The position numbers were made by a program, and so were the translations under genes. This document shows, one piece after another, positions 1 through 64,000 of a stretch of 64,000 bases of DNA. Where the stretch lies: NCBI GenBank assembly GCA_963667805.1, contig OY764016.1, positions 4,952,081 through 5,016,080 on the forward strand, written 5' to 3'. Below the pieces are notes generated by a model that had not been told where the DNA came from, did not search any database, and was given only the letters and a program-made list of their open reading frames with translations. The stretch comes from Candidatus Poribacteria bacterium. GTDB taxonomy: Bacteria; Poribacteria; WGA-4E; WGA-3G. Positions within the stretch are counted from its first letter, which is position 1. Each line of letters begins with the position of its first letter.

Positions 1-30
1 TCACGCCATACTCAGGAGGAATTCAGCGAC

Positions 31-1967
<1,937 letters not shown>

Positions 1968-1981
1968 ACCCTTAGTACCAC

Positions 1982-2011
1982 AAAAGGCGAGGTTTCCGAA
2001 TCTCGCCTTTT
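1982..2011. terminator. Bidirectional intrinsic terminator (REP-like hairpin) between convergent groEL and GT9 genes
   Basis: AAAAGGCGAG-gtttccgaat-CTCGCCTTTT inverted repeat with A/T tracts on both sides. Confidence 0.75.
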
Positions 2012-3163
2012 CTATTCTTCTGTTTCCGAACCGCTGACTGCTGACAACAACCGTTCACACTCCCGAAGCACAGCCGCAACCGAAACCGTGTGCATGCACG
2101 GCGAGGTCCCATCGGCAAGTGCTTGACACCCATATTCAAATCCCAAATTGAGACATGGACTACACGGTATCCGCGCACGCACGATACTCGAATTACGATT
2201 CCAAGGACCCCATTGCGCAAAGTTTGTAGGACCATGCAACCCTATAACCGGTGTTCCAGTTGCCGCCGCGAGGTGCATCGGACCACAATTGCCGCTCACT
2301 ACCAACGTCGCATCCGCGAAAAGCGCGGCGAGTTGGTTGACATCTGTCCGTCCTGCAAGTACGACGGCTCGGTGTTTCGTCCGATCTGCGATCTCTTTAG
2401 AGACCGCCGCCTCACCGGAGGTTCCTGTCAAAAGTATCTGTGCCCCATATTTTGCAGTGAGAGCATTTGCCAGTGCCACATAGCGTCCCTGTGGCCACCG
2501 CCTACGAGGTTCGCCACGTCTACCCGCCTCTGGATGTAGGACAATAAGTGGTTTCTCCAACGCGATGTTTTCTTCTGCTAAAACTTCGCGCACCCACGTG
2601 CGTTCCTTTTCACGCCACCAAACCTCAAGCTCAAATTCTTGGACTGAACAGTTCAGTTGCGCCGCAAGGCTCAAAAAATTGCGGACCTCATGCCGTCCCT
2701 GAACGTGCGGCACTGTCTCCGTGAAAAGGAAGTGACGATATTGTCTTTTCGTCGAAAACCCGATTCGCATCGGAGCACCCGTTGCGTAAGCAAGCAGCGC
2801 GCTCAATCGGGGCCAATGCTCTAAGTCGATTGCCCAATCAAATCTCTCGCGACGCAGCAGCGAAATCAATCGACCTCCTGGTTTATGGAAGGGGATACGT
2901 CTGTCAATATAAGGACACGCCGCTAAATAATTGAGGTTTGTTGGGGACGCTAACATTGAGACTTCGGCATCTGGAAAGGCATATCGAATCGCACGAATGG
3001 TGGGGATCGCCAAAATTGTGTCACCCAAAGCAGAGAGTTGGATGAAGATAATCTTTTTTGGGATGGGTTTTGTCGGTGCCTGCTTGGAAAATAGACGCAG
3101 CAGCACACAAAGCGGAATACCGAGGTATCGGTCTAAGTGCTGTTGGAGCCGAGTCGACTGCAT
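2012..3163 (-). CDS. Glycosyltransferase family 9 (LPS heptosyltransferase-like)
   Basis: SALGDTILAIP, RRWP, GPMHLAAATGTPVIGLHGPT and CSPC motifs; ATG 3163 preferred over the ORF-track start. Confidence 0.9.
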   Translation of the reverse strand: MQSTRLQQHLDRYLGIPLCVLLRLFSKQAPTKPIPKKIIFIQLSALGDTILAIPTIRAIRYAFPDAEVSMLASPTNLNYLAACPYIDRRIPFHKPGGRLISLLRRERFDWAIDLEHWPRLSALLAYATGAPMRIGFSTKRQYRHFLFTETVPHVQGRHEVRNFLSLAAQLNCSVQEFELEVWWREKERTWVREVLAEENIALEKPLIVLHPEAGRRGEPRRRWPQGRYVALANALTAKYGAQILLTGTSGEAAVSKEIADRTKHRAVVLAGRTDVNQLAALFADATLVVSGNCGPMHLAAATGTPVIGLHGPTNFAQWGPWNRNSSIVRARIPCSPCLNLGFEYGCQALADGTSPCMHTVSVAAVLRECERLLSAVSGSETEE

Positions 3164-3224
3164 GAATCTCAAATCAAGAAGTGTTGTTAATCCTGTAAAT
3201 CTTACTTCAGACAATTACTGACAA

Positions 3225-3827
3225 CTAATTCGCGTAACCGTATAACTCAATCTCCGCAATCTTCGCGAGTGCCGTTGTTGGTCCTGTTATACGGTATAAT
3301 AAACGTCCACGCCGCACCTGTCCCTCTTTGATTTCCACATTTTCGCGTCGTATCTGAACGTTCTCCCGTCTTCGAGCGGCATCCTCCGTCGTCCGATGCA
3401 CGACCAATTTGATGCCCGTTGTCATAATCACTTTGTTAAGGCGCACATCAATGATCGATTCCTTATTACTCCGCTTGTCATAAATTTTATCCCACTCGCC
3501 GCGCGAGTTATATGCCATCAACTCGAACTCTTCCAAATTCGTCGAGTGAATCACAATCCGATAGACGGATCTCTTTTCCGGCAAATAAATGATCGCTTCC
3601 GATGGAATATCAAGATCGGTTACGACACTACCCGAACTCTTTTTACGTTGGGATTGTCCGATAGTCTCAGTGTTTCCATCAATGATTGCTGGATCACTGG
3701 CGGTGACACCCGGTAAAAGGGCGTAGTTCTCACTCCACTGCTGAGCGAGATTACAACCGTAGTATAGACACATCAACCCCAATAACACGGCTACGTGCCC
3801 GCTGTATGATCTGAATTTAACACGCAT
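3225..3827 (-). CDS. Hypothetical lipoprotein, possible discoidin/galactose-binding-like fold
   Basis: Hydrophobic N-terminus ending YYGC (lipobox-like); IIDGN near N-terminus and C-terminal IAEIELYG typical of F5/8-type domains. Confidence 0.6.
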   Translation of the reverse strand: MRVKFRSYSGHVAVLLGLMCLYYGCNLAQQWSENYALLPGVTASDPAIIDGNTETIGQSQRKKSSGSVVTDLDIPSEAIIYLPEKRSVYRIVIHSTNLEEFELMAYNSRGEWDKIYDKRSNKESIIDVRLNKVIMTTGIKLVVHRTTEDAARRRENVQIRRENVEIKEGQVRRGRLLYRITGPTTALAKIAEIELYGYAN

Positions 3828-4888
3828 TATTGCCTCCGACGGACACGATTCGCCTCAATCTGATTGAGAATGTCCTCTTTCGTCAATTTACGCACCTTGA
3901 AATGCAATTTCCTAAAGAACGGCACCAGATCCTCACCCGCTGCTTCGCTAAAGTAATACACCAAAAAACTGGTCTTCATCGTCCCCTCCAGTTTTTGATG
4001 TAGACCGTCTCGCTCCATCAACCGAAAGACCCGGATGTAAAAATCTGTGCCGTATCGCTTCCACAACTCAGCAACAAGCGTGTAGGCATATCTATAGCGC
4101 CAATGCGTCAGTGGATTATTTTCAGTATGCCCCGCCCAACTCTCCAATTGATTCACGCCATCGAGATCGACTCGCAGATCCCCCTCAAGACTGTCAAACT
4201 TAGGGTGCGTGCCACCTTTCGCATATTCCGTCTGAATCAGGACAGCAATGCCTTCTGAGAACCATACGGGTAAAAAATAGATGTTCGTAAAGGCGTGTGT
4301 CAGTTCATGGACGCGCACGCCATGTTTTTCATACATCCGTATTGGGAAATCCATCTGAATACTGTTAATAAATTTCACATAGCGTCCGTCCAGAATCCCG
4401 GAACGGTAATCAGTGCGTGTAACCGCCGAGAGGTTACTGCCCCTATAAAGGTGATGCAGCGTCACGTGAATCTTATGCTCCGGCTGGAAACCGAAGAGTC
4501 GATTCATTGCCTCGTAAAGGCTTTCCATATAACCGAGGGCACTTCGTGTGAACAACTCCCGTTCCTCAACTTCGTCAAACCCTTCGAGCACTCGCAGATC
4601 CTCAGCAAATTTGAGGGTATAGTGATCACTCTCACCGAATAGGGCGTCCGGTCTAATCTTAATCGTTGCCTTTGAGGGTCTCAGCATGAGCGAAGTGGCA
4701 TCCCGTTCTTCGAGTATCCGTTTCTCGCGCCGTTGCTGCGCTTCCTCTAACGCAGTTAAGGCACGACAACCGTTAAAAGCGAACATCAACACAAGCGGCA
4801 CAAGCACGACTCGCATTCGCATCACGCTATTGAAAATCGGAACAATAGGGCACAATCTACGTCTATATTTCACGATAGTCCTCTTCAA
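3827..4888 (-). CDS. Putative zincin metallopeptidase lipoprotein (peptidase MA-like)
   Basis: VHELTH...WFSEGIA gluzincin motif; FNGC lipobox-like; start uncertain (TTG 4888 overlaps upstream stop, ATG ~4822 is an alternative). Confidence 0.7.
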   Translation of the reverse strand: MKRTIVKYRRRLCPIVPIFNSVMRMRVVLVPLVLMFAFNGCRALTALEEAQQRREKRILEERDATSLMLRPSKATIKIRPDALFGESDHYTLKFAEDLRVLEGFDEVEERELFTRSALGYMESLYEAMNRLFGFQPEHKIHVTLHHLYRGSNLSAVTRTDYRSGILDGRYVKFINSIQMDFPIRMYEKHGVRVHELTHAFTNIYFLPVWFSEGIAVLIQTEYAKGGTHPKFDSLEGDLRVDLDGVNQLESWAGHTENNPLTHWRYRYAYTLVAELWKRYGTDFYIRVFRLMERDGLHQKLEGTMKTSFLVYYFSEAAGEDLVPFFRKLHFKVRKLTKEDILNQIEANRVRRRQ

Positions 4889-6252
4889 AGCGGCACTGCC
4901 TTAGACGTATCACCGATGCGTCGCATGGTAATCTCCTGTTCAATCGTTGGGTCGGGCAGTCCTGTTTCGGCGAGTCGGCGTTGCAGAAAAGCCTCCATAT
5001 CTGCTTTCAGACGCGCAACGACATCATCTGCCTCTTCAGCCAGATTATAAACCTCGTCGGGATCCTCTTCAAGATCGTAGAGTTCCAAATCCGGTGTCTT
5101 GTAAACGGTAGGTGTGCCACCGGTTTCAACAATCAATTTCCACTTCCGGGTTTGCCATCCACGCTTTTTCATCCACCCGCATTCGGTAAGATAGACTGCT
5201 TCCGTCGTCCCACCGTGCGAGCTATTTTCCATCAAGGCTCGTAGACTTGTGCCCTCCATCTTTTCGCGCGCCGCCACAGCCGTCAATCCGGCATAATCAA
5301 GGAGTGTCGGGGCAATGTCAGTAAGACGGACAAGACCATCAAGCCGTTGTCCTTCAGGAATAAGTGCCGGACAATGAACGATTAACGGCACGTGGCAATT
5401 AGTTTCGTAGAGGCCATGATGATCATACCAGAGTTCGTGTTCGTCAAGTTCCTCACCGTGATCGGCGGTAATAATCAGGAGCGTCTCCTCGAGTTGCCCA
5501 CAATCCTTCAAATATCGGAACAATTGCGCCAGGCATGCATCCATGTAAGCGATTGAGGCATCGTATTGCGCGTTCACATACTGTCTATCGGTCCAAAGCC
5601 GCTTCTTCGCAATGTTGTCCGGATCCGATGGGTCTGGTGTGCACATCCACTGCCGGAAATAGTCCGTAAAAGGTTCGCATGCGTAGACAGCATCCATGCT
5701 TCGATTGTTCGGATCACACTCGTCCCCACTATAGAACATCCGTTCAAACGGCAACGGTGGAAGATACGGGGTATGTGGATCCCAATAGTGAAGAAAGGCG
5801 AACCAAGGTTTATCCTGTGCCTGTGCGAGGTCCAAAAGTTCGATCGCCGTTTCGTTAACCGCCTCCGCCTTCCGAGCCTTGCGGTAACCCGTTTCCCATT
5901 GGTAGCCGCGATAGTGCGCTTCAGGGAAACCACGCTGAAACCAGCGTCCCAAATTGTCCGCAGCAACGGTAAAGTAGCCCGCCTCACTCAACAGTTCCGG
6001 AGCCGTCTTTAGGTCCGTTGCTAAGTTTAACGTCCCGCCCTGCGTAATAATTTGGTGGGATAGGACATCCTTGCCCGTAAACATCGTCGTGTGGGCAGGA
6101 TGTGTCGGAATATGCGGGCTGATACACTTCTCAAAAAGCGTCGCCTTCTCTGCGAGTGCATCGAGGTGTGGCGTTGTCAGGTTACGATGTCCGTAACAAC
6201 TCATACTCGATGCCCGTAGCGTATCTAACGAGATAAGGATAATATTACGCAA
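4885..6252 (-). CDS. Sulfatase-like hydrolase (alkaline phosphatase superfamily)
   Basis: NIILISLDTLRA, TPHLD, HYWDPHTPY, ITADHGE and HVPLIV motifs; TTG start with AAGGAG RBS. Confidence 0.9.
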   Translation of the reverse strand: MRNIILISLDTLRASSMSCYGHRNLTTPHLDALAEKATLFEKCISPHIPTHPAHTTMFTGKDVLSHQIITQGGTLNLATDLKTAPELLSEAGYFTVAADNLGRWFQRGFPEAHYRGYQWETGYRKARKAEAVNETAIELLDLAQAQDKPWFAFLHYWDPHTPYLPPLPFERMFYSGDECDPNNRSMDAVYACEPFTDYFRQWMCTPDPSDPDNIAKKRLWTDRQYVNAQYDASIAYMDACLAQLFRYLKDCGQLEETLLIITADHGEELDEHELWYDHHGLYETNCHVPLIVHCPALIPEGQRLDGLVRLTDIAPTLLDYAGLTAVAAREKMEGTSLRALMENSSHGGTTEAVYLTECGWMKKRGWQTRKWKLIVETGGTPTVYKTPDLELYDLEEDPDEVYNLAEEADDVVARLKADMEAFLQRRLAETGLPDPTIEQEITMRRIGDTSKAVPL

Positions 6253-6270
6253 AAATTCGACTCCTTTCCG

Positions 6271-7416
6271 CTAATCCCCTGCCGCAACATCCGCTGAGGT
6301 CACCTGTGCCTCACGAATCGCCTCACACAGATAAGTAATCCCTTCAGGAATATCATCCACGTGGCAGTAAGCATACGCCAACCGGATGGCTTTTACCGGA
6401 TCGCTCGCGTAATGGAAAGCACTTCCGTTACTATATCCGACCCCTTTTGCCGAGGCAAGTTCCTGTAACTTGTTGAGATCCGTAGTCTCCGGTAGATCTA
6501 TCCATAGGAAGAGTCCACCACGGGGGCGGGTCCATGTACAGAGGTCGCTGACATGCTTCTCAAGCGTCTCCACCACTGCACGACATTTCGCTCCCACCGC
6601 CGCATTCGTTTTCACGAGGTGTGCTTCCAAGTGCTCCATGAAAAATTCAGCAACGATTGCACTCGCCAAAGCACTCGTCCCACCGTCCCAACGGTTCTGG
6701 TGGATTTGTCCCCAATAGGGTTCTCTCGCAACAAAATATCCTTGACGAACACCTGCCCCTAAAATCTTAGAGAAAGTTGCAATAAAGATCACCCGATTGG
6801 AGGTATCTAACTTAAAAAGCGAAGCCGGTGTCGGCGTCGATGTAAAGTCAATGTCGCCATAGCAATCATCTTCGACGATGAGTGTGTCGTATTCTTCCGC
6901 TAAGGCTAACATCCGATGACGACGCTCAAGTGAGAGAATCGCACCCGTCGGGTTCTGATGGTTCGATGTCGTATAAATGAACGATGGACGGATATTCTGG
7001 CGTTTGAGTTCCCCAAGTTTCGCTTCCAAGGCATCCATATTCATGCCGTCTATATAGTCCATCGGCACACCGACGATATTCGCCTTGAAGTGCCGCATGA
7101 TACCCAAGGTGCCACTATAGGTATATTCTTCTGTTAATACCGTGTCACCAGGATTAATCAACGTCCCTAATACCAATTCCAGTGCCTGCATGGAGCCTGA
7201 GGTAATTGAGATGTTATCTATCGGCAGTGGGATACCTTCACGTCTCTCAAATCGCATTGATGCCAGTTCTCGTAATCCCTGATAGCCCGATTCGCCCGGA
7301 TAGTTGACCAGATCGCCGCCCAGCTTACGGAGAGCCTTTTCACTCGCGGCAATTAACCCTTCCGTCGGGAATGTATATGGATCCGGACGCCCGCCTGTAA
7401 AACCAAAATCTTTCAT
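6271..7416 (-). CDS. PLP-dependent aminotransferase class I/II (MocR-like catalytic domain, no HTH)
   Basis: HQNPTG, IVEDDCY, TFSKILGAGVRQG motifs; AAGGAG RBS before ATG 7416. Confidence 0.9.
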   Translation of the reverse strand: MKDFGFTGGRPDPYTFPTEGLIAASEKALRKLGGDLVNYPGESGYQGLRELASMRFERREGIPLPIDNISITSGSMQALELVLGTLINPGDTVLTEEYTYSGTLGIMRHFKANIVGVPMDYIDGMNMDALEAKLGELKRQNIRPSFIYTTSNHQNPTGAILSLERRHRMLALAEEYDTLIVEDDCYGDIDFTSTPTPASLFKLDTSNRVIFIATFSKILGAGVRQGYFVAREPYWGQIHQNRWDGGTSALASAIVAEFFMEHLEAHLVKTNAAVGAKCRAVVETLEKHVSDLCTWTRPRGGLFLWIDLPETTDLNKLQELASAKGVGYSNGSAFHYASDPVKAIRLAYAYCHVDDIPEGITYLCEAIREAQVTSADVAAGD

Positions 7417-7517
7417 AGTATACTCCTTGTTCTTGGCAGATTCCATATAAATGAATTATAACAGACTCTGTGAAAAAAGGCAACACCCAAAAACGCACGG
7501 ACGTATAACCATCCCAA

Positions 7518-7547
7518 TTGACATCACATTCCACCTCGTGCTATACT
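7518..7547 (+). promoter_or_regulatory. Sigma70-type promoter for rimI operon
   Basis: TTGACA-N18-TATACT with extended TG. Confidence 0.6.
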
Positions 7548-7613
7548 GTGGTATCTTAATGAGGGCAGCACGAACTATGATAATCTTCCGTTTTCCTACA
7601 CGTATTAGCACAG

Positions 7614-8093
7614 ATGAGAACCCAAAACCCGCTTCCAAACCTCACCTTTGAACCGATGCGCTCGTGTGATCTACAGGAGGTCCTGAAAATCGAAAACGAG
7701 TGCTTTGAGAATCCGTGGAGCGAAACCTACTACACGCTGTCTCTGAAGCGACCTCGGTCGTATGAACACTTTTATGTGGCTCGTCACGAGAACACCATCG
7801 TCGGTTACATTGTATTCAGTATCCTTCATGAAGAGGCACATATCCTGAACCTCGCAGTGCCAGTTGTCTATCGGCGACAGGGCATCGCCAAATACTTGCT
7901 CACTTCAGCCCTAAAAATGATACAGGCACAAGATGGGCACGAGGTCTTTCTGGAGGTCGCGGTTAGCAATCTACCCGCTCAGTATCTCTACCGGCAGTTC
8001 GGGTTCCGCATCTGTGGCATCCGAAAAAACTACTACGGGCGCTATAAAGACGCTTATGTCTTCCGAAAAGGAGTAGAAATTCATGTTGTTTAA
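7614..8093 (+). CDS. rimI: Ribosomal-protein-alanine N-acetyltransferase (GNAT)
   Basis: EAHILNLAV, RRQGIA, FLEVAVSN and GIRKNYY motifs. Confidence 0.88.
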   Translation: MRTQNPLPNLTFEPMRSCDLQEVLKIENECFENPWSETYYTLSLKRPRSYEHFYVARHENTIVGYIVFSILHEEAHILNLAVPVVYRRQGIAKYLLTSALKMIQAQDGHEVFLEVAVSNLPAQYLYRQFGFRICGIRKNYYGRYKDAYVFRKGVEIHVV

Positions 8094-8862
8094 TGTATTA
8101 AGCCAAACCTTTTCAGCAACGACAAACCTATCGCTCTCAACCCGCCGACAGGAAGCACGGACAGTCGGCAGAAACGGTTGGCGTGTCATTGAAGAAGAGG
8201 TCAACTGGAATACCGCTGAAACCGCTATCGTTGTCGTTGATATGTGGAACGAACACTGGTCATGGGGCGCGACAGAACGGGTGAACGTGATGGCACCGCG
8301 GATGAACATCGTTCTGGATCGAGCGCGAGAACGCGGCATACAAATTATCCATGCGCCGTCCGACACAATGGACTTCTACGAGGTGCATCCAGCACGCCGT
8401 GCCGTTTTAGAACTACCGCATGCCGACACACCCCCCGAACGTGAACTCCCCGATCCACCCTTACCCGTTGATGCCTCGGATGGCGGTTCAGATACCGGCG
8501 AAACCGATGGCTACAAAGCGTGGCACCGTCAGCATCCAGCCATTGAAATCTCTGATATAGATGCCATTAGTGACGACGGGCAGGAGGTCTACAACCTACT
8601 GGATCACAAAGGTATTAAAAATATTATCTTCATGGGCGTTCACACCAATATGTGTGTTCTTGGACGTTCCTTCGCTATTAAACAGATGGTCCGTTGGGGC
8701 TGCAACGCCGTTCTCGCACGCGACCTCACCGATGCGATGTACAACCCATTCAAGCCGCCTTACGTCAGCCATGAGGAAGGGACGCAGCTCATTATTGAAT
8801 ACATTGAGAAATTCTGGTGTCCCACAATCCTGAGCGGCGATTTGACGACCCCTAAAGCTTGA
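8083..8862 (+). CDS. Isochorismatase/cysteine hydrolase family protein
   Basis: TAIVVVDMW, IIHAPS, GVHTNMCV and RDLTDAMY motifs. Confidence 0.85.
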   Translation: MLFNVLSQTFSATTNLSLSTRRQEARTVGRNGWRVIEEEVNWNTAETAIVVVDMWNEHWSWGATERVNVMAPRMNIVLDRARERGIQIIHAPSDTMDFYEVHPARRAVLELPHADTPPERELPDPPLPVDASDGGSDTGETDGYKAWHRQHPAIEISDIDAISDDGQEVYNLLDHKGIKNIIFMGVHTNMCVLGRSFAIKQMVRWGCNAVLARDLTDAMYNPFKPPYVSHEEGTQLIIEYIEKFWCPTILSGDLTTPKA

Positions 8863-8878
8863 TATACCCTACGCACAA

Positions 8879-8915
8879 AAAATGCCCACGGTAACAAGAA
8901 TACCGCGGGCATTTT
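8879..8915. terminator. Bidirectional intrinsic terminator
   Basis: AAAATGCCCACGGTA...TACCGCGGGCATTTT between convergent genes. Confidence 0.75.
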
Positions 8916-8940
8916 AATGTTTTAAGGTTTGAGGCGTTCC

Positions 8941-9588
8941 CTACTGACGGTTGCCTTTCAGCGCACCCCACGTTGTCGTAAGTTTCGCCTTCGGATCTAC
9001 AGCAGTGCTCGCGGCAGGCACAACCTCCAAAGCACTGAACATCGCGTTCAGATCGCCTGCCCCCGTCTCCGCGTTTCCTGCAAAGTGGAGATCCAGGGTG
9101 CCGTCACTGACTTCAATCCCCGAATACGTTTTAATGTCAATCTCATCTTTGCCCGGTGTCACGTAAAGCGGCTCAACGTTGTCCTCTTCAATAAAAATAT
9201 CGAAACCGCGGTTATTCGGAGACCAGTGCTCACCGACAAGGTAGGTAACATCGAAAACACCATCGCCGGTCTTAAACTGATACTTAACGGTGTCAGGGAA
9301 TTGCGCCCAACTCACGGCGTAGAAGAGTTCCACATCGTAGCCAGCGGCTTCCGCCTGCGCTTGCGCATCCGCTGTCAAGGTCGCGACTTCAGCCGTGCGG
9401 GGAAGTTTTTCAATCCATCCACCCCACGCTTGGTTCTCCTGCTGTGCACCGTGCCAGACGCGCCCTTTGGAATCCGTGAAATCATCTGTCTTGCCGCCCC
9501 ACACTCGGAATTCTTCAGCCGATAGCAACGCCGGGACCGCGAGAATCCCCATGAAAGCGACAATCGTCAAAACACCTAATAACCTCAT
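8941..9588 (-). CDS. Secreted malectin-like protein with C-terminal AVDPxxKLTTTWG motif (paralog 1)
   Basis: Signal peptide; RGFDIFIE...IEVSDGTLDLHF...NAMFSALEV malectin-like pattern; 215 aa. Confidence 0.75.
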   Translation of the reverse strand: MRLLGVLTIVAFMGILAVPALLSAEEFRVWGGKTDDFTDSKGRVWHGAQQENQAWGGWIEKLPRTAEVATLTADAQAQAEAAGYDVELFYAVSWAQFPDTVKYQFKTGDGVFDVTYLVGEHWSPNNRGFDIFIEEDNVEPLYVTPGKDEIDIKTYSGIEVSDGTLDLHFAGNAETGAGDLNAMFSALEVVPAASTAVDPKAKLTTTWGALKGNRQ

Positions 9589-9609
9589 TAAACTACCTCC
9601 ATCAATTCG

Positions 9610-10257
9610 TTAATTCCGTTCCCCCTTCAGGGCTCCCCAAGTCGTGGCGAGTTTCTGCTTCGGGTCAACGGCTAATGCAGGGATTACCTCTATCCCACTG
9701 AACATGGCGTTCAGGTCACCCTTGCCAGTCTTATTATTCCCAGCAAACTCAAGGCTCATCACTTTATCTTTCACCTCAATGCCTTCATATCGTTTAATAT
9801 CTATCTCGTCTTTACCGGGGGTAACATAAAGCGGCTCCACAATCTCGTCTTCAATGATAATATCGAAGCCACGATTGTTCGGTGACCAATGTTCACCCAC
9901 AAGATAGGTAACATTAAAGATACCTTTGCCGGTATTCAGATCGACCTTGACGACATCAGGGAACTTTGCCCAACTGACAGCATAAAAAAGTTCCTCATCA
10001 TACCCTTCTTTCTTCGCCAGTTTTTGGGCGTCTTTCGTAAGGTTTCGGACTTCAGCGATGCGAGGCTGTAGATCGATCCATCCGCCCCACTTCTCTTTTT
10101 CGTTCTGTCCACCGTGCCAGATACGGCCATCGGAATCTTTAAAATCTTCCAATTTGCCACCCCATACCCGAATCTCTTCGGCTGAATTCGCATTGGGCAC
10201 GATCGTTACCGCAGCATATACGGCAATCAAAACAATTAAAAATAAACTGTATCGCAT
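9610..10257 (-). CDS. Secreted malectin-like protein with C-terminal AVDPxxKLATTWG motif (paralog 2)
   Basis: AGGAGG RBS before ATG 10257; 215 aa; long identical blocks with paralog 1 (ELFYAVSWA, YLVGEHWSPNNRGFDI, EPLYVTPGKDEIDIK). Confidence 0.75.
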   Translation of the reverse strand: MRYSLFLIVLIAVYAAVTIVPNANSAEEIRVWGGKLEDFKDSDGRIWHGGQNEKEKWGGWIDLQPRIAEVRNLTKDAQKLAKKEGYDEELFYAVSWAKFPDVVKVDLNTGKGIFNVTYLVGEHWSPNNRGFDIIIEDEIVEPLYVTPGKDEIDIKRYEGIEVKDKVMSLEFAGNNKTGKGDLNAMFSGIEVIPALAVDPKQKLATTWGALKGERN

Positions 10258-10343
10258 GTTTTCCTCCTTATTGTAATTAAGAAATGGACATATGTTAGAA
10301 TTAAGAATAACATATCCGCCTCGCGATTGCAAGATTTTCGCAA

Positions 10344-11951
10344 TTATTCCGCGCGCTCAATCACAACAATCCGCTGGTTCGCTCGCACATCGGTCAAGGT
10401 TTGCACAATGCCGCTCGGCCACTGAATAACAATGCAATCCACTGTTTCGTGATGTCCAAGTCCGAACTCGACATCAATACTGCTCTGAGAAAGGTAACTG
10501 TCGCCCGCTGTTACCTGCTGAATCTGATGAAGATCGCCAGCACTCACCTTCACAAGTGCCCCAACACCGTCCCGGTTGCTCACTGTGCCGACCGTGCGAA
10601 TCTGAAGCCACTGCTGTTGGTTCCCCCCATCGTTTCGGAGCAACATCGGCTTCCCACCACTATTGACGATAAATAGATCTAAATCGCCATCGGCATCGTA
10701 ATCCGCAACGGCGACCCCTCTACCAACCCCGTCCGAGTTGAATTCCCGAAGTCCGACAGCGTCAGAAATGTCAGTGAAGGTGCCGTCACCGTTGTTCTGG
10801 AGAAAAACATCCGCTTGCCCGTGTGCCTCCCACGAAGCCGGATCGATATGTCCCGCCGAGAAGAAGATATCCAGATCCCCATCGTTATCCGCGTCGAACA
10901 ACGCAGTCCCCCAACATGTTTTACCGAGTCCCGACTCAAAAACACCACTCTTCGCCGAAACATCGGTAAAGGTGCCGTCACCCTTATTTTTATAGAGGAC
11001 ATTGTTTTCATCCAACCAGTTCGTAACAAAGAGATCCAAATCACCATCGGCATCGTAATCGCCCCAACTGATGCCCATCCCACTCCGTATATCACCGGTG
11101 CGACTCCTGGCATCAGGACGATTCGTGTTCGTGAACGTTAACTCACCATCGTTGCGATAGAGGATATTCTGGTCGGTATCATTGGCGAGATACAGATCCA
11201 GATCGCCATCAGCATCGTAATCCGCCGCTGCAACACCAAGCGTCAAGTGAAATCCGCCATTCACTTTGGCGGCATCCGTAATGTTGATGAAACCGCCGTC
11301 TCCCTTATTTAGATAAAGAACGTTTGCTTGTCCGAAGAAATCATACGGGAAGAAGACTTCATCGCCTTGCGGAACTTTGGTATATTCAATATAGTTGCCG
11401 ACATAAAGGTCGAGGTAACCATCGCTATCGTAATCTCCCCAAGCGATCCCCGCTCCAAAACCATTATGACCAATACCACCAGCACCAGACGAGAAGCGTT
11501 TGAAAGTCCCGTCGCCGTTGTTCCGATAGAACAGGTTGGTCTTATAGTTCGTGACGTAGAGATCGGCATCACCATCATTGTCATAATCTGCGAAGGCACA
11601 CCCCATCCCCCAACCGGTGTCGCCGACGCCAGCAGCATCGGTTACATCGCTGAAAGTGCCATCACCGTTATTCCGATAGAGCGCGTTTTTTGGCAACACC
11701 GCGTCCGATGCCGGTCGCACCAAAGCACTGTTGGCTATGTAAAGATCTAACTTCCCATCGTTGTCGTAGTCGCACCACGCCGCCCCCGAACCCACGAGCG
11801 CAGGCACTACACGCAAGTCGATACCACCGGCGTGCTCAAAATGGATGCCCGCTTGTTCAGTGACATCCACAAATCGAATATCAGATGCGTAACTGCTCAA
11901 GCTAAACGTAAGACTCAAGACCGCAATAGCGTCTCGCAACCGATGGTGCAT
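10344..11951 (-). CDS. CRTAC1-family protein (FG-GAP/VCBS repeats plus ASPIC/UnbV domain)
   Basis: Repeated DYDxDGDLDL and LYRNNGDGTF units; C-terminal SNRDGVGA...YLSQS...FGLG...IQWPSG; signal peptide. Confidence 0.92.
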   Translation of the reverse strand: MHHRLRDAIAVLSLTFSLSSYASDIRFVDVTEQAGIHFEHAGGIDLRVVPALVGSGAAWCDYDNDGKLDLYIANSALVRPASDAVLPKNALYRNNGDGTFSDVTDAAGVGDTGWGMGCAFADYDNDGDADLYVTNYKTNLFYRNNGDGTFKRFSSGAGGIGHNGFGAGIAWGDYDSDGYLDLYVGNYIEYTKVPQGDEVFFPYDFFGQANVLYLNKGDGGFINITDAAKVNGGFHLTLGVAAADYDADGDLDLYLANDTDQNILYRNDGELTFTNTNRPDARSRTGDIRSGMGISWGDYDADGDLDLFVTNWLDENNVLYKNKGDGTFTDVSAKSGVFESGLGKTCWGTALFDADNDGDLDIFFSAGHIDPASWEAHGQADVFLQNNGDGTFTDISDAVGLREFNSDGVGRGVAVADYDADGDLDLFIVNSGGKPMLLRNDGGNQQQWLQIRTVGTVSNRDGVGALVKVSAGDLHQIQQVTAGDSYLSQSSIDVEFGLGHHETVDCIVIQWPSGIVQTLTDVRANQRIVVIERAE

Positions 11952-11989
11952 TCAAATTCCTCTCAGATGAGAACTGTTCCACGCTTTCG

Positions 11990-12015
11990 CTGGTGAGGTT
12001 TCCAACCTCGTCTAC
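11990..12015. repeat. REP-like palindrome (GGCGAGGTT..AACCTCGCC family)
   Basis: CTGGTGAGGTTTCCAACCTCGTCTAC; relatives at 22561-22626 and 30245-30272. Confidence 0.65.
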
Positions 12016-12116
12016 CTAACTCGTGTTGTATAAACATTATACACAAAACCGTGCGTCAGGTGTATCTTTATTTTTTCTCCGCTACCGCCATTGATGATGT
12101 TTCCGAACCCCGGCAC

Positions 12117-12172
12117 TCTGACAACTAATCCCTACCTCATTCGTGACAACTGACAACTGATAACCGATAACT
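12117..12172. repeat. Degenerate heptamer tandem repeat (CTGACAA/CCGATAA)
   Basis: gtgacaa-ctgacaa-ctgataa-ccgataa-ctg; same unit at 16091-16210. Confidence 0.6.
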
Positions 12173-12185
12173 GTTACGATTTTAG

Positions 12186-12214
12186 TTGCAATTACACGAG
12201 AAATGTGTTAAAAT
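12186..12214 (+). promoter_or_regulatory. Sigma70-type promoter for HNH-rnpA operon
   Basis: TTGCAA-N17-TAAAAT with extended TG. Confidence 0.6.
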
Positions 12215-12260
12215 TCATAAGAGTTAATGTGGTTAAAGTTAGTTGTCTAAGTTAGAGGGC

Positions 12261-12779
12261 ATGCAAGTGGAAATATCTGTTTTAGTACTTAACGCCAGCT
12301 ACGAAGCAATCAACGTTTGTAACCTCAGGCGCGCTATGAAAATGGTTTTTAAGGGCACTGCACAGACTGAAGAAGTCTCTGATGTTGAGATTCATTCACC
12401 CAGTGCTGCGATGAAAGTCCCACATGTAATTCGGTTAGTAAACTACGTCCACGTCCCGCGCAGCGTCGTCAAATTTTCACGGAGGAATGTTCTCGTCCGT
12501 GACCAGTATACATGCCAATACTGTCATAGCGAGTTCCCAGCAGCGCAACTCACGATGGACCATGTGATACCGCTCTCTCGCGGCGGAGAAACGACATGGG
12601 AGAACGTTGTGACGGCCTGCAAAGAGTGTAATAACAAAAAGGGCAGTAAAATGCTCTATGAAACGCGATGGAAACTGCAACGTCAGCCGAAAACACCGTC
12701 AATTTTGACCTATTTGCAACTCAATCGTCACTTTCGCGGGTGCCACCCATCGTGGAGAAAATATCTGTATATCAACTAA
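12261..12779 (+). CDS. HNH endonuclease (McrA-like, VLVLNASYE family)
   Basis: RDQYTCQYC...TMDHVIPLSRGG...WENVVTACKECNNKKG; start at 12243, 12261 or 12267. Confidence 0.9.
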   Translation: MQVEISVLVLNASYEAINVCNLRRAMKMVFKGTAQTEEVSDVEIHSPSAAMKVPHVIRLVNYVHVPRSVVKFSRRNVLVRDQYTCQYCHSEFPAAQLTMDHVIPLSRGGETTWENVVTACKECNNKKGSKMLYETRWKLQRQPKTPSILTYLQLNRHFRGCHPSWRKYLYIN

Positions 12780-12782
12780 ATC

Positions 12783-13118
12783 ATGCACGATCCGAAAAAA
12801 CTAAAAAAACGTTGGGAATTCCAGCGTGCCTATCAGAAGGGCGATAAGTATTGGAATCGCTATTTTGTGATATACGTCTTCCACAACCATTTCAATAACC
12901 TCCGATTAGGAATAACCGTCAGTAAAAAAGTCGGAAAAAGCGTTCAGCGGAATCGGGTCAAAAGGCTCATTCGTGAATCATTTCGGCAGTTACGTCCACG
13001 AATAAAAACTGAATATGACATCGTAGTTGTCGGAAGAACACCAGCCTGTCGACTCACGTGTCAAGAAGCAAAAGATGGATTGTTTCACCTTTTTCGGAAA
13101 GCATCTATTTTAATCTAA
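12783..13118 (+). CDS. rnpA: Ribonuclease P protein component
   Basis: RLGITVSKKVGKSVQRNRVKRLIRE RNR motif; synteny with yidD-yidC. Confidence 0.97.
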   Translation: MHDPKKLKKRWEFQRAYQKGDKYWNRYFVIYVFHNHFNNLRLGITVSKKVGKSVQRNRVKRLIRESFRQLRPRIKTEYDIVVVGRTPACRLTCQEAKDGLFHLFRKASILI

Positions 13119-13174
13119 GTTGTTATTTCAAACATGGGCGTTATTTTTTTAACGTTCTGAGTTCCTAAAGAGAG

Positions 13175-13308
13175 TCCCTCGGGTGTTCGCAGGAGTTGAC
13201 CCCCAGATAAGAAAATTACCTAAAACCCCCAGCGAGGCGACAGATGTGTAGAAGGATAGAGGCGTGCCACATTGTAAGTACTGCGAAAAGAATATAAATC
13301 GAAAGGGA
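13175..13308 (+). ncRNA. Candidate structured ncRNA (weak 6S-like resemblance)
   Basis: Nested complementarity TCCCT/AGGGA, TTCGCAG/CTGCGAA and ACAgATGTG/CACATTGT in an unusually long rnpA-yidD spacer. Confidence 0.25.
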
Positions 13309-13317
13309 AGCCAGCGG

Positions 13318-13545
13318 ATGCGCAGTAAATTGGATGGGACGGTGATACTTCTACAACCCATCCGCTTTTATCGACGCTTTATTTCGCCGTTCTTACCACC
13401 GTCCTGCCGCTTTTATCCGACATGCTCACAATATGCCCTCCAAGCGTTAAAACGCTACGGTGCTTTCAAAGGGTGCTGGCTAACAATTAAACGACTTTCA
13501 AAATGTCACCCTTACCATCCGGGAGGCTTTGACCCTCTAAAATAG
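13318..13545 (+). CDS. yidD: Membrane protein insertion efficiency factor YidD
   Basis: [21 protein letters not shown]...[12 protein letters not shown]; alternative start GTG 13264. Confidence 0.95.
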
Positions 13546-13636
13546 TACGGAGGAACGCACGTCAACATCGAAACGCATATCCTTCCGCCCCAAAGTAAAA
13601 TTAAAAAACACAAAAAGTGAGGAGCGTCTAATCTCA

Positions 13637-15460
13637 ATGGGAGTACGTTATATTCTTGCCTTGGTTCTAATGATTGCAGTGATGATCGGATGGAGCCTAT
13701 TTTTCGGCAAACGTTTTGCCCCGCAACCCGAGGACCCCACAACTACCGAGACACCAGCAGCGCCCAGTCCAAGTGAGGCACAATCGGGCACTGCAACACA
13801 CGGAACACTCGATGGAACCGATGCGTCCGTGAGTCCTGACCTCTGGACACCCGTTGAAGAAAGTCCAGACGACGCAAAAGTCAGCGTCCAAACCGATAAC
13901 TACACTATTGTTTTTAACGAGAAACTCGCAATCCCTAAACGGTGGCAATTAAATCATTTTCCAGACAGGACCGACGCAGACAAAACCCCTTTGAACCTGA
14001 TTCCTGAAGACGCACTCAACTGCCTCGCACTTCGGTTCGGCAATTCGCAGCTCCAACTCGATGCACTCCGTGTCAGGTGGAAGGCTGACAAATCCGAAGT
14101 TAACATCACGAATGGACAAAATGCTGATACACTCATCTTCAGGGCACCAATCGGGGAAAAATTACAGGTCGCAAAGCAGTTCACCTTCAATCCGGACAAC
14201 TACTTCGTTGATATGACGCTAACCTTCCAAAATATCTCTGATGAACCGCTGCTTATGGGTGGAACCGAACCCGCAAATGGATACCAACTTCAGTGGGGAC
14301 GAGGTATTAATGCCGATCTGCTTCCACATGAAAAAAAGAGCGGCAAACGTGGACGACGCGGCAGTGAAGGTGCAAAAGCGTATATCGGTGAAGACAAACC
14401 GAGGCGTGAACTCAAGTCTGAACGGGCGTTAGCCACGGTCCTCTGGGCTGGCATGGACAGCCAGTACTTCAGCGCATTGATGATTCCAGATCAGCAGCTG
14501 GCCGCTACCTATAAATTTATAGAGACACCACAGGCGGATGTTACAACCGATATTGCTGTTACCGCACCAACAGAGACTGCCGCACTCGTTGTCCCGAGTT
14601 TTTATCTCGCACCACAGGAAAAGAAAACGCATGTTTTTCGGCTCTACGTTGGTCCGAAGGACGATACGATCCTAAAAAGTATAGAAGCACCGAATGCACC
14701 TGAAAACCCAGTGCGTCTCTCGAAAATCATTGATTTCGGATTCTTCTGGCCCCTCGCATGGGGAATGCTCTGGATATTTAAAGGTTTTCACAGTGTTGTT
14801 GGAAACTACGGCGTCGCGATTATCCTCCTGACCGCTTTGGTGAAGGTCATCTCTTATCCCTTCACGCGCAAAGCACATAAATCTATGAAGGAGATGCAGA
14901 AACTTCAACCGCAGTTAGTGGAATTGAAGGAGAAATACAGGGATGACCCGCAGAAACTCAATCGCGCCACGATGCGGCTTTACAAGGAGCACGGCGTCAA
15001 CCCGTTAGGAGGCTGTATACCATGGCTCCCACAAATTCCTATCTTTTGGGCACTCTTCGCACTTCTTGGAAGCGCAGTGGAACTCCGTGGAGCACCCTTC
15101 CTTTTATGGATTGATGACCTTTCTGCTCCCGACACTTTAATCGAACTGCCTTTCACGATTCCATTGATTGTCACGCAAATAGATGCCGTCCGCCTATTAC
15201 CTATAATAAACGGCTTAACAACCTGGCTCCAACAGAAATTCGTCGGCAATATGGCACCAACAACGGACAACATGCAAGCGAAATTAATGCAGTTTATGCC
15301 TCTCATTTTTATCTTCATCTTTTATAACTGGGCATCCGGGTTTGTGTTGTATTGGTTGTGTAATAATGTTTTCACGATAGCACAACAATACTTACAAAAC
15401 CGAACCGAGACTGACGAGGATCAATCCACACCAGCAGGCACGAAAAGAAGGAAAAATTAA
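13637..15460 (+). CDS. yidC: Membrane protein insertase YidC
   Basis: N-terminal TM, large periplasmic domain, IDFGFF, GVNPLGGC, WIDDLSAPD and LYW motifs. Confidence 0.97.
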   Translation: MGVRYILALVLMIAVMIGWSLFFGKRFAPQPEDPTTTETPAAPSPSEAQSGTATHGTLDGTDASVSPDLWTPVEESPDDAKVSVQTDNYTIVFNEKLAIPKRWQLNHFPDRTDADKTPLNLIPEDALNCLALRFGNSQLQLDALRVRWKADKSEVNITNGQNADTLIFRAPIGEKLQVAKQFTFNPDNYFVDMTLTFQNISDEPLLMGGTEPANGYQLQWGRGINADLLPHEKKSGKRGRRGSEGAKAYIGEDKPRRELKSERALATVLWAGMDSQYFSALMIPDQQLAATYKFIETPQADVTTDIAVTAPTETAALVVPSFYLAPQEKKTHVFRLYVGPKDDTILKSIEAPNAPENPVRLSKIIDFGFFWPLAWGMLWIFKGFHSVVGNYGVAIILLTALVKVISYPFTRKAHKSMKEMQKLQPQLVELKEKYRDDPQKLNRATMRLYKEHGVNPLGGCIPWLPQIPIFWALFALLGSAVELRGAPFLLWIDDLSAPDTLIELPFTIPLIVTQIDAVRLLPIINGLTTWLQQKFVGNMAPTTDNMQAKLMQFMPLIFIFIFYNWASGFVLYWLCNNVFTIAQQYLQNRTETDEDQSTPAGTKRRKN

Positions 15461-15461
15461 A

Positions 15462-16085
15462 ATGCAGCACTACATCGAAACCGAAGGCGATACTGTGGAA
15501 GAAGCAATTGAACACGCCCTCGCCGAACTTGAAGCAACTCGCGATCAGGTCACGATTGACATCGTCAGTGAACCTACGAAAGGGATTTTAAACTTCGGTG
15601 CTAAACCCGCGAAGGTCCGCGCAACGCTCAAACAAGATGTCTCTTCCGCACCGGAAACGATTCTAAAGGAAATGCTCAACCGGATGGGAATCGACGCGGA
15701 GGTTGAATCGAGTTTTGTTGACGGAAGTATACACCTCAATATTGCCACCGACAGTCCTGCCCTACTCATCGGGAAACACGGGCAAACCCTTGATGCAATC
15801 GAACGTTTGCTTAATTGTATCGTCAACAAAGCCTCGCTTGTAAAAAGACGCGTTTTCGTCAACACGGAGGGCTATCGAGAACGCCGGGAAGAACGACTCG
15901 TCGAGATGGCACACCAAGTCGCTGAAAAGGTCAGGTATACGGATCGGGAAGTCGTCCTCGCACCGATGTCCGCACGCGATCGCCGTATCATTCATGTTAC
16001 CTTGAAAGGAGACGAGGTTGTGTCTACCTACAGCCAAGGTGAGGGTGAAATGCGACGCGTCGTCGTCACAACACAACAACCTTAA
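15462..16085 (+). CDS. jag: RNA-binding protein Jag/EloR (KhpB)
   Basis: Jag_N (GDTVEEAI), KH (LLIGKHGQTLDAI) and R3H (RDRRIIH) domains. Confidence 0.93.
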   Translation: MQHYIETEGDTVEEAIEHALAELEATRDQVTIDIVSEPTKGILNFGAKPAKVRATLKQDVSSAPETILKEMLNRMGIDAEVESSFVDGSIHLNIATDSPALLIGKHGQTLDAIERLLNCIVNKASLVKRRVFVNTEGYRERREERLVEMAHQVAEKVRYTDREVVLAPMSARDRRIIHVTLKGDEVVSTYSQGEGEMRRVVVTTQQP

Positions 16086-16090
16086 AAGGG

Positions 16091-16210
16091 TTGTCAGTTG
16101 TCGGTTAAGAGCCTTTCGTTTAACAAACTCCTCTTGTAACCGATAACCGATAACCGAAAGCATTGCGTAGCAATGCGCACCGATAACCATCTATCTGAAA
16201 ATCGATAACT
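16091..16210. repeat. Inverted heptamer-repeat hairpin
   Basis: TTGTCAGTTGTCGGTTAAGAG...CTCTTGTAACCGATAACCGATAACCGA, plus further CCGATAA units. Confidence 0.6.
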
Positions 16211-16215
16211 ATTCT

Positions 16216-17604
16216 ATGAAGTTCCACGATACGATTGCAGCCATCGCAACAGCACGCGGTGAAGCCGGCATCGGCATCGTCCGAGTGAGTGGGGACCTTG
16301 CCCGACCGATTGCTGCTGAATTGTTCCAGTCACCGCGCGGTGTGTCTCCCACAGAACTATCAACGCATACACTTACTTATGGACACGTCATAGATACAAA
16401 CGCATCCGATGAAGTCATTGACGAAGTGCTACTCGGTATCATGCACGCACCGAACACATATACCGGTGAAGACATCGTCGAATTTAACTGCCACGGCGGA
16501 ATCCTGACACTCACGACAGTGCTGGGCCTGGTGGTAAAGAGTGGGGCACGGGTCGCCGAACCCGGAGAATTTACAAAACGTGCCTTTCTCAACGGAAGAC
16601 TGGATTTAGCACAAGCGGAAGCAGTTGCCGAACTCATCGCCTCGAAAACAGATCTCAGCCGAAAGATCGCTATAGACGCACTTGCCGGAAAACTCTCTGA
16701 TACTGTCAATTCTCTCAGCGATCGACTCGCTGACTTGCTCGCAGAAATTGAAGCTTCCATCGACTTCCCCGAGGAAGATCTGGATTTCATGAAGGTAGAA
16801 ACGCAACTTGAAGCGGCGCGTGCTGTTCAGAACGACTTAACCACACTCCTTGACACCGCCGATGAGGGTAGAATTATCGCGGAAGGGGTTAATGTCGCTA
16901 TACTCGGGAAACCCAACGTCGGAAAATCGAGCCTGCTCAATGTACTCGTTGGTGCGACCCGTGCAATCGTTACAGATATACCCGGCACAACACGCGATAC
17001 AATTGAGGAAACGATTAATATCAAGGGCATTCCGTTGAAACTTATTGATACCGCTGGAATTCGACAGACAGATGACATTGTAGAGCAACAAGGCGTTGAA
17101 CGGAGCAAAGCGGTGATTGACAGGGCAGAGCTGTTACTGTTGATGTTTGATGCTTCGCAACCCCTAAACAACGCAGATCTGGAACTCTTACAGATAGCGC
17201 AGTCAGCCAAAGCAATTCTTATTCTCAATAAGGTGGATCTACCAGTTGTGACACCCTCGACGGCATTGCTTGTGCACTGTCCTAAGAAACGGATTGTTGA
17301 GACAGCGATTCCTGAGGACAAAGGACTTGATGCCCTAAAGTCTACGATCTGTGAAGAATTACTGGGAGGCGAATTAAGTGTCGGTGAATCCCCTATTGTG
17401 ACAAACGCTCGCCACCAAGAAGCGCTCCGACGCGCCAGCGAAGGACTCAATTATGCGATAGAGAGTCTCGAAAACGGTATACCGCCTGATCTCGTTGCTG
17501 TTGATCTGCGGATCAGTTTGGAGGGTCTCGGAGACATCGTTGGTAAAACGACAACTGAAGATATTTTGGATAGGATCTTCTCTCAGTTTTGCGTCGGAAA
17601 GTAA
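16216..17604 (+). CDS. mnmE: tRNA modification GTPase MnmE
   Basis: [31 protein letters not shown] and C-terminal FCVGK. Confidence 0.98.
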
Positions 17605-17698
17605 AAAAATGAGAACTTTTATCGTGATTAGGTGTGTCTATTTCCTGTAGGCGAGCAGAGGGAAGCGTTCTGGACACAACATCACAAAGGAGTGAGTC

Positions 17699-17899
17699 AT
17701 GTTGGGAGCAAAACAACAGTGGTGCCCTCGCTGTCAAAGGCACGTCCAAACAGAACAGAAGCAATCCTACATTGGCAGACAGAAAGAGCTCGTCAGGATT
17801 ATTATTACCTGTTTCAAGTGTCGAACAACGCTGTCGAGCAGAACAACCAGCGCGGCCGCGCTTGAGCAGAGCGGAGAAGAGGCACCAACGCAACAGTAG
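17699..17899 (+). CDS. Small putative zinc-ribbon protein (66 aa)
   Basis: AAGGAG RBS; CPRC...CFKC pair; otherwise unexplained spacer. Confidence 0.6.
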   Translation: MLGAKQQWCPRCQRHVQTEQKQSYIGRQKELVRIIITCFKCRTTLSSRTTSAAALEQSGEEAPTQQ

Positions 17900-17981
17900 C
17901 GCAAATGTGCAATAATGCTGTGGAAATAAATGAAATCGTAAGTAAAATAAGTCGTTATTAAACAAAAAAAGGAGAAGATTG

Positions 17982-18896
17982 ATGTTCAATTCTGTTTTTC
18001 GCCGCATATCACTCGGTGTTCTGCTGCTGATGGTAGCCACTGTCCCCGCACTCATCGCGAGCGACGAAATTAAATGGGAAAAAACGCTTGAGGACAGCAT
18101 GTCAAAAGCCGAAAAGACCGGCAAACCGATGATGATGGACTTCTATACCGATTGGTGAGGGTTCTGTAAGCGGCTGGATGCCGAAACGTTCACAGATGCA
18201 CGCATTATCGAGCTTTCTGAGAAGTTTGTTCCCGTCAAAGTGAATCCCGAAGATAAGAGTTATCCACTCAATGAAGAGACGCGGAGTCGATACGGGGTCA
18301 CTGCTTACCCAGCAGTCCTGTTCGTCAGCCCAGATGGAGGTCTCATCCAAAGGGCTTCAGGATTTCTCACACCGGAACAGTTTTCACCGATTATGCAAGA
18401 TGCTTTGGCAAAAGAGGAAGTCTTTTCAAAGAAACTCGACGAACTCAAGAAGAAGCCAGACGATGCCAAACTCAACGCTCAAGTCGCGCTGACCTACATT
18501 GAACGGAACCAACTCGAAAAAGCAGTCTCGTTCAGTGAGAAAGCGTTTGAGCATGATCCGAGAAACCGGACGAAACTCCTCCCCGACCTACACAACCGAT
18601 TGGGACTCGCTTACGGCGGACTGGTTGAAAAGGCGATGCTTGAAAACACCGAAGAAGCGGAGATGCACTTTCAAAAGGCTGTCTCTCACTTCAAAGTCGT
18701 CATAGACACGTACCCGAAAAGCAAGGCACATGAACCCGCCCAATACTATCTCGGCGTAACATACGCCATCAAAGGGAATTTTGAAGATGCGATCGCCATG
18801 CTTGAGAAGTTATCCCACCATGCTAAGGATAAGAACATAAGGCAAAACGCTGAGGCGATGCTGGAACGGGTCAAAGATTTGGCGAGTTCGAACTAA
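17982..18896 (+). CDS. Exported thioredoxin-like/TPR selenoprotein (UxxC), 304 aa with Sec at TGA 18156-18158
   Basis: AAGGAG RBS, signal peptide, IKWEKTL...GKPMMMDFYTDW-TGA-GFC continuing in frame into the 18240-18896 ORF (YGVTAYP cis-Pro motif, TPR helices). Confidence 0.88.
18163..18196 (+). promoter_or_regulatory. Putative bacterial SECIS hairpin
   Basis: TCTGT/ACAGA lower stem, CGGC-TGGAT-GCCG upper stem-loop; G-containing loop starts 16 nt after the UGA. Confidence 0.65.
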
Positions 18897-18905
18897 CAAT
18901 TTCTG

Positions 18906-18996
18906 GTAGGTGCGGTTTTGCGGCGTACTCGCCCCGGTGAATGCCACACGGCATTCATATCGTTGATTCATGCGACCTGCATTCAAACCGCACCTA
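18906..18996. repeat. REP/MITE-like inverted-repeat element between convergent genes
   Basis: TAGGTGCGGTTT (18907-18918) / AAACCGCACCTA (18985-18996) with inner GAATGCC..GGCATTC hairpin; related to 50744-50767. Confidence 0.6.
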
Positions 18997-19704
18997 TAAC
19001 ATCAACGCAGAGATCTCCTCTGTGGTCAGAAGTCGATACTGTCCAGACGGAAGATTCCCTAACCGCAAATTGCCGATTCGGACCCGCTTCAAACGGATGA
19101 CTGGGTGTCCAACGGCTTTAAACATTAAACGGACCTGCCGTTTCTTTCCCTCGTGAATCACGACCTCAAATTTCGCTGTCGCGCCATCTTTACTGACTCT
19201 TAAACGCTTGACCTTCGCTGGTGCCGTCCTTCCGCTCGGAATTGTGATCCCTTCACGCAACCGCTGAGCCGCTTCGTCGCGCGGCACACCTTTCACCCAT
19301 ACGAGATAAGTTTTCTCTACTTCATGGCTCGGATGTAGCAACCGATATGCAAAGTTTCCGTCATTTGTGAAGAGAAGAAGTCCTTCGGTCTCCAAATCTA
19401 AGCGTCCGACAGGATAGATGGTGTCGGACAGGTCCGAGACGAGATCCATGACGGTAGGTCTCCCGCGTTCATCGTGGCGCGTCGTTAGACAGCCTGCAGG
19501 CTTATTCAGCATCAAATAGATGTGTTCTGCTAACGGTTCAACCTGTTTCCCCTCAAATTCAATAGTATCGATTCCCACTTCAATCGGGTGTCCCGGAACC
19601 AAAACGGGTTCGCCGTTGACAGTGACTAAACCGGCATGGATGCTCTTTTTTACCGACCGCCGCGAGGCGATTCCTGAGGTAGCAATATACTTTTCAAGTC
19701 TCAT
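18994..19704 (-). CDS. rluB: rRNA pseudouridine synthase, RsuA/RluB family
   Basis: S4 domain MRLEKYIA..G.ASRR; YPVGRLD..TEGLLLFTNDG; IHEGKKRQVR. Confidence 0.88.
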   Translation of the reverse strand: MRLEKYIATSGIASRRSVKKSIHAGLVTVNGEPVLVPGHPIEVGIDTIEFEGKQVEPLAEHIYLMLNKPAGCLTTRHDERGRPTVMDLVSDLSDTIYPVGRLDLETEGLLLFTNDGNFAYRLLHPSHEVEKTYLVWVKGVPRDEAAQRLREGITIPSGRTAPAKVKRLRVSKDGATAKFEVVIHEGKKRQVRLMFKAVGHPVIRLKRVRIGNLRLGNLPSGQYRLLTTEEISALML

Positions 19705-20342
19705 TTTTCGATGTCCCAACCCTTTTCCGTTGCAATTTGCCGCAATTTTCGGTCGGGGTTGACGGCAACTGGGTGTCCAAATAACGCCAGTTTATAGGCA
19801 TCCGTGTGATGGTTTCCGTATGCGTAGGAAGCACTCAGGTCAAATCCGTGTTCAGTCGCGAGTTGGTGGGCAAGTCTCGCTTTGTTTTCCGCAAAAGGAT
19901 GCAATCCGATACGTTGTCCTGTAAATCTTCCATCAACGACTTCCAATTCGTGCGCGACCATCATATCGGTTTGAAAATGCTCATGAAACGGCTCAACGAG
20001 GAACGACAACGAACCTGACATGAGAATAACCGTTCGTCCTTCGGCACGGTGGGCGTGGATCAAATCGGGAATGTGAGGCGCGATACTCGCACGCAACCTC
20101 TCGACAAAACAGCGATGTGCAATCTCATGGATGTGATTCTGTTCTAAACCGCGGAGATAGATTTTGTTGGATTTTGCCACGGGTAAGGACTTAACCCTCA
20201 GAAAATTGGAGGTCCACGCAAGCAGATTCGGTATAGGGATCTCACCGTGGTTCAACAGATATGTTAAAAAAACCTGTTCTGAGGAGAGACGGATGATCGT
20301 GCCATCTAAGTCGAAAATGGCACATGTTTTAGATGCTGTCAT
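19701..20342 (-). CDS. HAD-IB family hydrolase
   Basis: IFDLDGT, ILMSGS, YAYGN..TD and PVAVNPD motifs. Confidence 0.88.
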   Translation of the reverse strand: MTASKTCAIFDLDGTIIRLSSEQVFLTYLLNHGEIPIPNLLAWTSNFLRVKSLPVAKSNKIYLRGLEQNHIHEIAHRCFVERLRASIAPHIPDLIHAHRAEGRTVILMSGSLSFLVEPFHEHFQTDMMVAHELEVVDGRFTGQRIGLHPFAENKARLAHQLATEHGFDLSASYAYGNHHTDAYKLALFGHPVAVNPDRKLRQIATEKGWDIEK

Positions 20343-21091
20343 GTCGTCTGTTGCCCTAATGCGCGTCGATAGGCTTTAACAGCGGCTTCCATCCCAATAT
20401 AAAGTGCATCCGCCATGAGATGGTGTCCGATGGAGACTTCAAGAAGGCCCGGTAATTTCTGCATCAACGGTAGGTTTTCAAGATTCAGATCGTGTCCAGC
20501 ATTGACACCCAGCCCTAAATCTACCGCTTTTGTCGAGGCATTTTCCAATAATGCAAATTCATGTTCAATTTCCGGCTGTGTCTGTGCCATCGCGTAGGGT
20601 GCGGTATAAAGTTCAATTCTGTCTGTGCCGATGTCACGTGTTCTCGCTATCTGTTCCATGTCTGTTCCACTAAATAGACTCACACGGATATCAGCATTTT
20701 TCAGCGTTTCAATGATGGGTTTCAATATATCGCCATCTTTGCGTATGTCCCAGACGGTGTGACTTGTTATTTCACCTACGACGACTGGAACAAGCGTGCA
20801 TTGTGTCGGTTTTGTCCGTAGCACCATATCAATGAGGTCAGGTCTCGGATCGCCTTCGATGTTATATTCAATGTTGGGGGATTCTTGCGTATTAATTTCT
20901 ATTAACCGTTCAGCGATGTCCTGTACATCTGCTGGGGTGATATGACGCTGATCCTCGCGCGGGTGCACGGTAATGCCTTGCGCACCAGCGGCGACACAGG
21001 TATCGACAGCGGTGAGAATATCCGGAATATCACCCCCTCGGGAGTTTCGTAATGTTGCAATTTTATTGACATTGACACTTAATGCTATCAT
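20339..21091 (-). CDS. pdxJ: Pyridoxine 5'-phosphate synthase
   Basis: LSVNVNKIATLRNSRG, GITVHPREDQRHI, VNAGHDL and EVSIGH. Confidence 0.97.
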   Translation of the reverse strand: MIALSVNVNKIATLRNSRGGDIPDILTAVDTCVAAGAQGITVHPREDQRHITPADVQDIAERLIEINTQESPNIEYNIEGDPRPDLIDMVLRTKPTQCTLVPVVVGEITSHTVWDIRKDGDILKPIIETLKNADIRVSLFSGTDMEQIARTRDIGTDRIELYTAPYAMAQTQPEIEHEFALLENASTKAVDLGLGVNAGHDLNLENLPLMQKLPGLLEVSIGHHLMADALYIGMEAAVKAYRRALGQQTT

Positions 21092-21111
21092 TTTTGCTCC
21101 ATCAGATCCTT

Positions 21112-22536
21112 TTATGGGAAAATACCCAACTGCATATAGGATTTCGCGATTTTGTGGATGGCGTTGATATACGCCGCCGTTCGGTAATCTATGACATCGT
21201 TTTTGTTCCTGTGCTGCAGGCAGATTTCGCGTATCTCCTGATAGGCGTTTATCATCGTATCCTGAAGACCAGAGTTCACCAAATCTTCCTCATCAGCACC
21301 ATGTATTAACTCTCGCTCCTCGTCTGAAAATGTATAGCCAGTCGCCTTCTCAACAGCGCGACGCATCACGTGCTGCGTTTGGTCCTCAAACCGTTTGCCG
21401 AGCCTCCCAAATTGGACATGCGACAGATTCCGAAGCCACTCGAAATAGGAAACGGTGACACCCCCCGCGTTGAGGAAAGTGTCCGGTATAATCATAATCC
21501 CCCGTTTTTGGAAAATTTCATCAGCAGCGGGTGTTGTGGGTCCATTTGCAGCTTCAGCGATAATAGCGGCTTTGATTCGGGGCGCGTTTTCTGCTGTCAG
21601 CTGATTCTCGAGCGCAGCGGGAATGAGAATATCACAGGCTAATTCCAGACCATCGCTCGGATTCTCAATGCGTTCAGCACCCGGATACCCGCGGATTGAT
21701 CCGGTTTCCGCACGATGTGTGGCGACTTTTTCGACATCAAAGCCTCGTGGGTCATAGATGCCACCATTTCGCTCTATAATCCCAATGACGCGAGCATCCG
21801 CCTCCATCAGAAACTTCGCAGCATGATAACCGACATTACCAAACCCTTGGACAATGACACTTTTTCCCTGTAGACCAGTGGAGAGCCCAAGCGGTTTCAT
21901 ATCCTCTGCGAAGCTGCATGCCTCTTCTAAACCGAAGACGACCCCGCGTCCGGTAGCCCCTTTCCGTCCCTGGATCCCGTTTTGTTCGATCGGTTTACCT
22001 GTTACGCACGCAATAGCATTGAGTTTGTCAGGTGCCATTGTAATATACGTATCCAAAATCCACGTCATTTCGGTTTCGCTGGTCCCAAAATCAGGTGCTG
22101 GCACATCTACCCCGGGTCCGATGTAATTCTTCTGGATCAACTCATACGTATAACGACGAGTAATGCGCTCCAATTCACTTTCGGAATACTCGCGTCTATC
22201 CAGTTGGATGCCACCCTTAGCACCACCGAACGGCACATCTACAAGCGCGCACTTGTAGGTCATCAATGCCGCAAGTGCCATTATCTCGTCTTCGTTGACG
22301 AGGGTACTGTAACGAATGCCACCTTTTGTCGGAAGGATATGATGGCTATGTTCCGCGCGCCATCCGTGAATAGTTTGAATAGTGTCGTCGTCCCGCTTTA
22401 TTGGAAATGTGAAGTGGCAGGAGTTATTACATATCTTTATCTGCTCCAAAAGCCCACGCGGATAGTCAGTGAAGCGGGCAGCCTTGTCAAAATCCTTATT
22501 CACTTTCTGGAAAAACGAGAAACTTTCGGTTTCCAT
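21112..22536 (-). CDS. gdhA: Glutamate dehydrogenase (Glu/Leu/Phe/Val family, eukaryote-like subtype)
   Basis: PTKGGIRY, PFGGAKGG, DVPAPD, QGFGNVG and NAGGVTVSYFEW. Confidence 0.93.
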   Translation of the reverse strand: METESFSFFQKVNKDFDKAARFTDYPRGLLEQIKICNNSCHFTFPIKRDDDTIQTIHGWRAEHSHHILPTKGGIRYSTLVNEDEIMALAALMTYKCALVDVPFGGAKGGIQLDRREYSESELERITRRYTYELIQKNYIGPGVDVPAPDFGTSETEMTWILDTYITMAPDKLNAIACVTGKPIEQNGIQGRKGATGRGVVFGLEEACSFAEDMKPLGLSTGLQGKSVIVQGFGNVGYHAAKFLMEADARVIGIIERNGGIYDPRGFDVEKVATHRAETGSIRGYPGAERIENPSDGLELACDILIPAALENQLTAENAPRIKAAIIAEAANGPTTPAADEIFQKRGIMIIPDTFLNAGGVTVSYFEWLRNLSHVQFGRLGKRFEDQTQHVMRRAVEKATGYTFSDEERELIHGADEEDLVNSGLQDTMINAYQEIREICLQHRNKNDVIDYRTAAYINAIHKIAKSYMQLGIFP

Positions 22537-22560
22537 AATGCTCAACCTGAATGTAGGAAT

Positions 22561-22626
22561 GGGCGAGGCACAGAGACCTCGCCCTACAATACCCTAATGC
22601 TGGCGAGGTTTCTAACCTTGCCCTAC
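22561..22626. repeat. Pair of REP-like palindromes
   Basis: GGGCGAGG-cacagaga-CCTCGCCCTAC and GGCGAGGTTTCTAACCTTGCCCTAC. Confidence 0.7.
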
Positions 22627-22665
22627 AACAATATGATGTGAAAACTTCGTCTTAGGAAGCCGGTG

Positions 22666-23526
22666 CTACCGTTGCCGAATGAACTTTTGAAGACGGGCAT
22701 CCGCTTGAACTTCACCGACATAGATATCGCCGCGCGAATCCAACCAGATACCGTGTGGGCATGCCATAAATTCACCGGGGACACTACTGCCGCGTTCGCT
22801 GCCCCATTGGGAAACGACCTCACCATCCAAGGTCATAATCGTGATACGTTGATCCAGTTCAGCGATATAGACGAGTTCATCTTCACCGATGTAGATCGTG
22901 TCTGGATGTGCCAGACCTCCCCATTCTTCAATGTACTCACCATCGAGCGTGAAGAATTGGATACGATTGTTTTCTCTATCGGCGACCATGAGCCTATTGC
23001 GCGGATCAACTCTGACACAATGTGGGAGATCAAACTCACTCGGACCTGTGCCGGGCTGTCCCCACGATTTAATCAATTCACCATCAGCCGAATATTTGTG
23101 GACACGGGCGTTACCGTAACCGTCGGTGATATACAGTTCGCCATCAGGGCCGACTGCCAAATCTGTCGGCTTATTGAAGGGCTCACCTTCCGCCCCGGGT
23201 TCATCCGGGGTACCGAGCGTCATCAGGAGTTCACCGTCCGTAGTGAACTTCCGCATAACGTGTGTGTCCCGTTCCGTACAATAGATATTATCATCAGCAT
23301 CGATGAAAATCCCGTGAGCGTCCTTAAGGATATCATCTCCCCAAGAATTGAGAAAGTTGCCGTCCCGATCGAAGACGACCATCGGATGCTCGCTGCGACT
23401 GTAAACATAAATGCGATCCTGTGAATCGACAGCAACAGCAGGAACCCAACCAAATTCCCAACCCTCTGGAAGGGTCCACCAATTTTCTTGCACAGTATAT
23501 TGATGTGTGCCTTGTCCAAAAACCAT
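22666..23526 (-). CDS. NHL-repeat beta-propeller, peptidyl-alpha-hydroxyglycine lyase-like
   Basis: AHGIFID, FNKPTDLAV, YITDGYGNARVHKY, FDLPH and VADRENNRIQ motifs. Confidence 0.88.
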   Translation of the reverse strand: MVFGQGTHQYTVQENWWTLPEGWEFGWVPAVAVDSQDRIYVYSRSEHPMVVFDRDGNFLNSWGDDILKDAHGIFIDADDNIYCTERDTHVMRKFTTDGELLMTLGTPDEPGAEGEPFNKPTDLAVGPDGELYITDGYGNARVHKYSADGELIKSWGQPGTGPSEFDLPHCVRVDPRNRLMVADRENNRIQFFTLDGEYIEEWGGLAHPDTIYIGEDELVYIAELDQRITIMTLDGEVVSQWGSERGSSVPGEFMACPHGIWLDSRGDIYVGEVQADARLQKFIRQR

Positions 23527-23597
23527 AAATTTTCTCCCTACTCCAAAATGAATTGGCAGCTATTTTAGCAAGTTCATCGCGATTTCTCAAGGAAAAT

Positions 23598-24623
23598 TTA
23601 CTGACATCCTACTATCTTAATCAGGTCTGTATTGTTCATGATGCCTCCTACCCGTTCAGCGTTTCTACCCCAACCGTAAAGCGGCACGTTACTGACGGTG
23701 TGCCCACCTGTACTCCAAGAAATTTCAGGGACGTGTCCCTCCCCGTTATTTTTATGAACTTTCAGTCCTCCCGTTTCGTGATCGGCAGTGACAAGAATAA
23801 GGGTATCGTCTCGTTCAGAAACGCGGTCAACAATGATTTGGACCGTTTTGGAAAACTCAATTGTCTCCAAAATGTTGCGTTCAATGTCATTAGAGTGTCC
23901 GGCATGATCAATACGTCCACCCTCAACAAGCAAGAAAAATCCCTCTGGGGCATTAGAGAGGATGTCCAATGCCACTATCGCCATCTCTGACAGATGGGGC
24001 AAATCGTTGGGACCATCGAACATGTATGGGATATTCGTATCTCCAAACTGTCCGGAAACACGGTTTTCAATGTCGGTATTGAGGTTCAACAATCCCTCTC
24101 GATCGCTCACAACGGTATAACCCGCGGCTTTGGCATCTTTCTCAGTGAGTCCATTACCGCCGCCGCCCAAAAGGACGTTTGGGCGAGTAAGATGAAGGTA
24201 ATCGTGGGCAATATCGGTGAGGTTGTTGCGTTCGGGGTTGTGTGCAGCAAATGCTGCGGGGGTCGCATGGGTGATGTAGGTAGTTGACACAAGTCCAGTC
24301 CATCTGTCTTGTGCCTTGAAAATTTCTAAGAGCGTCTTCAATGGAGCACCGCTACCGGGAAATTCCATGCTGATGACGCCGTTGTTGACTTTGTGTCCCG
24401 TTGCCATAGCGGTTGCAGCGGCAGCAGAGTCTGTCATAGGTGAGTTTGCTGCATAAGTCGCCATTTCTGCGTGGTGTGGGAACGCTTCAAAGGACAGAGT
24501 GCCTGTTTCACCATAGGCATAGTATCCCGCGGCTTTGACTGCTTCAAAGCCCATACCGTCCCCTATGCAAAAGATTACATTCTTTGGGGAGCCGGAGTCA
24601 AAAAATGGCAGTTCGGATACCAT
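23598..24623 (-). CDS. Alkaline phosphatase
   Basis: KNVIFCIGDGMG, TDSAAAATA, THATPAAF, VEGGRIDHAGH and VTADHETGG. Confidence 0.93.
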   Translation of the reverse strand: MVSELPFFDSGSPKNVIFCIGDGMGFEAVKAAGYYAYGETGTLSFEAFPHHAEMATYAANSPMTDSAAAATAMATGHKVNNGVISMEFPGSGAPLKTLLEIFKAQDRWTGLVSTTYITHATPAAFAAHNPERNNLTDIAHDYLHLTRPNVLLGGGGNGLTEKDAKAAGYTVVSDREGLLNLNTDIENRVSGQFGDTNIPYMFDGPNDLPHLSEMAIVALDILSNAPEGFFLLVEGGRIDHAGHSNDIERNILETIEFSKTVQIIVDRVSERDDTLILVTADHETGGLKVHKNNGEGHVPEISWSTGGHTVSNVPLYGWGRNAERVGGIMNNTDLIKIVGCQ

Positions 24624-24748
24624 GAATGCCTCCTCGGGGTTGTATTCTTAAGGTCAATGCGGTTTCACAATCCCAAAACTAAAACCTTACTGGATTAAAA
24701 ACGATAATTTTGAAGTCTATCATACATAGGTGTGTATCGCTATGTCAT

Positions 24749-27700
24749 TCACTTGATAAGAATCTCATTGAAAAGAGCACGGGTCATCTCGGTCCATTTT
24801 CCGTAATCCTGCAAAAACGCTTCTGCAGCGGGTCTATCGTTATTTCCTGTATATCCGAGTCGGCGCGCCAGCTGTCCAAGTTCCGCGCGATTTTTGGGCA
24901 GCGCGTCCAACGCCCGATCGTGAACAATACGGAGGGCATTCTCGACGCGTCTCAGAAATTGATACGCTTCCGCGAATCCGTCACACTGTGCCTCTGTCAG
25001 CACTCCAATCTCGTGCAATCTCTCAATCGCGAGGGGTGTGTTTTGCACACGCACAGAAGTTTCCCCGCCGCCATGCACCAATTGAAGGGTTTGAACGGCG
25101 AATTCTATATCCACAAGTCCGCCGTAGCCTGATTTGACATTAACTGTGGATGTCTGTGCTTTGGCACCCCTTCTCCGCCGAGTAGATGTCTTTCGAGTCG
25201 CTTGTGCTTCTTTCCGTTGGCGTGTATGCACAATCTCGGCGATCTCCTCAGACGTTAAAGCCTCCCCATAACAGAAGGCGTGGGCGATTTCCAAAAATTG
25301 GTTGCCAAGGTGTTCTATGTCTCCGGCGACGACACGCGCACGGGTCAACGCCTGACGTTCCCAAACCTCTGCAGTGTTATTGTAATAATTCTGATATCCT
25401 GCCAATGGCAGTGCAATCGCACCCCCTGTCCCATGTGGACGGAGCCGCAGATCAACCTCATAGATACTCACGCCACTGCCAGCAAGTCGATTTACTAACT
25501 CTAAACCGATAGCTGAAAAATACTCCACATTCGGCATACCTTTTGTCGTCTCACCATCTGCCGAATAGACGTACATAACGTCTAAGTCTGAACTGAAATT
25601 CAACTCACGTCCACCAAACTTACCCATTGCAATGATCGCGAACGTTACGGGTGTTCCATCGGGCGCAAGTGGCGTGCCGTGTGCCTCGCGAAGTTCCGCC
25701 TCAATTTCGGGGTAAATGGCTTGCAACGTCGCTTCGGCTAAATCGGAGAGTTCCTGCGTCGTATCCGGTAATGTCGCGTTTCCGAGAATATTTCGCAAGG
25801 CGATACGCCAGATCTCATCGTTTTTATAACGCCTCAACATAGACAGCAGTCTGCCCCCCGGTGCCTGCTCGACCACTTGTAACGCCTCCGTTTGCTTCTC
25901 GGCGAGCGTTTTGGAACGTTCTATCAACGTAGGGACCGTCAGCAAATCAAAAAGTTCAGGACTCGCGATGAGCATATCTGCAAGATATAAACTCGTGCCA
26001 CAGACCCGCGTAAGCACTTCAAGTGTCGAGGGCTTCTCAGCGAACATCGTGTAGTAGCTGCTCCGCGCACCCACTTTATCTGTGAACGCCGAAAGGTAAC
26101 GGAGTGCCATGTCTGGATTAGGGGAGTCCCGCAAAACATTTAGGAGTGTCGGCGCAAGTTTAAAGAAGGTCCGCCGCACACTCGGTGAGAATTGAATACC
26201 ATCGCCACCGTTCGCAAGTTGTTTTAAGAGACGCTGCGCGTTTCGGACGTTTTCAAAGCGGAACGTGCTCAAGAAATTTTCTAATTGATGCGGATCCTCT
26301 TCGGAGAGTAGAATGGCGATGTCAAGCCCATCTGCAGATTGAATTGAAGTCGTAGTGATCTTCTCAAAAATGGCGCGCACCTGTTCGGTATGGGCGCGAT
26401 AATCTTCTCGAAACGCCGCCAGCGCATCCGTTTCTGTGGTATGTGGGTACCCCACGCGCCGAGCGAGTTCCCGTTCCTCCGTTTCTTTCTCCGGGATTAA
26501 ATAACGCTGTTGATCCGCTTCGAGTTGGATGCAGTTTTCAACCTTGCGTAGAAACCTATAGGCAGCCATAAGCGCGTCCGCATCCTCCACACTAAGGAGT
26601 GTGTTTTCTTTTAACGCCGCAAGCACTTCCAAAGTATTGTGTGAACACAGTGACTTTCGCTTGGCACCGTGGATCATCTGAAGGCACTGGACGGTGAACT
26701 CAATGTCACGGATAGCACCCGGACCGAGTTTTACATGTTTTTCCAGGGGCGAGCCTTCGTTGACGAGCCTTTCCTCTATCCGTGCTTTAGTGCGTCGGAT
26801 GTCCGCCTTAATCTCGGTAAGTGTCACGCCATCTAAATAACGCTGATAGACAAACGGCTGGATCATGCGAATGAACTCATCGCCAAATGCCATATCTCCA
26901 GCGACGGGGCGCGCTTTAATTAAAGCTTGACGTTCCCACAAGTCACCCCATCCTTCATAGTAACTCTCGTAACTCTCCATCGAACGGATGATAACACCTG
27001 CGCTACTTTCCGGGCGCAAGCGGATGTCAACGCGAAAGACGTAACCCTCTGGCGTTATTTCACTCATCGCCTTGATGAGAAATTCGCAAAGGCGTGAAAA
27101 GTACTCGCTATTGTCAGTCCCCATATCGGTCCGTGCATCATCCGAGTACACGAAAATAAGGTCAATGTCGGAGCTGAAGTTGAGTTCATAGCCACCTAAC
27201 TTTCCCATCCCGATGATGGCGAAACGACAGGGTGCAGTGCCTTCTTCATCGAGGGGTGTCCCGAACTTCGGTTTCATGACTTGGTCACGCCCGATTTCGT
27301 AGCAGTGTTGTAGTGCAGCTTCAGCCAAATTGCTCAACTCCAAAGTTGTTGTTTCAACGTCTGCTACCTTAAGCAGGTCGCGCAATCCGATACGAAGCGT
27401 TTCTCTGCGTTTATATCGCCGCAAGATACGGAGTTTCTGCGCTACCGAAGCGAACCTTAAGATGGATTGCTTAAGCTCCTGATACATCATCTCCGAAGTT
27501 TTCTGTGTCTCCATCACATTCGGATCGATGATGTCATAGAAATATTCAGGTGTGCGAATTAAAATTTCAGACAAATAGGTAGACGCACCAAAAGTTAAGA
27601 TGACAGGACGTATGAGGTGCGGCGCATCTCGCAGTAGATGATAGAGCGATCTGCGATTGAAGGATGCCTCTGCAAAACGTGAAAAACGATTTAAAGCGGC

Positions 27701-27916
27701 TTCAGGGTTCGGTGCGTCTATGGAGGTTGTCAACAAGCGGATGACGAAGTCCGCAAAGCAGGTCTGGATGTCTGCGTCGTCGGTGGTGAGTTCTTGTAGG
27801 CTGCGCAATATAGATTCACTGTCTATATGACCAGCTCTATCGACAGCATTAGATAAAATTCGATGAATTTCTTCTCTCTGACGTTGTGGGAGCGACAATT
27901 CTGTGTAATCTATCAT
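24749..27916 (-). CDS. glnE: Bifunctional glutamine synthetase adenylyltransferase/adenylyl-removing enzyme
   Basis: Two nucleotidyltransferase halves: MGKLGGYELNFSSDIDL/VDIRLRP/WERQAL and MGKFGGRELNFSSDLDV/VDLRLRP/WERQAL. Confidence 0.95.
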   Translation of the reverse strand: MIDYTELSLPQRQREEIHRILSNAVDRAGHIDSESILRSLQELTTDDADIQTCFADFVIRLLTTSIDAPNPEAALNRFSRFAEASFNRRSLYHLLRDAPHLIRPVILTFGASTYLSEILIRTPEYFYDIIDPNVMETQKTSEMMYQELKQSILRFASVAQKLRILRRYKRRETLRIGLRDLLKVADVETTTLELSNLAEAALQHCYEIGRDQVMKPKFGTPLDEEGTAPCRFAIIGMGKLGGYELNFSSDIDLIFVYSDDARTDMGTDNSEYFSRLCEFLIKAMSEITPEGYVFRVDIRLRPESSAGVIIRSMESYESYYEGWGDLWERQALIKARPVAGDMAFGDEFIRMIQPFVYQRYLDGVTLTEIKADIRRTKARIEERLVNEGSPLEKHVKLGPGAIRDIEFTVQCLQMIHGAKRKSLCSHNTLEVLAALKENTLLSVEDADALMAAYRFLRKVENCIQLEADQQRYLIPEKETEERELARRVGYPHTTETDALAAFREDYRAHTEQVRAIFEKITTTSIQSADGLDIAILLSEEDPHQLENFLSTFRFENVRNAQRLLKQLANGGDGIQFSPSVRRTFFKLAPTLLNVLRDSPNPDMALRYLSAFTDKVGARSSYYTMFAEKPSTLEVLTRVCGTSLYLADMLIASPELFDLLTVPTLIERSKTLAEKQTEALQVVEQAPGGRLLSMLRRYKNDEIWRIALRNILGNATLPDTTQELSDLAEATLQAIYPEIEAELREAHGTPLAPDGTPVTFAIIAMGKFGGRELNFSSDLDVMYVYSADGETTKGMPNVEYFSAIGLELVNRLAGSGVSIYEVDLRLRPHGTGGAIALPLAGYQNYYNNTAEVWERQALTRARVVAGDIEHLGNQFLEIAHAFCYGEALTSEEIAEIVHTRQRKEAQATRKTSTRRRRGAKAQTSTVNVKSGYGGLVDIEFAVQTLQLVHGGGETSVRVQNTPLAIERLHEIGVLTEAQCDGFAEAYQFLRRVENALRIVHDRALDALPKNRAELGQLARRLGYTGNNDRPAAEAFLQDYGKWTEMTRALFNEILIK

Positions 27917-28142
27917 TTTCTTTCTCCTCTCTCTATGCAACGCTAAGATTAATTCTATTTTATCACTTTTTTGGGCTTCATTGCAAACCAATTTCCTAAT
28001 CGTTAGTTCCTGTAGAACGGAACTCCGATTCCCGATACCTGACGCTACTGATTGTTGCTTGCTGACTGCCCCTAAAATCCTCTTGCTATTAACGCCACGC
28101 TGTGCTAATATATCGGAAAAGTTTCAAAGGAGACCCACAATC

Positions 28143-29024
28143 ATGTTCAAACTCGGCGTTATCAACGACGAAGTTTCACAAGACTTTGCTACCGTTGTTA
28201 ATTTTGTAAAAGAATTCAATCTACACTCCATCGAAATCCGCTCTGTCTGGGACAAACTCCCGAACGAACTCACCGACACCGACATCGACGAGATGAAGCG
28301 CTTACTCGATGGCACGGATATTGAGATTATTGGAGTCGCATCTCCGTTCTTCAAATGCGATATAGACAACGCCGCGGAACGGAAAGAACATCTTGATATA
28401 CTCAAAGGGTGCATCCGAACGGCAAAGGCGTTTGATACCAATCTCATCCGAACCTTCGTCTTTTGGGACACCGGTGAAACCGAGGCGCGGTGGGATGAAA
28501 TTATCGCCTCCTACGATGAACCGCGCAGAATGATAGACGGCGAAGGCATCGTCCTCGGCATGGAAAACGAATCCACTACCTCGCTCCGCACCGCCAAACT
28601 TACAGCGGAATTTATTGAGCAGATTGATTCCCCGAATATCCGCGGTATCTGGGACCCTGCCAATGAAGCACACGCAAAGGGTGGCGAAACCCCGTATCCC
28701 GATGCCTACAACCGCATGAAATCGACAATGATCCACGCGCACCTCAAAGACGCAGGTCCGAACCCCGATACCGGTGAAATAGAATCCGTTCCGGTTGGCG
28801 ACGGCATCATCGACTGGCAAGGGCAGCTGCAAGCTTTCATCGACGACGCTTACGAAGGACATCTTACCCTTGAAACGCATTGGCGTCCCTCACTGAAAAT
28901 TGACGAGGCCATCCTCAACCGTCCAGCAGGGCAAGCCTTCTCTGAAGCCGGTGAGGAAGCCTCACGCATCTGTATCCAGAACTTACTGGCGATGATCGAG
29001 AACTTAGAGAAGGGAAACGTCTGA
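28143..29024 (+). CDS. Sugar phosphate isomerase/epimerase (AP endonuclease 2 TIM barrel)
   Basis: AAGGAG RBS; LGMENE, WDPAN, HAHLKDA and LTLETH motifs. Confidence 0.85.
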   Translation: MFKLGVINDEVSQDFATVVNFVKEFNLHSIEIRSVWDKLPNELTDTDIDEMKRLLDGTDIEIIGVASPFFKCDIDNAAERKEHLDILKGCIRTAKAFDTNLIRTFVFWDTGETEARWDEIIASYDEPRRMIDGEGIVLGMENESTTSLRTAKLTAEFIEQIDSPNIRGIWDPANEAHAKGGETPYPDAYNRMKSTMIHAHLKDAGPNPDTGEIESVPVGDGIIDWQGQLQAFIDDAYEGHLTLETHWRPSLKIDEAILNRPAGQAFSEAGEEASRICIQNLLAMIENLEKGNV

Positions 29025-29044
29025 ATCAAGATTAGGCAACTGTG

Positions 29045-29129
29045 AGCCTGCAACATCGGCGCAGGCGGCTCGAACACGGAAACCGTCAAATCACAGAGCC
29101 CGTATCTTATCCGCAAGGTAAATTAAAAA
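29045..29129 (+). repeat. Intergenic repeat family X (AGCCTGCAACA..CGCAGGCGG..CCGCAAGG..AATTAAAA), copy 1
   Basis: Shares three conserved blocks with 55196-55303 and 56186-56336. Confidence 0.7.
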
Positions 29130-29130
29130 G

Positions 29131-30216
29131 ATGAAAATTAAAGCAGTTCGGACATCTCTCTACGACATCCCACCGGAAGTTGAACGCGTCGATGCCATTC
29201 AAACTTTCGTCTCTATGGAGTTTCCCTTCGTTGAAATTGAAGACACAGATGGTGTTGTAGGAACAGGATTCTCTTACACGATCGGTAAGGGTGGGGAAGC
29301 GATTAAGCAGACGATGGATGCCTACCTCACACCGATCCTCCTCGAAGAGGATGCCGCCAACATCGACCGGATTTGGAATCGGATGTGGATGGAGACACAC
29401 TGGGTTGGCAGAGGGGGCATCGTCGGTTTAGGTATGGCAGCGGTCGACATCGCTCTCTGGGATCTCATGGCAAAGCGCGCAGGCGTGCCGCTCTACCAAC
29501 TCCTCGGTGGGGCAAGATCCACTGTTCCCGTCTACAATACAGATGGCGGCTGGTTACACCTCTCTGAAGAGGAACTCGTTCGGCAATCCGTGGAATTTGT
29601 GAAGCAAGGCTTCAAAGGTATCAAGATTAAGGTCGGACGGGACAGCCTCCACGAAGACGTGGCACGCATCTTCGCCGTCAGAAAGGCGATTGGTCAGGAA
29701 CCCTATCTCATGATTGATGCCAACATGAAGTGGAACGCCCGCGAAGCCATTCAACTCGCCTGTCGCGTCGAAGAAGCAGACCTCTTCTGGTTTGAAGAAC
29801 CCATCGAGGCAGACGATGTTGCCAGCCATGTGACCCTGCGCGAGAAAACCACTATCCCGATCGCTATTGGCGAGACCATCTACAATAAATACGTCTTTAA
29901 GGAATACATCGCACAAGGCGCGGCGGATATCCTACAAGCTGATGCGGTCCGTGTCGGTGGTATCTCCGAATGGATGAAGGTCGCACACATGGCGGAGTGC
30001 TTCGGGCTTTCCGTCTCACCACACTTCCTGATGGATTTGCACGTGCATCTTTCTGCCGCTGTGCCACATTCGCTTTTTGTTGAATACATCCCTTCGCTTG
30101 ACCCGGTTATTGACGATACCTTGACGCTCAAAGACGGACACTTTTCGCCGCCTGATCGTCCGGGGCACGGTATTCTGTTCAATAAGGAGAAGTTGGGGGC
30201 GTATCAGGTATCATAG
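29131..30216 (+). CDS. Mandelate racemase/muconate lactonizing enzyme family dehydratase
   Basis: AVDIALWDL, KIKVG, MIDAN, WFEEP and AIGE motifs. Confidence 0.92.
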   Translation: MKIKAVRTSLYDIPPEVERVDAIQTFVSMEFPFVEIEDTDGVVGTGFSYTIGKGGEAIKQTMDAYLTPILLEEDAANIDRIWNRMWMETHWVGRGGIVGLGMAAVDIALWDLMAKRAGVPLYQLLGGARSTVPVYNTDGGWLHLSEEELVRQSVEFVKQGFKGIKIKVGRDSLHEDVARIFAVRKAIGQEPYLMIDANMKWNAREAIQLACRVEEADLFWFEEPIEADDVASHVTLREKTTIPIAIGETIYNKYVFKEYIAQGAADILQADAVRVGGISEWMKVAHMAECFGLSVSPHFLMDLHVHLSAAVPHSLFVEYIPSLDPVIDDTLTLKDGHFSPPDRPGHGILFNKEKLGAYQVS

Positions 30217-30244
30217 AAACAGATCTTGGTCGGTTGGTTGAAGA

Positions 30245-30320
30245 GTGGGCGAGGTTGCAAACCTCGTCAGCGGTGGTAGTATATCTACTGAGGAAAGTCG
30301 GGGTTAGAAACCCCTCCCAC
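30245..30320. repeat. Two REP-like palindromes
   Basis: GTGGGCGAGGTTGCAAACCTCGTCAGCG and GTCGGGGTTAGAAACCCCTCCCAC. Confidence 0.6.
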
Positions 30321-30349
30321 ATAACCGACTGCTACTTTGAGGAGAACTT

Positions 30350-31060
30350 GTGAAACTTGAAAACCGTATCGCAATTATCACAGGCGGCGGACGCGGGATC
30401 GGTCATTCGACCGCCTTAGCGTTTGCCAAAGAAGGCGCAAACATCGTTCTCGCCGCACGGACGGATACCGAAATAAACGCTGTCGCCGAAGAGGTAAAAC
30501 AGCTCGGCAGACGTGCACTCGCCATCAAGACCGATATCCAACTGAAAACGGATGTTGATGCCATGGTTGCCCAAACGCTTGACACCTTCGGTAAGGTAGA
30601 CATCCTCGTCAACAACGCAGGGATCGCAATTCACAACCCGATTCCGAAGATCCGAGAAGAGGATTGGGACCTGACGATGGCAGTCAATCTCAAAGGCGTA
30701 TTCCTCGGTACACAAGCCGTTTTCAGCCACATGTGCGAGCAGAAGTACGGACACATTGTCAATGTCTCCTCCGTCTCTGGCAAATCTGGGCATGTCAATG
30801 GTGGCGCGTATTGTGCCTCTAAATTTGCCGTTGTCGGTTTCACCGAGACAACGAACAACGAAGGTAGACCGCACGGTGTAAAAGCCTCGGTCGTCTGTCC
30901 CGGTCCCGTGGATACCAAAATGCGCCGCGATAACCATCCAGACGATGTGATCGAACATCTCACACTTCCAGAAGATGTCGCAGATCTCATCCTGTTTCTG
31001 GTGACACAGCCACCTCGTGCGCATACGCTTGAAACTGTCATCCGAACGCCCTTGATGTAA
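30350..31060 (+). CDS. Short-chain dehydrogenase/reductase
   Basis: TGGGRGIG, NNAG and YCASK motifs. Confidence 0.93.
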   Translation: MKLENRIAIITGGGRGIGHSTALAFAKEGANIVLAARTDTEINAVAEEVKQLGRRALAIKTDIQLKTDVDAMVAQTLDTFGKVDILVNNAGIAIHNPIPKIREEDWDLTMAVNLKGVFLGTQAVFSHMCEQKYGHIVNVSSVSGKSGHVNGGAYCASKFAVVGFTETTNNEGRPHGVKASVVCPGPVDTKMRRDNHPDDVIEHLTLPEDVADLILFLVTQPPRAHTLETVIRTPLM

Positions 31061-31122
31061 TACCAATTCTAAAAATAAATATCGCATAGCCGACTTTTCT
31101 GATAGAAATGGTATAAGATAGC

Positions 31123-31209
31123 AGCCTGCAACAACGGCGCAGGCGGCTATGAGCATATCCCTTTGATAAACCAACCACCTGATTTAACGCTTTGCGCATA
31201 ATTAAAAAC
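31123..31209 (+). repeat. Intergenic repeat family X, copy 2 (degenerate 3' part)
   Basis: AGCCTGCAACAACGGCGCAGGCGG...TAATTAAAAAC directly before tatD ATG. Confidence 0.6.
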
Positions 31210-31971
31210 ATGTTTATTGACTCGCACGCACACATCCAACTCTCCCAATTTAACCGTGATCGCGACGCAGTCCTAAAACGCTCCCACGAAGTCTCAGTCT
31301 CCCATATTCTTGTGATAGGGTTTGACATAGAGACCAGCCTCGGTGCTGTCGAGTTGGCGGAGCAGCATACGCATATCTATGCCACCGTCGGCATGCATCC
31401 GCACGAGGCAAAGGATCTGACCGACGATACGCTAAAGACTTTTCGTGAACTCGTCACACACCCGAAAGTGATCGCACTCGGCGAAATGGGATTAGACTAT
31501 TACCGCAACCTCTCGCCGCGTCCCGTGCAAAAAGAGGCATTTGAAAAACAGTTGGACCTCGCCGAAGAGTTGCAGCTGCCCATTGTCATCCACAATCGCG
31601 ATGCCTATATGGACATCCTCCCTATCTTGGAAGCACGGCAGGGGAGAATCCGAGGCGTGTTGCACTGCTTTACTGGGAATGTCGAATTAATGCACAGAAG
31701 TCTGGTCAGTGGTTTTCATATCGGTATTGGAGGGATTGTAACATACCCGAATGCCAAAGATGTCCAAGCAGTCGCGCGGGAAGTGCCTGAAGATAGACTG
31801 CTCATAGAAACTGATTGTCCGTGGCTAACACCACAATTTCGACGCGGCAAACGGAATGAACCCGCTTATGTCCGCGCCGTGGCCGAAAAGATTGCGGAAC
31901 TCCGCAGCACCACTATAGAAACAATCGGTGAAACAACGACAAAGAACTTCCAAAAACTCTTTTTTCCATGA
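31210..31971 (+). CDS. tatD: TatD family nuclease
   Basis: IDSHAH, GMHPH, GEMGLDYY, IHNRDA, LHCF, ETDCPW and RNEP motifs. Confidence 0.93.
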   Translation: MFIDSHAHIQLSQFNRDRDAVLKRSHEVSVSHILVIGFDIETSLGAVELAEQHTHIYATVGMHPHEAKDLTDDTLKTFRELVTHPKVIALGEMGLDYYRNLSPRPVQKEAFEKQLDLAEELQLPIVIHNRDAYMDILPILEARQGRIRGVLHCFTGNVELMHRSLVSGFHIGIGGIVTYPNAKDVQAVAREVPEDRLLIETDCPWLTPQFRRGKRNEPAYVRAVAEKIAELRSTTIETIGETTTKNFQKLFFP

Positions 31972-33083
31972 AGCATCTAAATCTCCGCATGTATGCGATG
32001 GTGCTTGCTCTCGTCTGTGTTTGGGTGATTTTCACACTCCTGACCGGTGGCACCTTCCTCAGCACTCGGAACCTATCCAATCTCTCCCGCCAAGCAGCGG
32101 TCACCGCTATCCTGGCCGTCGGCATGACCTTGGTCATCGTTTCTGCGAATATTGATCTCTCTGTCGGCTACGGTGCCGGATTGCTCGGTGCCATTGCAGC
32201 GATTGTCCACGTGTGGTGGGGACAACCGATCCTCGTGACACTTGTCACTGTCGTGTGCATTGGCATTCTGATGGGATTGATGCAAGGTTACCTCGTGGCG
32301 TATCAGCGAATTCCAGCGTTTATCGTCACATTGGGCGGATTTTTGGCGTATCGCGGTTTAATGTTAGCCTTCACCAAAGGTGAGACCATCCTCCTTCCAG
32401 ACAATTGGCTCAAAGCAATTGGGAACGCCTATCTTTCGTCAGGACTTGGATGGGGACTCATGGTCGTTGGATTGGGTATCAACGGCTACCGATTTTACCG
32501 ACAGCGAACTGCCCAGCTGCAATACGGGACTGAGCAAACCTCCTTGCGGACTTTCCTATTGAAGCTCATCGGGACATCCGCACTCATTGTAGCGTTCATC
32601 TCCGTGATGAATGCTCACAAAGGGATTCCCTTTCCAGTCTGCATTCTATTTGGATTAGCGTTCGTATTTCATTTTATCGCCAACCATACGCGTTTCGGAC
32701 GTTATGTGTATGCCGTCGGTGGAAACGCGGAAGCGGCGTATCTCTCCGGCATCAATGTCCGCGGGATTACGCTGCGGGTGTTTGCAACCATGGGTGCGCT
32801 GATGGCGATCGCTGGGGTTGTTATGACGGCACGTGTTGGGAGTGCCAGTCCCGAAGCCGGACGGTTGCTGGAGTTAGATGCTATTGCTGCGTGTGTTATC
32901 GGCGGTGCCAGTCTAATGGGTGGACGTGGGAGTATCTTCGGTGCAATTTTGGGCGCGTTCGTCATGGAAAGCCTCAACAACGGAATGAGCATGGCGAACA
33001 TGGATGCTTCATGGCAAGACATCATCAAAGGGGTCGTGCTTGTCGCAGCGGTCGGATTTGACATGGCGTCACGGCGGAGATGA
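31968..33083 (+). CDS. Sugar ABC transporter permease (XylH/GguB-like)
   Basis: IDLSVG, IPAFIVTLGG, TRFGRYVYAVGGN and ELDAIAACVIGG. Confidence 0.92.
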   Translation: MKHLNLRMYAMVLALVCVWVIFTLLTGGTFLSTRNLSNLSRQAAVTAILAVGMTLVIVSANIDLSVGYGAGLLGAIAAIVHVWWGQPILVTLVTVVCIGILMGLMQGYLVAYQRIPAFIVTLGGFLAYRGLMLAFTKGETILLPDNWLKAIGNAYLSSGLGWGLMVVGLGINGYRFYRQRTAQLQYGTEQTSLRTFLLKLIGTSALIVAFISVMNAHKGIPFPVCILFGLAFVFHFIANHTRFGRYVYAVGGNAEAAYLSGINVRGITLRVFATMGALMAIAGVVMTARVGSASPEAGRLLELDAIAACVIGGASLMGGRGSIFGAILGAFVMESLNNGMSMANMDASWQDIIKGVVLVAAVGFDMASRRR

Positions 33084-33195
33084 AAGATTCGCTACAACAA
33101 GCGTCATCTCCTGAATTCCCTATTCGGACAATATTTTTAAACCTTTTCCCCAAAAATTCCCCTCTTTATAACCAAATCTAATTGGGAATTTATCC

Positions 33196-34881
33196 GTGCG
33201 ATACAATTCATCGACCTACACAGACCTAACAGATGAAGAACTCATTCAACTCGTGAAAGATGGGGATGAGGCGGCGTTTGCTCAACTCGCCACTCGTCAT
33301 AGTTCCAGAATATGGCAACTGGTTGTTTTAAACTCACGCCAAATCCGCGATGCTGAAGAGATTTTTCAAGATATCTGGGTAGCAGTCTGGGAAAACATCA
33401 AAGGCTTACGCGAAATCAATAGTTTCGGTGCTTGGCTCAGGAAAATAGCATACACCACCTGTAGGAGATACTACACGACCAACTCGCACACAAGGGGTGA
33501 GATCCTTCAGAGCGCAGAGCAACTCGCTGAAACCATTGATCGGGATGTACTTGCCCGGTTTCGAGAGACGGAACTTCGTGCAGCGGTAACGGAAGCCGTA
33601 CATGACCTACCAGAGCGGGTTCGGGCGATCGCGGTGTTGTACTATTTAGAGATGTGGACGATCAAAGAGATTGCGACGGAGCTGGGTTTGGCGGTTGGTA
33701 CCGTCAAGACAAGACTCAGCCAAATTCGGGCACTCCTGCGCGAGGAATTTGGCGTTGAAGAAATTAAGAGGGGAAGAACGATGACACAGAAAAAAGAGGT
33801 ATCCAGACCAGCACGGGACAAAATTAAGGTTTTCGGTGTCGGCGATGCAGGTGGCAATGTGGTCAAACAGATGATTGCCGCCGGTTTGACGGACATCGAA
33901 TTTTACGCTGTGAATACAGATGTGGAGGCACTCCGCACGTGCGATGGGTCAACACAGGTACAGATCGGTGCTGAAACCACGCAAGGACTCGGCGCAAATG
34001 CGAATCCCGAAATCGGCAGGAGGGCAGCCGAGGAAGATTTGGAAACGCTTAACGCTATTGTCACCGACGCTCGTATGGTGTTCGTTACAGCGGGCATGGG
34101 GGGTGGAACAGGAACGGGTGTCGCTCCCTTGCTCGCATCCGTTGCCCGGGAACAGGGTGCTTTAACGATAGGTGTTGTGACCCTTCCACTTGATTCCGAG
34201 GGACAACGCCGCGCTGAACGCGCAGAACTTGGACTCCATGAACTCCGAGAAAACACCGATGCTGTTATCGTAGTCCCGAATCAGCGGCTTCTTGATACTC
34301 TGGACCCAGAACCCTCAACGAGTGAAGCGTTCCGAATGAGCGATGAAACCGTGTCACTCGGCATTAAAAGCGTCTCTGATATTGTTACTGAGTCAGGCGA
34401 GGTTAACGTCAATTTCGCCGATATAGAGGGCATCATGAAGGATGCTGGCACAGTATTGATGGGCATAGGGCAAGCCTCCGGTGAAAATCGAGGGCGAATC
34501 GCTATGGAAAATGCTATCGCCTCACCGTTGCTGGACGGGAAAAGCATCGGGAGCGCAACTGGGTTGATTGTTAATATTAGTGCCCCGCAGGACTTTATGA
34601 TGAATGAATTGGATACGGCGATGAAGGTGCTTCAAGACGAGGCATTTGACGCGCAAATTATCTTTGGGCTGGTCTACAGAGACGACTCTGAACCCAAAGG
34701 CCCAGTTTATGTGACCATCCTTGCTGCGGGGATTGAGTCACAAAGCGGACCCGCTGTCGCACCGTCCACCCAGCAGCGTGGAAGCTCCCTTGGAGGCGAC
34801 ACGCGCGTCTCATCTGAAGTCACCTCTAAATTTGTTCATTTTCCCAACTACAGTGAGTATAACATGCTTAATGAGTCTTGA
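33196..34881 (+). CDS. ECF sigma factor - FtsZ-like GTPase fusion protein
   Basis: aa ~10-186 sigma2 (DAEEIFQDIW..FGAWLRKIA) and sigma4 (LPER..EIATELGLAVGTVKTRL); aa ~208-514 FtsZ fold (IKVFGVG, AVNTD, AGMGGGTGTG, VVPNQRL, NFAD, ASPLL); no stop between the domains. Confidence 0.92.
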   Translation: MRYNSSTYTDLTDEELIQLVKDGDEAAFAQLATRHSSRIWQLVVLNSRQIRDAEEIFQDIWVAVWENIKGLREINSFGAWLRKIAYTTCRRYYTTNSHTRGEILQSAEQLAETIDRDVLARFRETELRAAVTEAVHDLPERVRAIAVLYYLEMWTIKEIATELGLAVGTVKTRLSQIRALLREEFGVEEIKRGRTMTQKKEVSRPARDKIKVFGVGDAGGNVVKQMIAAGLTDIEFYAVNTDVEALRTCDGSTQVQIGAETTQGLGANANPEIGRRAAEEDLETLNAIVTDARMVFVTAGMGGGTGTGVAPLLASVAREQGALTIGVVTLPLDSEGQRRAERAELGLHELRENTDAVIVVPNQRLLDTLDPEPSTSEAFRMSDETVSLGIKSVSDIVTESGEVNVNFADIEGIMKDAGTVLMGIGQASGENRGRIAMENAIASPLLDGKSIGSATGLIVNISAPQDFMMNELDTAMKVLQDEAFDAQIIFGLVYRDDSEPKGPVYVTILAAGIESQSGPAVAPSTQQRGSSLGGDTRVSSEVTSKFVHFPNYSEYNMLNES

Positions 34882-34888
34882 CATAAGA

Positions 34889-36259
34889 CTATTTTGCCAG
34901 ATTCCGTGCCTCTTTGAACTTTTCTTTGGCAAATTGTCCCCAGTCCTTGATTTTTTCGTTGCGGACAGTCGGATCCTTCCAGTCGCTACGTGCCAGTTTC
35001 ATCGCTTCTTCTTCAGTGATCGGCATCTTCGTTAAAGCCGCAATCGCTGCGTCACGTTTCGCCGGGTCCTTACACTTCCGGATCGCCTTCCATGCGTTAA
35101 CGAGATCCTTATGCGAATCAATAATTAAAACACCGAAGAGATCGTTAACGATATTCCATCGGGTCCCCCCTTTATCTGAGTTATATTGGAAGGGGGTTCC
35201 TTCCATCGCAAATGGATTTGGGACAATACAGCGTTCGCCTAATTTATCGTAAAGTGCTGGTAGCACACTCGCGCGGTTTAAACCACCCTTCCATTTGGGT
35301 CCCTCCGAGTCGGTGTCGCGGAGCATCCAAAGTTTCTGTGCGTCTTCCGATAAAACAAACTCAAGAAACTTTTGGGCGACAGACAGATTCGGGGCACCTT
35401 TGAGGATGGCAATAGGATCAGCAGTGACCACCGCGCCATCCGCTGGAACAACATATTGGATTTTGTCCGCACCGACAACAGCAATCTGACCGTATGCATA
35501 AAAATCAATTGCGAGTCCATAAATGACCTGTCCGGCGACGACATCTGTCGGAATAGCGTTCGCACCAGCGGAGAAGCCGCGAACATTACCCCCAAGTTTC
35601 GTCAGGAGTGCGAACCCTTCTTCCCATCCGAGTGTTTGAAGGATAATTTCATACACCATGTGTGCTGAGCCACTCTCTCTTGGGTCGGCAGCACCAATTT
35701 TACCGAGCAGTGCGACATCACCCAAATCCCGCCATGTCTTGACTTTCGGGAGACTGAGCATTTCACGCAGCTCCTCATTGTGCATGATACCGAAACTCGA
35801 TAACGCTGCACCATACCACTGATGTTCGGCATCGTAGAGCGGGATACCTTGAAACGATTGCGTCATCTGTGCAAGTTGTGCTTCGGGGAGTTTGTAGGCA
35901 TTTAACCAACCGTTGTTTGAAAGGCGGAGATAATTGTCAGTGCCACCTCCAAAGAAAATATCGACACTAATACCGTCTGGCACACGCTTAAACTCCGATT
36001 CGATGAATCGATAGTTGGAAGAGGTACCCCCCACATCGCGCCAGTCAGTTTTGACGGTTCTACCGGTTTGTTCCTCATACCATTTCTCGAAATTATTTCC
36101 AAACTCCGTTTCAATCCCCTCTGGATGTGGTGAAATAATGATAAGTTCGTCCTGTGCAAACAGAACAGCAGGTAGTGCCAAAAGACATAATACAATCCCC
36201 CACGTCACAAGATGTCCGCTGCAACGTCCGAGGGGTTTTAAATAGGACATACTTTTCAC
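34889..36259 (-). CDS. ABC transporter substrate-binding protein (Fe3+/AfuA-like cluster)
   Basis: Signal peptide; DIFFGGG, ADPRESGS, AIDFY and DPIAILKGAPN..AQKFLEFVLS motifs. Confidence 0.85.
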   Translation of the reverse strand: MKSMSYLKPLGRCSGHLVTWGIVLCLLALPAVLFAQDELIIISPHPEGIETEFGNNFEKWYEEQTGRTVKTDWRDVGGTSSNYRFIESEFKRVPDGISVDIFFGGGTDNYLRLSNNGWLNAYKLPEAQLAQMTQSFQGIPLYDAEHQWYGAALSSFGIMHNEELREMLSLPKVKTWRDLGDVALLGKIGAADPRESGSAHMVYEIILQTLGWEEGFALLTKLGGNVRGFSAGANAIPTDVVAGQVIYGLAIDFYAYGQIAVVGADKIQYVVPADGAVVTADPIAILKGAPNLSVAQKFLEFVLSEDAQKLWMLRDTDSEGPKWKGGLNRASVLPALYDKLGERCIVPNPFAMEGTPFQYNSDKGGTRWNIVNDLFGVLIIDSHKDLVNAWKAIRKCKDPAKRDAAIAALTKMPITEEEAMKLARSDWKDPTVRNEKIKDWGQFAKEKFKEARNLAK

Positions 36260-36299
36260 GCTCCTTTTTCATACGAGTCGTAATGCTGAAGATATGCAA

Positions 36300-37271
36300 T
36301 TAGGGTGAAAATGTCGGTTGCTGATCTAAAATATATTTAATCGGATTCACCCACTTTTCTGTTTCCACGTTATAAACGCTATAGTGTAGGTGTGCACCCG
36401 TGCTACGACCGGTATTTCCGACGTAGCCGATAATCTGACCGCGCGTCACTTTTTGTCCAACTTCCAGACCCTCCGCGTAATCTTGCAAATGTGCGTATAA
36501 CGTTTTGAACTGGTTTCCTTCATGCTCAATCTCAACGGTCTCTCCCAAATAACCGCTCGTTTCAGCCTTCACAATTGTTCCATTAGCAGCAGCGATAATA
36601 GGAACCCCGGATAGGGTTTTAATATCCAACCCTTGGTGAAATTCGCGTTTCTTCGTCAACGGATGGATGCGCCACCCAAAACCGGAAGAATACCAATAAC
36701 TGTATTTCTCTCCGTTTTCCTTCTGAAGCTTCACGGGTAGAATCGAAGGATATCCGTCAATTTGTTTTTCATGTTCACTGATATAGTCATAGAGGGATAG
36801 AATCTCATGCTTTAGGATACTCGGGGTTAGCAATTTTTGCCTTTCATTTGTATAATCCGAGCGACCATCGGTCGCTGAGGCATTTTCCTGTTGCGTATCC
36901 ACTGGCACCTCGCTCCCTTCGAGTTCCAAAGAAACGCCATTATCACCCCCGCCTTGCCCAAGGATCCCTAAAGCCTGCTGAATCTTTTCCGCCATCTGTC
37001 GAATATCTTTCATCTCTTCATTGACACCGGCGAGTTCCGATTCGACCTGAAGGTTTGCCTGCCTTAATTTATCGTTTTCTTCCAGACTCATCTGTAACTT
37101 TTTTGCGGTCCCATCTTCATGTAGTTTCTGGAAAAGTCCGTAGCCAATTCCACTGATTCCTGCTAATAATAAAACTGAAACGGCGAAGGCGAAAAGTAGA
37201 ATATGCCCTTTGCTGATTGTATGCTGGCGAACTGCGTTTCCGCGAGATGACATAAAAACGAGGGTATACAT
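36300..37271 (-). CDS. M23 family metallopeptidase with N-terminal TM and coiled coil
   Basis: SSGFGWRIHP, HQGLD, YAHL and GNTGRSTGAHLHY. Confidence 0.93.
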   Translation of the reverse strand: MYTLVFMSSRGNAVRQHTISKGHILLFAFAVSVLLLAGISGIGYGLFQKLHEDGTAKKLQMSLEENDKLRQANLQVESELAGVNEEMKDIRQMAEKIQQALGILGQGGGDNGVSLELEGSEVPVDTQQENASATDGRSDYTNERQKLLTPSILKHEILSLYDYISEHEKQIDGYPSILPVKLQKENGEKYSYWYSSGFGWRIHPLTKKREFHQGLDIKTLSGVPIIAAANGTIVKAETSGYLGETVEIEHEGNQFKTLYAHLQDYAEGLEVGQKVTRGQIIGYVGNTGRSTGAHLHYSVYNVETEKWVNPIKYILDQQPTFSP

Positions 37272-37674
37272 CCAATCAATCCTCCCTTATGATTTAAAAA
37301 TCTTTGGATTGTCCGAAAGTTATAATACCGGACGAATCGAAATTTTCGTAATGTTCCTATGAGACGCTTTTACAAGCGTGAGACAATCGCTGGCATTTTC
37401 CAAACAAGAACGATGATACCAGTGAGCAGAATGAGGTACCACACAATTAATGTCCGAATACGCGTTCTTTTGAAAATATGATGGCGAGAACGTTTCAACT
37501 TCATAAGTGCTTTTTCTTCTTAAGGTTTTGACAGAACGTTTCTTCATGCGTAAGCGTTCTTAACACGGTATCCTTGCCGATAAAATCGCATCATGAGATT
37601 TGCTCTAATGTAAAAAGGACGAAATTTCATACATTCCGTTCTAAGAGATCGACCTGATGTTGAACGCAACGTCT

Positions 37675-38598
37675 TCACCGTCGAGTTTTTCTCACAATCC
37701 GGATCCGAGAGATGCGATACTTGAAGACTTCCTCTATATTAAACTCAAGAGCTTCATATTCAATTGTTTCGCCTTTCTGTGGCAATCGCCCGAGTAACGT
37801 CAGAATAAAGCCACCAATGGTATCACACTGATCTGTGGGAATTTGGGTATCTAATGCCATGTTGACTTCAGGAATTAATACGCGCGCATCAATCCGCCAC
37901 TCACCTCTTCCGATTTCCTCAATACGGGGTGTATCCCGTTTGCGATTTGATACTATTTCCCCCACGACTTTCTCTAAAACATCCACCAGTTCTACAACGC
38001 CGATACAACTTCCGTGCTCGTTAACCACAACAGCGACGGGTATCTCTGATTGCTGCAGTTCACTCAATAAATCCATTGCAGGCTTCAGCGCGGGTACATA
38101 ATACGCTTCCCTCACAAATGGACCTAAGTCGTCCTCATGCTGCTCGCTTGTGAGCACTTCCGCGGCGTCAACCACGCCAATCAACCAATCAACGCGCTCA
38201 TTATAGACAGGGATGTAACGATAGTTGGAGACGCGGCAGAATTTAGGAACTTCAGCGCATGACGCTCCGACTGTCAGGGGAACCATCTCTGACAAAGGCA
38301 TCATGACCTCCTGCGCTGTCAATGTTCTCAAATCGAAAACTGTCCGTAATAACCGGGCTTCGTGCTCGGAAAACGTCTCAATATTCTCCAGAATTAACTG
38401 CTTAATTTGTTCACGAGAGAGTCTCGTCTTTCGTTTCGAGTTTCTGAAGAGTCCTTTTTTCTGCGGCTCCGTTTCCCGTTCCGCGTGAACAGCAAGGGCA
38501 TTAGGTTGCGCTAACTTCACCTGCGTCCCACGCTGCTCGCTAACAACAGGCATCTGACTGTTGTTTTCCTCTGAAATGTTTTTGGTACTTTCATTCAT
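37675..38598 (-). CDS. CBS-pair / CorC-HlyC transporter-associated domain protein
   Basis: EVMMP, IPVY, VVNEHGSCIGVV..DVLEKVVGEI and DTIGGF motifs; no DUF21 TM region. Confidence 0.85.
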   Translation of the reverse strand: MNESTKNISEENNSQMPVVSEQRGTQVKLAQPNALAVHAERETEPQKKGLFRNSKRKTRLSREQIKQLILENIETFSEHEARLLRTVFDLRTLTAQEVMMPLSEMVPLTVGASCAEVPKFCRVSNYRYIPVYNERVDWLIGVVDAAEVLTSEQHEDDLGPFVREAYYVPALKPAMDLLSELQQSEIPVAVVVNEHGSCIGVVELVDVLEKVVGEIVSNRKRDTPRIEEIGRGEWRIDARVLIPEVNMALDTQIPTDQCDTIGGFILTLLGRLPQKGETIEYEALEFNIEEVFKYRISRIRIVRKTRR

Positions 38599-38692
38599 AG
38601 TTAATAACGGTATAGCCCTCCGCAGGATATGGGATTTCGAATTCGGAATTCTGTGAACACCTTCGCGTATTTTCTGGTGGTTTGAGAATTCT

Positions 38693-39514
38693 CTATGTTT
38701 GGGCGACGAGCGTCAGTTCTGTTTTGCCACTGAGTCCCGCAACAACCGGAAATGTTTTCTCCCCTGGCTTGCCATCTTTCGGCACATACCGGACCTGCGG
38801 TGAGAAGTATGCATACAACGCCGTGTTCCGAGGGTTAGGCGTAGTGTTTGGTCCGGAACCGTGTACCATTAAACTGTGAAAAAATAAAGCACTACCCGCG
38901 GAAAGTGGGACATCCATCTGTTGTTCCGAGACCTCCTTCCGATCAGTAAGCTCTGCATCCTGCTGACGTGCGATATGGCCCCACGACTGCATTCCCCATA
39001 GATGGCTTCTCGGAATTACCTTGAAACAACCGTTTTCGATTGTAGCGTCATTGAGGGCAATACTCACGGTAACAAGGTTCGGTGGCTCCATGGGCCAATA
39101 CGCCGAATCTTGATGTAACCCGTGCGAAGATCCATGAAACGCCGGTTTGAACATCAGTGTACTTCTAAAGAGCAACAGGTCGTCTGTTCCAATAAGTTCT
39201 TGAACAACGCGAATGAGTTTCGGATGTTGTGCGAGGTCCCGAAATACTTCGGAGTACTGACGCGTGTTTTCTGCCTTCCGCAGCACAGGTAAATTATTCC
39301 CTTGTGTTTCATCTGTGGCGAACGGTTCCTGCTGGACGTGCCGACGTGCGACCGCTGCCCGTTCTTTCTCAGGATCGGACTCCTGTCCTGCAGCAAACTG
39401 ATGCAAACGGTGGATCTCCGCTTGGCACGTTTCCACTTCTGCTGCCGATAACAGATTCTCAACAACGAGGTAACCTTCCTTCTCAAAAAACGCTTTCCGC
39501 TCCTTCAAATCCAT
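38693..39514 (-). CDS. Phytanoyl-CoA dioxygenase (PhyH) family 2OG-Fe(II) oxygenase
   Basis: GYLVVENLLS, HQDSAYW, ENGCFKVIPRSH and HGSGPN..R motifs. Confidence 0.92.
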   Translation of the reverse strand: MDLKERKAFFEKEGYLVVENLLSAAEVETCQAEIHRLHQFAAGQESDPEKERAAVARRHVQQEPFATDETQGNNLPVLRKAENTRQYSEVFRDLAQHPKLIRVVQELIGTDDLLLFRSTLMFKPAFHGSSHGLHQDSAYWPMEPPNLVTVSIALNDATIENGCFKVIPRSHLWGMQSWGHIARQQDAELTDRKEVSEQQMDVPLSAGSALFFHSLMVHGSGPNTTPNPRNTALYAYFSPQVRYVPKDGKPGEKTFPVVAGLSGKTELTLVAQT

Positions 39515-39515
39515 G

Positions 39516-40940
39516 CTAACCTCCAATTAATTGTTTAACTTCCCAGACAATACTTGAAATCGCAAACCCGATATAGACACATGAAGCGATAACCATCATG
39601 AAGGTAGAAAGCCGTTTCGGTTTTGCGAAATCAGGCAGAAAACGGTAGTTCATGTAAAGCGTAAGCGGCACATAAATCGCCATAGCGAAACCGCCCATAT
39701 ACGCCGCATTAAAGAGGAATCCTAATTCACTGACGTTTAACTGCTCCATAACGAAAGTGATGACACACCCACCGACAATCCAGATGCCTGCAATCAGGAG
39801 ATACCACCAGCTTAAGTTTCGTCTTTGTGCCCCTCGGAAGTTGGTGTAGATGATGTCGGAAACCGAACGCGCCACACCATCAACGAGGGCAAGTTGCGTG
39901 CCAAAAAGCGTCGCAACACCAACCAATAAGAAGATCCGCTGTCCCGCCACGCCCCAGATTTCGCCTAATATCTGTGCTTCGTCGTAGATGAGTTTGCCTT
40001 GTTCAGGGACAATGCCTTGGGGATGTAAAACCGCGAGCGCACCGAAAATAAAGAGCAGAATCGTGAATGTGTTGAGTGCCCAAAAGAACAGGATCTGATC
40101 TTTTTTCACATATTGCCACCATTCAGTGAAGCGTTTTCGGTTTTCCTCCGTCGCCTCAAAAAGAAACCCCGTCGCGGGCACCTTTTCGCTCCTGCCTCGA
40201 AGCGGGTTCTGTAGTCCTGGCAGCTGCGCACCCATACCGATGTTTTTATCCCGTAGATAGAACGTGTAAAAGAGATTTGCTGTTCCCCCTGCCCCCGCAA
40301 AAACTAACGCACTGAACAATTTTTTGACCGACATACCTGGGTCTATATATCCAACATTTATCAAACCAGAACCGAGTTTCTGCCAGGTTTCCATTGAGCC
40401 GACAGCGATGGCAACCAGAATTAACCCGATTGTTACAATGGCAACGAGCACCTCAACCGTCCGTTCAACGGATTGATAAATCATCTTGGGTCCAAAAAGG
40501 ATGGCCGCCACCCCAGCAAATGTCACTATTGTCCAAAAGGTATCAGAGCCCCAACCCCCGGGTCCAAGTATGAGTGCTTTGAGCGCAAGTCCCGATGTCC
40601 GTGCCCATCCAGGGGCTATCCAACCCACCACAGTCAGTAGGATGAACAACGGCGCGAAACCTCGCCAGATACGGCTATATCCCGTATACACCGTCTCACC
40701 TGTGGTGATCGTCCAGCGTCCGACTTCAAAGTTTATCCAGAGTTGAAGGAATACACCGAGCACCGCCGCCCAAATCATGCTCCCGCCATATTCAGCAGCG
40801 ATGAGAGGCCAAATCACACTCTCACCCGCACCAATAGACAGACCAACCAAGATAGCACCGGGACCCGCAATTTTCCAAAAAGGTAACTGTTTCTCTGGCA
40901 ATTCGACGATCCTGAAATCATCAAGCGGTTGATAAATCAT
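39516..40940 (-). CDS. Nramp-like/APC-superfamily membrane transporter
   Basis: GPGAILVGLSIGAGE N-terminal motif; about 11 hydrophobic segments. Confidence 0.75.
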   Translation of the reverse strand: MIYQPLDDFRIVELPEKQLPFWKIAGPGAILVGLSIGAGESVIWPLIAAEYGGSMIWAAVLGVFLQLWINFEVGRWTITTGETVYTGYSRIWRGFAPLFILLTVVGWIAPGWARTSGLALKALILGPGGWGSDTFWTIVTFAGVAAILFGPKMIYQSVERTVEVLVAIVTIGLILVAIAVGSMETWQKLGSGLINVGYIDPGMSVKKLFSALVFAGAGGTANLFYTFYLRDKNIGMGAQLPGLQNPLRGRSEKVPATGFLFEATEENRKRFTEWWQYVKKDQILFFWALNTFTILLFIFGALAVLHPQGIVPEQGKLIYDEAQILGEIWGVAGQRIFLLVGVATLFGTQLALVDGVARSVSDIIYTNFRGAQRRNLSWWYLLIAGIWIVGGCVITFVMEQLNVSELGFLFNAAYMGGFAMAIYVPLTLYMNYRFLPDFAKPKRLSTFMMVIASCVYIGFAISSIVWEVKQLIGG

Positions 40941-40958
40941 TTTAATTTTACCTTGCGG
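40941..40958 (-). repeat. Intergenic repeat family X, 3' block only
   Basis: Minus strand reads CCGCAAGGTAAAATTAAA directly followed by the ATG of the transporter gene. Confidence 0.55.
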
Positions 40959-40997
40959 TTCGGTCAGGCGGGTTTGAACTTAACGCCTTGCGAATTA

Positions 40998-43928
40998 TTA
41001 AAAAGCCGCCTCATGTAAGATTTCAATCGGGTGCTTCGGTTGTACACCCGTCCCATGTTCCAGTTGATGTCTACAAGAAAAGCCAGCAGCGCTTAGCGCA
41101 AAACTGCCCGGAGGTTTCTCGCGGACAGCCTCAAAAAGCCTCAATTCGCCAATTTGCATAGAGAGGTCATAGTGTGCCTTCTCGTATCCGAACGCACCCG
41201 CCATGCCACAACAACTCGAATCGATCACAGTGACATTGTGTTCCGATGGCAAACTTAACATCTTCACAGTCGGTTGAGTACCGACGAGTGCTCGCTGATG
41301 ACAATGTCCATGCAGCAATACATCCCGCGGTTCTGCCGAGAATTCCAAGGGCAATTCACCCTTGTCAGCAAGTTGGACAAAAAATTCCTCGAACGAACAC
41401 GTCGCTTCAGCGACACCTTTCGCGGCAGGCGTGCCGATCAGCTCGACGTAATCATCAGTGATAGCAGAGGTACAACTCGGTTCACACCCGACAATTGGAA
41501 TTCCCGCCTCAGCATAACCGCGAAGTGCGTCAATATTGTAGCTCGCATTCGCAACGGCTCGGTCAAGCATTCCCTCAGAGATGAGAGGGCGTCCACAACA
41601 CTTTTTTTTCGGCAGTAATACTTCAAAGCCACATGCTTCAAGCAATTCCACCGCAGCTTTGCCGATAGAGGGTTCGCTGTAATTCATAAAGGTATCCGAA
41701 AAAAGAACCACCTTTTTGTCCGATCTTCGTCGGGATTTCCGCTTTCGGAACCACTGTTCATGGGTAGGGCGCACGAAAGTCGGCATATCGCGCCGCCGAT
41801 CAACACCGATAAGTTTCTCGGCAACCCATTTGGAAAACCCGTTATTGACTGCCCAGTTCGAGAAAGGTGAGAACATTGATCCTAAAGGCGCGAGCGCACC
41901 GATTTCACCGAACAAACGTCGGTGCAACGGTAAACCGTTTGCTTTATGGTAATGTGCGAGGACTTCATACTTAATCTTTGCCATATCTACATTCGATGGA
42001 CATTCCGCCTTACACGCTTTGCATCCCAGACATAAGTCTAATACTTCTTGAAGTCGTTCACTTGTGAGTTCCGTATGTGGCAACGCACCTGAAATAATGG
42101 ATCGGAGCGCATTTGCCCGACCACGTGTCGAGTGCTCCTCTTCGCGTGTCCCAATAAAAGACGGACACATCGTGCCAGTCAGTGTTTTCCGACACGCACC
42201 GACACCGTTGCACATTTCGATTGCCCCGCCAAATCCGTCTTGACTGGAAAAATCGAAGTAAGTATCAACCTTAATGGTGTTATAGTCTGTCCCGAAGCGG
42301 AGATTTTCTGTCATCAGGGGTGCATCAACGATTTTACCCGGATTCATGATTCCGTTCGGATCAAACGCTTTTTTTACTTCAGCGAGGGCTTGATATATCT
42401 GCGGACCGAACATGCTCTCTATCCACTCACTGCGGACGAGACCGTCGCCATGTTCACCGCTCATCGCACCGTCTAATTCCATGAGCAGGTCTCGGACCTC
42501 GCTGGCGATGTCGTGCATCTTCTGAATATCGGTTTCAGATTTGAGATTGACGATAGGACGGTTGTGCAATAATCCAACGCTCGCGTGCGCGTAGTAGGCA
42601 GCAGTCGTATCGTGTGATGTAACAATCTCGTCAAATCTGCGGACGTATTCCGGTAAGTTCTCTATCGGCACCGCGGCATCTTCGACGAAACCAACCGGCT
42701 TCGCATCACCCTTCATCCCCATTAACAAGCCAAGTCCTGCTTTCCGAGTTTCCCAGACGCGGGACTTCTCCTCACTGGTAAAACAGCGCACGAATGCATA
42801 ACCGAAGCCAGTACTTTTCAGCGTTTTTTCAAGCCTGTCTAACTGCGACTCCAATTCCGCTTGAGTTTCACCGTAAAATTCAACAGCAAGCAGTGCGGCA
42901 GGTTCGCCTTGTATAAAAGTCGTAAGCCGCGAAAATTCCAATGAACCCCGCGCCATATCAAGGATAGTCTTATCTATAAGTTCTACGGCAGTCGGATTAC
43001 ATTCCAAGATAGGTTGCATCGCCTCCATGGAACCGACAAGTGACTCGAAATGTACAACGCACAAAGCGGTCAATTTAGGAATCGGCACGAGATTTATTGT
43101 CGCCTCAAGAGTCGTTGCAAGTGTCCCTTCAGAGCCGACGAGGATTTTCGTCAGGCTAAACGGATGGTCTGCGTCACATCCATCACGACGATAAGGTGTA
43201 ACCTCTTTTGAACCAGCATTTGGAATAAACTCATCAAGATTGTAACCCGCAACGCGACGCAGGATACGAGGATAGCGTTTACGGATCTCAGTTTCGTTGT
43301 CCGCACACACTCGGCAAAGTTCACGATAGATGTTTGCCTCTAATGTGTTGCCCTGTTTTTTAGTCTCTAATTCTGCAATGGAAATAGGGGATGCTGTGAT
43401 TTCATCAGCGTTGGAAAGCACTAAATCAAGCGACATGACGTGATCAATGGTTTTACCATAGATGAGGGAATGCGAACCCGCGGAGTTGTTTCCAATGGTA
43501 CCACCGACGTTCGCTCGGCTACTCGTAGCGACATCAGGCGCATACATCAAACCGTGAGGTTTTAACTTATGGTTCAGTTCGTCTAAGACAATACCGGGTT
43601 GCACGCGCGCCCAACGCTCAGCGACATTTACCTCAAGAAGTTGGTTCATGTATTTGGACATGTCCAATACGATTGCCTTACCGACGCTCTGTCCAGCGAG
43701 ACTCGTGCCGCCACCGCGCGGGAGGATCGGAATGTTGCGTGCTGCCGCGATTTGCACAGTCTTAATAACATCTTGGCTATCTTTCGGGATTACAACACCT
43801 ATCGGCTGTATTTGGTAGAGGCTCGCGTCCGTGCTATAGAGTGCCTTAGAATACAAATCAAAGCGCACCTCTCCTGCAAGCGTATTGGATAATTGTTGTT
43901 CAAGCGTTTCCAATGTAGAAGGGTCCAT
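40998..43928 (-). CDS. FAD-linked oxidase with Fe-S and CCG domains (YdiJ / GlcD-GlcF fusion type)
   Basis: PRGGGTSLAGQ, GSEGTL, HASVG, GEHGDG, CNGVGAC, CLGCKACKAECP, CCGRP and CCGMAG. Confidence 0.92.
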   Translation of the reverse strand: MDPSTLETLEQQLSNTLAGEVRFDLYSKALYSTDASLYQIQPIGVVIPKDSQDVIKTVQIAAARNIPILPRGGGTSLAGQSVGKAIVLDMSKYMNQLLEVNVAERWARVQPGIVLDELNHKLKPHGLMYAPDVATSSRANVGGTIGNNSAGSHSLIYGKTIDHVMSLDLVLSNADEITASPISIAELETKKQGNTLEANIYRELCRVCADNETEIRKRYPRILRRVAGYNLDEFIPNAGSKEVTPYRRDGCDADHPFSLTKILVGSEGTLATTLEATINLVPIPKLTALCVVHFESLVGSMEAMQPILECNPTAVELIDKTILDMARGSLEFSRLTTFIQGEPAALLAVEFYGETQAELESQLDRLEKTLKSTGFGYAFVRCFTSEEKSRVWETRKAGLGLLMGMKGDAKPVGFVEDAAVPIENLPEYVRRFDEIVTSHDTTAAYYAHASVGLLHNRPIVNLKSETDIQKMHDIASEVRDLLMELDGAMSGEHGDGLVRSEWIESMFGPQIYQALAEVKKAFDPNGIMNPGKIVDAPLMTENLRFGTDYNTIKVDTYFDFSSQDGFGGAIEMCNGVGACRKTLTGTMCPSFIGTREEEHSTRGRANALRSIISGALPHTELTSERLQEVLDLCLGCKACKAECPSNVDMAKIKYEVLAHYHKANGLPLHRRLFGEIGALAPLGSMFSPFSNWAVNNGFSKWVAEKLIGVDRRRDMPTFVRPTHEQWFRKRKSRRRSDKKVVLFSDTFMNYSEPSIGKAAVELLEACGFEVLLPKKKCCGRPLISEGMLDRAVANASYNIDALRGYAEAGIPIVGCEPSCTSAITDDYVELIGTPAAKGVAEATCSFEEFFVQLADKGELPLEFSAEPRDVLLHGHCHQRALVGTQPTVKMLSLPSEHNVTVIDSSCCGMAGAFGYEKAHYDLSMQIGELRLFEAVREKPPGSFALSAAGFSCRHQLEHGTGVQPKHPIEILHEAAF

Positions 43929-44003
43929 ATTTGTAGTCCAAAAAACTGGAAACATCGCGAGGGATAATCGCGACCGTTCCTTTTTTATCCTCCCCAAAAA
44001 AAT

Positions 44004-44032
44004 TTGACATCGCTACCCGAGTAAAGTATAAT
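44004..44032 (+). promoter_or_regulatory. Consensus sigma70 promoter of tRNA-Leu
   Basis: TTGACA-N17-TATAAT. Confidence 0.85.
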
Positions 44033-44044
44033 TAACCATACAAT

Positions 44045-44128
44045 GCCCCTGTGGTGGAATTTGGTATACACAGCAGGTTGAGGGCCTGTGCCTTAATTGG
44101 CATACTGGTTCGAGTCCAGTCGGGGGCA
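44045..44128 (+). tRNA. tRNA-Leu(GAG)
   Basis: GCCCCTG/CGGGGGC acceptor stem, GCAGG-TTGAGGG-CCTGT anticodon arm, long variable arm, GGTTCGAGTCC. Confidence 0.95.
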
Positions 44129-44157
44129 TTTCCCTCTCTTTGATTCCAGTCGCCGAC

Positions 44158-45309
44158 TTACGCAGCACCTTCAAGCAACTCCCGATATACCTGATAAGTC
44201 TGTTCCGCAATCGTTTCCCATGTGAAGTCCTTGACGCGGTTAATCCCACCTTCAACTAAATCGTTCCGAAGACGCGCATTGTGTGTGATGCGATATATCC
44301 GTTCTGCCAAAGCCTCCATATCACCTTCAGGGAAGGTAAGTCCGGCGTTATCAATCACATGCGGAATTTCGCCGGAATTTGAACCGATGACTGGCACTTC
44401 GCATGCCATTGCTTCGATAAGCACCCTACCGAAAAATTCTACCCATCCCGGTGTTGTTCGAGATGGCAGCACCAGTGTATCCATACAATTAATATAGGCG
44501 GCTACCGCTTCAGGAGGCACCGCGTCTATCCACACAATATGTCCAGAGATTCCAAGAGTTTCAGCAGTTTTTTGAAAACGCGGTTTATCTTCACCTTGTC
44601 CGACGATTAGCAGTTTATATGTGCGCGTCGTATCTCGGTTTACAAGGGACGCTACAGCCTCAAGAAGTGTGTCTACTCCCTTCATGTGAAGTAATCTACC
44701 TACGTAACCAACGACAAAACAGTCGCTGAGCTGCAATGAAGTCTTCAACTTGCTGACATCCATTTTATAGAAATGCCGGACATCAACACCGTTCGGAAAC
44801 GGGGTTTGCTGTCCGGTGTAACCGCGTTGCGTTAAGATCTTGCCAGCATTCACACTCAGTGGGAAAGCTCTATCCGTTTCTCGAAAAACACGGCGTTCAA
44901 TCCACACAGGTAAAAAGCCAAACCGCTGTTTAGTCGGTATACTCAGGGATGTCCGAAAAATAAAATGACTGTTTGGACAATATTTGCGTTTCAACCGAAC
45001 TGTCTGTAGAGCATTAAGGCTCCAAGCCTCCTCTTCTAAGTGGATAATATCCGGTTGAAAATCTCGGAAGTGGGGCTTCACACCGTGGCGGTAATAAAAA
45101 CGACTGCCGTATCCCGAGAATCGTATTGGACATGGAAATTCTTCACACGGCGTGTCCAACTCCGGTTCAAAGACAATATCTTGAAAACTTTCATACCAAC
45201 GTGCAGGAACGACAACCCGTAATGTGACATCCGGACGTTCTGCGATGAGAGCGAACTTTCGTCGGTACGGCTTCATAATATAGGAATGAGAAAGGACTAA
45301 GATACGCAC
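44158..45309 (-). CDS. Glycosyltransferase family 4
   Basis: PNGVD, YVGRL..KG and EFFGRVLIEAMACEVPVIGS. Confidence 0.92.
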   Translation of the reverse strand: MRILVLSHSYIMKPYRRKFALIAERPDVTLRVVVPARWYESFQDIVFEPELDTPCEEFPCPIRFSGYGSRFYYRHGVKPHFRDFQPDIIHLEEEAWSLNALQTVRLKRKYCPNSHFIFRTSLSIPTKQRFGFLPVWIERRVFRETDRAFPLSVNAGKILTQRGYTGQQTPFPNGVDVRHFYKMDVSKLKTSLQLSDCFVVGYVGRLLHMKGVDTLLEAVASLVNRDTTRTYKLLIVGQGEDKPRFQKTAETLGISGHIVWIDAVPPEAVAAYINCMDTLVLPSRTTPGWVEFFGRVLIEAMACEVPVIGSNSGEIPHVIDNAGLTFPEGDMEALAERIYRITHNARLRNDLVEGGINRVKDFTWETIAEQTYQVYRELLEGAA

Positions 45310-45323
45310 GGGTCATTAAGTCC

Positions 45324-45725
45324 CTAAACACTCCCAAAGATTCTCGGGCTCACTGACTGCTCATCTTCAGAGACATCCGCATCCGATTCATCAGGGGCTG
45401 CCTCAAAAGTGATTTCATCGTTTATATCTACTGAACTTTCATCTGAAGCAACGAGAACATCCATCAAACCTTCAAGTCTTTCGCGGATCTCTGATCGTTC
45501 ATCCGAAATGGTGGCACGCTCTGAGTCAAGTTCCTCCCTAAGATTGCTATTACGATCTTCAAGATCTTGAATCTGTGCATCGCGTTGCAGTAAATCACTG
45601 TTGAGCCGGGCAATTTCAGCCTCCAGTTCCAGTTTGTCTGCTCTTAATTCCTGAACGGTTGAAATCGCAAGTTCAACACGTTCCTCCAGCAGCGATACAA
45701 TACTTTGTTCTAATGCGTCAGACAT
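45324..45725 (-). CDS. Coiled-coil protein, ZapB-like, acidic tail
   Basis: LEERVELAISTVQELRADKLELEAE...ERSEIRERLEGLM heptads; GGAGG RBS. Confidence 0.55.
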   Translation of the reverse strand: MSDALEQSIVSLLEERVELAISTVQELRADKLELEAEIARLNSDLLQRDAQIQDLEDRNSNLREELDSERATISDERSEIRERLEGLMDVLVASDESSVDINDEITFEAAPDESDADVSEDEQSVSPRIFGSV

Positions 45726-45752
45726 ATTAATTCCTCCAAAATGGTATGTTTA

Positions 45753-46673
45753 TTAATTCGCGACGGATTTGCGATTCTCCACCGCAGCGGTAACACTCGT
45801 GTCAATCAGTGATAGATGCTCAGCATCCGCCCAATCTTGACATTCATGGACGTAGTGAAAAAGGTACTGTTGCGCGTACCCCACGCTATCCCCGAAATAA
45901 CCATGCGCGAACTCGCGTATCTCAGGATACGTAGCACGCCTGCGCAGATAAAGTGTCTCAAAGATTCGTTTTATCCAAACATCAATCGGTAGTGCTGCAA
46001 GATGCCCAAGCGAAAATAGACAGATACAATCGGCGACTTTCTCACCTATACCTTTTCTACGCATTAATTCGCGCTTCGCCTCAGGATAGGACATCTCCTT
46101 CACCGCCGTGAGTTCAAATTCACCACTCACAACTGCTGCCGCAGCTTCTCGAAGATAACTCGCTCGGTAGCCGGTGCCACACGCGAGAAGTTCTGCCTCT
46201 GTTGTAGCCCCGAGTGCTTCTGGACTTGGGAAACTATAATTCACGTAACCTCCAAACGTCAGCTGTTCACCAAAACGCTCGGAGAGCCTGCGGATAATCC
46301 CACGAATCCGAGATATATTGTTGTTCTGAGATAAAATGAATGATGCCACCGTTTCCCAAAGTTCTTGGTTCAGAATCCGCATCCCCCAAAGTTTCTCAAT
46401 CGCCCGATGCATATACGCATCGTTGTCAACTGCAGCGAGGAGCTTTGGAACATCACGGTCAAGATCAAGATAGTGTCGGAGAAATGGGACGAAGGTAGTC
46501 TTATCCTCGGTGGTAGAACTCTCCACACGCAAGGTAGTTCCTACTTGACAAATTTTGAGGATGCGTCCCTCCACGACACCGTAATAGGCATCATCTATTC
46601 GATTCCATCGAAACGACTGTCCGGATTCTAAGGTATATTTCAAACTAAAGTCTGTTGCATCCTGAATCTGCAT
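45753..46673 (-). CDS. 8-oxoguanine DNA glycosylase (OGG1-like, HhH-GPD)
   Basis: TLESGQSFRW, SFILSQNNNISRI, GYRA, GIGEKVADC, PIDVW and GYAQQYLF. Confidence 0.92.
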   Translation of the reverse strand: MQIQDATDFSLKYTLESGQSFRWNRIDDAYYGVVEGRILKICQVGTTLRVESSTTEDKTTFVPFLRHYLDLDRDVPKLLAAVDNDAYMHRAIEKLWGMRILNQELWETVASFILSQNNNISRIRGIIRRLSERFGEQLTFGGYVNYSFPSPEALGATTEAELLACGTGYRASYLREAAAAVVSGEFELTAVKEMSYPEAKRELMRRKGIGEKVADCICLFSLGHLAALPIDVWIKRIFETLYLRRRATYPEIREFAHGYFGDSVGYAQQYLFHYVHECQDWADAEHLSLIDTSVTAAVENRKSVAN

Positions 46674-46809
46674 CGTGTGTTTTGTTGAGTTTTGGTGAGC
46701 ACTTGTAAGCAATACCCTTGATATTTACCAATTAGTATATAGTAAATTTCAAAAATTAGCAAATTTTTATTCTATGTCCCAAAATCCACTCTATTTTCAG
46801 CGACCTGAT

Positions 46810-46838
46810 TTGACATTTTGCTCAGTTACGGGTATAAT
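46810..46838 (+). promoter_or_regulatory. Consensus sigma70 promoter
   Basis: TTGACA-N17-TATAAT upstream of the ppiD-like gene. Confidence 0.8.
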
Positions 46839-46894
46839 ATTAACACCTTGGTCTGAAAAGTAATAGAAACTAAACAGGAGAAACCTTGTAAAAC

Positions 46895-48853
46895 ATGATT
46901 ATCTTTCTACGCGAAAAATTTATTGCGCAACTCTTTATGTGGATAATCGCCATTGTGTTCCTTGCAGGGACGGTGTTCCTCTACAGCAACACGCAGGGCA
47001 CGGGTGAAGATCCAGAAGGAGAAGTCGTTCTCAGAATTAATAACTCAGAAGTCAAGCGAGGAGAGTTTGAGAGTGCCGTCGCTAATGCCTTGGAAACGCA
47101 AAGACGAAACCAGAGATTCGGCGCACTGGACCGAGAGGAAACGCAAAAGTCAGTCATTGAGCGATGGATACAACAAACCATACTTGGAAGTGTAGATATT
47201 GGTCCTGCTGAAATAGAACGCTATATCCGAAGCGACACCACCCGAGTCGAACAGTACAATCTTTACCAACAGTTCGGGGCAGCAGACCTCTATACGGAGA
47301 ATGTTCGTTTACAACTCAGTTCCGCTGCACTCCGAGATAGTGTGCAATCACTTGAGTTGGTAACCGATACTGAAGCAGAACAAGCATATCGACTTGAATC
47401 AGACAAGGCAAAAGTTAAATTTATTGAGTTTAAGCATAGTGATTATGCCGCAACGACTGAAGTAGATGAAGCAGAAGCAGAGGCGTACTTTGAGAAAAAT
47501 CGGGATAATTATAAATCGGAAGAACAGGTGAATGTAAAGTTTATTAGGGTAAATCCTGCCGATCTCGTTTCAGACGAAGACATTGCTGCGCATTATGAGG
47601 AAAACCAAGCGGAGTTTACAACACCCGAAGTGGTTAAAGCACGCCATATCTTGAAAAAATTTCCTGATAACGCAACCGACGAACAAAAGGCGGAGACCAA
47701 AACTGCCGCAGAGGAACTCCTCAAAACTATCAACGCAGAGCTGGCAGCGGGCGCGGACTTCGCAGAACTCGCAAGGACCCATTCAGAGGGACCTTCCGGT
47801 GCCCAAGGGGGGGCGTTAAGGGGGGGAAACCCAAAACTTCCACCCGGAGACTACTTTGCCCGTGGAGACATGGTCAAACCCTTTGAGGAAACAGCTTTTG
47901 ACAGCCTCGAACCAGGAGAAGTCAGCGGTTTAGTCGAAACACAATTTGGGTTCCACATCATCAAGTTGGAGGAAAAGAGAGCACCAGAGGTTCAACCGTT
48001 CGACCAGGTCCAATACGACATCCGGCAAAAACTCGTTCAAGTCAGCGGTGTTGATGAGGCAAAAAACGTTGCGTCCGACCTTCTGTATGAAATCGAAATC
48101 CAGGACTATGACGCGGCACTTGCACTTGAAAGATACAAGGAACTTTCCTTCATCGCACTGGAAACAGGGTTCTTCAGTCGTGATGTTACAACTATTCCGC
48201 AGATTGGTGCAAGATGGGGGTATCAAGGGTTAATCGAAGAACTCTTTGATATGGAAGTAAACGTAATAAAGGTTGTTGAGGCGAAAAAATCTAATGGAGA
48301 ACAGATAGAAGCCTATTTTGTCGCCACCGTTCTTGAAAAAAAGCCGGCAACTATTCCAGCGTTTTCAGAAATCAAATCGCTGGTCCTCAGCGATCTGAAA
48401 ACGGAAAAATCCAAGGAACGTGCCTTTGAGGATGCACAAAACCTGCTTAATAAACGGGCAGACACCACATCACTGGATGCCTTACTGGAAAAGTATGACG
48501 CGCCTGAGAGTTTAGCAACAGACCGACTTTCTGTCCAAGAAAGCAACCTGTTCGCGCTCAGTCCAAACAGTGATTATATTGCCGGTATGGGAAGTTCGAC
48601 TGAAACGATGTTCGCCGCATTTCAGATGGAAGTTGATGAGATTGGGGGTCCCTTCAATGGGAGCAATTCTGTCTATATTGTCCAACTCATTGAGAGGGAA
48701 GAACCTGACATTGAAACGTTCCAAATGGATCCGGCTGAGAAAGCACGGCATCGTCAAGCTCTCATTCAAGCGAAGAAACGGGAAACATATTTGAATTGGT
48801 TCGCCGCACGCAAAAAGGCGAGTGAACTCTGGATCCATCCGGATTATCGTTAA
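46895..48853 (+). CDS. PpiD/SurA-like membrane-anchored parvulin peptidylprolyl isomerase
   Basis: N-terminal TM; ARHIL, FAELARTHSEGPS, MVKPFE and VETQFGFHII. Confidence 0.88.
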   Translation: MIIFLREKFIAQLFMWIIAIVFLAGTVFLYSNTQGTGEDPEGEVVLRINNSEVKRGEFESAVANALETQRRNQRFGALDREETQKSVIERWIQQTILGSVDIGPAEIERYIRSDTTRVEQYNLYQQFGAADLYTENVRLQLSSAALRDSVQSLELVTDTEAEQAYRLESDKAKVKFIEFKHSDYAATTEVDEAEAEAYFEKNRDNYKSEEQVNVKFIRVNPADLVSDEDIAAHYEENQAEFTTPEVVKARHILKKFPDNATDEQKAETKTAAEELLKTINAELAAGADFAELARTHSEGPSGAQGGALRGGNPKLPPGDYFARGDMVKPFEETAFDSLEPGEVSGLVETQFGFHIIKLEEKRAPEVQPFDQVQYDIRQKLVQVSGVDEAKNVASDLLYEIEIQDYDAALALERYKELSFIALETGFFSRDVTTIPQIGARWGYQGLIEELFDMEVNVIKVVEAKKSNGEQIEAYFVATVLEKKPATIPAFSEIKSLVLSDLKTEKSKERAFEDAQNLLNKRADTTSLDALLEKYDAPESLATDRLSVQESNLFALSPNSDYIAGMGSSTETMFAAFQMEVDEIGGPFNGSNSVYIVQLIEREEPDIETFQMDPAEKARHRQALIQAKKRETYLNWFAARKKASELWIHPDYR

Positions 48854-49917
48854 TTCAGGAGTTCGTAAAAAAAATTGCGGCGTTTGGGGATATAACCTAA
48901 CTCGGCTATCGTGCGTTCGATCTCCTCAATCGGCATGCAATAGACCGTTCCAGCTTTACTGACAACGTTCTCCTCTATCATTGTGCCTCCCATATCATTC
49001 GCACCGAATTTAAGCGATAATTGTCCGATTTTCGGACCTTGGGTTACCCATGAAGATTGAAAGTTGTCGAAGTTATCCAGAAACAATCGCGAAATAGCGA
49101 GTGTTTTGAGGTATTCAAAACTCCCTGCCGGTGGTATATGATCCATATCGGTGTTGGTGGGTTGAAACGACCAGCAAATAAACGCTGTGAATCCACCTGT
49201 CTCATCTTGCAAATCACGTAATCTGACGAGGTGCTCAACACGTTCAGCATAACTCTCTACATGTCCATACATCATCGTCGCGCTCGACTTCAGCCCGACC
49301 AAATGTCCTTGACGCATGACCTCCAGCCACTCGTCAGCCGTGCATTTTTTAGGGCTAATCTCATTACGGGCATGATCAGTGAGAATCTCAGCGCCGCCCC
49401 CAGGAATCGAATCAAGTCCAGCGTCTCGCAACCGGATAAGCGTCTCTCGCAGCGACATACGATTTATCTTGGCAAACCAATCCAACTCTGGTGGGGAAAA
49501 CCCGTGGATATGAATGCGGTAATTTGCTTTGATCCAACGCAGGAGATCTTCGTACCAGTCAAGTTTGAGTTTCGGATGCAATCCACCTTGCATGAGAATC
49601 AACTCACCGCCAAGATCCAGTGTTTCCTGTATCTTTTTCCCCAGTTCTTCTCGTTCCATAACATAAGCGTCAGGGTCTTGACGATGGCGGTAAAAAGCAC
49701 AGAAATCGCAGTCCACATAACACCAATTGGTATAGTTGATATTTCGGTCAACAATATACGTGACGTAGCCTTCTGGATGTTTGCGTTGTCGAGCGATATC
49801 TGCAGCGTGCCCCAGCGCAAGTAAATCGTGGCTCTTGAAAAGCGTCAGACAGTCATCAAAGTCTAACCGTTCGCCCGAAAGTGATTTCTCAAGAATAGAT
49901 TGGATGTTTGTATCCAT
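48850..49917 (-). CDS. mqnC: Cyclic dehypoxanthinyl futalosine synthase (radical SAM)
   Basis: VDRNINYTNWCYVDCDFCAF, SIPGGGAEIL, QSSWVTQG and IEENVV. Confidence 0.93.
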   Translation of the reverse strand: MDTNIQSILEKSLSGERLDFDDCLTLFKSHDLLALGHAADIARQRKHPEGYVTYIVDRNINYTNWCYVDCDFCAFYRHRQDPDAYVMEREELGKKIQETLDLGGELILMQGGLHPKLKLDWYEDLLRWIKANYRIHIHGFSPPELDWFAKINRMSLRETLIRLRDAGLDSIPGGGAEILTDHARNEISPKKCTADEWLEVMRQGHLVGLKSSATMMYGHVESYAERVEHLVRLRDLQDETGGFTAFICWSFQPTNTDMDHIPPAGSFEYLKTLAISRLFLDNFDNFQSSWVTQGPKIGQLSLKFGANDMGGTMIEENVVSKAGTVYCMPIEEIERTIAELGYIPKRRNFFYELLN

Positions 49918-49970
49918 TTACAAGGTTCCTTAATTCTATAAAACAGACTGATACCAAATCTAATGTTGCA

Positions 49971-49999
49971 ATTCTAACACTTTATAACCTGTTTGTCAA
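49971..49999 (-). promoter_or_regulatory. Sigma70-type promoter for mqnC
   Basis: Minus strand TTGACA-N17-TAGAAT. Confidence 0.65.
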
Positions 50000-50017
50000 C
50001 TTTTCTGCCATTTTAAT

Positions 50018-50045
50018 TTGACTTTTGCAGAAAATTCAGTATAAT
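50018..50045 (+). promoter_or_regulatory. Sigma70-type promoter for rpoZ
   Basis: TTGACT-N16-TATAAT. Confidence 0.6.
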
Positions 50046-50100
50046 TGTAACACGTTTGTTCTGAATCTGTATTTCTGTATTTAAGCAAGGAGAGACGAAA

Positions 50101-50445
50101 ATGAGCGAAGTCGTTTACAATGAGGACTTGGTGAAACGCGTATCAAATAAATACCTCGCAGTGAATGTTGCCGCGAAACGCGCCAGAGATATAAACGCAA
50201 ACGGTTTGCCTATTGCGCCTTCAAGCACTGCAGATAAAAAGAAGAAACCTGTCGCCGTTGCCACACAAGAGTTAGTTGAAGGGAAACTTCACTTTGAAAG
50301 AAGCGAGGTCAAAGCACCCGCTCAGAATACACCCTCGATTTTTACCGACTCGCAGGATTCAGACGACGGGAGTGATATATTTGATGAAGAACTTCTCGCA
50401 CGCGAAGGCGATGCTGACCCAGAGGAACATGAGGAAGGTCTCTAA
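50101..50445 (+). CDS. rpoZ: RNA polymerase omega subunit with acidic C-terminal extension
   Basis: NKYLAVNVAAKRARDI...KPVAVATQEL..GK motif. Confidence 0.85.
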   Translation: MSEVVYNEDLVKRVSNKYLAVNVAAKRARDINANGLPIAPSSTADKKKKPVAVATQELVEGKLHFERSEVKAPAQNTPSIFTDSQDSDDGSDIFDEELLAREGDADPEEHEEGL

Positions 50446-50510
50446 ATCTCATCGATGCCGAAAAAATTGTGCCTACCCAAACAACCTCTCGTCAAAAAAA
50501 ATGAAGGCAC

Positions 50511-50539
50511 TTGACAATTCCCAATAAAGTGGGTATAAT
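50511..50539 (+). promoter_or_regulatory. Consensus sigma70 promoter of tRNA operon
   Basis: TTGACA-N17-TATAAT. Confidence 0.85.
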
Positions 50540-50549
50540 TAAAAGTGCT

Positions 50550-50621
50550 GCTGACGTGGCTCAATGGTAGAGCAAGTGATTTGTAATCACTAGGTTGGAG
50601 GTTCGATTCCTCTCGTCAGCT
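50550..50621 (+). tRNA. tRNA-Thr(TGT)
   Basis: GCTGACG/CGTCAGC acceptor; AGTGA-TTTGTAA-TCACT; GGTTCGATTCC. Confidence 0.95.
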
Positions 50622-50629
50622 TTTTTAAT

Positions 50630-50711
50630 GGGGGTATGCTAGAGCGGTCAAATAGGGCAGACTGTAAATCTGTTGGCTATGCCTACGGTGGTTCGAATCC
50701 ATCTGCCCCCA
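50630..50711 (+). tRNA. tRNA-Tyr(GTA)
   Basis: GGGGGTA/TGCCCCC acceptor; GCAGA-CTGTAAA-TCTGT; long variable arm. Confidence 0.95.
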
Positions 50712-50722
50712 TCTGTTTTTAT

Positions 50723-50812
50723 TAGGACTTACGCACTTCCGCGGTAGGGGCGGTTTCTAACCGCACCGATTGCGTCATATAAACTTAATTCTCTGATTTT
50801 GCGTAAGTCCTA
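50723..50812. mobile_element. 90-bp MITE-like element with 13-bp terminal inverted repeats
   Basis: TAGGACTTACGCA...TGCGTAAGTCCTA flanked by TTTAT on both sides; internal GTAG-type palindrome. Confidence 0.7.
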
Positions 50813-50825
50813 TTTATTATATACT

Positions 50826-50898
50826 GCGGGAGTAGCTCAGCTGGTAGAGCATTGGCCTTCCAAGCCATGTGTCGCGGGTTCGATTCCCGTCTCCCGCT
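50826..50898 (+). tRNA. tRNA-Gly(TCC)
   Basis: GCGGGAG/CTCCCGC acceptor; loop CTTCCAA; GGTTCGATTCC. Confidence 0.95.
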
Positions 50899-50918
50899 TG
50901 TTGGTGTTTTTTATCTTT

Positions 50919-50994
<76 letters not shown>

Positions 50995-51018
50995 TTTATC
51001 GAAAGTAGAGTGCTTATT

Positions 51019-51171
51019 ATGGCCAGAGACATTGTAATATTAGCATGTGATGTATGTGGTCGGCGGAATTATGTGACGACTCGGAACCGTCGGACGAACC
51101 AAAGTCGATATGAACGGATGAAATACTGTCCTTTCTGTCAAAAACATACACTTCACAAGGAAATACGATAA
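51019..51171 (+). CDS. rpmG: 50S ribosomal protein L33 (Zn-binding form)
   Basis: LACDVCGRRNY...KYCPFCQKHTLHKE. Confidence 0.96.
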   Translation: MARDIVILACDVCGRRNYVTTRNRRTNQSRYERMKYCPFCQKHTLHKEIR

Positions 51172-51231
51172 CTTTTTGGGTAGAGGCGTAGACACTACCG
51201 CGAGGTGTGCCGTCTCCTATGCAAAACTTGC

Positions 51232-51305
51232 AGGCCAGTAGCTCCAACGGCTAGAGCGTCGGTCTCCAAAACCGAATGTTGGGGGTTCGAATCCCTCCTG
51301 GCCTG
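51232..51305 (+). tRNA. tRNA-Trp(CCA)
   Basis: AGGCCAG/CTGGCCT acceptor; TCGGT-CTCCAAA-ACCGA; canonical position before secE. Confidence 0.95.
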
Positions 51306-51317
51306 CCTTTTAATCTT

Positions 51318-51737
51318 ATGATAACTCGTTTTAAAAATTACATTCAGGGAATTAATCAAGAATGGCAGAGAGTGTCTAAACCGGATGCCAAAGAAGTCCA
51401 AGGCAGCACCATTACTGTTATCATCGCTTCCGCCGTGTTAGGACTTTTCATCGGGTTAGTCGATGGCAATTCCGCTTTTCCAAAATGGAACAACCCGCTG
51501 GGTTGGATATTTCTCGCAGCTCTTCCAATCGTTGTTTTCTTTATTATGCGAAGTTGGGAGAATCAACCGCAAAGTAGTAGAGAAGCTGAATCTGAGGGTA
51601 TTGACAGGAATCGGAAAGTGATAGCGGCAACAGTAGCTTGTATCCCTTTAATTGCTGTACTCGTAAGCCAGTATGTCCTGAATAATTCCCTTGAAGGTTT
51701 CGGGATGGCTTTCCTCAGAACTCTCTTTATTCGTTAA
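51318..51737 (+). CDS. secE: Preprotein translocase SecE with C-terminal extension
   Basis: EWQRVSKP..KEV..STITVI...FIGLVD core; position between tRNA-Trp and nusG. Confidence 0.85.
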   Translation: MITRFKNYIQGINQEWQRVSKPDAKEVQGSTITVIIASAVLGLFIGLVDGNSAFPKWNNPLGWIFLAALPIVVFFIMRSWENQPQSSREAESEGIDRNRKVIAATVACIPLIAVLVSQYVLNNSLEGFGMAFLRTLFIR

Positions 51738-51768
51738 TCATAATGTGCATACACTGGTGAATCGGAAT

Positions 51769-52335
51769 ATGGATGGATACTGGTACGTCGTTCAAATATA
51801 CACTGGACATGAGAAAAAGGTTAAACTTAACCTTGACAACATGATCGCCAGGGAAGAGTTACAGGACGAGATACTTCAAGTTAATGTCCCAGAGACTGAG
51901 GTTGTAGAGGTTAAAGACAGTCAACGTAAAATTAGCCTCCGACCTTCTTATCCGGGTTACGTTCTGGTCAATACCACACATGAACTCGGTCCACATGTCG
52001 ATAATCCGATTGGGCAAAGGAGTTGGACTCTCATACAAGAGACACCGGGAGTCATGAACTTTTTAGGTCCCACCTCACATCCATCGCCTCTCAGCCCTGA
52101 TGATGTTGAAGCAATGCTCCAGATGTCAACCGAGGAAGAGGAAGTCCCACCAGTACCCGCAATGGAATATGAAGTGGGCGATAAGGTCAGGGTGATAAAC
52201 GGTCCGTTTAGTGGATTCTCCGGGGATATCGAAGAAATTAACATGGAACACCAACGATTACGCCTCAGCATTTCACTTTTCGGTCGCTCTACCTCCGTTG
52301 ATTTGGGCTTACTTGAAGTAGAAGAATTAAACTAA
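51769..52335 (+). CDS. nusG: Transcription termination/antitermination factor NusG
   Basis: WYVVQIYTGHEKKV, YPGYVLV, TPGVMNF and KOW motif VINGPFSGF. Confidence 0.97.
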   Translation: MDGYWYVVQIYTGHEKKVKLNLDNMIAREELQDEILQVNVPETEVVEVKDSQRKISLRPSYPGYVLVNTTHELGPHVDNPIGQRSWTLIQETPGVMNFLGPTSHPSPLSPDDVEAMLQMSTEEEEVPPVPAMEYEVGDKVRVINGPFSGFSGDIEEINMEHQRLRLSISLFGRSTSVDLGLLEVEELN

Positions 52336-52442
52336 ACGTAAATCGCACTTTTTAAGTGGAGAACCGTGATTGTGAGTTCACCCTGTCTTACTGACTGTAA
52401 AACGCAATTTGGAACGCTCACAACCCAAAATAGGGAAAAACA

Positions 52443-52865
52443 ATGGCAAAGAAAGTAGCAGGCGAGGTTAAACTCCAGTTAGTATCCGGACAGGCGACAC
52501 CACAACCCCCCGTTGGTCCCAGCCTTGCACCTTACATGATTAATCTACAGGAGTTTATCAAATCGTTTAACGCACAGACGCAGCATCAAACTGGAATGGT
52601 GGTGACGACCGTCATCACCTGTTATAGCGATAGATCGTTTAGTTTCGCTGTAAAATCACCACCTGCCGCAGTCTTACTCAAATCCGCAGCAAAGATTGCC
52701 AAAGGTTCTGGTGAACCCAATCGAAACAAGGTTGCTTCCATTACGATGGAACAAATTCGAGAAATCGCACAGACGAAATTACCTGACCTAAATACGACAG
52801 ACTTAGATGCAGCAGTACGAATGGTGGAAGGAACCGCTCGTAGCATGGGGCTGACAGTTAATTAG
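52443..52865 (+). CDS. rplK: 50S ribosomal protein L11
   Basis: GQATPQPPVGP, KGSGEPN and GTARSMG. Confidence 0.98.
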   Translation: MAKKVAGEVKLQLVSGQATPQPPVGPSLAPYMINLQEFIKSFNAQTQHQTGMVVTTVITCYSDRSFSFAVKSPPAAVLLKSAAKIAKGSGEPNRNKVASITMEQIREIAQTKLPDLNTTDLDAAVRMVEGTARSMGLTVN

Positions 52866-52960
52866 CAAGGCTTATCCATCTGACGAAACACGGTATTGTG
52901 GGTATACGGATAAGTTCACTTTGAAACGGGGCTATAGAGATATGCCCTATGGAGAACAAC

Positions 52961-53659
52961 ATGGCGAAAAGAGGGAAGCGATACCGCGGCATCAACGAAC
53001 ACGTAGACAGACTGCAACTTTACACGATAGACGAGGCTGTCTCGTTGGTCAAAAAAACAGGCAGCGCAAAGTTTGATGAAACCGTGGATTTGGCATCGCG
53101 TCTGGGCATAGATGCCCGACAGGCAGACCAGAATATCCGAGGCACTGTCGCACTGCCACACGGAACAGGGAAATCTGTTCGTGTCGTCGTCTTTGCCCAA
53201 GGCGACCCGGCACGACAAGCCGAAGAAGCCGGCGCAGATTTTGTTGGAACTGACGAGCTCGTCGATAAAATTGTTGACGGATGGCTCGATTTTGACGCAA
53301 CAATTGCCACACCTGACTTAATGCGAAGTATCATGCCTAAACTCGGACGAATCCTGGGACCGCGCGGCTTAATGCCTAACGCCAAAGCTGGCACTGTCAC
53401 AATGGATGTCGCCGAAACCATCCAAGATATCAAAGCAGGACAAATCGAATACCGAGTAGAGCGCTCTTCCGGTATTGTTCATGTCCCAATCGGCAAGGTC
53501 TCGTTTGAGGAAGAAAGTATTAAACAGAACCTCAATGCAGTGATGAGCGCGCTCGTTGCCGCTCGTCCGTCCGCGGTGAAAGGTAGATACATTCGGAGTG
53601 TCGCTATATCAGCAACAATGGGAGCTGCTGTCCGGATAGATCCACAGCAATTCGCATAA
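52961..53659 (+). CDS. rplA: 50S ribosomal protein L1
   Basis: AKFDETV, LPHGTGK and LGRILGPRGLMPNAKAGTV. Confidence 0.98.
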   Translation: MAKRGKRYRGINEHVDRLQLYTIDEAVSLVKKTGSAKFDETVDLASRLGIDARQADQNIRGTVALPHGTGKSVRVVVFAQGDPARQAEEAGADFVGTDELVDKIVDGWLDFDATIATPDLMRSIMPKLGRILGPRGLMPNAKAGTVTMDVAETIQDIKAGQIEYRVERSSGIVHVPIGKVSFEEESIKQNLNAVMSALVAARPSAVKGRYIRSVAISATMGAAVRIDPQQFA

Positions 53660-53702
53660 TCCGCACGGGATACGATATGGAAGAGTCCTACAGCTGAATA
53701 AA

Positions 53703-53746
53703 GTCGTAGAACGTAGGTGCCATCGGCTTAATTGCCTACTGAGGCT
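53703..53746 (+). promoter_or_regulatory. L10 leader (L10/L12 autoregulatory RNA)
   Basis: GTCGTAGAACGTAGG...TTAAT.GCCTACTGAGGC pattern upstream of rplJ. Confidence 0.7.
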
Positions 53747-53825
53747 TGAATGGAATACAACGAATGATGTGTGACCAAAGCATCCGTGAAATCGCGTCGT
53801 TCCATGTTCACTCCTCTTTGGATCT

Positions 53826-53852
53826 AAGCCTCCAGGCACCTGGAGGCTTTTT
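53826..53852 (+). terminator. Terminator/attenuator hairpin in rplJ leader
   Basis: AAGCCTCCAGGCACCTGGAGGCTTTTT hairpin with T tract. Confidence 0.75.
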
Positions 53853-53945
53853 GCATGCAATCGTATACCGAATTGATAGGTGTATAGGGAAACCAAGGTA
53901 TCATACTCTGGTTACTATACAACCGATATAGAAAGGAACTGAAAC

Positions 53946-54512
53946 ATGCCGAATGAGGCAAATGTTCAGCAAACAGAACAAATTCGTGAGATTTTTGACA
54001 ATGCCGATGTTGTGCTGCTAACAGACTTTCAGGGGCTGACCGTCGCAGAAATTAACGAACTGCGAAACCAACTCCGAGCCGCCGATATCCGCTATAAGGT
54101 CTGTAAGAATACATTGATAAACGTTGTCGCTCAAGAAAGAGGGATTGATGGCTTGGCACCTTATCTCAAAGGAAATACAGCCCTCGCTACCGGTACAGAT
54201 CCGGCGACATCTTCAAAAATCTTGCTTGAATTTGGCGAGAAACACGAAAATCTTAAGGTTAAAGGTGGCATTCTCGGGACACGAATCATTGATGCAGCAG
54301 GCGTTGAAGCCCTGAAAGATATGCCATCACGAGATGTCCTGATCGCCCGCACCGTCGGGGTTATCGGCGCACCTCTCACCGGACTCGTCAACACCTTAAA
54401 TCAGGGTTCACCTGTTACAGGGATGGTGAACGTACTCAGTGGAACAATACGTCAGGTAACCTCCGTACTGACACAGGTTGCTGACCAAAAGAAAGAGGCG
54501 GAAGACGCCTAA
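53946..54512 (+). CDS. rplJ: 50S ribosomal protein L10
   Basis: DFQGLTVAEINELR, KVCKNTL, LKGNTA and MPSRDVL. Confidence 0.97.
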   Translation: MPNEANVQQTEQIREIFDNADVVLLTDFQGLTVAEINELRNQLRAADIRYKVCKNTLINVVAQERGIDGLAPYLKGNTALATGTDPATSSKILLEFGEKHENLKVKGGILGTRIIDAAGVEALKDMPSRDVLIARTVGVIGAPLTGLVNTLNQGSPVTGMVNVLSGTIRQVTSVLTQVADQKKEAEDA

Positions 54513-54626
54513 CCCATAGCACTTCCAGTGCTTATGTCAAATATTGAGGGGAACCAAATCCCCAAGACTTGATCAGAAAATCTCTAATCAAGTTAATTTG
54601 ATACTACCTATAGAGAGGATAAAAAC

Positions 54627-55025
54627 ATGGCCGCAGATTTGGAAAAATTGATTGATGAAATTAGCAATATGACCGTTCTGGAACTTTCTGAATTGGTCAA
54701 AGCCTTAGAGGATAAATTCGGAGTCAGTGCATCAGCCGCACCGGCAATGGCTATGCCTGGGATGATGCCAGCTGTTGCTGCGGATGCAGCAGCAGAGGAA
54801 GAAGAAGAAGAGAAAACGGAATTCGACGTTCAGCTCAAAGACTTCGGTTCCAAGAAGATTCCAGTTATCAAAGAGGTTCGCGCGATTACTGGGCTCGGAT
54901 TGAAGGAAGCAAAAGAGAAAGTCGAATCCGCACCCGTTGTCATTCAAGAAGGCATTGCTAAAGAGGAAGCCGAGAAAACGAAAGAACAACTCGAAGCTCT
55001 CGGTGCCGAAGTCGAAATCATATAG
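54627..55025 (+). CDS. rplL: 50S ribosomal protein L7/L12
   Basis: [27 protein letters not shown] and GLGLKEAK. Confidence 0.98.
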
Positions 55026-55195
55026 ACGGAAGTATGCCGTCTTACATCACAGGCAGCGCGCGTTTAAATCGCGCACGACAGGTAAACCCATTATGGTTCT
55101 TGAGCATAGCGATGCCCCAATTCATCGCTCTACGGCGAACTGTAATGGGTTACCGTTTTTATGAGTGCTATTTCTCTTTCTTACACCAGAATTGT

Positions 55196-55303
55196 AGCCT
55201 GCAACAATACGCAGAAATACCCAAGCAAAGACACGCAGGCGGATTTAAGGAACGCCCGTCAAAATCCAAACGCTTGAAGTTTACCCGCAAGGAATAATTA
55301 AAA
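55196..55303 (+). repeat. Intergenic repeat family X, copy upstream of membrane-protein gene
   Basis: (GT)AGCCTGCAACAATACGCAGAAATAC..ACACGCAGGCGGAT..CCGCAAGGAATAATTAAAA. Confidence 0.75.
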
Positions 55304-56143
55304 ATTAGTATCGTTGATGTCTTTTATCTTGTTTTTAGCCAACTCGCAGTGGGTGGGTTTGCGCTCCTCCTCTTAGTCCCTACAGGATTAGTGGGTCCGA
55401 ATTTCTACCGTTTAATGGGGAGTATCTATCTGCTCGTAAGCGGATTATCGCGATGTGCAAACCTTGCGCTTCATCAGCAGCCCGTCACATTTCGTAACTT
55501 CTTCGGATATTGGCAGAATCCCGAGTCCATTTCTGTTATCTGTTTCGTTTTCATTGTCCTCGTCTACACCCTAAGTTGGTGGTTCAAAACGCCACTCCTT
55601 ACAAGGTTCCTCTTCTTGAGTGGACTTATCTCCGGCGGGGTGTGGCTGATTTTGAGTACCCAGCGGTATCTTCAAGTCGTACAACTTCCGGGCGAAATGT
55701 TCCTGTTATCACTTCAATTCTTGATGGCGGCTGCACTACTCGGTGCAGTCCACAGCGGGATGTGGTTTGGGCATTGGTATCTCGTGGTGCCTGATTTGCC
55801 TGTGGTTTATCTGAAACGGTTTAATACTGTCCTACTCTGCACACTTTCCGGTGTGACACTGCTCCTCTGCCTGAACCTCTTTTTCAGACAGCAATCCACA
55901 GATACCGTATCTTTTAACCTCTTTTATCAAATCATCTTCAGCATGCGGGTACTCATAGGGATCGCTGGCACGTTGTTCCTCTACTTCATTACGTGGGACT
56001 GCTTACGTCCGAAATCTGTTGCCCGTGATGTGCTTGGTGCGACACGCGCTGCGACCGGTTTCCTCTTTATTGCCATCATCACAGTGCTTCTCGGTGAGTT
56101 CTGCAGTCGGCTGCTACTTCTGGAAATGCGGTTTATCTTTTAA
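55304..56143 (+). CDS. Multi-pass membrane protein of unknown function
   Basis: About 8 hydrophobic segments; GMWFGHWYLVVP and ATRAATG motifs; frame open from ATT 55304, first GTG at 55349. Confidence 0.7.
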   Translation: MSIVDVFYLVFSQLAVGGFALLLLVPTGLVGPNFYRLMGSIYLLVSGLSRCANLALHQQPVTFRNFFGYWQNPESISVICFVFIVLVYTLSWWFKTPLLTRFLFLSGLISGGVWLILSTQRYLQVVQLPGEMFLLSLQFLMAAALLGAVHSGMWFGHWYLVVPDLPVVYLKRFNTVLLCTLSGVTLLLCLNLFFRQQSTDTVSFNLFYQIIFSMRVLIGIAGTLFLYFITWDCLRPKSVARDVLGATRAATGFLFIAIITVLLGEFCSRLLLLEMRFIF

Positions 56144-56185
56144 GTTATGTTGACAGCACCCAGATGAAAGTTCTACCAGACCCGT

Positions 56186-56336
56186 AGCTTGCAACAATAC
56201 GCGGAAATACCGGATTTAGTCTGGGAATAGACTAAATCCATTCCTTGTATTACATCGCAAAAACACGCAGGCGGATATAAGAAAGGCCCCTGAAGGTCTG
56301 AACCCACTTCGTTCCTCCGCAAGGAAAAATTAAAAA
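56186..56336 (+). repeat. Intergenic repeat family X, copy with inserted palindrome
   Basis: Same blocks as the 55196 copy plus inserted GGATTTAGTCT..AGACTAAATCC hairpin. Confidence 0.75.
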
Positions 56337-56400
56337 TTGTAATTTAAATTTCGGATATGCTAAAATTACTATATTCACTACAAACTTAAGGAGAAGGATA

Positions 56401-57471
56401 ATGCAATCCCAAATTTTCTATGAACCCGAATCAATGAGCCTCGAAGATCGGCCCGTGCCAGCAGCCGGTGACAATGACCTACTCGTCCAGGTCCGTTCGG
56501 TAGGTATCTGTGGTTCGGACGTAGCATATTATTTCGGCAATAGTTCGCTTGAAACCGACGACGGGAAAGGACCACTTATCCTTGGACACGAATTTACCGG
56601 TGAAGTCGTCGAGGTTGGCAGCGAAGCAGGAAAAACAGGTGGATTTAAAGTAGGAGATCGAGTTGTCGTCAATCCTGTTCAATCTAATCCAGATTCCTTC
56701 TGGAGTCAGAAAGGATTGTCCAACTTGTGTCCCGAAAAACGCGTCTTAGGTGTAGGTGTTGATGGAGGCTTCGCGGAATACGCAGTCTCAGATTATCGGT
56801 GGACAGTCAAGCTACCCGACAACGTGACCTATGACCAAGGTGCACTCACAGAGCCGCTCGCATGTGGACTCTATGCCGTCAACAATCTCAACGCCGAAGA
56901 AGGTCAAACCGCTGTCGTCTTCGGACCGGGTCCCATCGGTTTGATGATGGTGCAAGTCCTAAAAAGCCGCGGCTTGAAGAACGTCCTCCTTGTCGGAACC
57001 CGTGATTATCGCTTGGATTGCGGTAAGGCACTCGGGGCTGACGTAGTCGTCAACGTTAGTGATACCAACTCCCCGCACTATGTAGAAGACTTAGGTGCTC
57101 TGATTCAGGAACTCAACGATGGCGAATTGGCAGATCGGGCAATTACAGCGACCAGCTCACTTGACGCCATACATACCGCCTTAGAAGTTACAGGTAGACA
57201 CGCAACTGTCGTTATCTTTGGACTGCCTGGCGATACGGATGTAATGCAGGTTCCCATCCTTGATACGATTCTTATGGACAAAACCATCAGGTTCTCTTGG
57301 TTGGCACCTGATACGTGGGAAGAAGCAGTGCAGCTCATTTCGAGTGGCGATGTCAATATGGACCAAATCATCAGCCACGAATTCCCGCTCGAATCACTTG
57401 TTGAAGGGATAACAAAGGTCCGCAATCGTGAAGACGGTTGTACGAAGGGCTTGATAAAAGTTTCTGCTTAA
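56401..57471 (+). CDS. Zinc-dependent alcohol/polyol dehydrogenase (MDR family)
   Basis: GICGSD, LGHEFTG, GDRVV, GGFAEY, TEPLA and GPGPIG. Confidence 0.92.
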   Translation: MQSQIFYEPESMSLEDRPVPAAGDNDLLVQVRSVGICGSDVAYYFGNSSLETDDGKGPLILGHEFTGEVVEVGSEAGKTGGFKVGDRVVVNPVQSNPDSFWSQKGLSNLCPEKRVLGVGVDGGFAEYAVSDYRWTVKLPDNVTYDQGALTEPLACGLYAVNNLNAEEGQTAVVFGPGPIGLMMVQVLKSRGLKNVLLVGTRDYRLDCGKALGADVVVNVSDTNSPHYVEDLGALIQELNDGELADRAITATSSLDAIHTALEVTGRHATVVIFGLPGDTDVMQVPILDTILMDKTIRFSWLAPDTWEEAVQLISSGDVNMDQIISHEFPLESLVEGITKVRNREDGCTKGLIKVSA

Positions 57472-57483
57472 CCTGTAAAGAAT

Positions 57484-57828
57484 ATGGGCATCCCATTTTT
57501 CATCCTTTTTATCCTTTCAATCGCTTTCTTATCTCTTGGAATAACTGGGTGGGGTGGCTTCGTTTCGGTGGAATGGCCTCAGCAAGACGCAACCGACGCA
57601 AAGACCGACACTGGAGCTGTCACCCCTTACCTCAGTTTAAAACCAAACTACTGGGCAATCGCACAGTGTTTCATAGGATTTCTGCTGTTTTTAGTGAGTC
57701 TCTATTTTATGGGCTTTTTTCTCTATCTCGAAGAACGAGAAAGCGGCAGAATCATGAAAAACGTAAAAAGTTTTGCCAAACTCAGGCAGTTTCTTGAGCG
57801 ACACCAGAAGGGGGACCTTTCACAATGA
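57484..57828 (+). CDS. Hypothetical two-TM membrane protein
   Basis: Two hydrophobic helices; fills the gap and overlaps the next gene by ATGA. Confidence 0.6.
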   Translation: MGIPFFILFILSIAFLSLGITGWGGFVSVEWPQQDATDAKTDTGAVTPYLSLKPNYWAIAQCFIGFLLFLVSLYFMGFFLYLEERESGRIMKNVKSFAKLRQFLERHQKGDLSQ

Positions 57829-58673
57829 ATTCTCTCGTAAGATGCCTTGTTGACAAATCCAAGGGGTGCAGGATGCTCGTAGGTTTCGGGGTCGCATGCC
57901 TCACCCTATATTGTGCTACGACAAGCAACGCCAAAATTGACCCAAAGACGGTTGTGGGAATCTGGCTCTTCGATGAAGGGAGTGGGAAAATTGCCGAAGA
58001 TTTGTCCGGGAACGACAACGATGGCGAACTCAAAGAAGGCACGAAATGGGAAGACGGACAGTTCGGGAAAGCCGTCATCTTCGATGGAAAGGATGATTAC
58101 GTTGAAATCGCTCCAGCACCTCTGTTCAATCCGGAGGTATTCACAGTCACCTTCTGGATGCATCCGACCGCTGTTGGCGGCAACAATCCAGGGGGTAAGG
58201 GGTCAGCCACCCTCATCATTGCAAATGGTAATCCGGGAGACGGTGGGGGCGCGAATTGGTGGTTTGAATACTGGAACGGTGGTAACTTTGAATTCAAAAG
58301 TTGCCAAGCCGGGTGTGCTGCAGCGAACACACCCGTGAATACGCCGAATGAATGGTATTTTGTCGCCGGTATCTACAACGGCACTGAATATGAACTCTAT
58401 ATTGATGGTGAATTTAAAGCGAAGGGACCGAATAAGGTCGGGGAACCTGAGAAAGGCTTACTCATCGGAAGTGGACTCTGCCCGGCAGGTCACGGATGTG
58501 ACGGCGGATATTTCAAAGGCATCATCGACGATGTAGCGATGTTCAGCGATGCCTTGAGTGAGGCGGATATTAAAACACTCATGGAAGAAGGGGTCGGCAA
58601 AGTTCTGGGGGTCGCTCCGGTGGAACCTACAGATAAATTGGCAACGATGTGGGGCGATCTAAAAACGCGCTAA
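57825..58673 (+). CDS. Secreted LamG/concanavalin-like protein with C-terminal VEPxxKLATxWG motif
   Basis: WLFDEGSG..AEDLSGN, GKAVIFDG, FTVTFW, WYFVAG.Y and FKGIIDDV. Confidence 0.88.
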   Translation: MNSLVRCLVDKSKGCRMLVGFGVACLTLYCATTSNAKIDPKTVVGIWLFDEGSGKIAEDLSGNDNDGELKEGTKWEDGQFGKAVIFDGKDDYVEIAPAPLFNPEVFTVTFWMHPTAVGGNNPGGKGSATLIIANGNPGDGGGANWWFEYWNGGNFEFKSCQAGCAAANTPVNTPNEWYFVAGIYNGTEYELYIDGEFKAKGPNKVGEPEKGLLIGSGLCPAGHGCDGGYFKGIIDDVAMFSDALSEADIKTLMEEGVGKVLGVAPVEPTDKLATMWGDLKTR

Positions 58674-58692
58674 AGAGGTAATTCCAACCCGT

Positions 58693-59772
58693 ATGAAACG
58701 ACAATTAAAAAATGACTTACTTCTGCGCGCATCGAGATGTCTGCCGGTGGAACGTGTCCCAGTGTGGATGATGCGGCAAGCAGGCAGATCAGATCCCGTT
58801 TATCGACAGATTCGACGTGAGCTTAATCTCCCATTGGAACGCCTCTTTCGAACCTGCCCCGCACCGATGTCCCAAACAGAGGTCGAATCGGCAGTCAAAA
58901 TATCGCTGCTGCCCAAACGTATCGGTGTTGATGCCATCATTGTCTACAAAGACATTCTTACCCCCCTCGCCCCCATGGGCGCGCATTTCCGATTCGATCC
59001 AGGACCCATTTTAAACCCACCGATCCGCACACACGCACAAATAGACGCACTTCGACCCGTTGATGAACCCCCTACACAATTGGCGTTCACGGGAAAAGTC
59101 ATTCGCAACCTACGCGAAACCTTGAATGAGGAACTGCCCCTTATCGGTTTCGCCGGGGCACCTTTGACGCTTGCTTTTTTCCTCATTGCAGGAGAAAGTC
59201 CGATCAAACGAGGTTCGGGGGTATCTGAAAAAGCAACCCCGGTCTTCCAAATGATGGAGGAAGCACCTGACCTCTTGCATCGGCTGCTAAATAAGTTGAC
59301 CAATATGACTATTAACTACTTGAACTACCAAATCAGCGAGGGGGTTCAAATAGTGCAACTGTTCGAGTCCATCGCCGATGTCTTACCGCGGCAGATGTAT
59401 AAAGAGTTCGCTTTTCCTTATCATCAGCGAATTTTTGCCGAGCTCAATCCAGAAGTCCCAGGAATCCTGTTCGCAAAAGAGTGTAGTTACATAGATTTAA
59501 TGCATCAGAGTGGGGCAAATGTTCTAAGCATTGGAAAATGTGTAGACCTTAGCAAAGCCAAAGCAAACGCGAACGGTGCCGTCGCCTTTCAAGGAAACGT
59601 CGATAACGACATTCTTCGCGATGGCACACCTGCCGACATCACAGCAGCCGTTGAGACCTGTCTAAGACAGGGTGGAAAAACTGGACATATTTTGAACCTG
59701 AGTCACGGTCTACACAGAGATACGCCATTTGAAAATGTTAAGCATTTCGTACACATCGCAAAAACACTTTAG
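58693..59772 (+). CDS. hemE: Uroporphyrinogen decarboxylase (divergent)
   Basis: PVWMMRQAGR, DAII..DIL, PLIGFAGAP.TL, QGN.D and HILNLSHG. Confidence 0.9.
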   Translation: MKRQLKNDLLLRASRCLPVERVPVWMMRQAGRSDPVYRQIRRELNLPLERLFRTCPAPMSQTEVESAVKISLLPKRIGVDAIIVYKDILTPLAPMGAHFRFDPGPILNPPIRTHAQIDALRPVDEPPTQLAFTGKVIRNLRETLNEELPLIGFAGAPLTLAFFLIAGESPIKRGSGVSEKATPVFQMMEEAPDLLHRLLNKLTNMTINYLNYQISEGVQIVQLFESIADVLPRQMYKEFAFPYHQRIFAELNPEVPGILFAKECSYIDLMHQSGANVLSIGKCVDLSKAKANANGAVAFQGNVDNDILRDGTPADITAAVETCLRQGGKTGHILNLSHGLHRDTPFENVKHFVHIAKTL

Positions 59773-59780
59773 GAAAATTG

Positions 59781-61238
59781 ATGAGAAACATCCTTGAAAA
59801 TCCCTTTGCCCCACGACAATACGGGCAGCTCGTTGAAGTGACAGAGCGAGTATATCTCTTTCGTAATATTGTAAATTCTTCTATTATCATTGGAGATAAA
59901 GGGGTGGCGGTAATTGATACACAAGTCAACCAAATGATGGCACGACGGTTGCGTGATGCAATCCGCACCATTACGGATAAACCGATACTGTATGCAATTA
60001 ACACACATTACCACTGGGATCATACCAATGGAAATACTGTTTTCCATGACGCTGGAGCGACGGTTGTCGCTCGCGAGATGACCAAAGATTTCATGGTGAA
60101 CAGGTCCCCGCGGCAGGAAGCATTTCTGCGTTCCCGCGGCTTCACACTCGGCGATCCGCCTTTTCTACCACAACAGACCTTCACACATGAAACCGAACTC
60201 GATTTGGGGAATCAACCGCTACACCTCGTTTACTTGGGAAAGGCAGAAACGGACGATGCCACTGCTATCAGAATTCCAGCGGAAGATTGTATTGTTTCTG
60301 GTGATACCGTTATGACAGGGAGTTTCCCCATCTTTGGACAGCCCGTTATGAATGAAGGACTCATGGCGAACCACGATTGGATCAATACAATTACGGAGCT
60401 CCGGGCATACGGGCCTAAATCTGTCCTACCGGGACACGGACCCTTAGCGCGGGACACCGAAATCGACCGCTTGCTTGAGATTGAGTCCTATTTCCTAACA
60501 GAAGTCCGAAAACGTGTTGAACGGGGCATGTCCTTGAATACGCTGCTCGCTGAAATGGAAGCCAACTTACCTGACTGGATTCGCGCTATTGCTGAAGTAT
60601 GGGGAACACCCCGTTATGCAATTTTGAGGGTATATCGCGGGTTAATCGACGATCCAGAACCGGGGTGGCAACATCTGAAACCTTCGGCTATTCCGGCAGC
60701 GGATACCGAAAAACTTCACCAAAAAACACGCGCACTTGAAGACTTTCAGGCTTACCGAGAAACCGCCGAAGAGGTCGCGGAAGGTAATGACTTTGGTTTA
60801 GCAATTGCTATCTTAAAAACCGCAACCCAACAATATCCCAATCTACCCGACGCTTGGACGGAATACGCAAATTTGCTCACACAAGCATCACGCACCGTGT
60901 CAAGTGTCCTTGAAAAGGGGGACTTTTTCGCTGAAGCTAAAAAAGCACTCAATATTGCACTTGAATTGGACCCTGATCACGCGCCAGCACATCTTTTGCG
61001 TGGGTACAACCACATCCTTTCTGCCTATCGCAACGGCGACGAAACAGAGACAGGACTGGAGTCCATCTATAAATCGCTCGTCATTGGGATTGAAGGAACA
61101 CAACTCGCGCAAGCCTACTTCTGTATTGGACTCGCACATCGGACCAATGGAGACGAGGCACTCGCCCGTGAAGCTTTCGCGAAGGCGATCGCCGCTGACG
61201 CAAGGTATATGCCGGCACAGTTAGCGAATATGGCATAG
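59781..61238 (+). CDS. Metallo-beta-lactamase-fold hydrolase with C-terminal TPR-like region
   Basis: INTHYHWDHTNGN, SGD and LPGHG; helical repeats (ALELDPDHAPAH, AQAYFCIGLAH). Confidence 0.85.
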   Translation: MRNILENPFAPRQYGQLVEVTERVYLFRNIVNSSIIIGDKGVAVIDTQVNQMMARRLRDAIRTITDKPILYAINTHYHWDHTNGNTVFHDAGATVVAREMTKDFMVNRSPRQEAFLRSRGFTLGDPPFLPQQTFTHETELDLGNQPLHLVYLGKAETDDATAIRIPAEDCIVSGDTVMTGSFPIFGQPVMNEGLMANHDWINTITELRAYGPKSVLPGHGPLARDTEIDRLLEIESYFLTEVRKRVERGMSLNTLLAEMEANLPDWIRAIAEVWGTPRYAILRVYRGLIDDPEPGWQHLKPSAIPAADTEKLHQKTRALEDFQAYRETAEEVAEGNDFGLAIAILKTATQQYPNLPDAWTEYANLLTQASRTVSSVLEKGDFFAEAKKALNIALELDPDHAPAHLLRGYNHILSAYRNGDETETGLESIYKSLVIGIEGTQLAQAYFCIGLAHRTNGDEALAREAFAKAIAADARYMPAQLANMA

Positions 61239-61250
61239 GAGGAAATAAAA

Positions 61251-62201
61251 ATGAAATACGATAGCGTCTTACTCGTGGCATTCGGCGGACCAACGCCGGG
61301 TTGCTGTCAAAAATACAATAAAGATATGTGTCCGGGCGAAGCCTACTGTTTTGTCGAAGGGATTGCTGGGGAGGCTGAATCTCAAAAGGAACGTGTAAAA
61401 GACATCTCAGCCCACTACGTAAAATTGGGCGGATTTTCGCCATTCAACGAATTAACTTTTAAACAAGCCTGCGCACTACAAACCGCACTGCAAGCCCGCG
61501 ATCTACCGTTGCCTGTTTACGCTGGATTCAGACATTGGGACCCCTATTTAAAAGAGGTCATCGCGGAAATGGCACAAAAAGGACACCGCAAAATACTCGG
61601 AATTATCATGGCGCCCCACCAATCTGCAGTCAGTTGGGAATGGTACCAACAAACCGTAAAAAAAGGAATCGATGCAGTGGATGGTGAGAAACCGACTGTT
61701 GATTATCTCGACCCGTGGTACACACACACAGGTTACGTTGGTGCCATTGCTGAAATCATTGAAACTGCCTGTGGCGACAAGTTGGCACACGCTGAACTTG
61801 TTTTCACGGCACACGCTATCCCCCAGGCAGCGGCGAATACTTCACCCTATACGCAACAATTTGAAAAAACAGGCGAGGCAGTCGCTGAACAAATTGGAAA
61901 AACCCGATTCGGTTTAGCATACCAGAGCGAGGTGGAAAATAGCCCTATTCCGTGGATACAGCCCGATATCAACGATTGGCTTAAAGCCCGGAAGGAAGAG
62001 GGCGTTGATACCGTCGTCGCTTCACCAATCGGTTTCCTCTGCGACCATGTTGAGGTACTCTATGATTTGGACATAGAGGCGGCAGAAACCGCGGAAGTGT
62101 GTGGCATCGATTTCATTCGGGCAGGCACGGTCGGGGACCATCCCAAGTTTATCGGGATGTTAGCGGACTTTGTCTGTGAAAGGGCCACGCAAGAAAAATA
62201 A
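61251..62201 (+). CDS. hemH: Ferrochelatase (HemH/CpfC)
   Basis: LLVAFGGP, GGFSP, FTAHAIP, YQS, PW.QPDI and PIGFLCDHVEVLYDLD. Confidence 0.93.
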   Translation: MKYDSVLLVAFGGPTPGCCQKYNKDMCPGEAYCFVEGIAGEAESQKERVKDISAHYVKLGGFSPFNELTFKQACALQTALQARDLPLPVYAGFRHWDPYLKEVIAEMAQKGHRKILGIIMAPHQSAVSWEWYQQTVKKGIDAVDGEKPTVDYLDPWYTHTGYVGAIAEIIETACGDKLAHAELVFTAHAIPQAAANTSPYTQQFEKTGEAVAEQIGKTRFGLAYQSEVENSPIPWIQPDINDWLKARKEEGVDTVVASPIGFLCDHVEVLYDLDIEAAETAEVCGIDFIRAGTVGDHPKFIGMLADFVCERATQEK

Positions 62202-62204
62202 ATG

Positions 62205-62219
62205 AGGACTTACGCACTT
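62205..62219. repeat. Solo copy of MITE terminal repeat
   Basis: AGGACTTACGCACTT identical to 50724-50738. Confidence 0.55.
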
Positions 62220-62236
62220 TGCTTGAATGAAACCTT

Positions 62237-63670
62237 ATGTCGGAAAATTCGGGTAGAAAACATGCCATTGTTATCGGAGGCGGTATCACAGGTTTAGCCG
62301 CCTGCTACCGTTTGCAGCACGAGGCTGCTGCACGCGATATTCCGCTTGACGTTACACTCCTTGAAGCGAGTGGACGTGTCGGTGGTATCATTGAAACTGA
62401 ACACCGCGATGGATTTCTCATGGAACACGGGCCCGATGCCTTTATTTCCACCAAACCCGCGGCAAGGGCATTATGCGAAGAACTTGGTATTGCGGATCAA
62501 TTCATTGGGACCAACCCAAAAGTCCGTCGGAGTTTTATAATCCGGAACGGGACATTGCATCCTGTCCCTGAAGGTTTTTACATGATGGCGCCAGGATCGT
62601 TCATGCCGTTTTTTAAAACGCCTCTCTTCAGTTGGCGCGGCAAATTGCGAATGGTGCTGGACCTCGTTATTCCCCGCAGAGGACGGGACACAGACGAAGC
62701 AGTCGCACACTTCGTCAGGCGTCGCCTCGGCACTGAAGCTTTCACACGAATGGCACAACCTATGATAGGAGGTATTTATACCTCAGATGCCGAAAATTTA
62801 AGCCTAAAGGCAACGTTCCCAAGATTCTTGGAAATGGAAAAGGCGCACGGCAGCATTATCAAGGCACTCCGCGCTCAGAAAAAACAAGCGTCCGAAACCA
62901 GTCGAGACACAAGTGGACCTCGCTACAGCCTTTTTCTTTCGTTTAAGTCTGGAATGCAGACACTGACCGATACACTTACCCAAGTAGTATCCAACAGTAT
63001 CAGATTAAATGCGAAAGTGGAACGTATTCAGCAAGCGAGCGATGGGAACAGGTGGCATGTTTCACTCGCTAACGGAGAAATGCTAAACACCGAACTTCTC
63101 TGCATTGCCCTTCCTGTACCACATACAGCAGCACTCATCGGCGATCTATCAAGTCCGCTTACCTCAAAACTCAACGCAATCCCCTACGCCTCTTCGGCAA
63201 CAGTCAATTTGGCATTCCGCCGTGAGGATATCACACACCCATTGGATGGCATGGGATTTGTTGTGCCTGCTACGGAAAATCTATCTCTCATCGGATGTTC
63301 TTTCAGTAGCGTTAAATTTGAAAACCGCGCACCAACCGATCATGTCCTGCTGCGTGCCTTCGTTGGCGAACCTACCTCCAAGAAAACTGAGACTGAACTC
63401 ATCGAATTGTGTCAGGCAGATTTAACGCCACTTCTCGGACTCAAAAACGCCCCGCGGTTTGCTGTTGTTAGTAAACATTCACAAGCAATGGCACAGTATC
63501 AGGTCGGGCACCAAGAGGTTGTCAGTAGTATAGAGCAGTTCGCGAGCGCACTGCCGGGGTTAGCACTCGCAGGAAATGGTTACCATGGGGTCGGGATCCC
63601 AGACTGTATTCAGAGTGGAGAGGCAGCGGCACTTTTCCTCTTAGATACCCTATTGGACTGTCCACTTTGA
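62237..63670 (+). CDS. hemY: Protoporphyrinogen/coproporphyrinogen oxidase (HemY/CgoX type)
   Basis: IGGGITGLAA, EHGPDAF, GIY, QYQVGH and GVGIPDCI.SG. Confidence 0.93.
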   Translation: MSENSGRKHAIVIGGGITGLAACYRLQHEAAARDIPLDVTLLEASGRVGGIIETEHRDGFLMEHGPDAFISTKPAARALCEELGIADQFIGTNPKVRRSFIIRNGTLHPVPEGFYMMAPGSFMPFFKTPLFSWRGKLRMVLDLVIPRRGRDTDEAVAHFVRRRLGTEAFTRMAQPMIGGIYTSDAENLSLKATFPRFLEMEKAHGSIIKALRAQKKQASETSRDTSGPRYSLFLSFKSGMQTLTDTLTQVVSNSIRLNAKVERIQQASDGNRWHVSLANGEMLNTELLCIALPVPHTAALIGDLSSPLTSKLNAIPYASSATVNLAFRREDITHPLDGMGFVVPATENLSLIGCSFSSVKFENRAPTDHVLLRAFVGEPTSKKTETELIELCQADLTPLLGLKNAPRFAVVSKHSQAMAQYQVGHQEVVSSIEQFASALPGLALAGNGYHGVGIPDCIQSGEAAALFLLDTLLDCPL

Positions 63671-63752
63671 ACTTGAGAGTAGGTTCGTAGTCGTGCGATT
63701 CATCGCACGTCGGTTACCCGATTTTACTTCTTTCCCTTCATTAGGAGGCTAA

Positions 63753-64000
63753 ATGAACTTCACTATAACGAGCCGAGGGATAATCAGAGTCGGTTTTGGG
63801 GTGTTCGGAGGCTTGTTGGTGACATTGATTGCTATCCTCGGCCCGCGTGCTGAGGAAGCTACTGATCGCGTGAAAGAAGCCTATCAGGGATTTCAGGAGG
63901 GAAAGTGTAAAAGTTGTCATCCGGCAATCTGGAGGGAATGGGAAAATTCGATGCACGCCAAAGCATGGGTTGACGAAATCTATCAGGAAATCGCAAATCA
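63753..64000 (+). CDS. Exported c-type cytochrome, probably multiheme c554-like (partial, runs off the window)
   Basis: AGGAGG RBS; hydrophobic N-terminus; CKSCH...EWENSMHAKAW; not in the ORF track because there is no stop in the window. Confidence 0.8.
   Translation, partial: MNFTITSRGIIRVGFGVFGGLLVTLIAILGPRAEEATDRVKEAYQGFQEGKCKSCHPAIWREWENSMHAKAWVDEIYQEIAN

Follow-up and report, generated by a model that had tools for sequence, protein, structure and literature searches.

Positions 17982 to 18896 of the window, by which we mean the whole 64,000-nucleotide stretch of poribacterial DNA analysed here, hold a gene that very probably encodes a selenoprotein, its single in-frame TGA (18156-18158) being decoded as selenocysteine (Sec, U); this and all features described below lie on the + strand. 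Read directly from the letters of the window, the frame opens at ATG 17982-17984, runs for 304 codons and closes at TAA 18894-18896, passing from PMMMDFYTDW through the TGA into GFCKRLDAETF. As the preliminary description of this DNA had proposed, it does so with no shift and continues into the open reading frame (ORF) called from 18240 and on to the TAA. Translated with U at residue 59, the product has 304 residues. Taken as a whole, the reading, i.e., that one gene encodes an exported thioredoxin-like (Trx-like) protein with an active-site selenocysteine and a TPR tail, is likely to hold, a judgment that weighs mainly the selenoprotein part.

Upstream of the ATG, a Shine-Dalgarno sequence, AAGGAG (17969-17974), is separated from it by a 7-nt spacer, the ATG and its AAGGAG being those named earlier. 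By a count made by eye, 33 of 39 orthologues have a GGAG within the 18 nt upstream of their assigned start, and the ATG, the N-terminus and the ribosome binding site (RBS) are all kept among the orthologues. Residues 1-26 (17982-18059) read as a putative signal peptide or membrane anchor, composed of a basic RR, the hydrophobic LGVLLLMVATVPALIA and then S-D-E; the AF2 model gives them a pLDDT below 50. Homologues carrying Cys at position 59 (Cys forms) have similar N-termini, e.g., ...AAMAAAADEIQWEK in the locus L066. Since the N-terminus is a predicted signal peptide or anchor, the folded part would face the periplasm, a location that the domain family also suggests.

Residues 32-137 (18075-18392) form a Trx-fold domain, as seen by Pfam, PDB alignment and fold matches, with the motif U59-G-F-C62 and a proline, P110, at the cis-Pro position. 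The domain scores 53.2 bits with Pfam Thioredoxin_7 (PF13899; cutoff 27; residues 32-117) and 52.1 bits with Thioredoxin_2 (PF13098; cutoff 27). In the PDB alignment its W-U-G-F-C falls on the WCGPC of 2kuc and the WCGAC of TXNDC12, confirming the proposal that the TGA occupies the place of the first Cys of the thioredoxin WCxxC. The AF2 model (pLDDT 91.4, pTM 0.85) matches Trx folds at Z 14-17, the top matches being DsbH (2ju5; Z 16.7), 3f9u (Z 16.4) and DsbD-gamma (1vrs_D; Z 15.2), the last of which Foldseek also matched at TMt 0.70-0.77. As modelled, the Trx domain is closest to the periplasmic reductases DsbD-gamma and DsbH, with which it shares ~24-28% identity over the domain, the CxxC position and the cis-Pro; unlike it, these use Cys and have no TPR, and DsbD-gamma is tethered to a membrane domain. 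The selenoprotein is not itself a DsbD: it scores 57.7 bits with that family (cutoff 330) and, of the alpha, 8-TM beta and gamma domains, has a gamma-like one only.

A long helix (residues 131-157) joins the Trx domain to a TPR domain spanning residues 153-304 (18438-18893). Here, TPR_1 (34.4 bits, cutoff 27.8), TPR_19 (32.4, cutoff 25) and TPR_2 (30.5, cutoff 27) match, as do TPR_8 and TPR_17; the AF2 model shows helix-turn-helix repeats, with paired helices over residues 162-303 at pLDDT > 90, and the TPR domain of YbgF (2xev) superimposes on this part with Z 12.3 and an rmsd of 1.8 Å over 121 residues. Of the 304-residue Sec-thioredoxin with TPR repeats outlined in the preliminary description, the length, the TGA at codon 59 and the TPR domain thus stand, but the Trx domain is of the DsbD-gamma/DsbH/Thioredoxin_7 type and not a classical thioredoxin.

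As to its function, we propose a thiol-disulfide oxidoreductase, for which the role of reductase or isomerase is the most probable. The U59 selenolate would attack a client disulfide (or sulfenate), C62 would resolve the selenenylsulfide, and the client may be chosen or held by the TPR groove; a likely electron source is the separate three-domain DsbD (alpha, TM, gamma) that the genome encodes elsewhere. We judge a reductase mechanism to have roughly even chances, and we infer the client binding by the TPR, the link to DsbD and the direction of the redox reaction.

The alternative that survives best, though we consider it rather unlikely, is a selenoprotein with another role: a periplasmic CnoX-like chaperedoxin, i.e., a holdase forming mixed selenenylsulfides with its clients in oxidative stress, or a dedicated apocytochrome c reductase-chaperone, CcmG-like and CcmI-like in its roles. 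YbbN/CnoX (E. coli 3qou, Salmonella 3qdn) likewise carries an N-terminal Trx followed by TPR in one polypeptide, of ~285 aa, and published abstracts give CnoX as a Trx-TPR protein that is both holdase and redox-protective. Foldseek matched 3qou/3qdn over the whole length (E 9.4e-6), VIA-align gave Z 12.5 for 3qdn, and one Cys homologue is named by its source 'thioredoxin-like negative regulator of GroEL'. However, the match is at the level of architecture only (whole-length rmsd ~21 Å, TMq 0.24-0.25), and CnoX is cytoplasmic, has GroEL as its partner, falls into another Trx subfamily (PF00085) and lacks Sec, whereas the protein described here has a predicted export signal in its N-terminal hydrophobic segment; membership in YbbN/CnoX was rejected. 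As for cytochrome c, the second-best fold, 3f9u (rmsd 1.9 Å), is titled the C-terminal domain of a putative exported cytochrome c biogenesis-related protein, but no cytochrome c maturation genes were found near the gene.

In the selenoprotein reading, UGA codon 59 would be decoded as Sec by the genome's own SelA, SelB, SelD and tRNA-Sec. The preliminary description had predicted selA, selB, selC and selD elsewhere in the genome, and selA, selB, selD and tRNA-Sec are indeed all present, each above its family cutoff: the tRNA-Sec scores 78.1 bits, lies directly after selB and is called by ARAGORN as a tRNA-SeC with anticodon tca, i.e., tRNA-Sec(UCA); selA scores 601 bits, and selD 361 bits, itself with one in-frame TGA. 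Across the phylum, 167 of 176 genomes have a selB that passes its cutoff. Within the genome studied, 1491 ORFs are 400 codons or longer, 311 of them ending in TGA, and neither selA nor selB has internal stops, from which we conclude that the lineage does not reassign TGA. That the UGA is read as an ordinary residue, be it Trp as in code 4/25, or else Trp or Cys inserted through near-cognate suppression, is therefore highly improbable: the database entries P0089 and P0108 do show W at the codon-59 position, which implies that some pipelines translated relatives with TGA as Trp, but over 100 homologues have the catalytic Cys of a CxxC at this position, and a Trp there would abolish function; moreover, the full Sec machinery is present together with a similarly placed hairpin in selD.

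Bacterial SECIS elements are stem-loops just downstream of the UGA, with a G in the apical loop. In the gene described here, a 13-nt hairpin (18171-18183) starts 12 nt past the TGA, with CGGC (18171-18174) and GCCG (18180-18183) enclosing the loop UGGAU (18175-18179), which starts 16 nt past the final A of the TGA, exactly the distance reported earlier. This small CGGC-UGGAU-GCCG hairpin would direct the decoding, and its letters fall within the codons of the conserved K-R-L-D-A-E. We regard it as a candidate SECIS, minimal in size and with strong conservation behind it. Over the hairpin region, constraint at the RNA level is conserved: codons 63-68 (18168-18185), within which the hairpin lies, have a normalised synonymous entropy of 0.095 against a gene mean of 0.68, the lowest of 213 codon windows. 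All 39 sequences agree in the core of the hairpin (alignment columns 18-23, 25 and 26), and the flanking stem columns vary. Because K-R-L-D is highly conserved at the protein level in Cys forms too, the nucleotide conservation is partly protein-driven, but that of the synonymous sites is not. In the same alignment columns, the hairpin is missing from 79 of 80 Cys-form loci, the sole exception being L066, which has the identical hairpin sequence without the TGA.

When the 81 nt after the TGA were compared with 200 shuffles, the native sequence folded no better (z = -0.34; 68 of 200 at least as stable), so a single sequence does not by itself set the hairpin above chance, whereas the comparison between sequences does. 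The helix is 94.5% paired across the alignment, and one pair changes from G-C to A-U in four distinct, probably related, sequences; one sequence (L050) has an A.C mismatch, and 6 of 32 distinct rows leave the outer pair open. RNAalifold, run on 40-70 nt, retained just 3 apical bp. Accordingly, the SECIS-like hairpin of the preliminary description is present and strongly conserved, but amounts to a minimal 4 bp with only one compensatory change. Two further pairings were dropped, namely a lower helix (alignment columns 10-14 with 35-39), which is 78.8% paired and shows no covariation, and the AGCG/CGUU pairing of the single-sequence MFE, whose required synonymous third position varies (G in only 51%). 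An Rfam scan of the window at gathering thresholds returned tRNAs only, and an E-value scan of 18100-18300 only chance C/D-box matches far below the cutoff.

Similarly placed hairpins were found in two other genes of this genome: in selD, the UGA is followed after 12 nt by GCUC-CGGGU-GAGC, and in an fdhA-like gene, UGCC-GGUCU-GGCA lies 14 nt past the UGA. Searched genome-wide, the strict hairpin pattern picked out 56 TGAs, three of them with frames open on both sides. The relaxed pattern is unspecific (open-frame matches at 23 TGA vs 18 TAA vs 10 TAG) and serves here only to show the similarly placed hairpins of selD and the fdhA-like gene.

The TGA itself is conserved. An orthologue with exactly one TGA, open across the same span, is present in 39 of 40 relatives, the remaining one (G033) having no orthologue, and in every one of the 39 sequences read (the gene itself and 38 relatives, 36-97% identical) the TGA stands at codon 59. 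Position 59, C62 (TGT, 18165-18167), which would be the resolving Cys of the UxxC, and P110 are invariant columns in these sequences. Throughout the phylum, 158 of 176 genomes have an orthologue at E <= 1e-20, and among the 150 matches listed, 149 cover residue 59, each with one TGA. The check on Cys/TGA pairing that had been proposed gave a clear outcome: all 39 sequences inspected have TGA, none of the relatives inspected has TGC or TGT at codon 59, and distant homologues have Cys aligned with this position. The opposite finding, a genome with no Sec machinery and relatives all with TGC or TGT, was to have spoken against the reading; instead, the machinery is present and no relative has either codon. 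Purifying selection acts to a similar degree on the codons before and after the TGA, with a median dN/dS of 0.17 for codons 27-58, 0.20 for codons 60-130 and 0.18 for codons 131-304. In RNA libraries of two studies, contigs span the gene across the TGA, and no different letter is reported there; they may include DNA carry-over and are evidence of neither transcription nor translation.

With the TGA shared by all sequences read, which argues against a nonsense mutation or error, it is barely credible that it is a true stop, either in a broken or misread gene or as the border between a gene for a 58-aa peptide and one for a TPR protein of 218 aa starting at GTG 18240. Translation table 11 does split the frame into two ORFs (59 aa at 17979-18158 and 218 aa from GTG 18240), TGA ordinarily terminates genes in this genome, and 118 of 120 listed database proteins are 167-244 aa calls beginning past the TGA. 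But the codon is kept down to 36% identity and in all listed matches reaching over it, purifying selection on codons 27-58 and 60-86 equals that on the rest of the gene, the RBS sits ahead of ATG 17982, and the 218-aa call begins partway through the Trx fold, leaving out its active site and strand 1.

The selenoprotein would belong, as its Sec form, to a widespread and uncharacterised family of exported Trx-TPR proteins whose members in other phyla use Cys. Among the best 150 representatives, 106 carry a motif of the D-F-Y-T-D-W-C-x-x-C type, and the Cys forms come from Planctomycetota, Armatimonadota, Gemmatimonadota, Brachyspira and others, under source names such as 'thioredoxin-related protein' and 'BamD'. 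They resemble the selenoprotein in length, signal peptide, the D-F-Y-T-D-W-C-x-x-C-K-x-L-D motif and the TPR tail, and differ from it in having Cys in place of Sec and, in all but one of the 80 loci, no downstream hairpin. In a tree of 117 sequences, all 39 Sec forms fall into one clade (support 0.999), and Sec was probably fixed once, in one order of Poribacteria. The sister group of this clade in the tree is P0136/P0150/P0137; L066, which is 34% identical to the selenoprotein over 214 residues, was rejected as its sister.

A fuller scenario, which we offer as speculation and think improbable in its entirety, is that a whole order of sponge-associated and marine Poribacteria swapped Cys for Sec once, in its only exported Trx-TPR protein, and has kept it since; the SECIS would have arisen as a minimal 13-nt hairpin by codon choice within the pre-existing K-R-L-D-A, and the protein would be a periplasmic selenium counterpart of CnoX, its TPR holding damaged envelope proteins and its selenolate reducing or protecting thiols.

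The protein adds a new member to a familiar class of selenoproteins. Table 1 of a 2022 review (PMC9312934) holds a predicted 'Thiol:disulfide interchange protein' family (pfam13098 Thioredoxin_2, UxxC; representative WP_011366075.1), which, compared by Pfam family and UxxC only, shares with our protein the Trx fold, Sec as the first residue of UxxC and the Thioredoxin_2 match, but has no TPR named in the table. The same table lists a 'PDZ domain-containing protein' (pfam13899, CxxU); this Trx7/PDZ (seleno)protein (NF041199) likewise fuses Thioredoxin_7 to a peptide-binding module and exists in a Sec form, yet its partner is PDZ instead of TPR and its Sec comes second (CxxU). A Trx7-TPR selenoprotein family is absent from that table, and we found no description of the family in the literature on Poribacteria selenoproteins or selenocysteine and on bacterial Trx, Thioredoxin_7 or TPR selenoproteins. 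No NCBIfam model attains its cutoff for the selenoprotein: seleno_TsoB (NF045694; 71.2 bits vs 805), Trx_VPGUxxT_two (NF041383; 29.2 vs 275) and trx7_PDZ_seleno (27.1 vs 300) each match the Trx domain only.

Standard gene callers do shorten the gene, as had been anticipated, the public calls being ~218 aa long and starting past the TGA; with calls that begin there or read the codon as Trp, the family is simply labelled 'TPR repeat protein'. If the selenoprotein reading is right, hundreds of public gene calls would be wrong, having lost the signal peptide and active site or taken TGA as Trp, and the Trx7-TPR family would join the catalogue of prokaryotic selenoproteins. The Poribacteria, an uncultured phylum of symbionts, would gain a conserved, probably periplasmic selenoenzyme, and the function of the exported Cys family could be studied in culturable hosts, e.g., Brachyspira. 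The candidate SECIS, unusually small and set within conserved codons, would also make a tidy case of a Cys-to-Sec codon switch. Around the gene lie yidC, jag, mnmE, a small Zn-ribbon ORF and a gene for a pseudouridine synthase.

The gene encoding the thioredoxin (Trx)-TPR protein begins at ATG 17982 (+), preceded by a Shine-Dalgarno AAGGAG (17969-17974, +), and reads ...PMMMDFYTDW, an in-frame TGA (18156-18158, +) and GFCKRLDAETF..., continuing without a shift to a TAA stop codon (18894-18896, +). Re-reading the sequence confirmed all of these features as the preliminary description had given them. When the TGA is translated as selenocysteine (U59), the frame yields 304 residues, whereas translation table 11 breaks it into a 59-aa ORF and a 218-aa ORF starting at GTG 18240.

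The organism can read UGA as Sec. The preliminary description had predicted Sec machinery elsewhere in the genome, and all four components were found on the same single 5.51-Mb contig as the window: selA (601 bits), selB (345.7 bits; cutoff 242), selD (361 bits) and, directly after selB, a tRNA-Sec (78.1 bits; gathering score 47), which ARAGORN called as tRNA-SeC with anticodon tca. TGA is otherwise an ordinary stop, ending 311 of the 1491 ORFs in this genome that are 400 codons or longer. Across the phylum, selB scored above cutoff in 167 of 176 genomes, and hydrogenases containing Sec have been noted in Poribacteria in a 2026 paper. The selD gene also encodes a selenoprotein, with one in-frame TGA (...KCAG-U-ASKLAPGE...; G000:C1:1751264-1752187 (-), G000 being the window's own genome), and a large fdhA-like ORF near G000 C1:1718722 (-) also has an in-frame TGA (...NCSRA-U-HAPTVAGL...).

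We searched 40 relatives with stops read through and found an orthologue with exactly one TGA in 39 of them (24/24 from the same genus and 15/16 spread over three further families in the order); no orthologue was found in G033, a genome 91% complete. The window's own sequence was combined with 38 fetched orthologues (G023 was omitted, its copy being split across two contigs), giving 39 sequences that range from 97% to 36% identity to the window protein. In all 39, the TGA lies at the same codon, in the context [W/S/T/Y]-U-[G/S]-x-C. Searching the phylum at E <= 1e-20 returned a match in 158 of 176 genomes, from families f1 (110/111), f2 (11/11), f3 (29/29), f4 (6/7) and f9 (1/1), and none in f5-f8, f10 and f11. 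Among the phylum matches listed, 149 of 150 span residue 59, each with one TGA, and the remaining one begins at residue 64; the exact codon position is established in the 39 fetched sequences, and the other matches were assessed by TGA count. The orthologues of two genomes, G070 and G081, contain a TAG within the match besides the TGA, and may be alignment overruns or damaged copies. Longer forms, with open frames of 346-442 aa and additional TPR repeats, occur in genus g13, and some genomes of that genus (e.g., G096 and G097 among the matches listed) hold a second TGA-containing copy. Two database proteins, P0124 and P0127, have Cys and Ser, respectively, at the Sec position; both, grouped with g13 and entry P0089, have the same N-terminus, MFNSVF....

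The ATG, the N-terminal sequence and the GGAG box (33/39) are conserved in the orthologues. Median dN/dS was 0.17 before the TGA (codons 27-58), 0.20 after it (codons 60-130) and 0.18 in the TPR part (pairs whose dS was saturated or very low were excluded, leaving 319-458 of 741 pairs per region), and this similarity on either side of the TGA indicates that both sides form one protein under selection.

A profile of the 39 orthologues, run against 1.84 billion representatives, retrieved 444 proteins at E <= 1e-30, many of them 270-300 aa long and aligned end to end. The homologues from other phyla with Cys at the Sec position (Cys forms) typically comprise a signal peptide, the motif D-F-Y-T-D-W-C-G-W-C-K-x-L-D and a TPR tail. 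A simple pattern found this motif in 106 of the best 150 of the 444 representatives, and across the motif instances the Sec position was filled by Cys 121 times and by Ser twice; the remaining 44 representatives were truncated calls or fell outside the pattern. The Cys forms carry source names such as 'thioredoxin-related protein', 'thioredoxin-like negative regulator of GroEL', 'thiol-disulfide isomerase/thioredoxin' and 'BamD', and their genomic loci come from Planctomycetota, Armatimonadota, Brachyspira, Bacteroidota and others. In a PDB search, W-U-G-F-C aligned with WCGPC (2kuc) and WCGAC (TXNDC12). The read-through search found no Cys paralogue of this architecture in the window's genome. 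In a FastTree phylogeny of 117 sequences (39 Sec forms, i.e., Poribacteria orthologues with TGA, and 78 Cys forms, namely single-motif representatives of 255-330 aa and ORFs of >240 aa from loci L064-L073), the Sec forms were monophyletic (39/39, support 0.999) and their sister group consisted of three Cys forms (support 0.907); the rooting is arbitrary, and the Sec clade is independent of it. Aligning homologues at the TGA codon, as the preliminary description had proposed, paired TGA in 39/39 orthologues with Cys in distant homologues. With Sec machinery present, the TGA conserved at the Cys position and one selected frame, its selenoprotein reading is upheld, and we consider it highly probable that this gene encodes a selenoprotein in which UGA is decoded as Sec.

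At the SECIS position, we observed constraint at the RNA level. SelB targets are short GC-rich minihelices with a G in the loop, and the candidate here is a hairpin of CGGC (18171-18174, +), UGGAU and GCCG (18180-18183, +), whose loop begins 16 nt after the TGA, as previously described. The hairpin core (alignment columns 18-23, 25 and 26) is invariant in the 39 sequences, with variation in the flanking stem columns. All 39 use CTG for Leu65, versus six codons for Leu78, and single codons are used for Lys63 (AAG, 25/25), Arg64 (CGG, 33/33) and Glu68 (GAA, 27/27). Normalised synonymous entropy averages 0.68 over the gene and drops to 0.095 at codons 63-68, the minimum among 213 windows of codons, and the seven lowest all overlap codons 59-70. 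In the 4-bp helix, 94.5% of cells are paired; since one pair changes (G-C to A-U in 4 distinct sequences, a mismatch in one) and the outer pair is open in 6/32 distinct rows, covariation is thin. A single-sequence fold of the region downstream of the TGA was no better than shuffles (z = -0.34), and no Rfam model matched the candidate region.

As a negative control, the four pairs occurred at the same columns in 1 of 80 Cys-form loci (L066), among which the L-D codons varied. Positive controls came from the same genome: selD has GCUC-CGGGU-GAGC 12 nt after its UGA and the fdhA-like gene UGCC-GGUCU-GGCA at 14 nt, both hairpins being short and GC-rich with GG in the loop. A relaxed genome-wide hairpin pattern was unspecific (open-frame matches: TGA 23, TAA 18, TAG 10). 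L066 (Fimbriimonadales MAG, 238-1068) is a Cys form, with TGT at the Sec position, in which the AAGCGGCTGGATGCCGAC sequence of the Poribacteria candidate recurs; selB is present in its genome. FastTree ruled it out as sister of the Sec clade; its AAGCGGCTGGATGCCGAC may reflect chance codon usage or be a remnant of a switch between Sec and Cys.

The N-terminus (RR followed by a hydrophobic stretch of 16 residues and A-S-D-E) resembles a Sec-type signal peptide, which suggests export; the RR is not conserved among relatives. Pfam identified Thioredoxin_7 (53.2 bits, residues 32-117) and Thioredoxin_2 (52.1 bits), and above-cutoff matches to several TPR families lie between residues 153 and 287. 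The AlphaFold2 model built from the 39-sequence alignment (pLDDT 91.4, pTM 0.85; residues 1-26 disordered) shows a predicted reducing-pathway-type Trx fold (strands 50-54, 83-87, 111-115 and 121-126) joined by a long helix (131-157) to TPR-like helix pairs reaching residue 303. U59, C62 and P110 are invariant in the 39 sequences. For the Trx domain, Foldseek ranked DsbD-gamma first (TMt 0.70-0.77), and VIA-align gave DsbH (Z 16.7), 3f9u (Z 16.4), DsbD-gamma (Z 15.2) and 2kuc (Z 14.6); for the TPR domain, VIA-align gave the YbgF TPR domain (Z 12.3, rmsd 1.8 A).

We propose that SelB with Sec-tRNA would recognise the hairpin, inserting Sec at codon 59; that the U59 selenolate of the exported protein would attack disulfides of clients recruited by the TPR domain, with C62 resolving the intermediate; and that DsbD would recycle the protein, the three-domain DsbD encoded in this genome being a possible electron source. 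We give such a reductase or isomerase mechanism an even chance. Alternatively, the protein could act in cytochrome c maturation, its Trx domain resembling 3f9u, a Bacteroides exported cytochrome c biogenesis-related domain, or as a CnoX-like holdase, although its whole-length likeness to the cytoplasmic chaperedoxin YbbN/CnoX is architectural only (rmsd about 21 A).

The protein belongs to the well-known Trx-fold UxxC selenoproteins. Of the 87 prokaryotic families in Table 1 of a 2022 review (PMC9312934), the nearest are 'Thiol:disulfide interchange protein' (pfam13098, UxxC), 'Thioredoxin' (UxxC) and 'PDZ domain-containing protein' (pfam13899, CxxU), and 'TPR' is absent from its main text. 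A Trx and TPR combination was not found in the selenoprotein lists examined, nor was such a family described in the literature searched (supplementary tables of survey papers might list it); NCBIfam has related selenoprotein models, none at cutoff for this protein. The protein is systematically misannotated in databases: 118 of the 120 database relatives listed are truncated calls (167-244 aa), and in the two full-length relatives among these matches W occupies the Sec position.

Upstream of the gene lie yidC, jag/khpB, mnmE and a small ORF of 66 aa, and a pseudouridine synthase gene converges with it; none of these neighbours points to a redox pathway. The order mnmE, small ORF, Trx-TPR gene is kept in families f2 and f3 and not in f4. 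The small ORF (P0121; 17699-17899, +) is preceded by an AAAGGAG box of its own, and its two CxxC motifs (CPRC...CFKC) suggest a zinc ribbon. This ORF was found by tblastn in 21/23 loci, including f2 and f3 at 55% identity; it matched no Pfam or NCBIfam family and has no signal peptide. RNA-library contigs from two studies, one of them 1296 nt long (17639-18934), span the gene and TGA with no alternative letter, which is no proof of transcription. A 5979-nt contig from sponge metatranscriptome run X5 joins 17734 to 17902, skipping 167 nt and therefore removing most of the putative zinc-ribbon ORF in that related strain, which has 27 other differences across the gene. The stop codon is directly followed by a small repeat whose ends are inverted (TAGGTGCGGTTT...AAACCGCACCTA; about 18905-18996), where RNA-library contigs pile up and break. 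Its end motif has 142 copies in the genome, counting both strands, and at locus L029 a copy lies within an insertion of about 150 nt located upstream of the Trx-TPR orthologue.

Follow-up and report, generated by a model that had tools for sequence, protein, structure and literature searches.

BlaR1 and MecR1 are target-homologue sensors that serve resistance regulators. The penicillin-binding protein PbpP senses beta-lactams for the ECF sigma factor sigma-P, as described in PMC8092216. Other ECF factors have a built-in C-terminal extension, among them ECF57, with a WD40-like extension and two conserved cysteines linking sigma2 and sigma4 (main text of PMC8999054). Sigma-family factors also meet the replication machinery in phages: late transcription in T4 uses the gp55-gp33-gp45 system of a sigma-like factor and a sliding clamp (PMC2988020, PMC7892883), and the beta clamp is recruited by phage Mu (PMC12867686). 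DnaN and DnaE1 are themselves targets of natural products (PMC10817943, PMC8922275), and an integrated decoy has been proposed for bacterial bNACHT11 (PMC11702601). The sequence-only reading of the present locus knew of no FtsZ extension on an ECF factor, and the main texts of PMC8999054 and PMC7826278 make no mention of one built from FtsZ, tubulin or polymerase III; we likewise found no paper on a sigma-FtsZ, sigma-DnaE or sigma-DnaN fusion, with the ECF classification covered in its main text and its supplementary tables possibly bearing on the point.

The stretch of DNA analysed here (64,000 nucleotides, hereafter the window) comes from a sponge-associated bacterium, Candidatus Poribacteria. 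On its forward strand a single open reading frame (33196-34881, stop codon included) encodes a 561-aa sigma-FtsZ fusion, with a GTG start at the position where relatives have ATG. Pfam places Sigma-70 region 2 at residues 33-97 (33292-33486, PF04542) and region 4.2 at residues 130-181 (33583-33738, PF08281, 6.9e-12), followed across a flexible linker by an FtsZ/tubulin GTPase domain at residues 209-369 (33820-34302, Pfam Tubulin 8.4e-44, seen also by NCBIfam and alignment) and an FtsZ C-terminal domain at residues 418-514 (34447-34737, PF12327, 2.4e-18). The uninterrupted frame of ECF sigma2 and sigma4, linker and full FtsZ core that had been read from the letters is therefore confirmed by ORF call, Pfam and NCBIfam, and Pfam finds all four families of the architecture named at that time (Sigma70_r2, r4_2, Tubulin and FtsZ_C). 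The sigma part scores 81.1 bits against the TIGR02937 (sigma70-ECF) cutoff of 42.9 and has the ECF (group 4) layout, with Pfam Sigma70_r2, r4_2 and Sigma70_ECF and neither r3 nor r1; the FtsZ part, at 329.6 bits, lies above the equivalog cutoff of 295.2 for TIGR00065 (ftsZ) with Tubulin and FtsZ_C both present. The nearest solved structures are SigW (5wuq_A, 2.4e-13) and an FtsZ chain (1rlu_A, 1.3e-79), respectively. In the AF2 model (pTM 0.55) the sigma helices 13-94 (pLDDT ~77-90) and the FtsZ domain (~90-95) form independent modules on flexible linkers, with pLDDT below 50 for the sigma-FtsZ linker (188-205) and residues 513-561, and no confident sigma-FtsZ contact or packing.

The fusion is very unlikely to stem from an error in the assembly. 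A junction contig from run X1, which may be the source sample, spans 33659-34934 with 0 differences and one from run X2, of another study, spans 33559-33886 without gaps; neither has a stop or frameshift at the sigma/FtsZ junction, and at contig level the boundary for which a coverage check had been suggested is bridged free of indels. Contigs from RNA libraries of two runs cover the FtsZ part at ~92% identity, although these belong to a relative and DNA carry-over is possible. The fused frame is free of stops in the genome-set matches and open in 29/29 orthologues, and its being open in every orthologue examined argues that the fused product matters.

Other assemblies carry the fusion too: it is found in 49 of the 65 genomes of the genus, and two more match in part, a first set having given full-length matches in 20 of 24. 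Frames of at least 1349 aa are present in 39 of the 49, and this long form recurs in at least 14 g13 genomes and one g12 genome at 51-58% identity; in the 65-genome survey the fusion was not found in three g1 genomes. The long forms contain PHP, DNA_pol3_alpha and finger domains behind FtsZ, and this sigma-FtsZ-DnaE arrangement, conserved within a single family of Candidatus Poribacteria, was not seen among 64 genomes of ten other families. Aligned with them, the window gene is evidently a truncated derivative of a three-part protein of ~1350-1440 aa. Its disordered tail (34738-34878; alignment, pLDDT) consists of a Ser/Pro-rich linker and then a decayed DnaE PHP stub, the last 16 residues (34831-34878) being FVHFPNYSEYNMLNES, a decayed PHP N-terminus, where relatives have FVHLHNHSEYSMLDG. 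The stub gives no Pfam PHP hit, the remaining ~2.4 kb of the DnaE part are deleted, and the convergent solute-binding gene lies just 7 nt beyond the stop codon. The two-part sigma-FtsZ design first proposed is thus real and conserved as a fusion, but what stands in the window is a sigma-FtsZ-DnaE protein cut short.

Loss or cutting of the DnaE part, at differing points, has occurred in at least seven lineages. Where retained, fused DnaE ends at canonical position 803-884, short of the C-terminal third, and has derived substitutions common to genera; of the 645 canonical-invariant columns it keeps 417, and its PDIDID motif is not touched by the systematic changes, which affect 43 columns. That it could be the cell's sole polymerase is ruled out by a separate full-length dnaE in 11/11 genomes tested. 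The fusions do not lie in defence islands but at stable places on the chromosome, where synteny is conserved.

The FtsZ part is 62% identical to the window genome's own FtsZ, a 446-aa canonical protein encoded directly after ftsA (G000, 3.74 Mb). This separate gene beside ftsA bears out the placement of the fusion outside the dcw cluster; the GGGTGTG signature lies at 34099-34119 as reported from the sequence alone, and alignment agrees that the FtsZ C-terminal peptide, DWEIPAFLR in the genome's own ftsZ, is missing from the fusion. The fused protein thus has neither the peptide nor the dcw/ftsA context of a division FtsZ. Its T1 loop reads GVGDAGGN against GVGGAGGN in the canonical copy. The T7 loop of the window copy is NVNFAD, with Asn406 (34411-34413) in place of the first Asp of the NVDFAD found in canonical FtsZ and in the closest relative (G162), so the NxDxxD pattern is broken here, although it is intact in most fusion orthologues. 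We take this Asp, from E. coli FtsZ work, to be needed for GTP hydrolysis. Compared with canonical FtsZ as defined by TIGR00065, then, the fused copy shares an above-cutoff score, the common fold elements and GGGTGTG, and differs in its N-terminal sigma, the lack of C-terminal linker and peptide, its position, a roughly threefold relaxed constraint, the T1 G to D change and, in the window copy, the T7 D to N change. In a tree, all FtsZ domains linked to a sigma group together (support 90/75) within the family's own FtsZ radiation (100/100).

The sigma part belongs to a tight clade, with only 23 library representatives at E<=1e-30, beyond which identity falls to 35%; the window genome has ~45 ECF-like sigma hits. 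Within the clade the cargo varies between FtsZ-DnaE, FtsZ, half an FtsZ (N-domain), DnaE, the DnaN clamp and WD40 propellers, the last carried by sibling sigma genes at 55% identity, and in the clade fusions the cargo begins at its own N-terminus. The window genome has a second sigma-FtsZ gene (405 aa, half an FtsZ only) and also a sigma-DnaN gene; like the DnaE stub, both had escaped the sequence-only reading. An exchange of cargo in place is seen in G016, in which a sigma-DnaN gene directly follows the same permease gene as the window's fusion. The G007 sigma-DnaN gene, considered for the same locus, was ruled out, as it adjoins MacB-type permease genes instead. All three clamp domains are present in the G007 protein and in the window genome's sigma'-DnaN, the gene for which sits within a cluster of ABC-exporter genes, while the G016 cargo is without domain I. 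Derivation of the DnaN cargo of the close sigmas from sigma'-DnaN is unsupported, since it is 50% identical to that protein and 57% identical to canonical dnaN.

Genes around the window's fusion encode TatD, a BPD_transp_2 permease, a solute-binding protein and an M23 peptidase. The adjacent permease is of the sugar-type ABC importer kind and, like the solute-binding protein, no exporter, and none of these neighbours is an anti-sigma factor, as had been noted; the clade fusion proteins have no membrane segment that we could find. None of four sigma fusions screened matched a PADLOC-DB 2.0 model.

Upstream of the fusion lies a promoter-like motif, TTTAAACC-N18-CTCTTTA (33136-33168, forward strand), composed of an AAAC-containing -35-like box (33136-33143) and a -10-like box (33162-33168) with a T-rich run before. 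It is kept upstream of the fusion in g1, g13, g10 and g12, where the rest of the intergenic DNA does not align, and recurs upstream of the 405-aa, DnaN and WD40 members of the clade. An AAC-type -35 with a short -10 precedes most clade members examined, forming a putative promoter. The motif has 59 hits in 26 genomes against one for the reversed control, and the window site is its genome's top weight-matrix hit (67.5 against a control maximum of 9.5); in its strict form the motif is absent from two of the three fusion-less g1 genomes and from 2/2 outgroup genomes. Looser expressions were dropped, as they gave 190 hits in the window genome against ~122 expected from shuffling, and a hit with a 16-nt spacer in G016 (L126) was taken as chance, preceding an unrelated ORF. 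Between motif and start codon, at 33174-33189, upstream alignment identifies a conserved 5' leader element, AAATCTAATTGGGAAT, in one to three tandem copies depending on the genome; one X2 contig has a 14-nt insertion behind 33184, within this element.

The window genome has four motif sites, one an orphan with no downstream ORF; the strict motif marks the clade's own genes and the orphan, with one further site added by the weight matrix. ABC-exporter permease genes follow the motif in two genera: a MacB-type permease orthologue in G000, G002, G021 and G023 (g1) and G102 (g13), with its leader at 5,107,230-5,107,510 in G000, and an ABC-2 permease in G005, G009 (twice), G021 and G023. No division or replication gene was seen behind strict or weight-matrix sites. 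Judged by position of the motif, the sigma genes and the ABC-exporter permeases are the only outputs that we can infer; neither around the genes nor downstream of the motif is there a recognisable defence effector, and the presumed targets are transporters.

A second expression signal lies at the domain junction itself, where a Shine-Dalgarno-like AGAGGGGA (33767-33774, forward strand) precedes an ATG (33781-33783, Met196). Orthologue comparison finds such a motif before the junction ATG in 29/29 cases, compared with 67 of 780 other in-frame ATGs of the same genes, and Arg codons just upstream of the junction are AGR in 35/37 against a background of 24%. The same arrangement occurs in the 405-aa, WD40 and DnaN classes. 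It is therefore likely to be a second translation start from which the FtsZ part is made alone, and it could in part be a scar of cargo-gene capture.

Median dN/dS values among fusion orthologues are 0.09 (sigma), 0.18 (FtsZ) and 0.06-0.10 (DnaE), with sigma the most constrained segment after PHP; the window tail evolves fast (0.26-0.44). Canonical FtsZ gives 0.05-0.06 and canonical DnaE 0.063, so fused FtsZ changes at about three times the rate of its canonical copy, whereas the fused DnaE core (0.085) stays near its own. All parts of the fusion are under purifying selection.

The best explanation, to which we give a rough probability of 0.4, is a one-component ECF-type sigma factor whose sensor would be the duplicate of some essential protein that is often targeted and which would drive its own expression and that of exporters. 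The sensor here would be the diverged FtsZ copy, followed by the C-terminally truncated DnaE in the ancestor and most relatives. If the sigma recognises TTTAAACC-N18-CTCTTTA, as the placing of the motif suggests, autoregulation and the switching on of exporters would follow. Self-association of the cargo, with either the internally started cargo or the canonical protein as partner, may keep the sigma inactive; binding or perturbation of FtsZ (or DnaE, or DnaN) by some molecule or protein would then free it. The spare copy of the attacked essential protein would thus be bait, through which attack is detected and then answered by export; the window copy would have lost its DnaE bait and retained FtsZ. 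Against this reading, another of the ~45 ECF-like sigmas could read the motif, the window fusion itself stands beside a sugar-type importer permease and a solute-binding protein and not beside exporters, no confident contact between sigma and FtsZ appears in the AF2 model, PADLOC finds no match, and the largely kept nucleotide-binding and catalytic motifs, with a fused DnaE core nearly as constrained as the essential polymerase, could equally denote an enzyme and not bait. We extend it only tentatively, and with less assurance, to an 'integrated-target' family, in which FtsZ, the DnaE core or DnaN would be swapped in as the bait for antibiotics, toxins or phage proteins, made both fused and free from one mRNA, such that attack releases the sigma for self-amplification and expression of ABC exporters.

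The rival that survives best, though we regard it as unlikely, is coupling to the cell cycle, in which the FtsZ part would co-polymerise with the cell's FtsZ and the DnaN and DnaE sisters join the replisome, so that sigma is sequestered at or delivered by ring or fork and transcription follows the state of division or replication. This extends the sequence-only proposal that sigma is sequestered or released through GTP binding or co-polymerisation with the Z-ring. FtsZ and DnaN are indeed self-associating proteins, the GTP-binding signature is kept here and the T7 loop in most orthologues, all three clamp domains are retained in two of the DnaN fusions (G007 and this genome's sigma'-DnaN), and phages provide the precedents of the T4 gp45 clamp with sigma-like gp55 and of Mu with the beta clamp. 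The parts missing from the cargos are, however, presumably (from E. coli work) those that dock FtsZ, DnaE and DnaN in their native machines: the FtsZ C-terminal peptide, the DnaE C-terminal third and, in G016, DnaN domain I. The 405-aa class has just half an FtsZ, the siblings carry WD40 propellers, and the motif is found without a division or replication gene behind it. Loss or cutting of DnaE in seven or more lineages, and the existence of fusion-less g1 genomes, point to an accessory function more than to a circuit at the core of the cell cycle.

It is quite improbable that the cargo is instead the effector, with sigma as an address that directs a GTPase of FtsZ type and a polymerase core to RNA polymerase or to particular promoters, or with the fusion as an expression device whose autoregulated promoter and internal start serve mainly to supply unfused FtsZ' (alone or together with DnaE'). 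The internal Shine-Dalgarno and ATG of all 29 orthologues, the independence of the modules in the AF2 model and the near-canonical dN/dS of the DnaE core, with PDIDID outside the systematically changed columns and its many retained invariant columns, would suit such a role; against it, the fused frame is never broken among the 29 orthologues, several lineages, the window's included, do without the DnaE part, and, PHP apart, it is sigma that is held most tightly.

Similarly improbable is an integrated decoy for defence, in which the FtsZ, DnaE and DnaN copies mimic targets of phage inhibitors or toxins, whose binding activates sigma and hence a defence programme. Such a decoy has been suggested in the case of an NLR-related protein of bacteria (PMC11702601), and the idea would account for a modular cargo of essential proteins beside generic protein-binding WD40 sensors, for cargo turnover and repeated loss, and for the threefold faster evolution of fused FtsZ. 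Yet PADLOC recognises none of the four fusions, no defence effector was recognised near the genes or among the presumed targets, which are transporters, and the loci are syntenic and stable. Finally, an assembly artefact or a decaying, functionless chimera of neighbouring genes, to which the missing DnaE, the T7-loop Asn and the fast-evolving disordered tail of the window copy might point, is virtually refuted by the same junction in 49/65 genus genomes and other genera, by indel-free contigs of two studies across it and by dN/dS of 0.06-0.08 (sigma) and 0.13-0.22 (FtsZ) between the window copy and other short forms (G154, G012).

Built-in sensors are already known in sigma factors, and we found none described with whole copies of division or replication proteins in that place. 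Should the bait reading be correct, it would provide bacteria with a new route to detect attack on essential machinery, and inhibitors of FtsZ, DnaE and DnaN, all antibiotic targets of current interest, would have natural reporters in the fused paralogues. In its wider, integrated-target form the family would be a transcription-coupled bacterial counterpart of plant integrated decoys and a natural catalogue of the essential proteins chemically attacked inside sponges, while co-assembly would yield, in a cellular organism, an analogue of the clamp-sigma link of T4, a direct wire from division or replication to transcription. On either reading sigma-FtsZ-DnaE is an unusual architecture kept by purifying selection across one bacterial family.

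In comparison with the known systems, the T4 gp55-gp45 pair resembles the clade in linking a sigma-family factor to a clamp, of which the sigma-DnaN sisters would be a covalent version; T4, as described in PMC2988020 and PMC7892883, is a phage system with a non-covalent link to a loaded clamp, whereas the fusion resides in a cellular genome with FtsZ as the window cargo, and we claim no homology. Plant NLR integrated decoys and bNACHT11 (as presented in PMC11702601) would share, on the bait reading, the built-in mimic of an attacked host protein, with the output here a sigma factor and not an NLR or STAND ATPase. On that reading PbpP/sigma-P (in the account of PMC8092216) and BlaR1/MecR1 would likewise be alike in using a copy of the drug target as sensor for a resistance response through a dedicated regulator, but theirs are separate membrane proteins that work by anti-sigma proteolysis, and the fusion is cytoplasmic and joined to its sigma. 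Closest are the ECF factors with C-terminal extensions (main text of PMC8999054), a class that the fusion fits, as had been suggested, as it has just sigma2 and sigma4, lacks an adjacent anti-sigma gene and keeps, in 49/65 genomes and in sister genera, an extension that presumably takes over sensing. The WD40 siblings are similar to ECF57 of the same source, although the window extension is FtsZ and a 41-sequence alignment has a single invariant Cys (C89) against the two of ECF57. What sets the fusions apart from the extension ECFs described there is that the extension is a whole essential-enzyme paralogue of 320 to 1200 aa, that it is swapped among close sigmas, and that it has its own putative internal translation start.

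The sigma-FtsZ gene is a single 561-aa open frame at 33196-34881 (+) of the window, as the sequence-only reading had described it, and Pfam recovers both halves: Sigma70_r2 (residues 33-97) and Sigma70_r4_2 (130-181) of an ECF sigma factor, followed by a full FtsZ core of Tubulin (209-369, 8.4e-44) and FtsZ_C (418-514), with the tubulin signature GGGTGTG located at 34099-34119. Against NCBIfam the protein scores 329.6 bits with the ftsZ equivalog (cutoff 295.2) and 81.1 with the general ECF model (cutoff 42.9). Its close homologues come from Candidatus Poribacteria, and database records give it one of two names, ‘cell division protein FtsZ’ or ‘sigma-70 family RNA polymerase sigma factor’. In the AF2 model (overall pLDDT 73, pTM 0.55) the sigma2, sigma4 and FtsZ modules are well folded, the linker between modules (188-205) is of low confidence and the tail (513-561) is disordered; no hydrophobic segment was found in the protein, the top Kyte-Doolittle mean over 19 residues being 1.22. 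There is indeed no adjacent anti-sigma gene: the neighbours encode TatD, a BPD_transp_2 permease, a solute-binding protein and an M23 peptidase. The window's own genome (G000, one contig of 5.51 Mb) has a separate canonical ftsZ of 446 aa directly 3′ of ftsA, which ends in the FtsZ C-terminal peptide, whose role is known from E. coli work; the fusion lacks this peptide, as had been claimed. Fused FtsZ retains the T4 signature in the window's genus (g1), reads GVG(D/N)AGGN in the T1 loop against GVGGAGGN in the canonical protein, and mostly retains the T7 loop, the role of which also comes from E. coli; the first Asp of this loop is Asn in the window copy and Asp in its nearest relative, G162.

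An assembly artefact can hardly account for the fusion, since contigs from the sequencing runs of two studies cross the junction, one (X1, possibly the source sample) matching exactly over 33659-34934 and the other (X2) bridging 33559-33886 gap-free, and since 49 of the 65 genus genomes have a match across the junction and two others a partial one; this genus-wide occurrence is more telling than the contigs. A first survey had given full-length matches in 20 of 24 genus genomes, and an RNA-library contig of a ~92%-identical relative covers 33550-34806, then continues beyond.

The window gene is a shortened form of a three-part protein. In 39 of the 49 junction-spanning genomes the frame continues to 1349-1439 aa, the extra part comprising PHP, DNA_pol3_alpha and DNA_pol3_finger in G004 (1363 aa), joined by HHH_6 in G008 (1423 aa); it is a DNA polymerase III alpha (DnaE) ending before its C-terminal third, a region whose role has been established in E. 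coli. After FtsZ the DnaE sequence sets in around its residue 4 (canonical MATEFVHLH becoming TSEFVHLH), and the genes flanking these two long forms are identical in kind to the window's. The window ORF closes with FVHFPNYSEYNMLNES, in which the PHP start survives in decayed form, and a convergent solute-binding gene starts 7 nt past the stop, so that ~2.4 kb has been deleted. The DnaE part is also missing or cut, at differing points, in G154, G160, G092, G174 (by internal deletion), G145 and G130. A separate full-length dnaE was present in 11 of 11 genomes tested. G153 carries a 1743-aa fusion (L048 2056-7284) with an essentially full-length DnaE, to canonical position 1176, and also has a separate dnaE.

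When a junction-spanning query was run against 176 genomes of the phylum, matches across the junction were confined to the window's family (f1), in g1 and its sister genera g13, g10 and g12, the long form of g13 and g12 being 51-58% identical. Matches in the 64 genomes from ten further families were all weaker and, in the 16 of these that were inspected, start at the FtsZ part. In a tree of 39 FtsZ sequences all sigma-linked domains form one group (support 90/75), nested in the f1 radiation (100/100 against families f2-f4) and tracking the genera; a single origin of the fused FtsZ has moderate support. At 43 columns the fused DnaE departs systematically from its canonical counterpart, and does so across genera; no PDIDID position is among these columns. 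Given the f1-only junction, the one FtsZ group and these shared changes, a single ancient duplication and fusion with vertical inheritance is the simplest history. Median pairwise dN/dS within g1 (values in g13 are similar) is 0.09 for the sigma and 0.40 for the second linker, which have no canonical value, 0.18 for both the N and C domains of FtsZ (canonical 0.05 and 0.06), and 0.06 for PHP and 0.10 for the polymerase core, whose canonical counterpart is included in the DnaE core (residues 1-730; fused 0.085, canonical 0.063); between the FtsZ part of the window and other short forms it is 0.13-0.22. To judge from sequence, the fusion's parts are working parts.

The sigma domain alone, searched against a library of 1.8 billion representatives, returned 23 proteins at E<=1e-30, beyond which identity falls to 35%. 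Across 18 members, the library proteins P0116 and P0127 and the loci examined, the C-terminal cargo of this clade is FtsZ-DnaE, FtsZ with a different tail, the FtsZ GTPase half alone without FtsZ_C (the 405-aa class; G000 3,685,193-3,686,410 (-), L003 1480-2697), DnaE directly without FtsZ (P0126), a DnaN sliding clamp (P0122; with three clamp domains, 576 aa, in G007 and without domain I, 469 aa, in G016), WD40 propellers, or none (P0139, 188 aa). P0132 and P0134, one with FtsZ and one without, have a common C-terminal tail motif, DQIP..V...IDN. Nine of 65 genus genomes, and G016 besides, have a close-sigma DnaN fusion; the one in G007 is flanked by MacB-type permease genes. In G016 the fusion follows the permease gene that also precedes the window's fusion, and its linker apparently retains ~20 residues from the start of the FtsZ linker: this is an in-place cargo swap.

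At the sigma/cargo junction, an SD-like purine run precedes an in-frame ATG by 5-16 nt in 29 of 29 orthologues (window 33767-33783); the residues encoded there differ (RG, RE, GG, RR, GE, KG) and the nucleotides are constant. Of 37 junction Arg codons 35 are AGR, a form that makes up 24% of Arg codons in the rest of these genes, and other in-frame ATGs have an SD-like motif in 67 of 780; none of these counts, the 29 of 29 included, is phylogenetically independent. The same arrangement is found in seven of eight 405-aa-class genes examined (at locus L087 no junction was found) and in one of two WD40 genes, and in DnaN fusions AAGGAGG precedes DnaN's own Met. The canonical dnaN leader, read in frame, resembles fusion linkers, which suggests that cargo genes were captured together with their ribosome-binding sites; the cargo would also be produced alone from the junction start.

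A promoter-like motif, TTTAAACC-N18-CTCTTTA with a T-rich leader, stands 27-60 nt 5′ of the fusion start codon in four genera, amid intergenic DNA that is unalignable across genera, and also 5′ of the 405-aa, DnaN and WD40 members. The strict pattern gave 59 hits in 26 genus genomes against 1 for the reversed pattern, with identical spacing in all hits but one. It was absent from the fusion-less g1 genomes G164 and G169 and from two outgroup genomes; the third fusion-less g1 genome, G167, has one strict site, 5′ of a truncated sigma fragment. In g13, G102 has three strict sites and G132 one; G130, G118 and G127 have none, although in G130 a variant differing by one base lies 5′ of the fusion gene. 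The motif also precedes a 421-aa MacB_PCD+FtsX permease (strict in G002, G021, G023 and G102; in G000 a variant site at 5,107,230 scores 37, where the controls reach at most 9.5), a ~499-aa ABC-2 permease (G005, G009 twice, G021, G023), a secreted WD40 protein gene and long ECF sigma genes of a different class. From co-occurrence and position we infer that the sigma and the motif are linked, and the regulon deduced from the motif would be small. The 405-aa paralogue, conserved throughout g1 and part of g13, bears both the motif and the internal SD and ATG. G000 has ~45 ECF-like sigma hits, many in 900-1050-aa open frames; one class has BNR/Sortilin-like propeller extensions and the same motif in G018 and G024. 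A leader element, AAATCTAATTGGG(C), at window 33174-33189, lies between promoter and start codon in one to three tandem copies, depending on the genome, and in one X2 contig 14 nt are inserted after 33184. At L123 (G014 3,743,400-3,746,610) a 371-aa ORF, possibly transposase-like from its first residues, separates a motif copy from the position of the sigma gene in relatives.

A second sigma-DnaN gene lies elsewhere in the genome, outside the window (G000 3,690,728-3,692,461 (-), L127 7728-9461, 576 aa); its clamp has all three domains, and its ECF-type sigma shares only 30% identity with that of the window. No fewer than 44 of the 65 genus genomes have a similar gene, G000 among them. In G000 it is one of a row of genes on a single strand, in the order MacB-type permease, DUF5694, ABC exporter, this sigma-DnaN gene, two ABC-2 permeases, orphan motif copy and 405-aa sigma-FtsZ(N) gene. 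The orphan motif (G000 3,687,458-3,687,490 (-)) has no ORF downstream in its own orientation; between it and the 405-aa gene stands an oppositely oriented DUF5615/PIN-like gene, which suggests an insertion. G000 also has an extra free DnaN paralogue (2,200,110-2,201,216), 73% identical to the canonical clamp, and tandem 371-372-aa DnaN pairs occur in G002, G009, G015, G019, G141, G155, G165 and G173.

Comparison of these genes points firmly to a family-wide set of ECF-type sigma factors that are functional and modular, have no anti-sigma partner and carry at the C-terminus either copies of FtsZ, DnaE and DnaN or WD40 modules. Our main reading, to which we give a probability of roughly 0.4, is that the cargo acts as bait or target mimic and that the response would be export: the cargos are alike only as essential, self-associating, well-known natural-product targets, they turn over and vanish like accessory genes, and exporters are the sole inferred targets and neighbours. 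The cargos are also without the parts for docking in their native machines, as those roles are known from E. coli. Co-assembly, proposed by the sequence-only reading for the Z-ring, has a precedent in T4 gp55-gp45 and seems to us unlikely; that the cargo is itself an effector is decidedly improbable, and that it is a decoy for phage a shade more so. ECF sigmas with regulatory extensions are a known class (PMC8999054), and by its want of an anti-sigma partner and its C-terminal modules the fusion belongs to that class, as a variant that is new as far as the literature searched shows.
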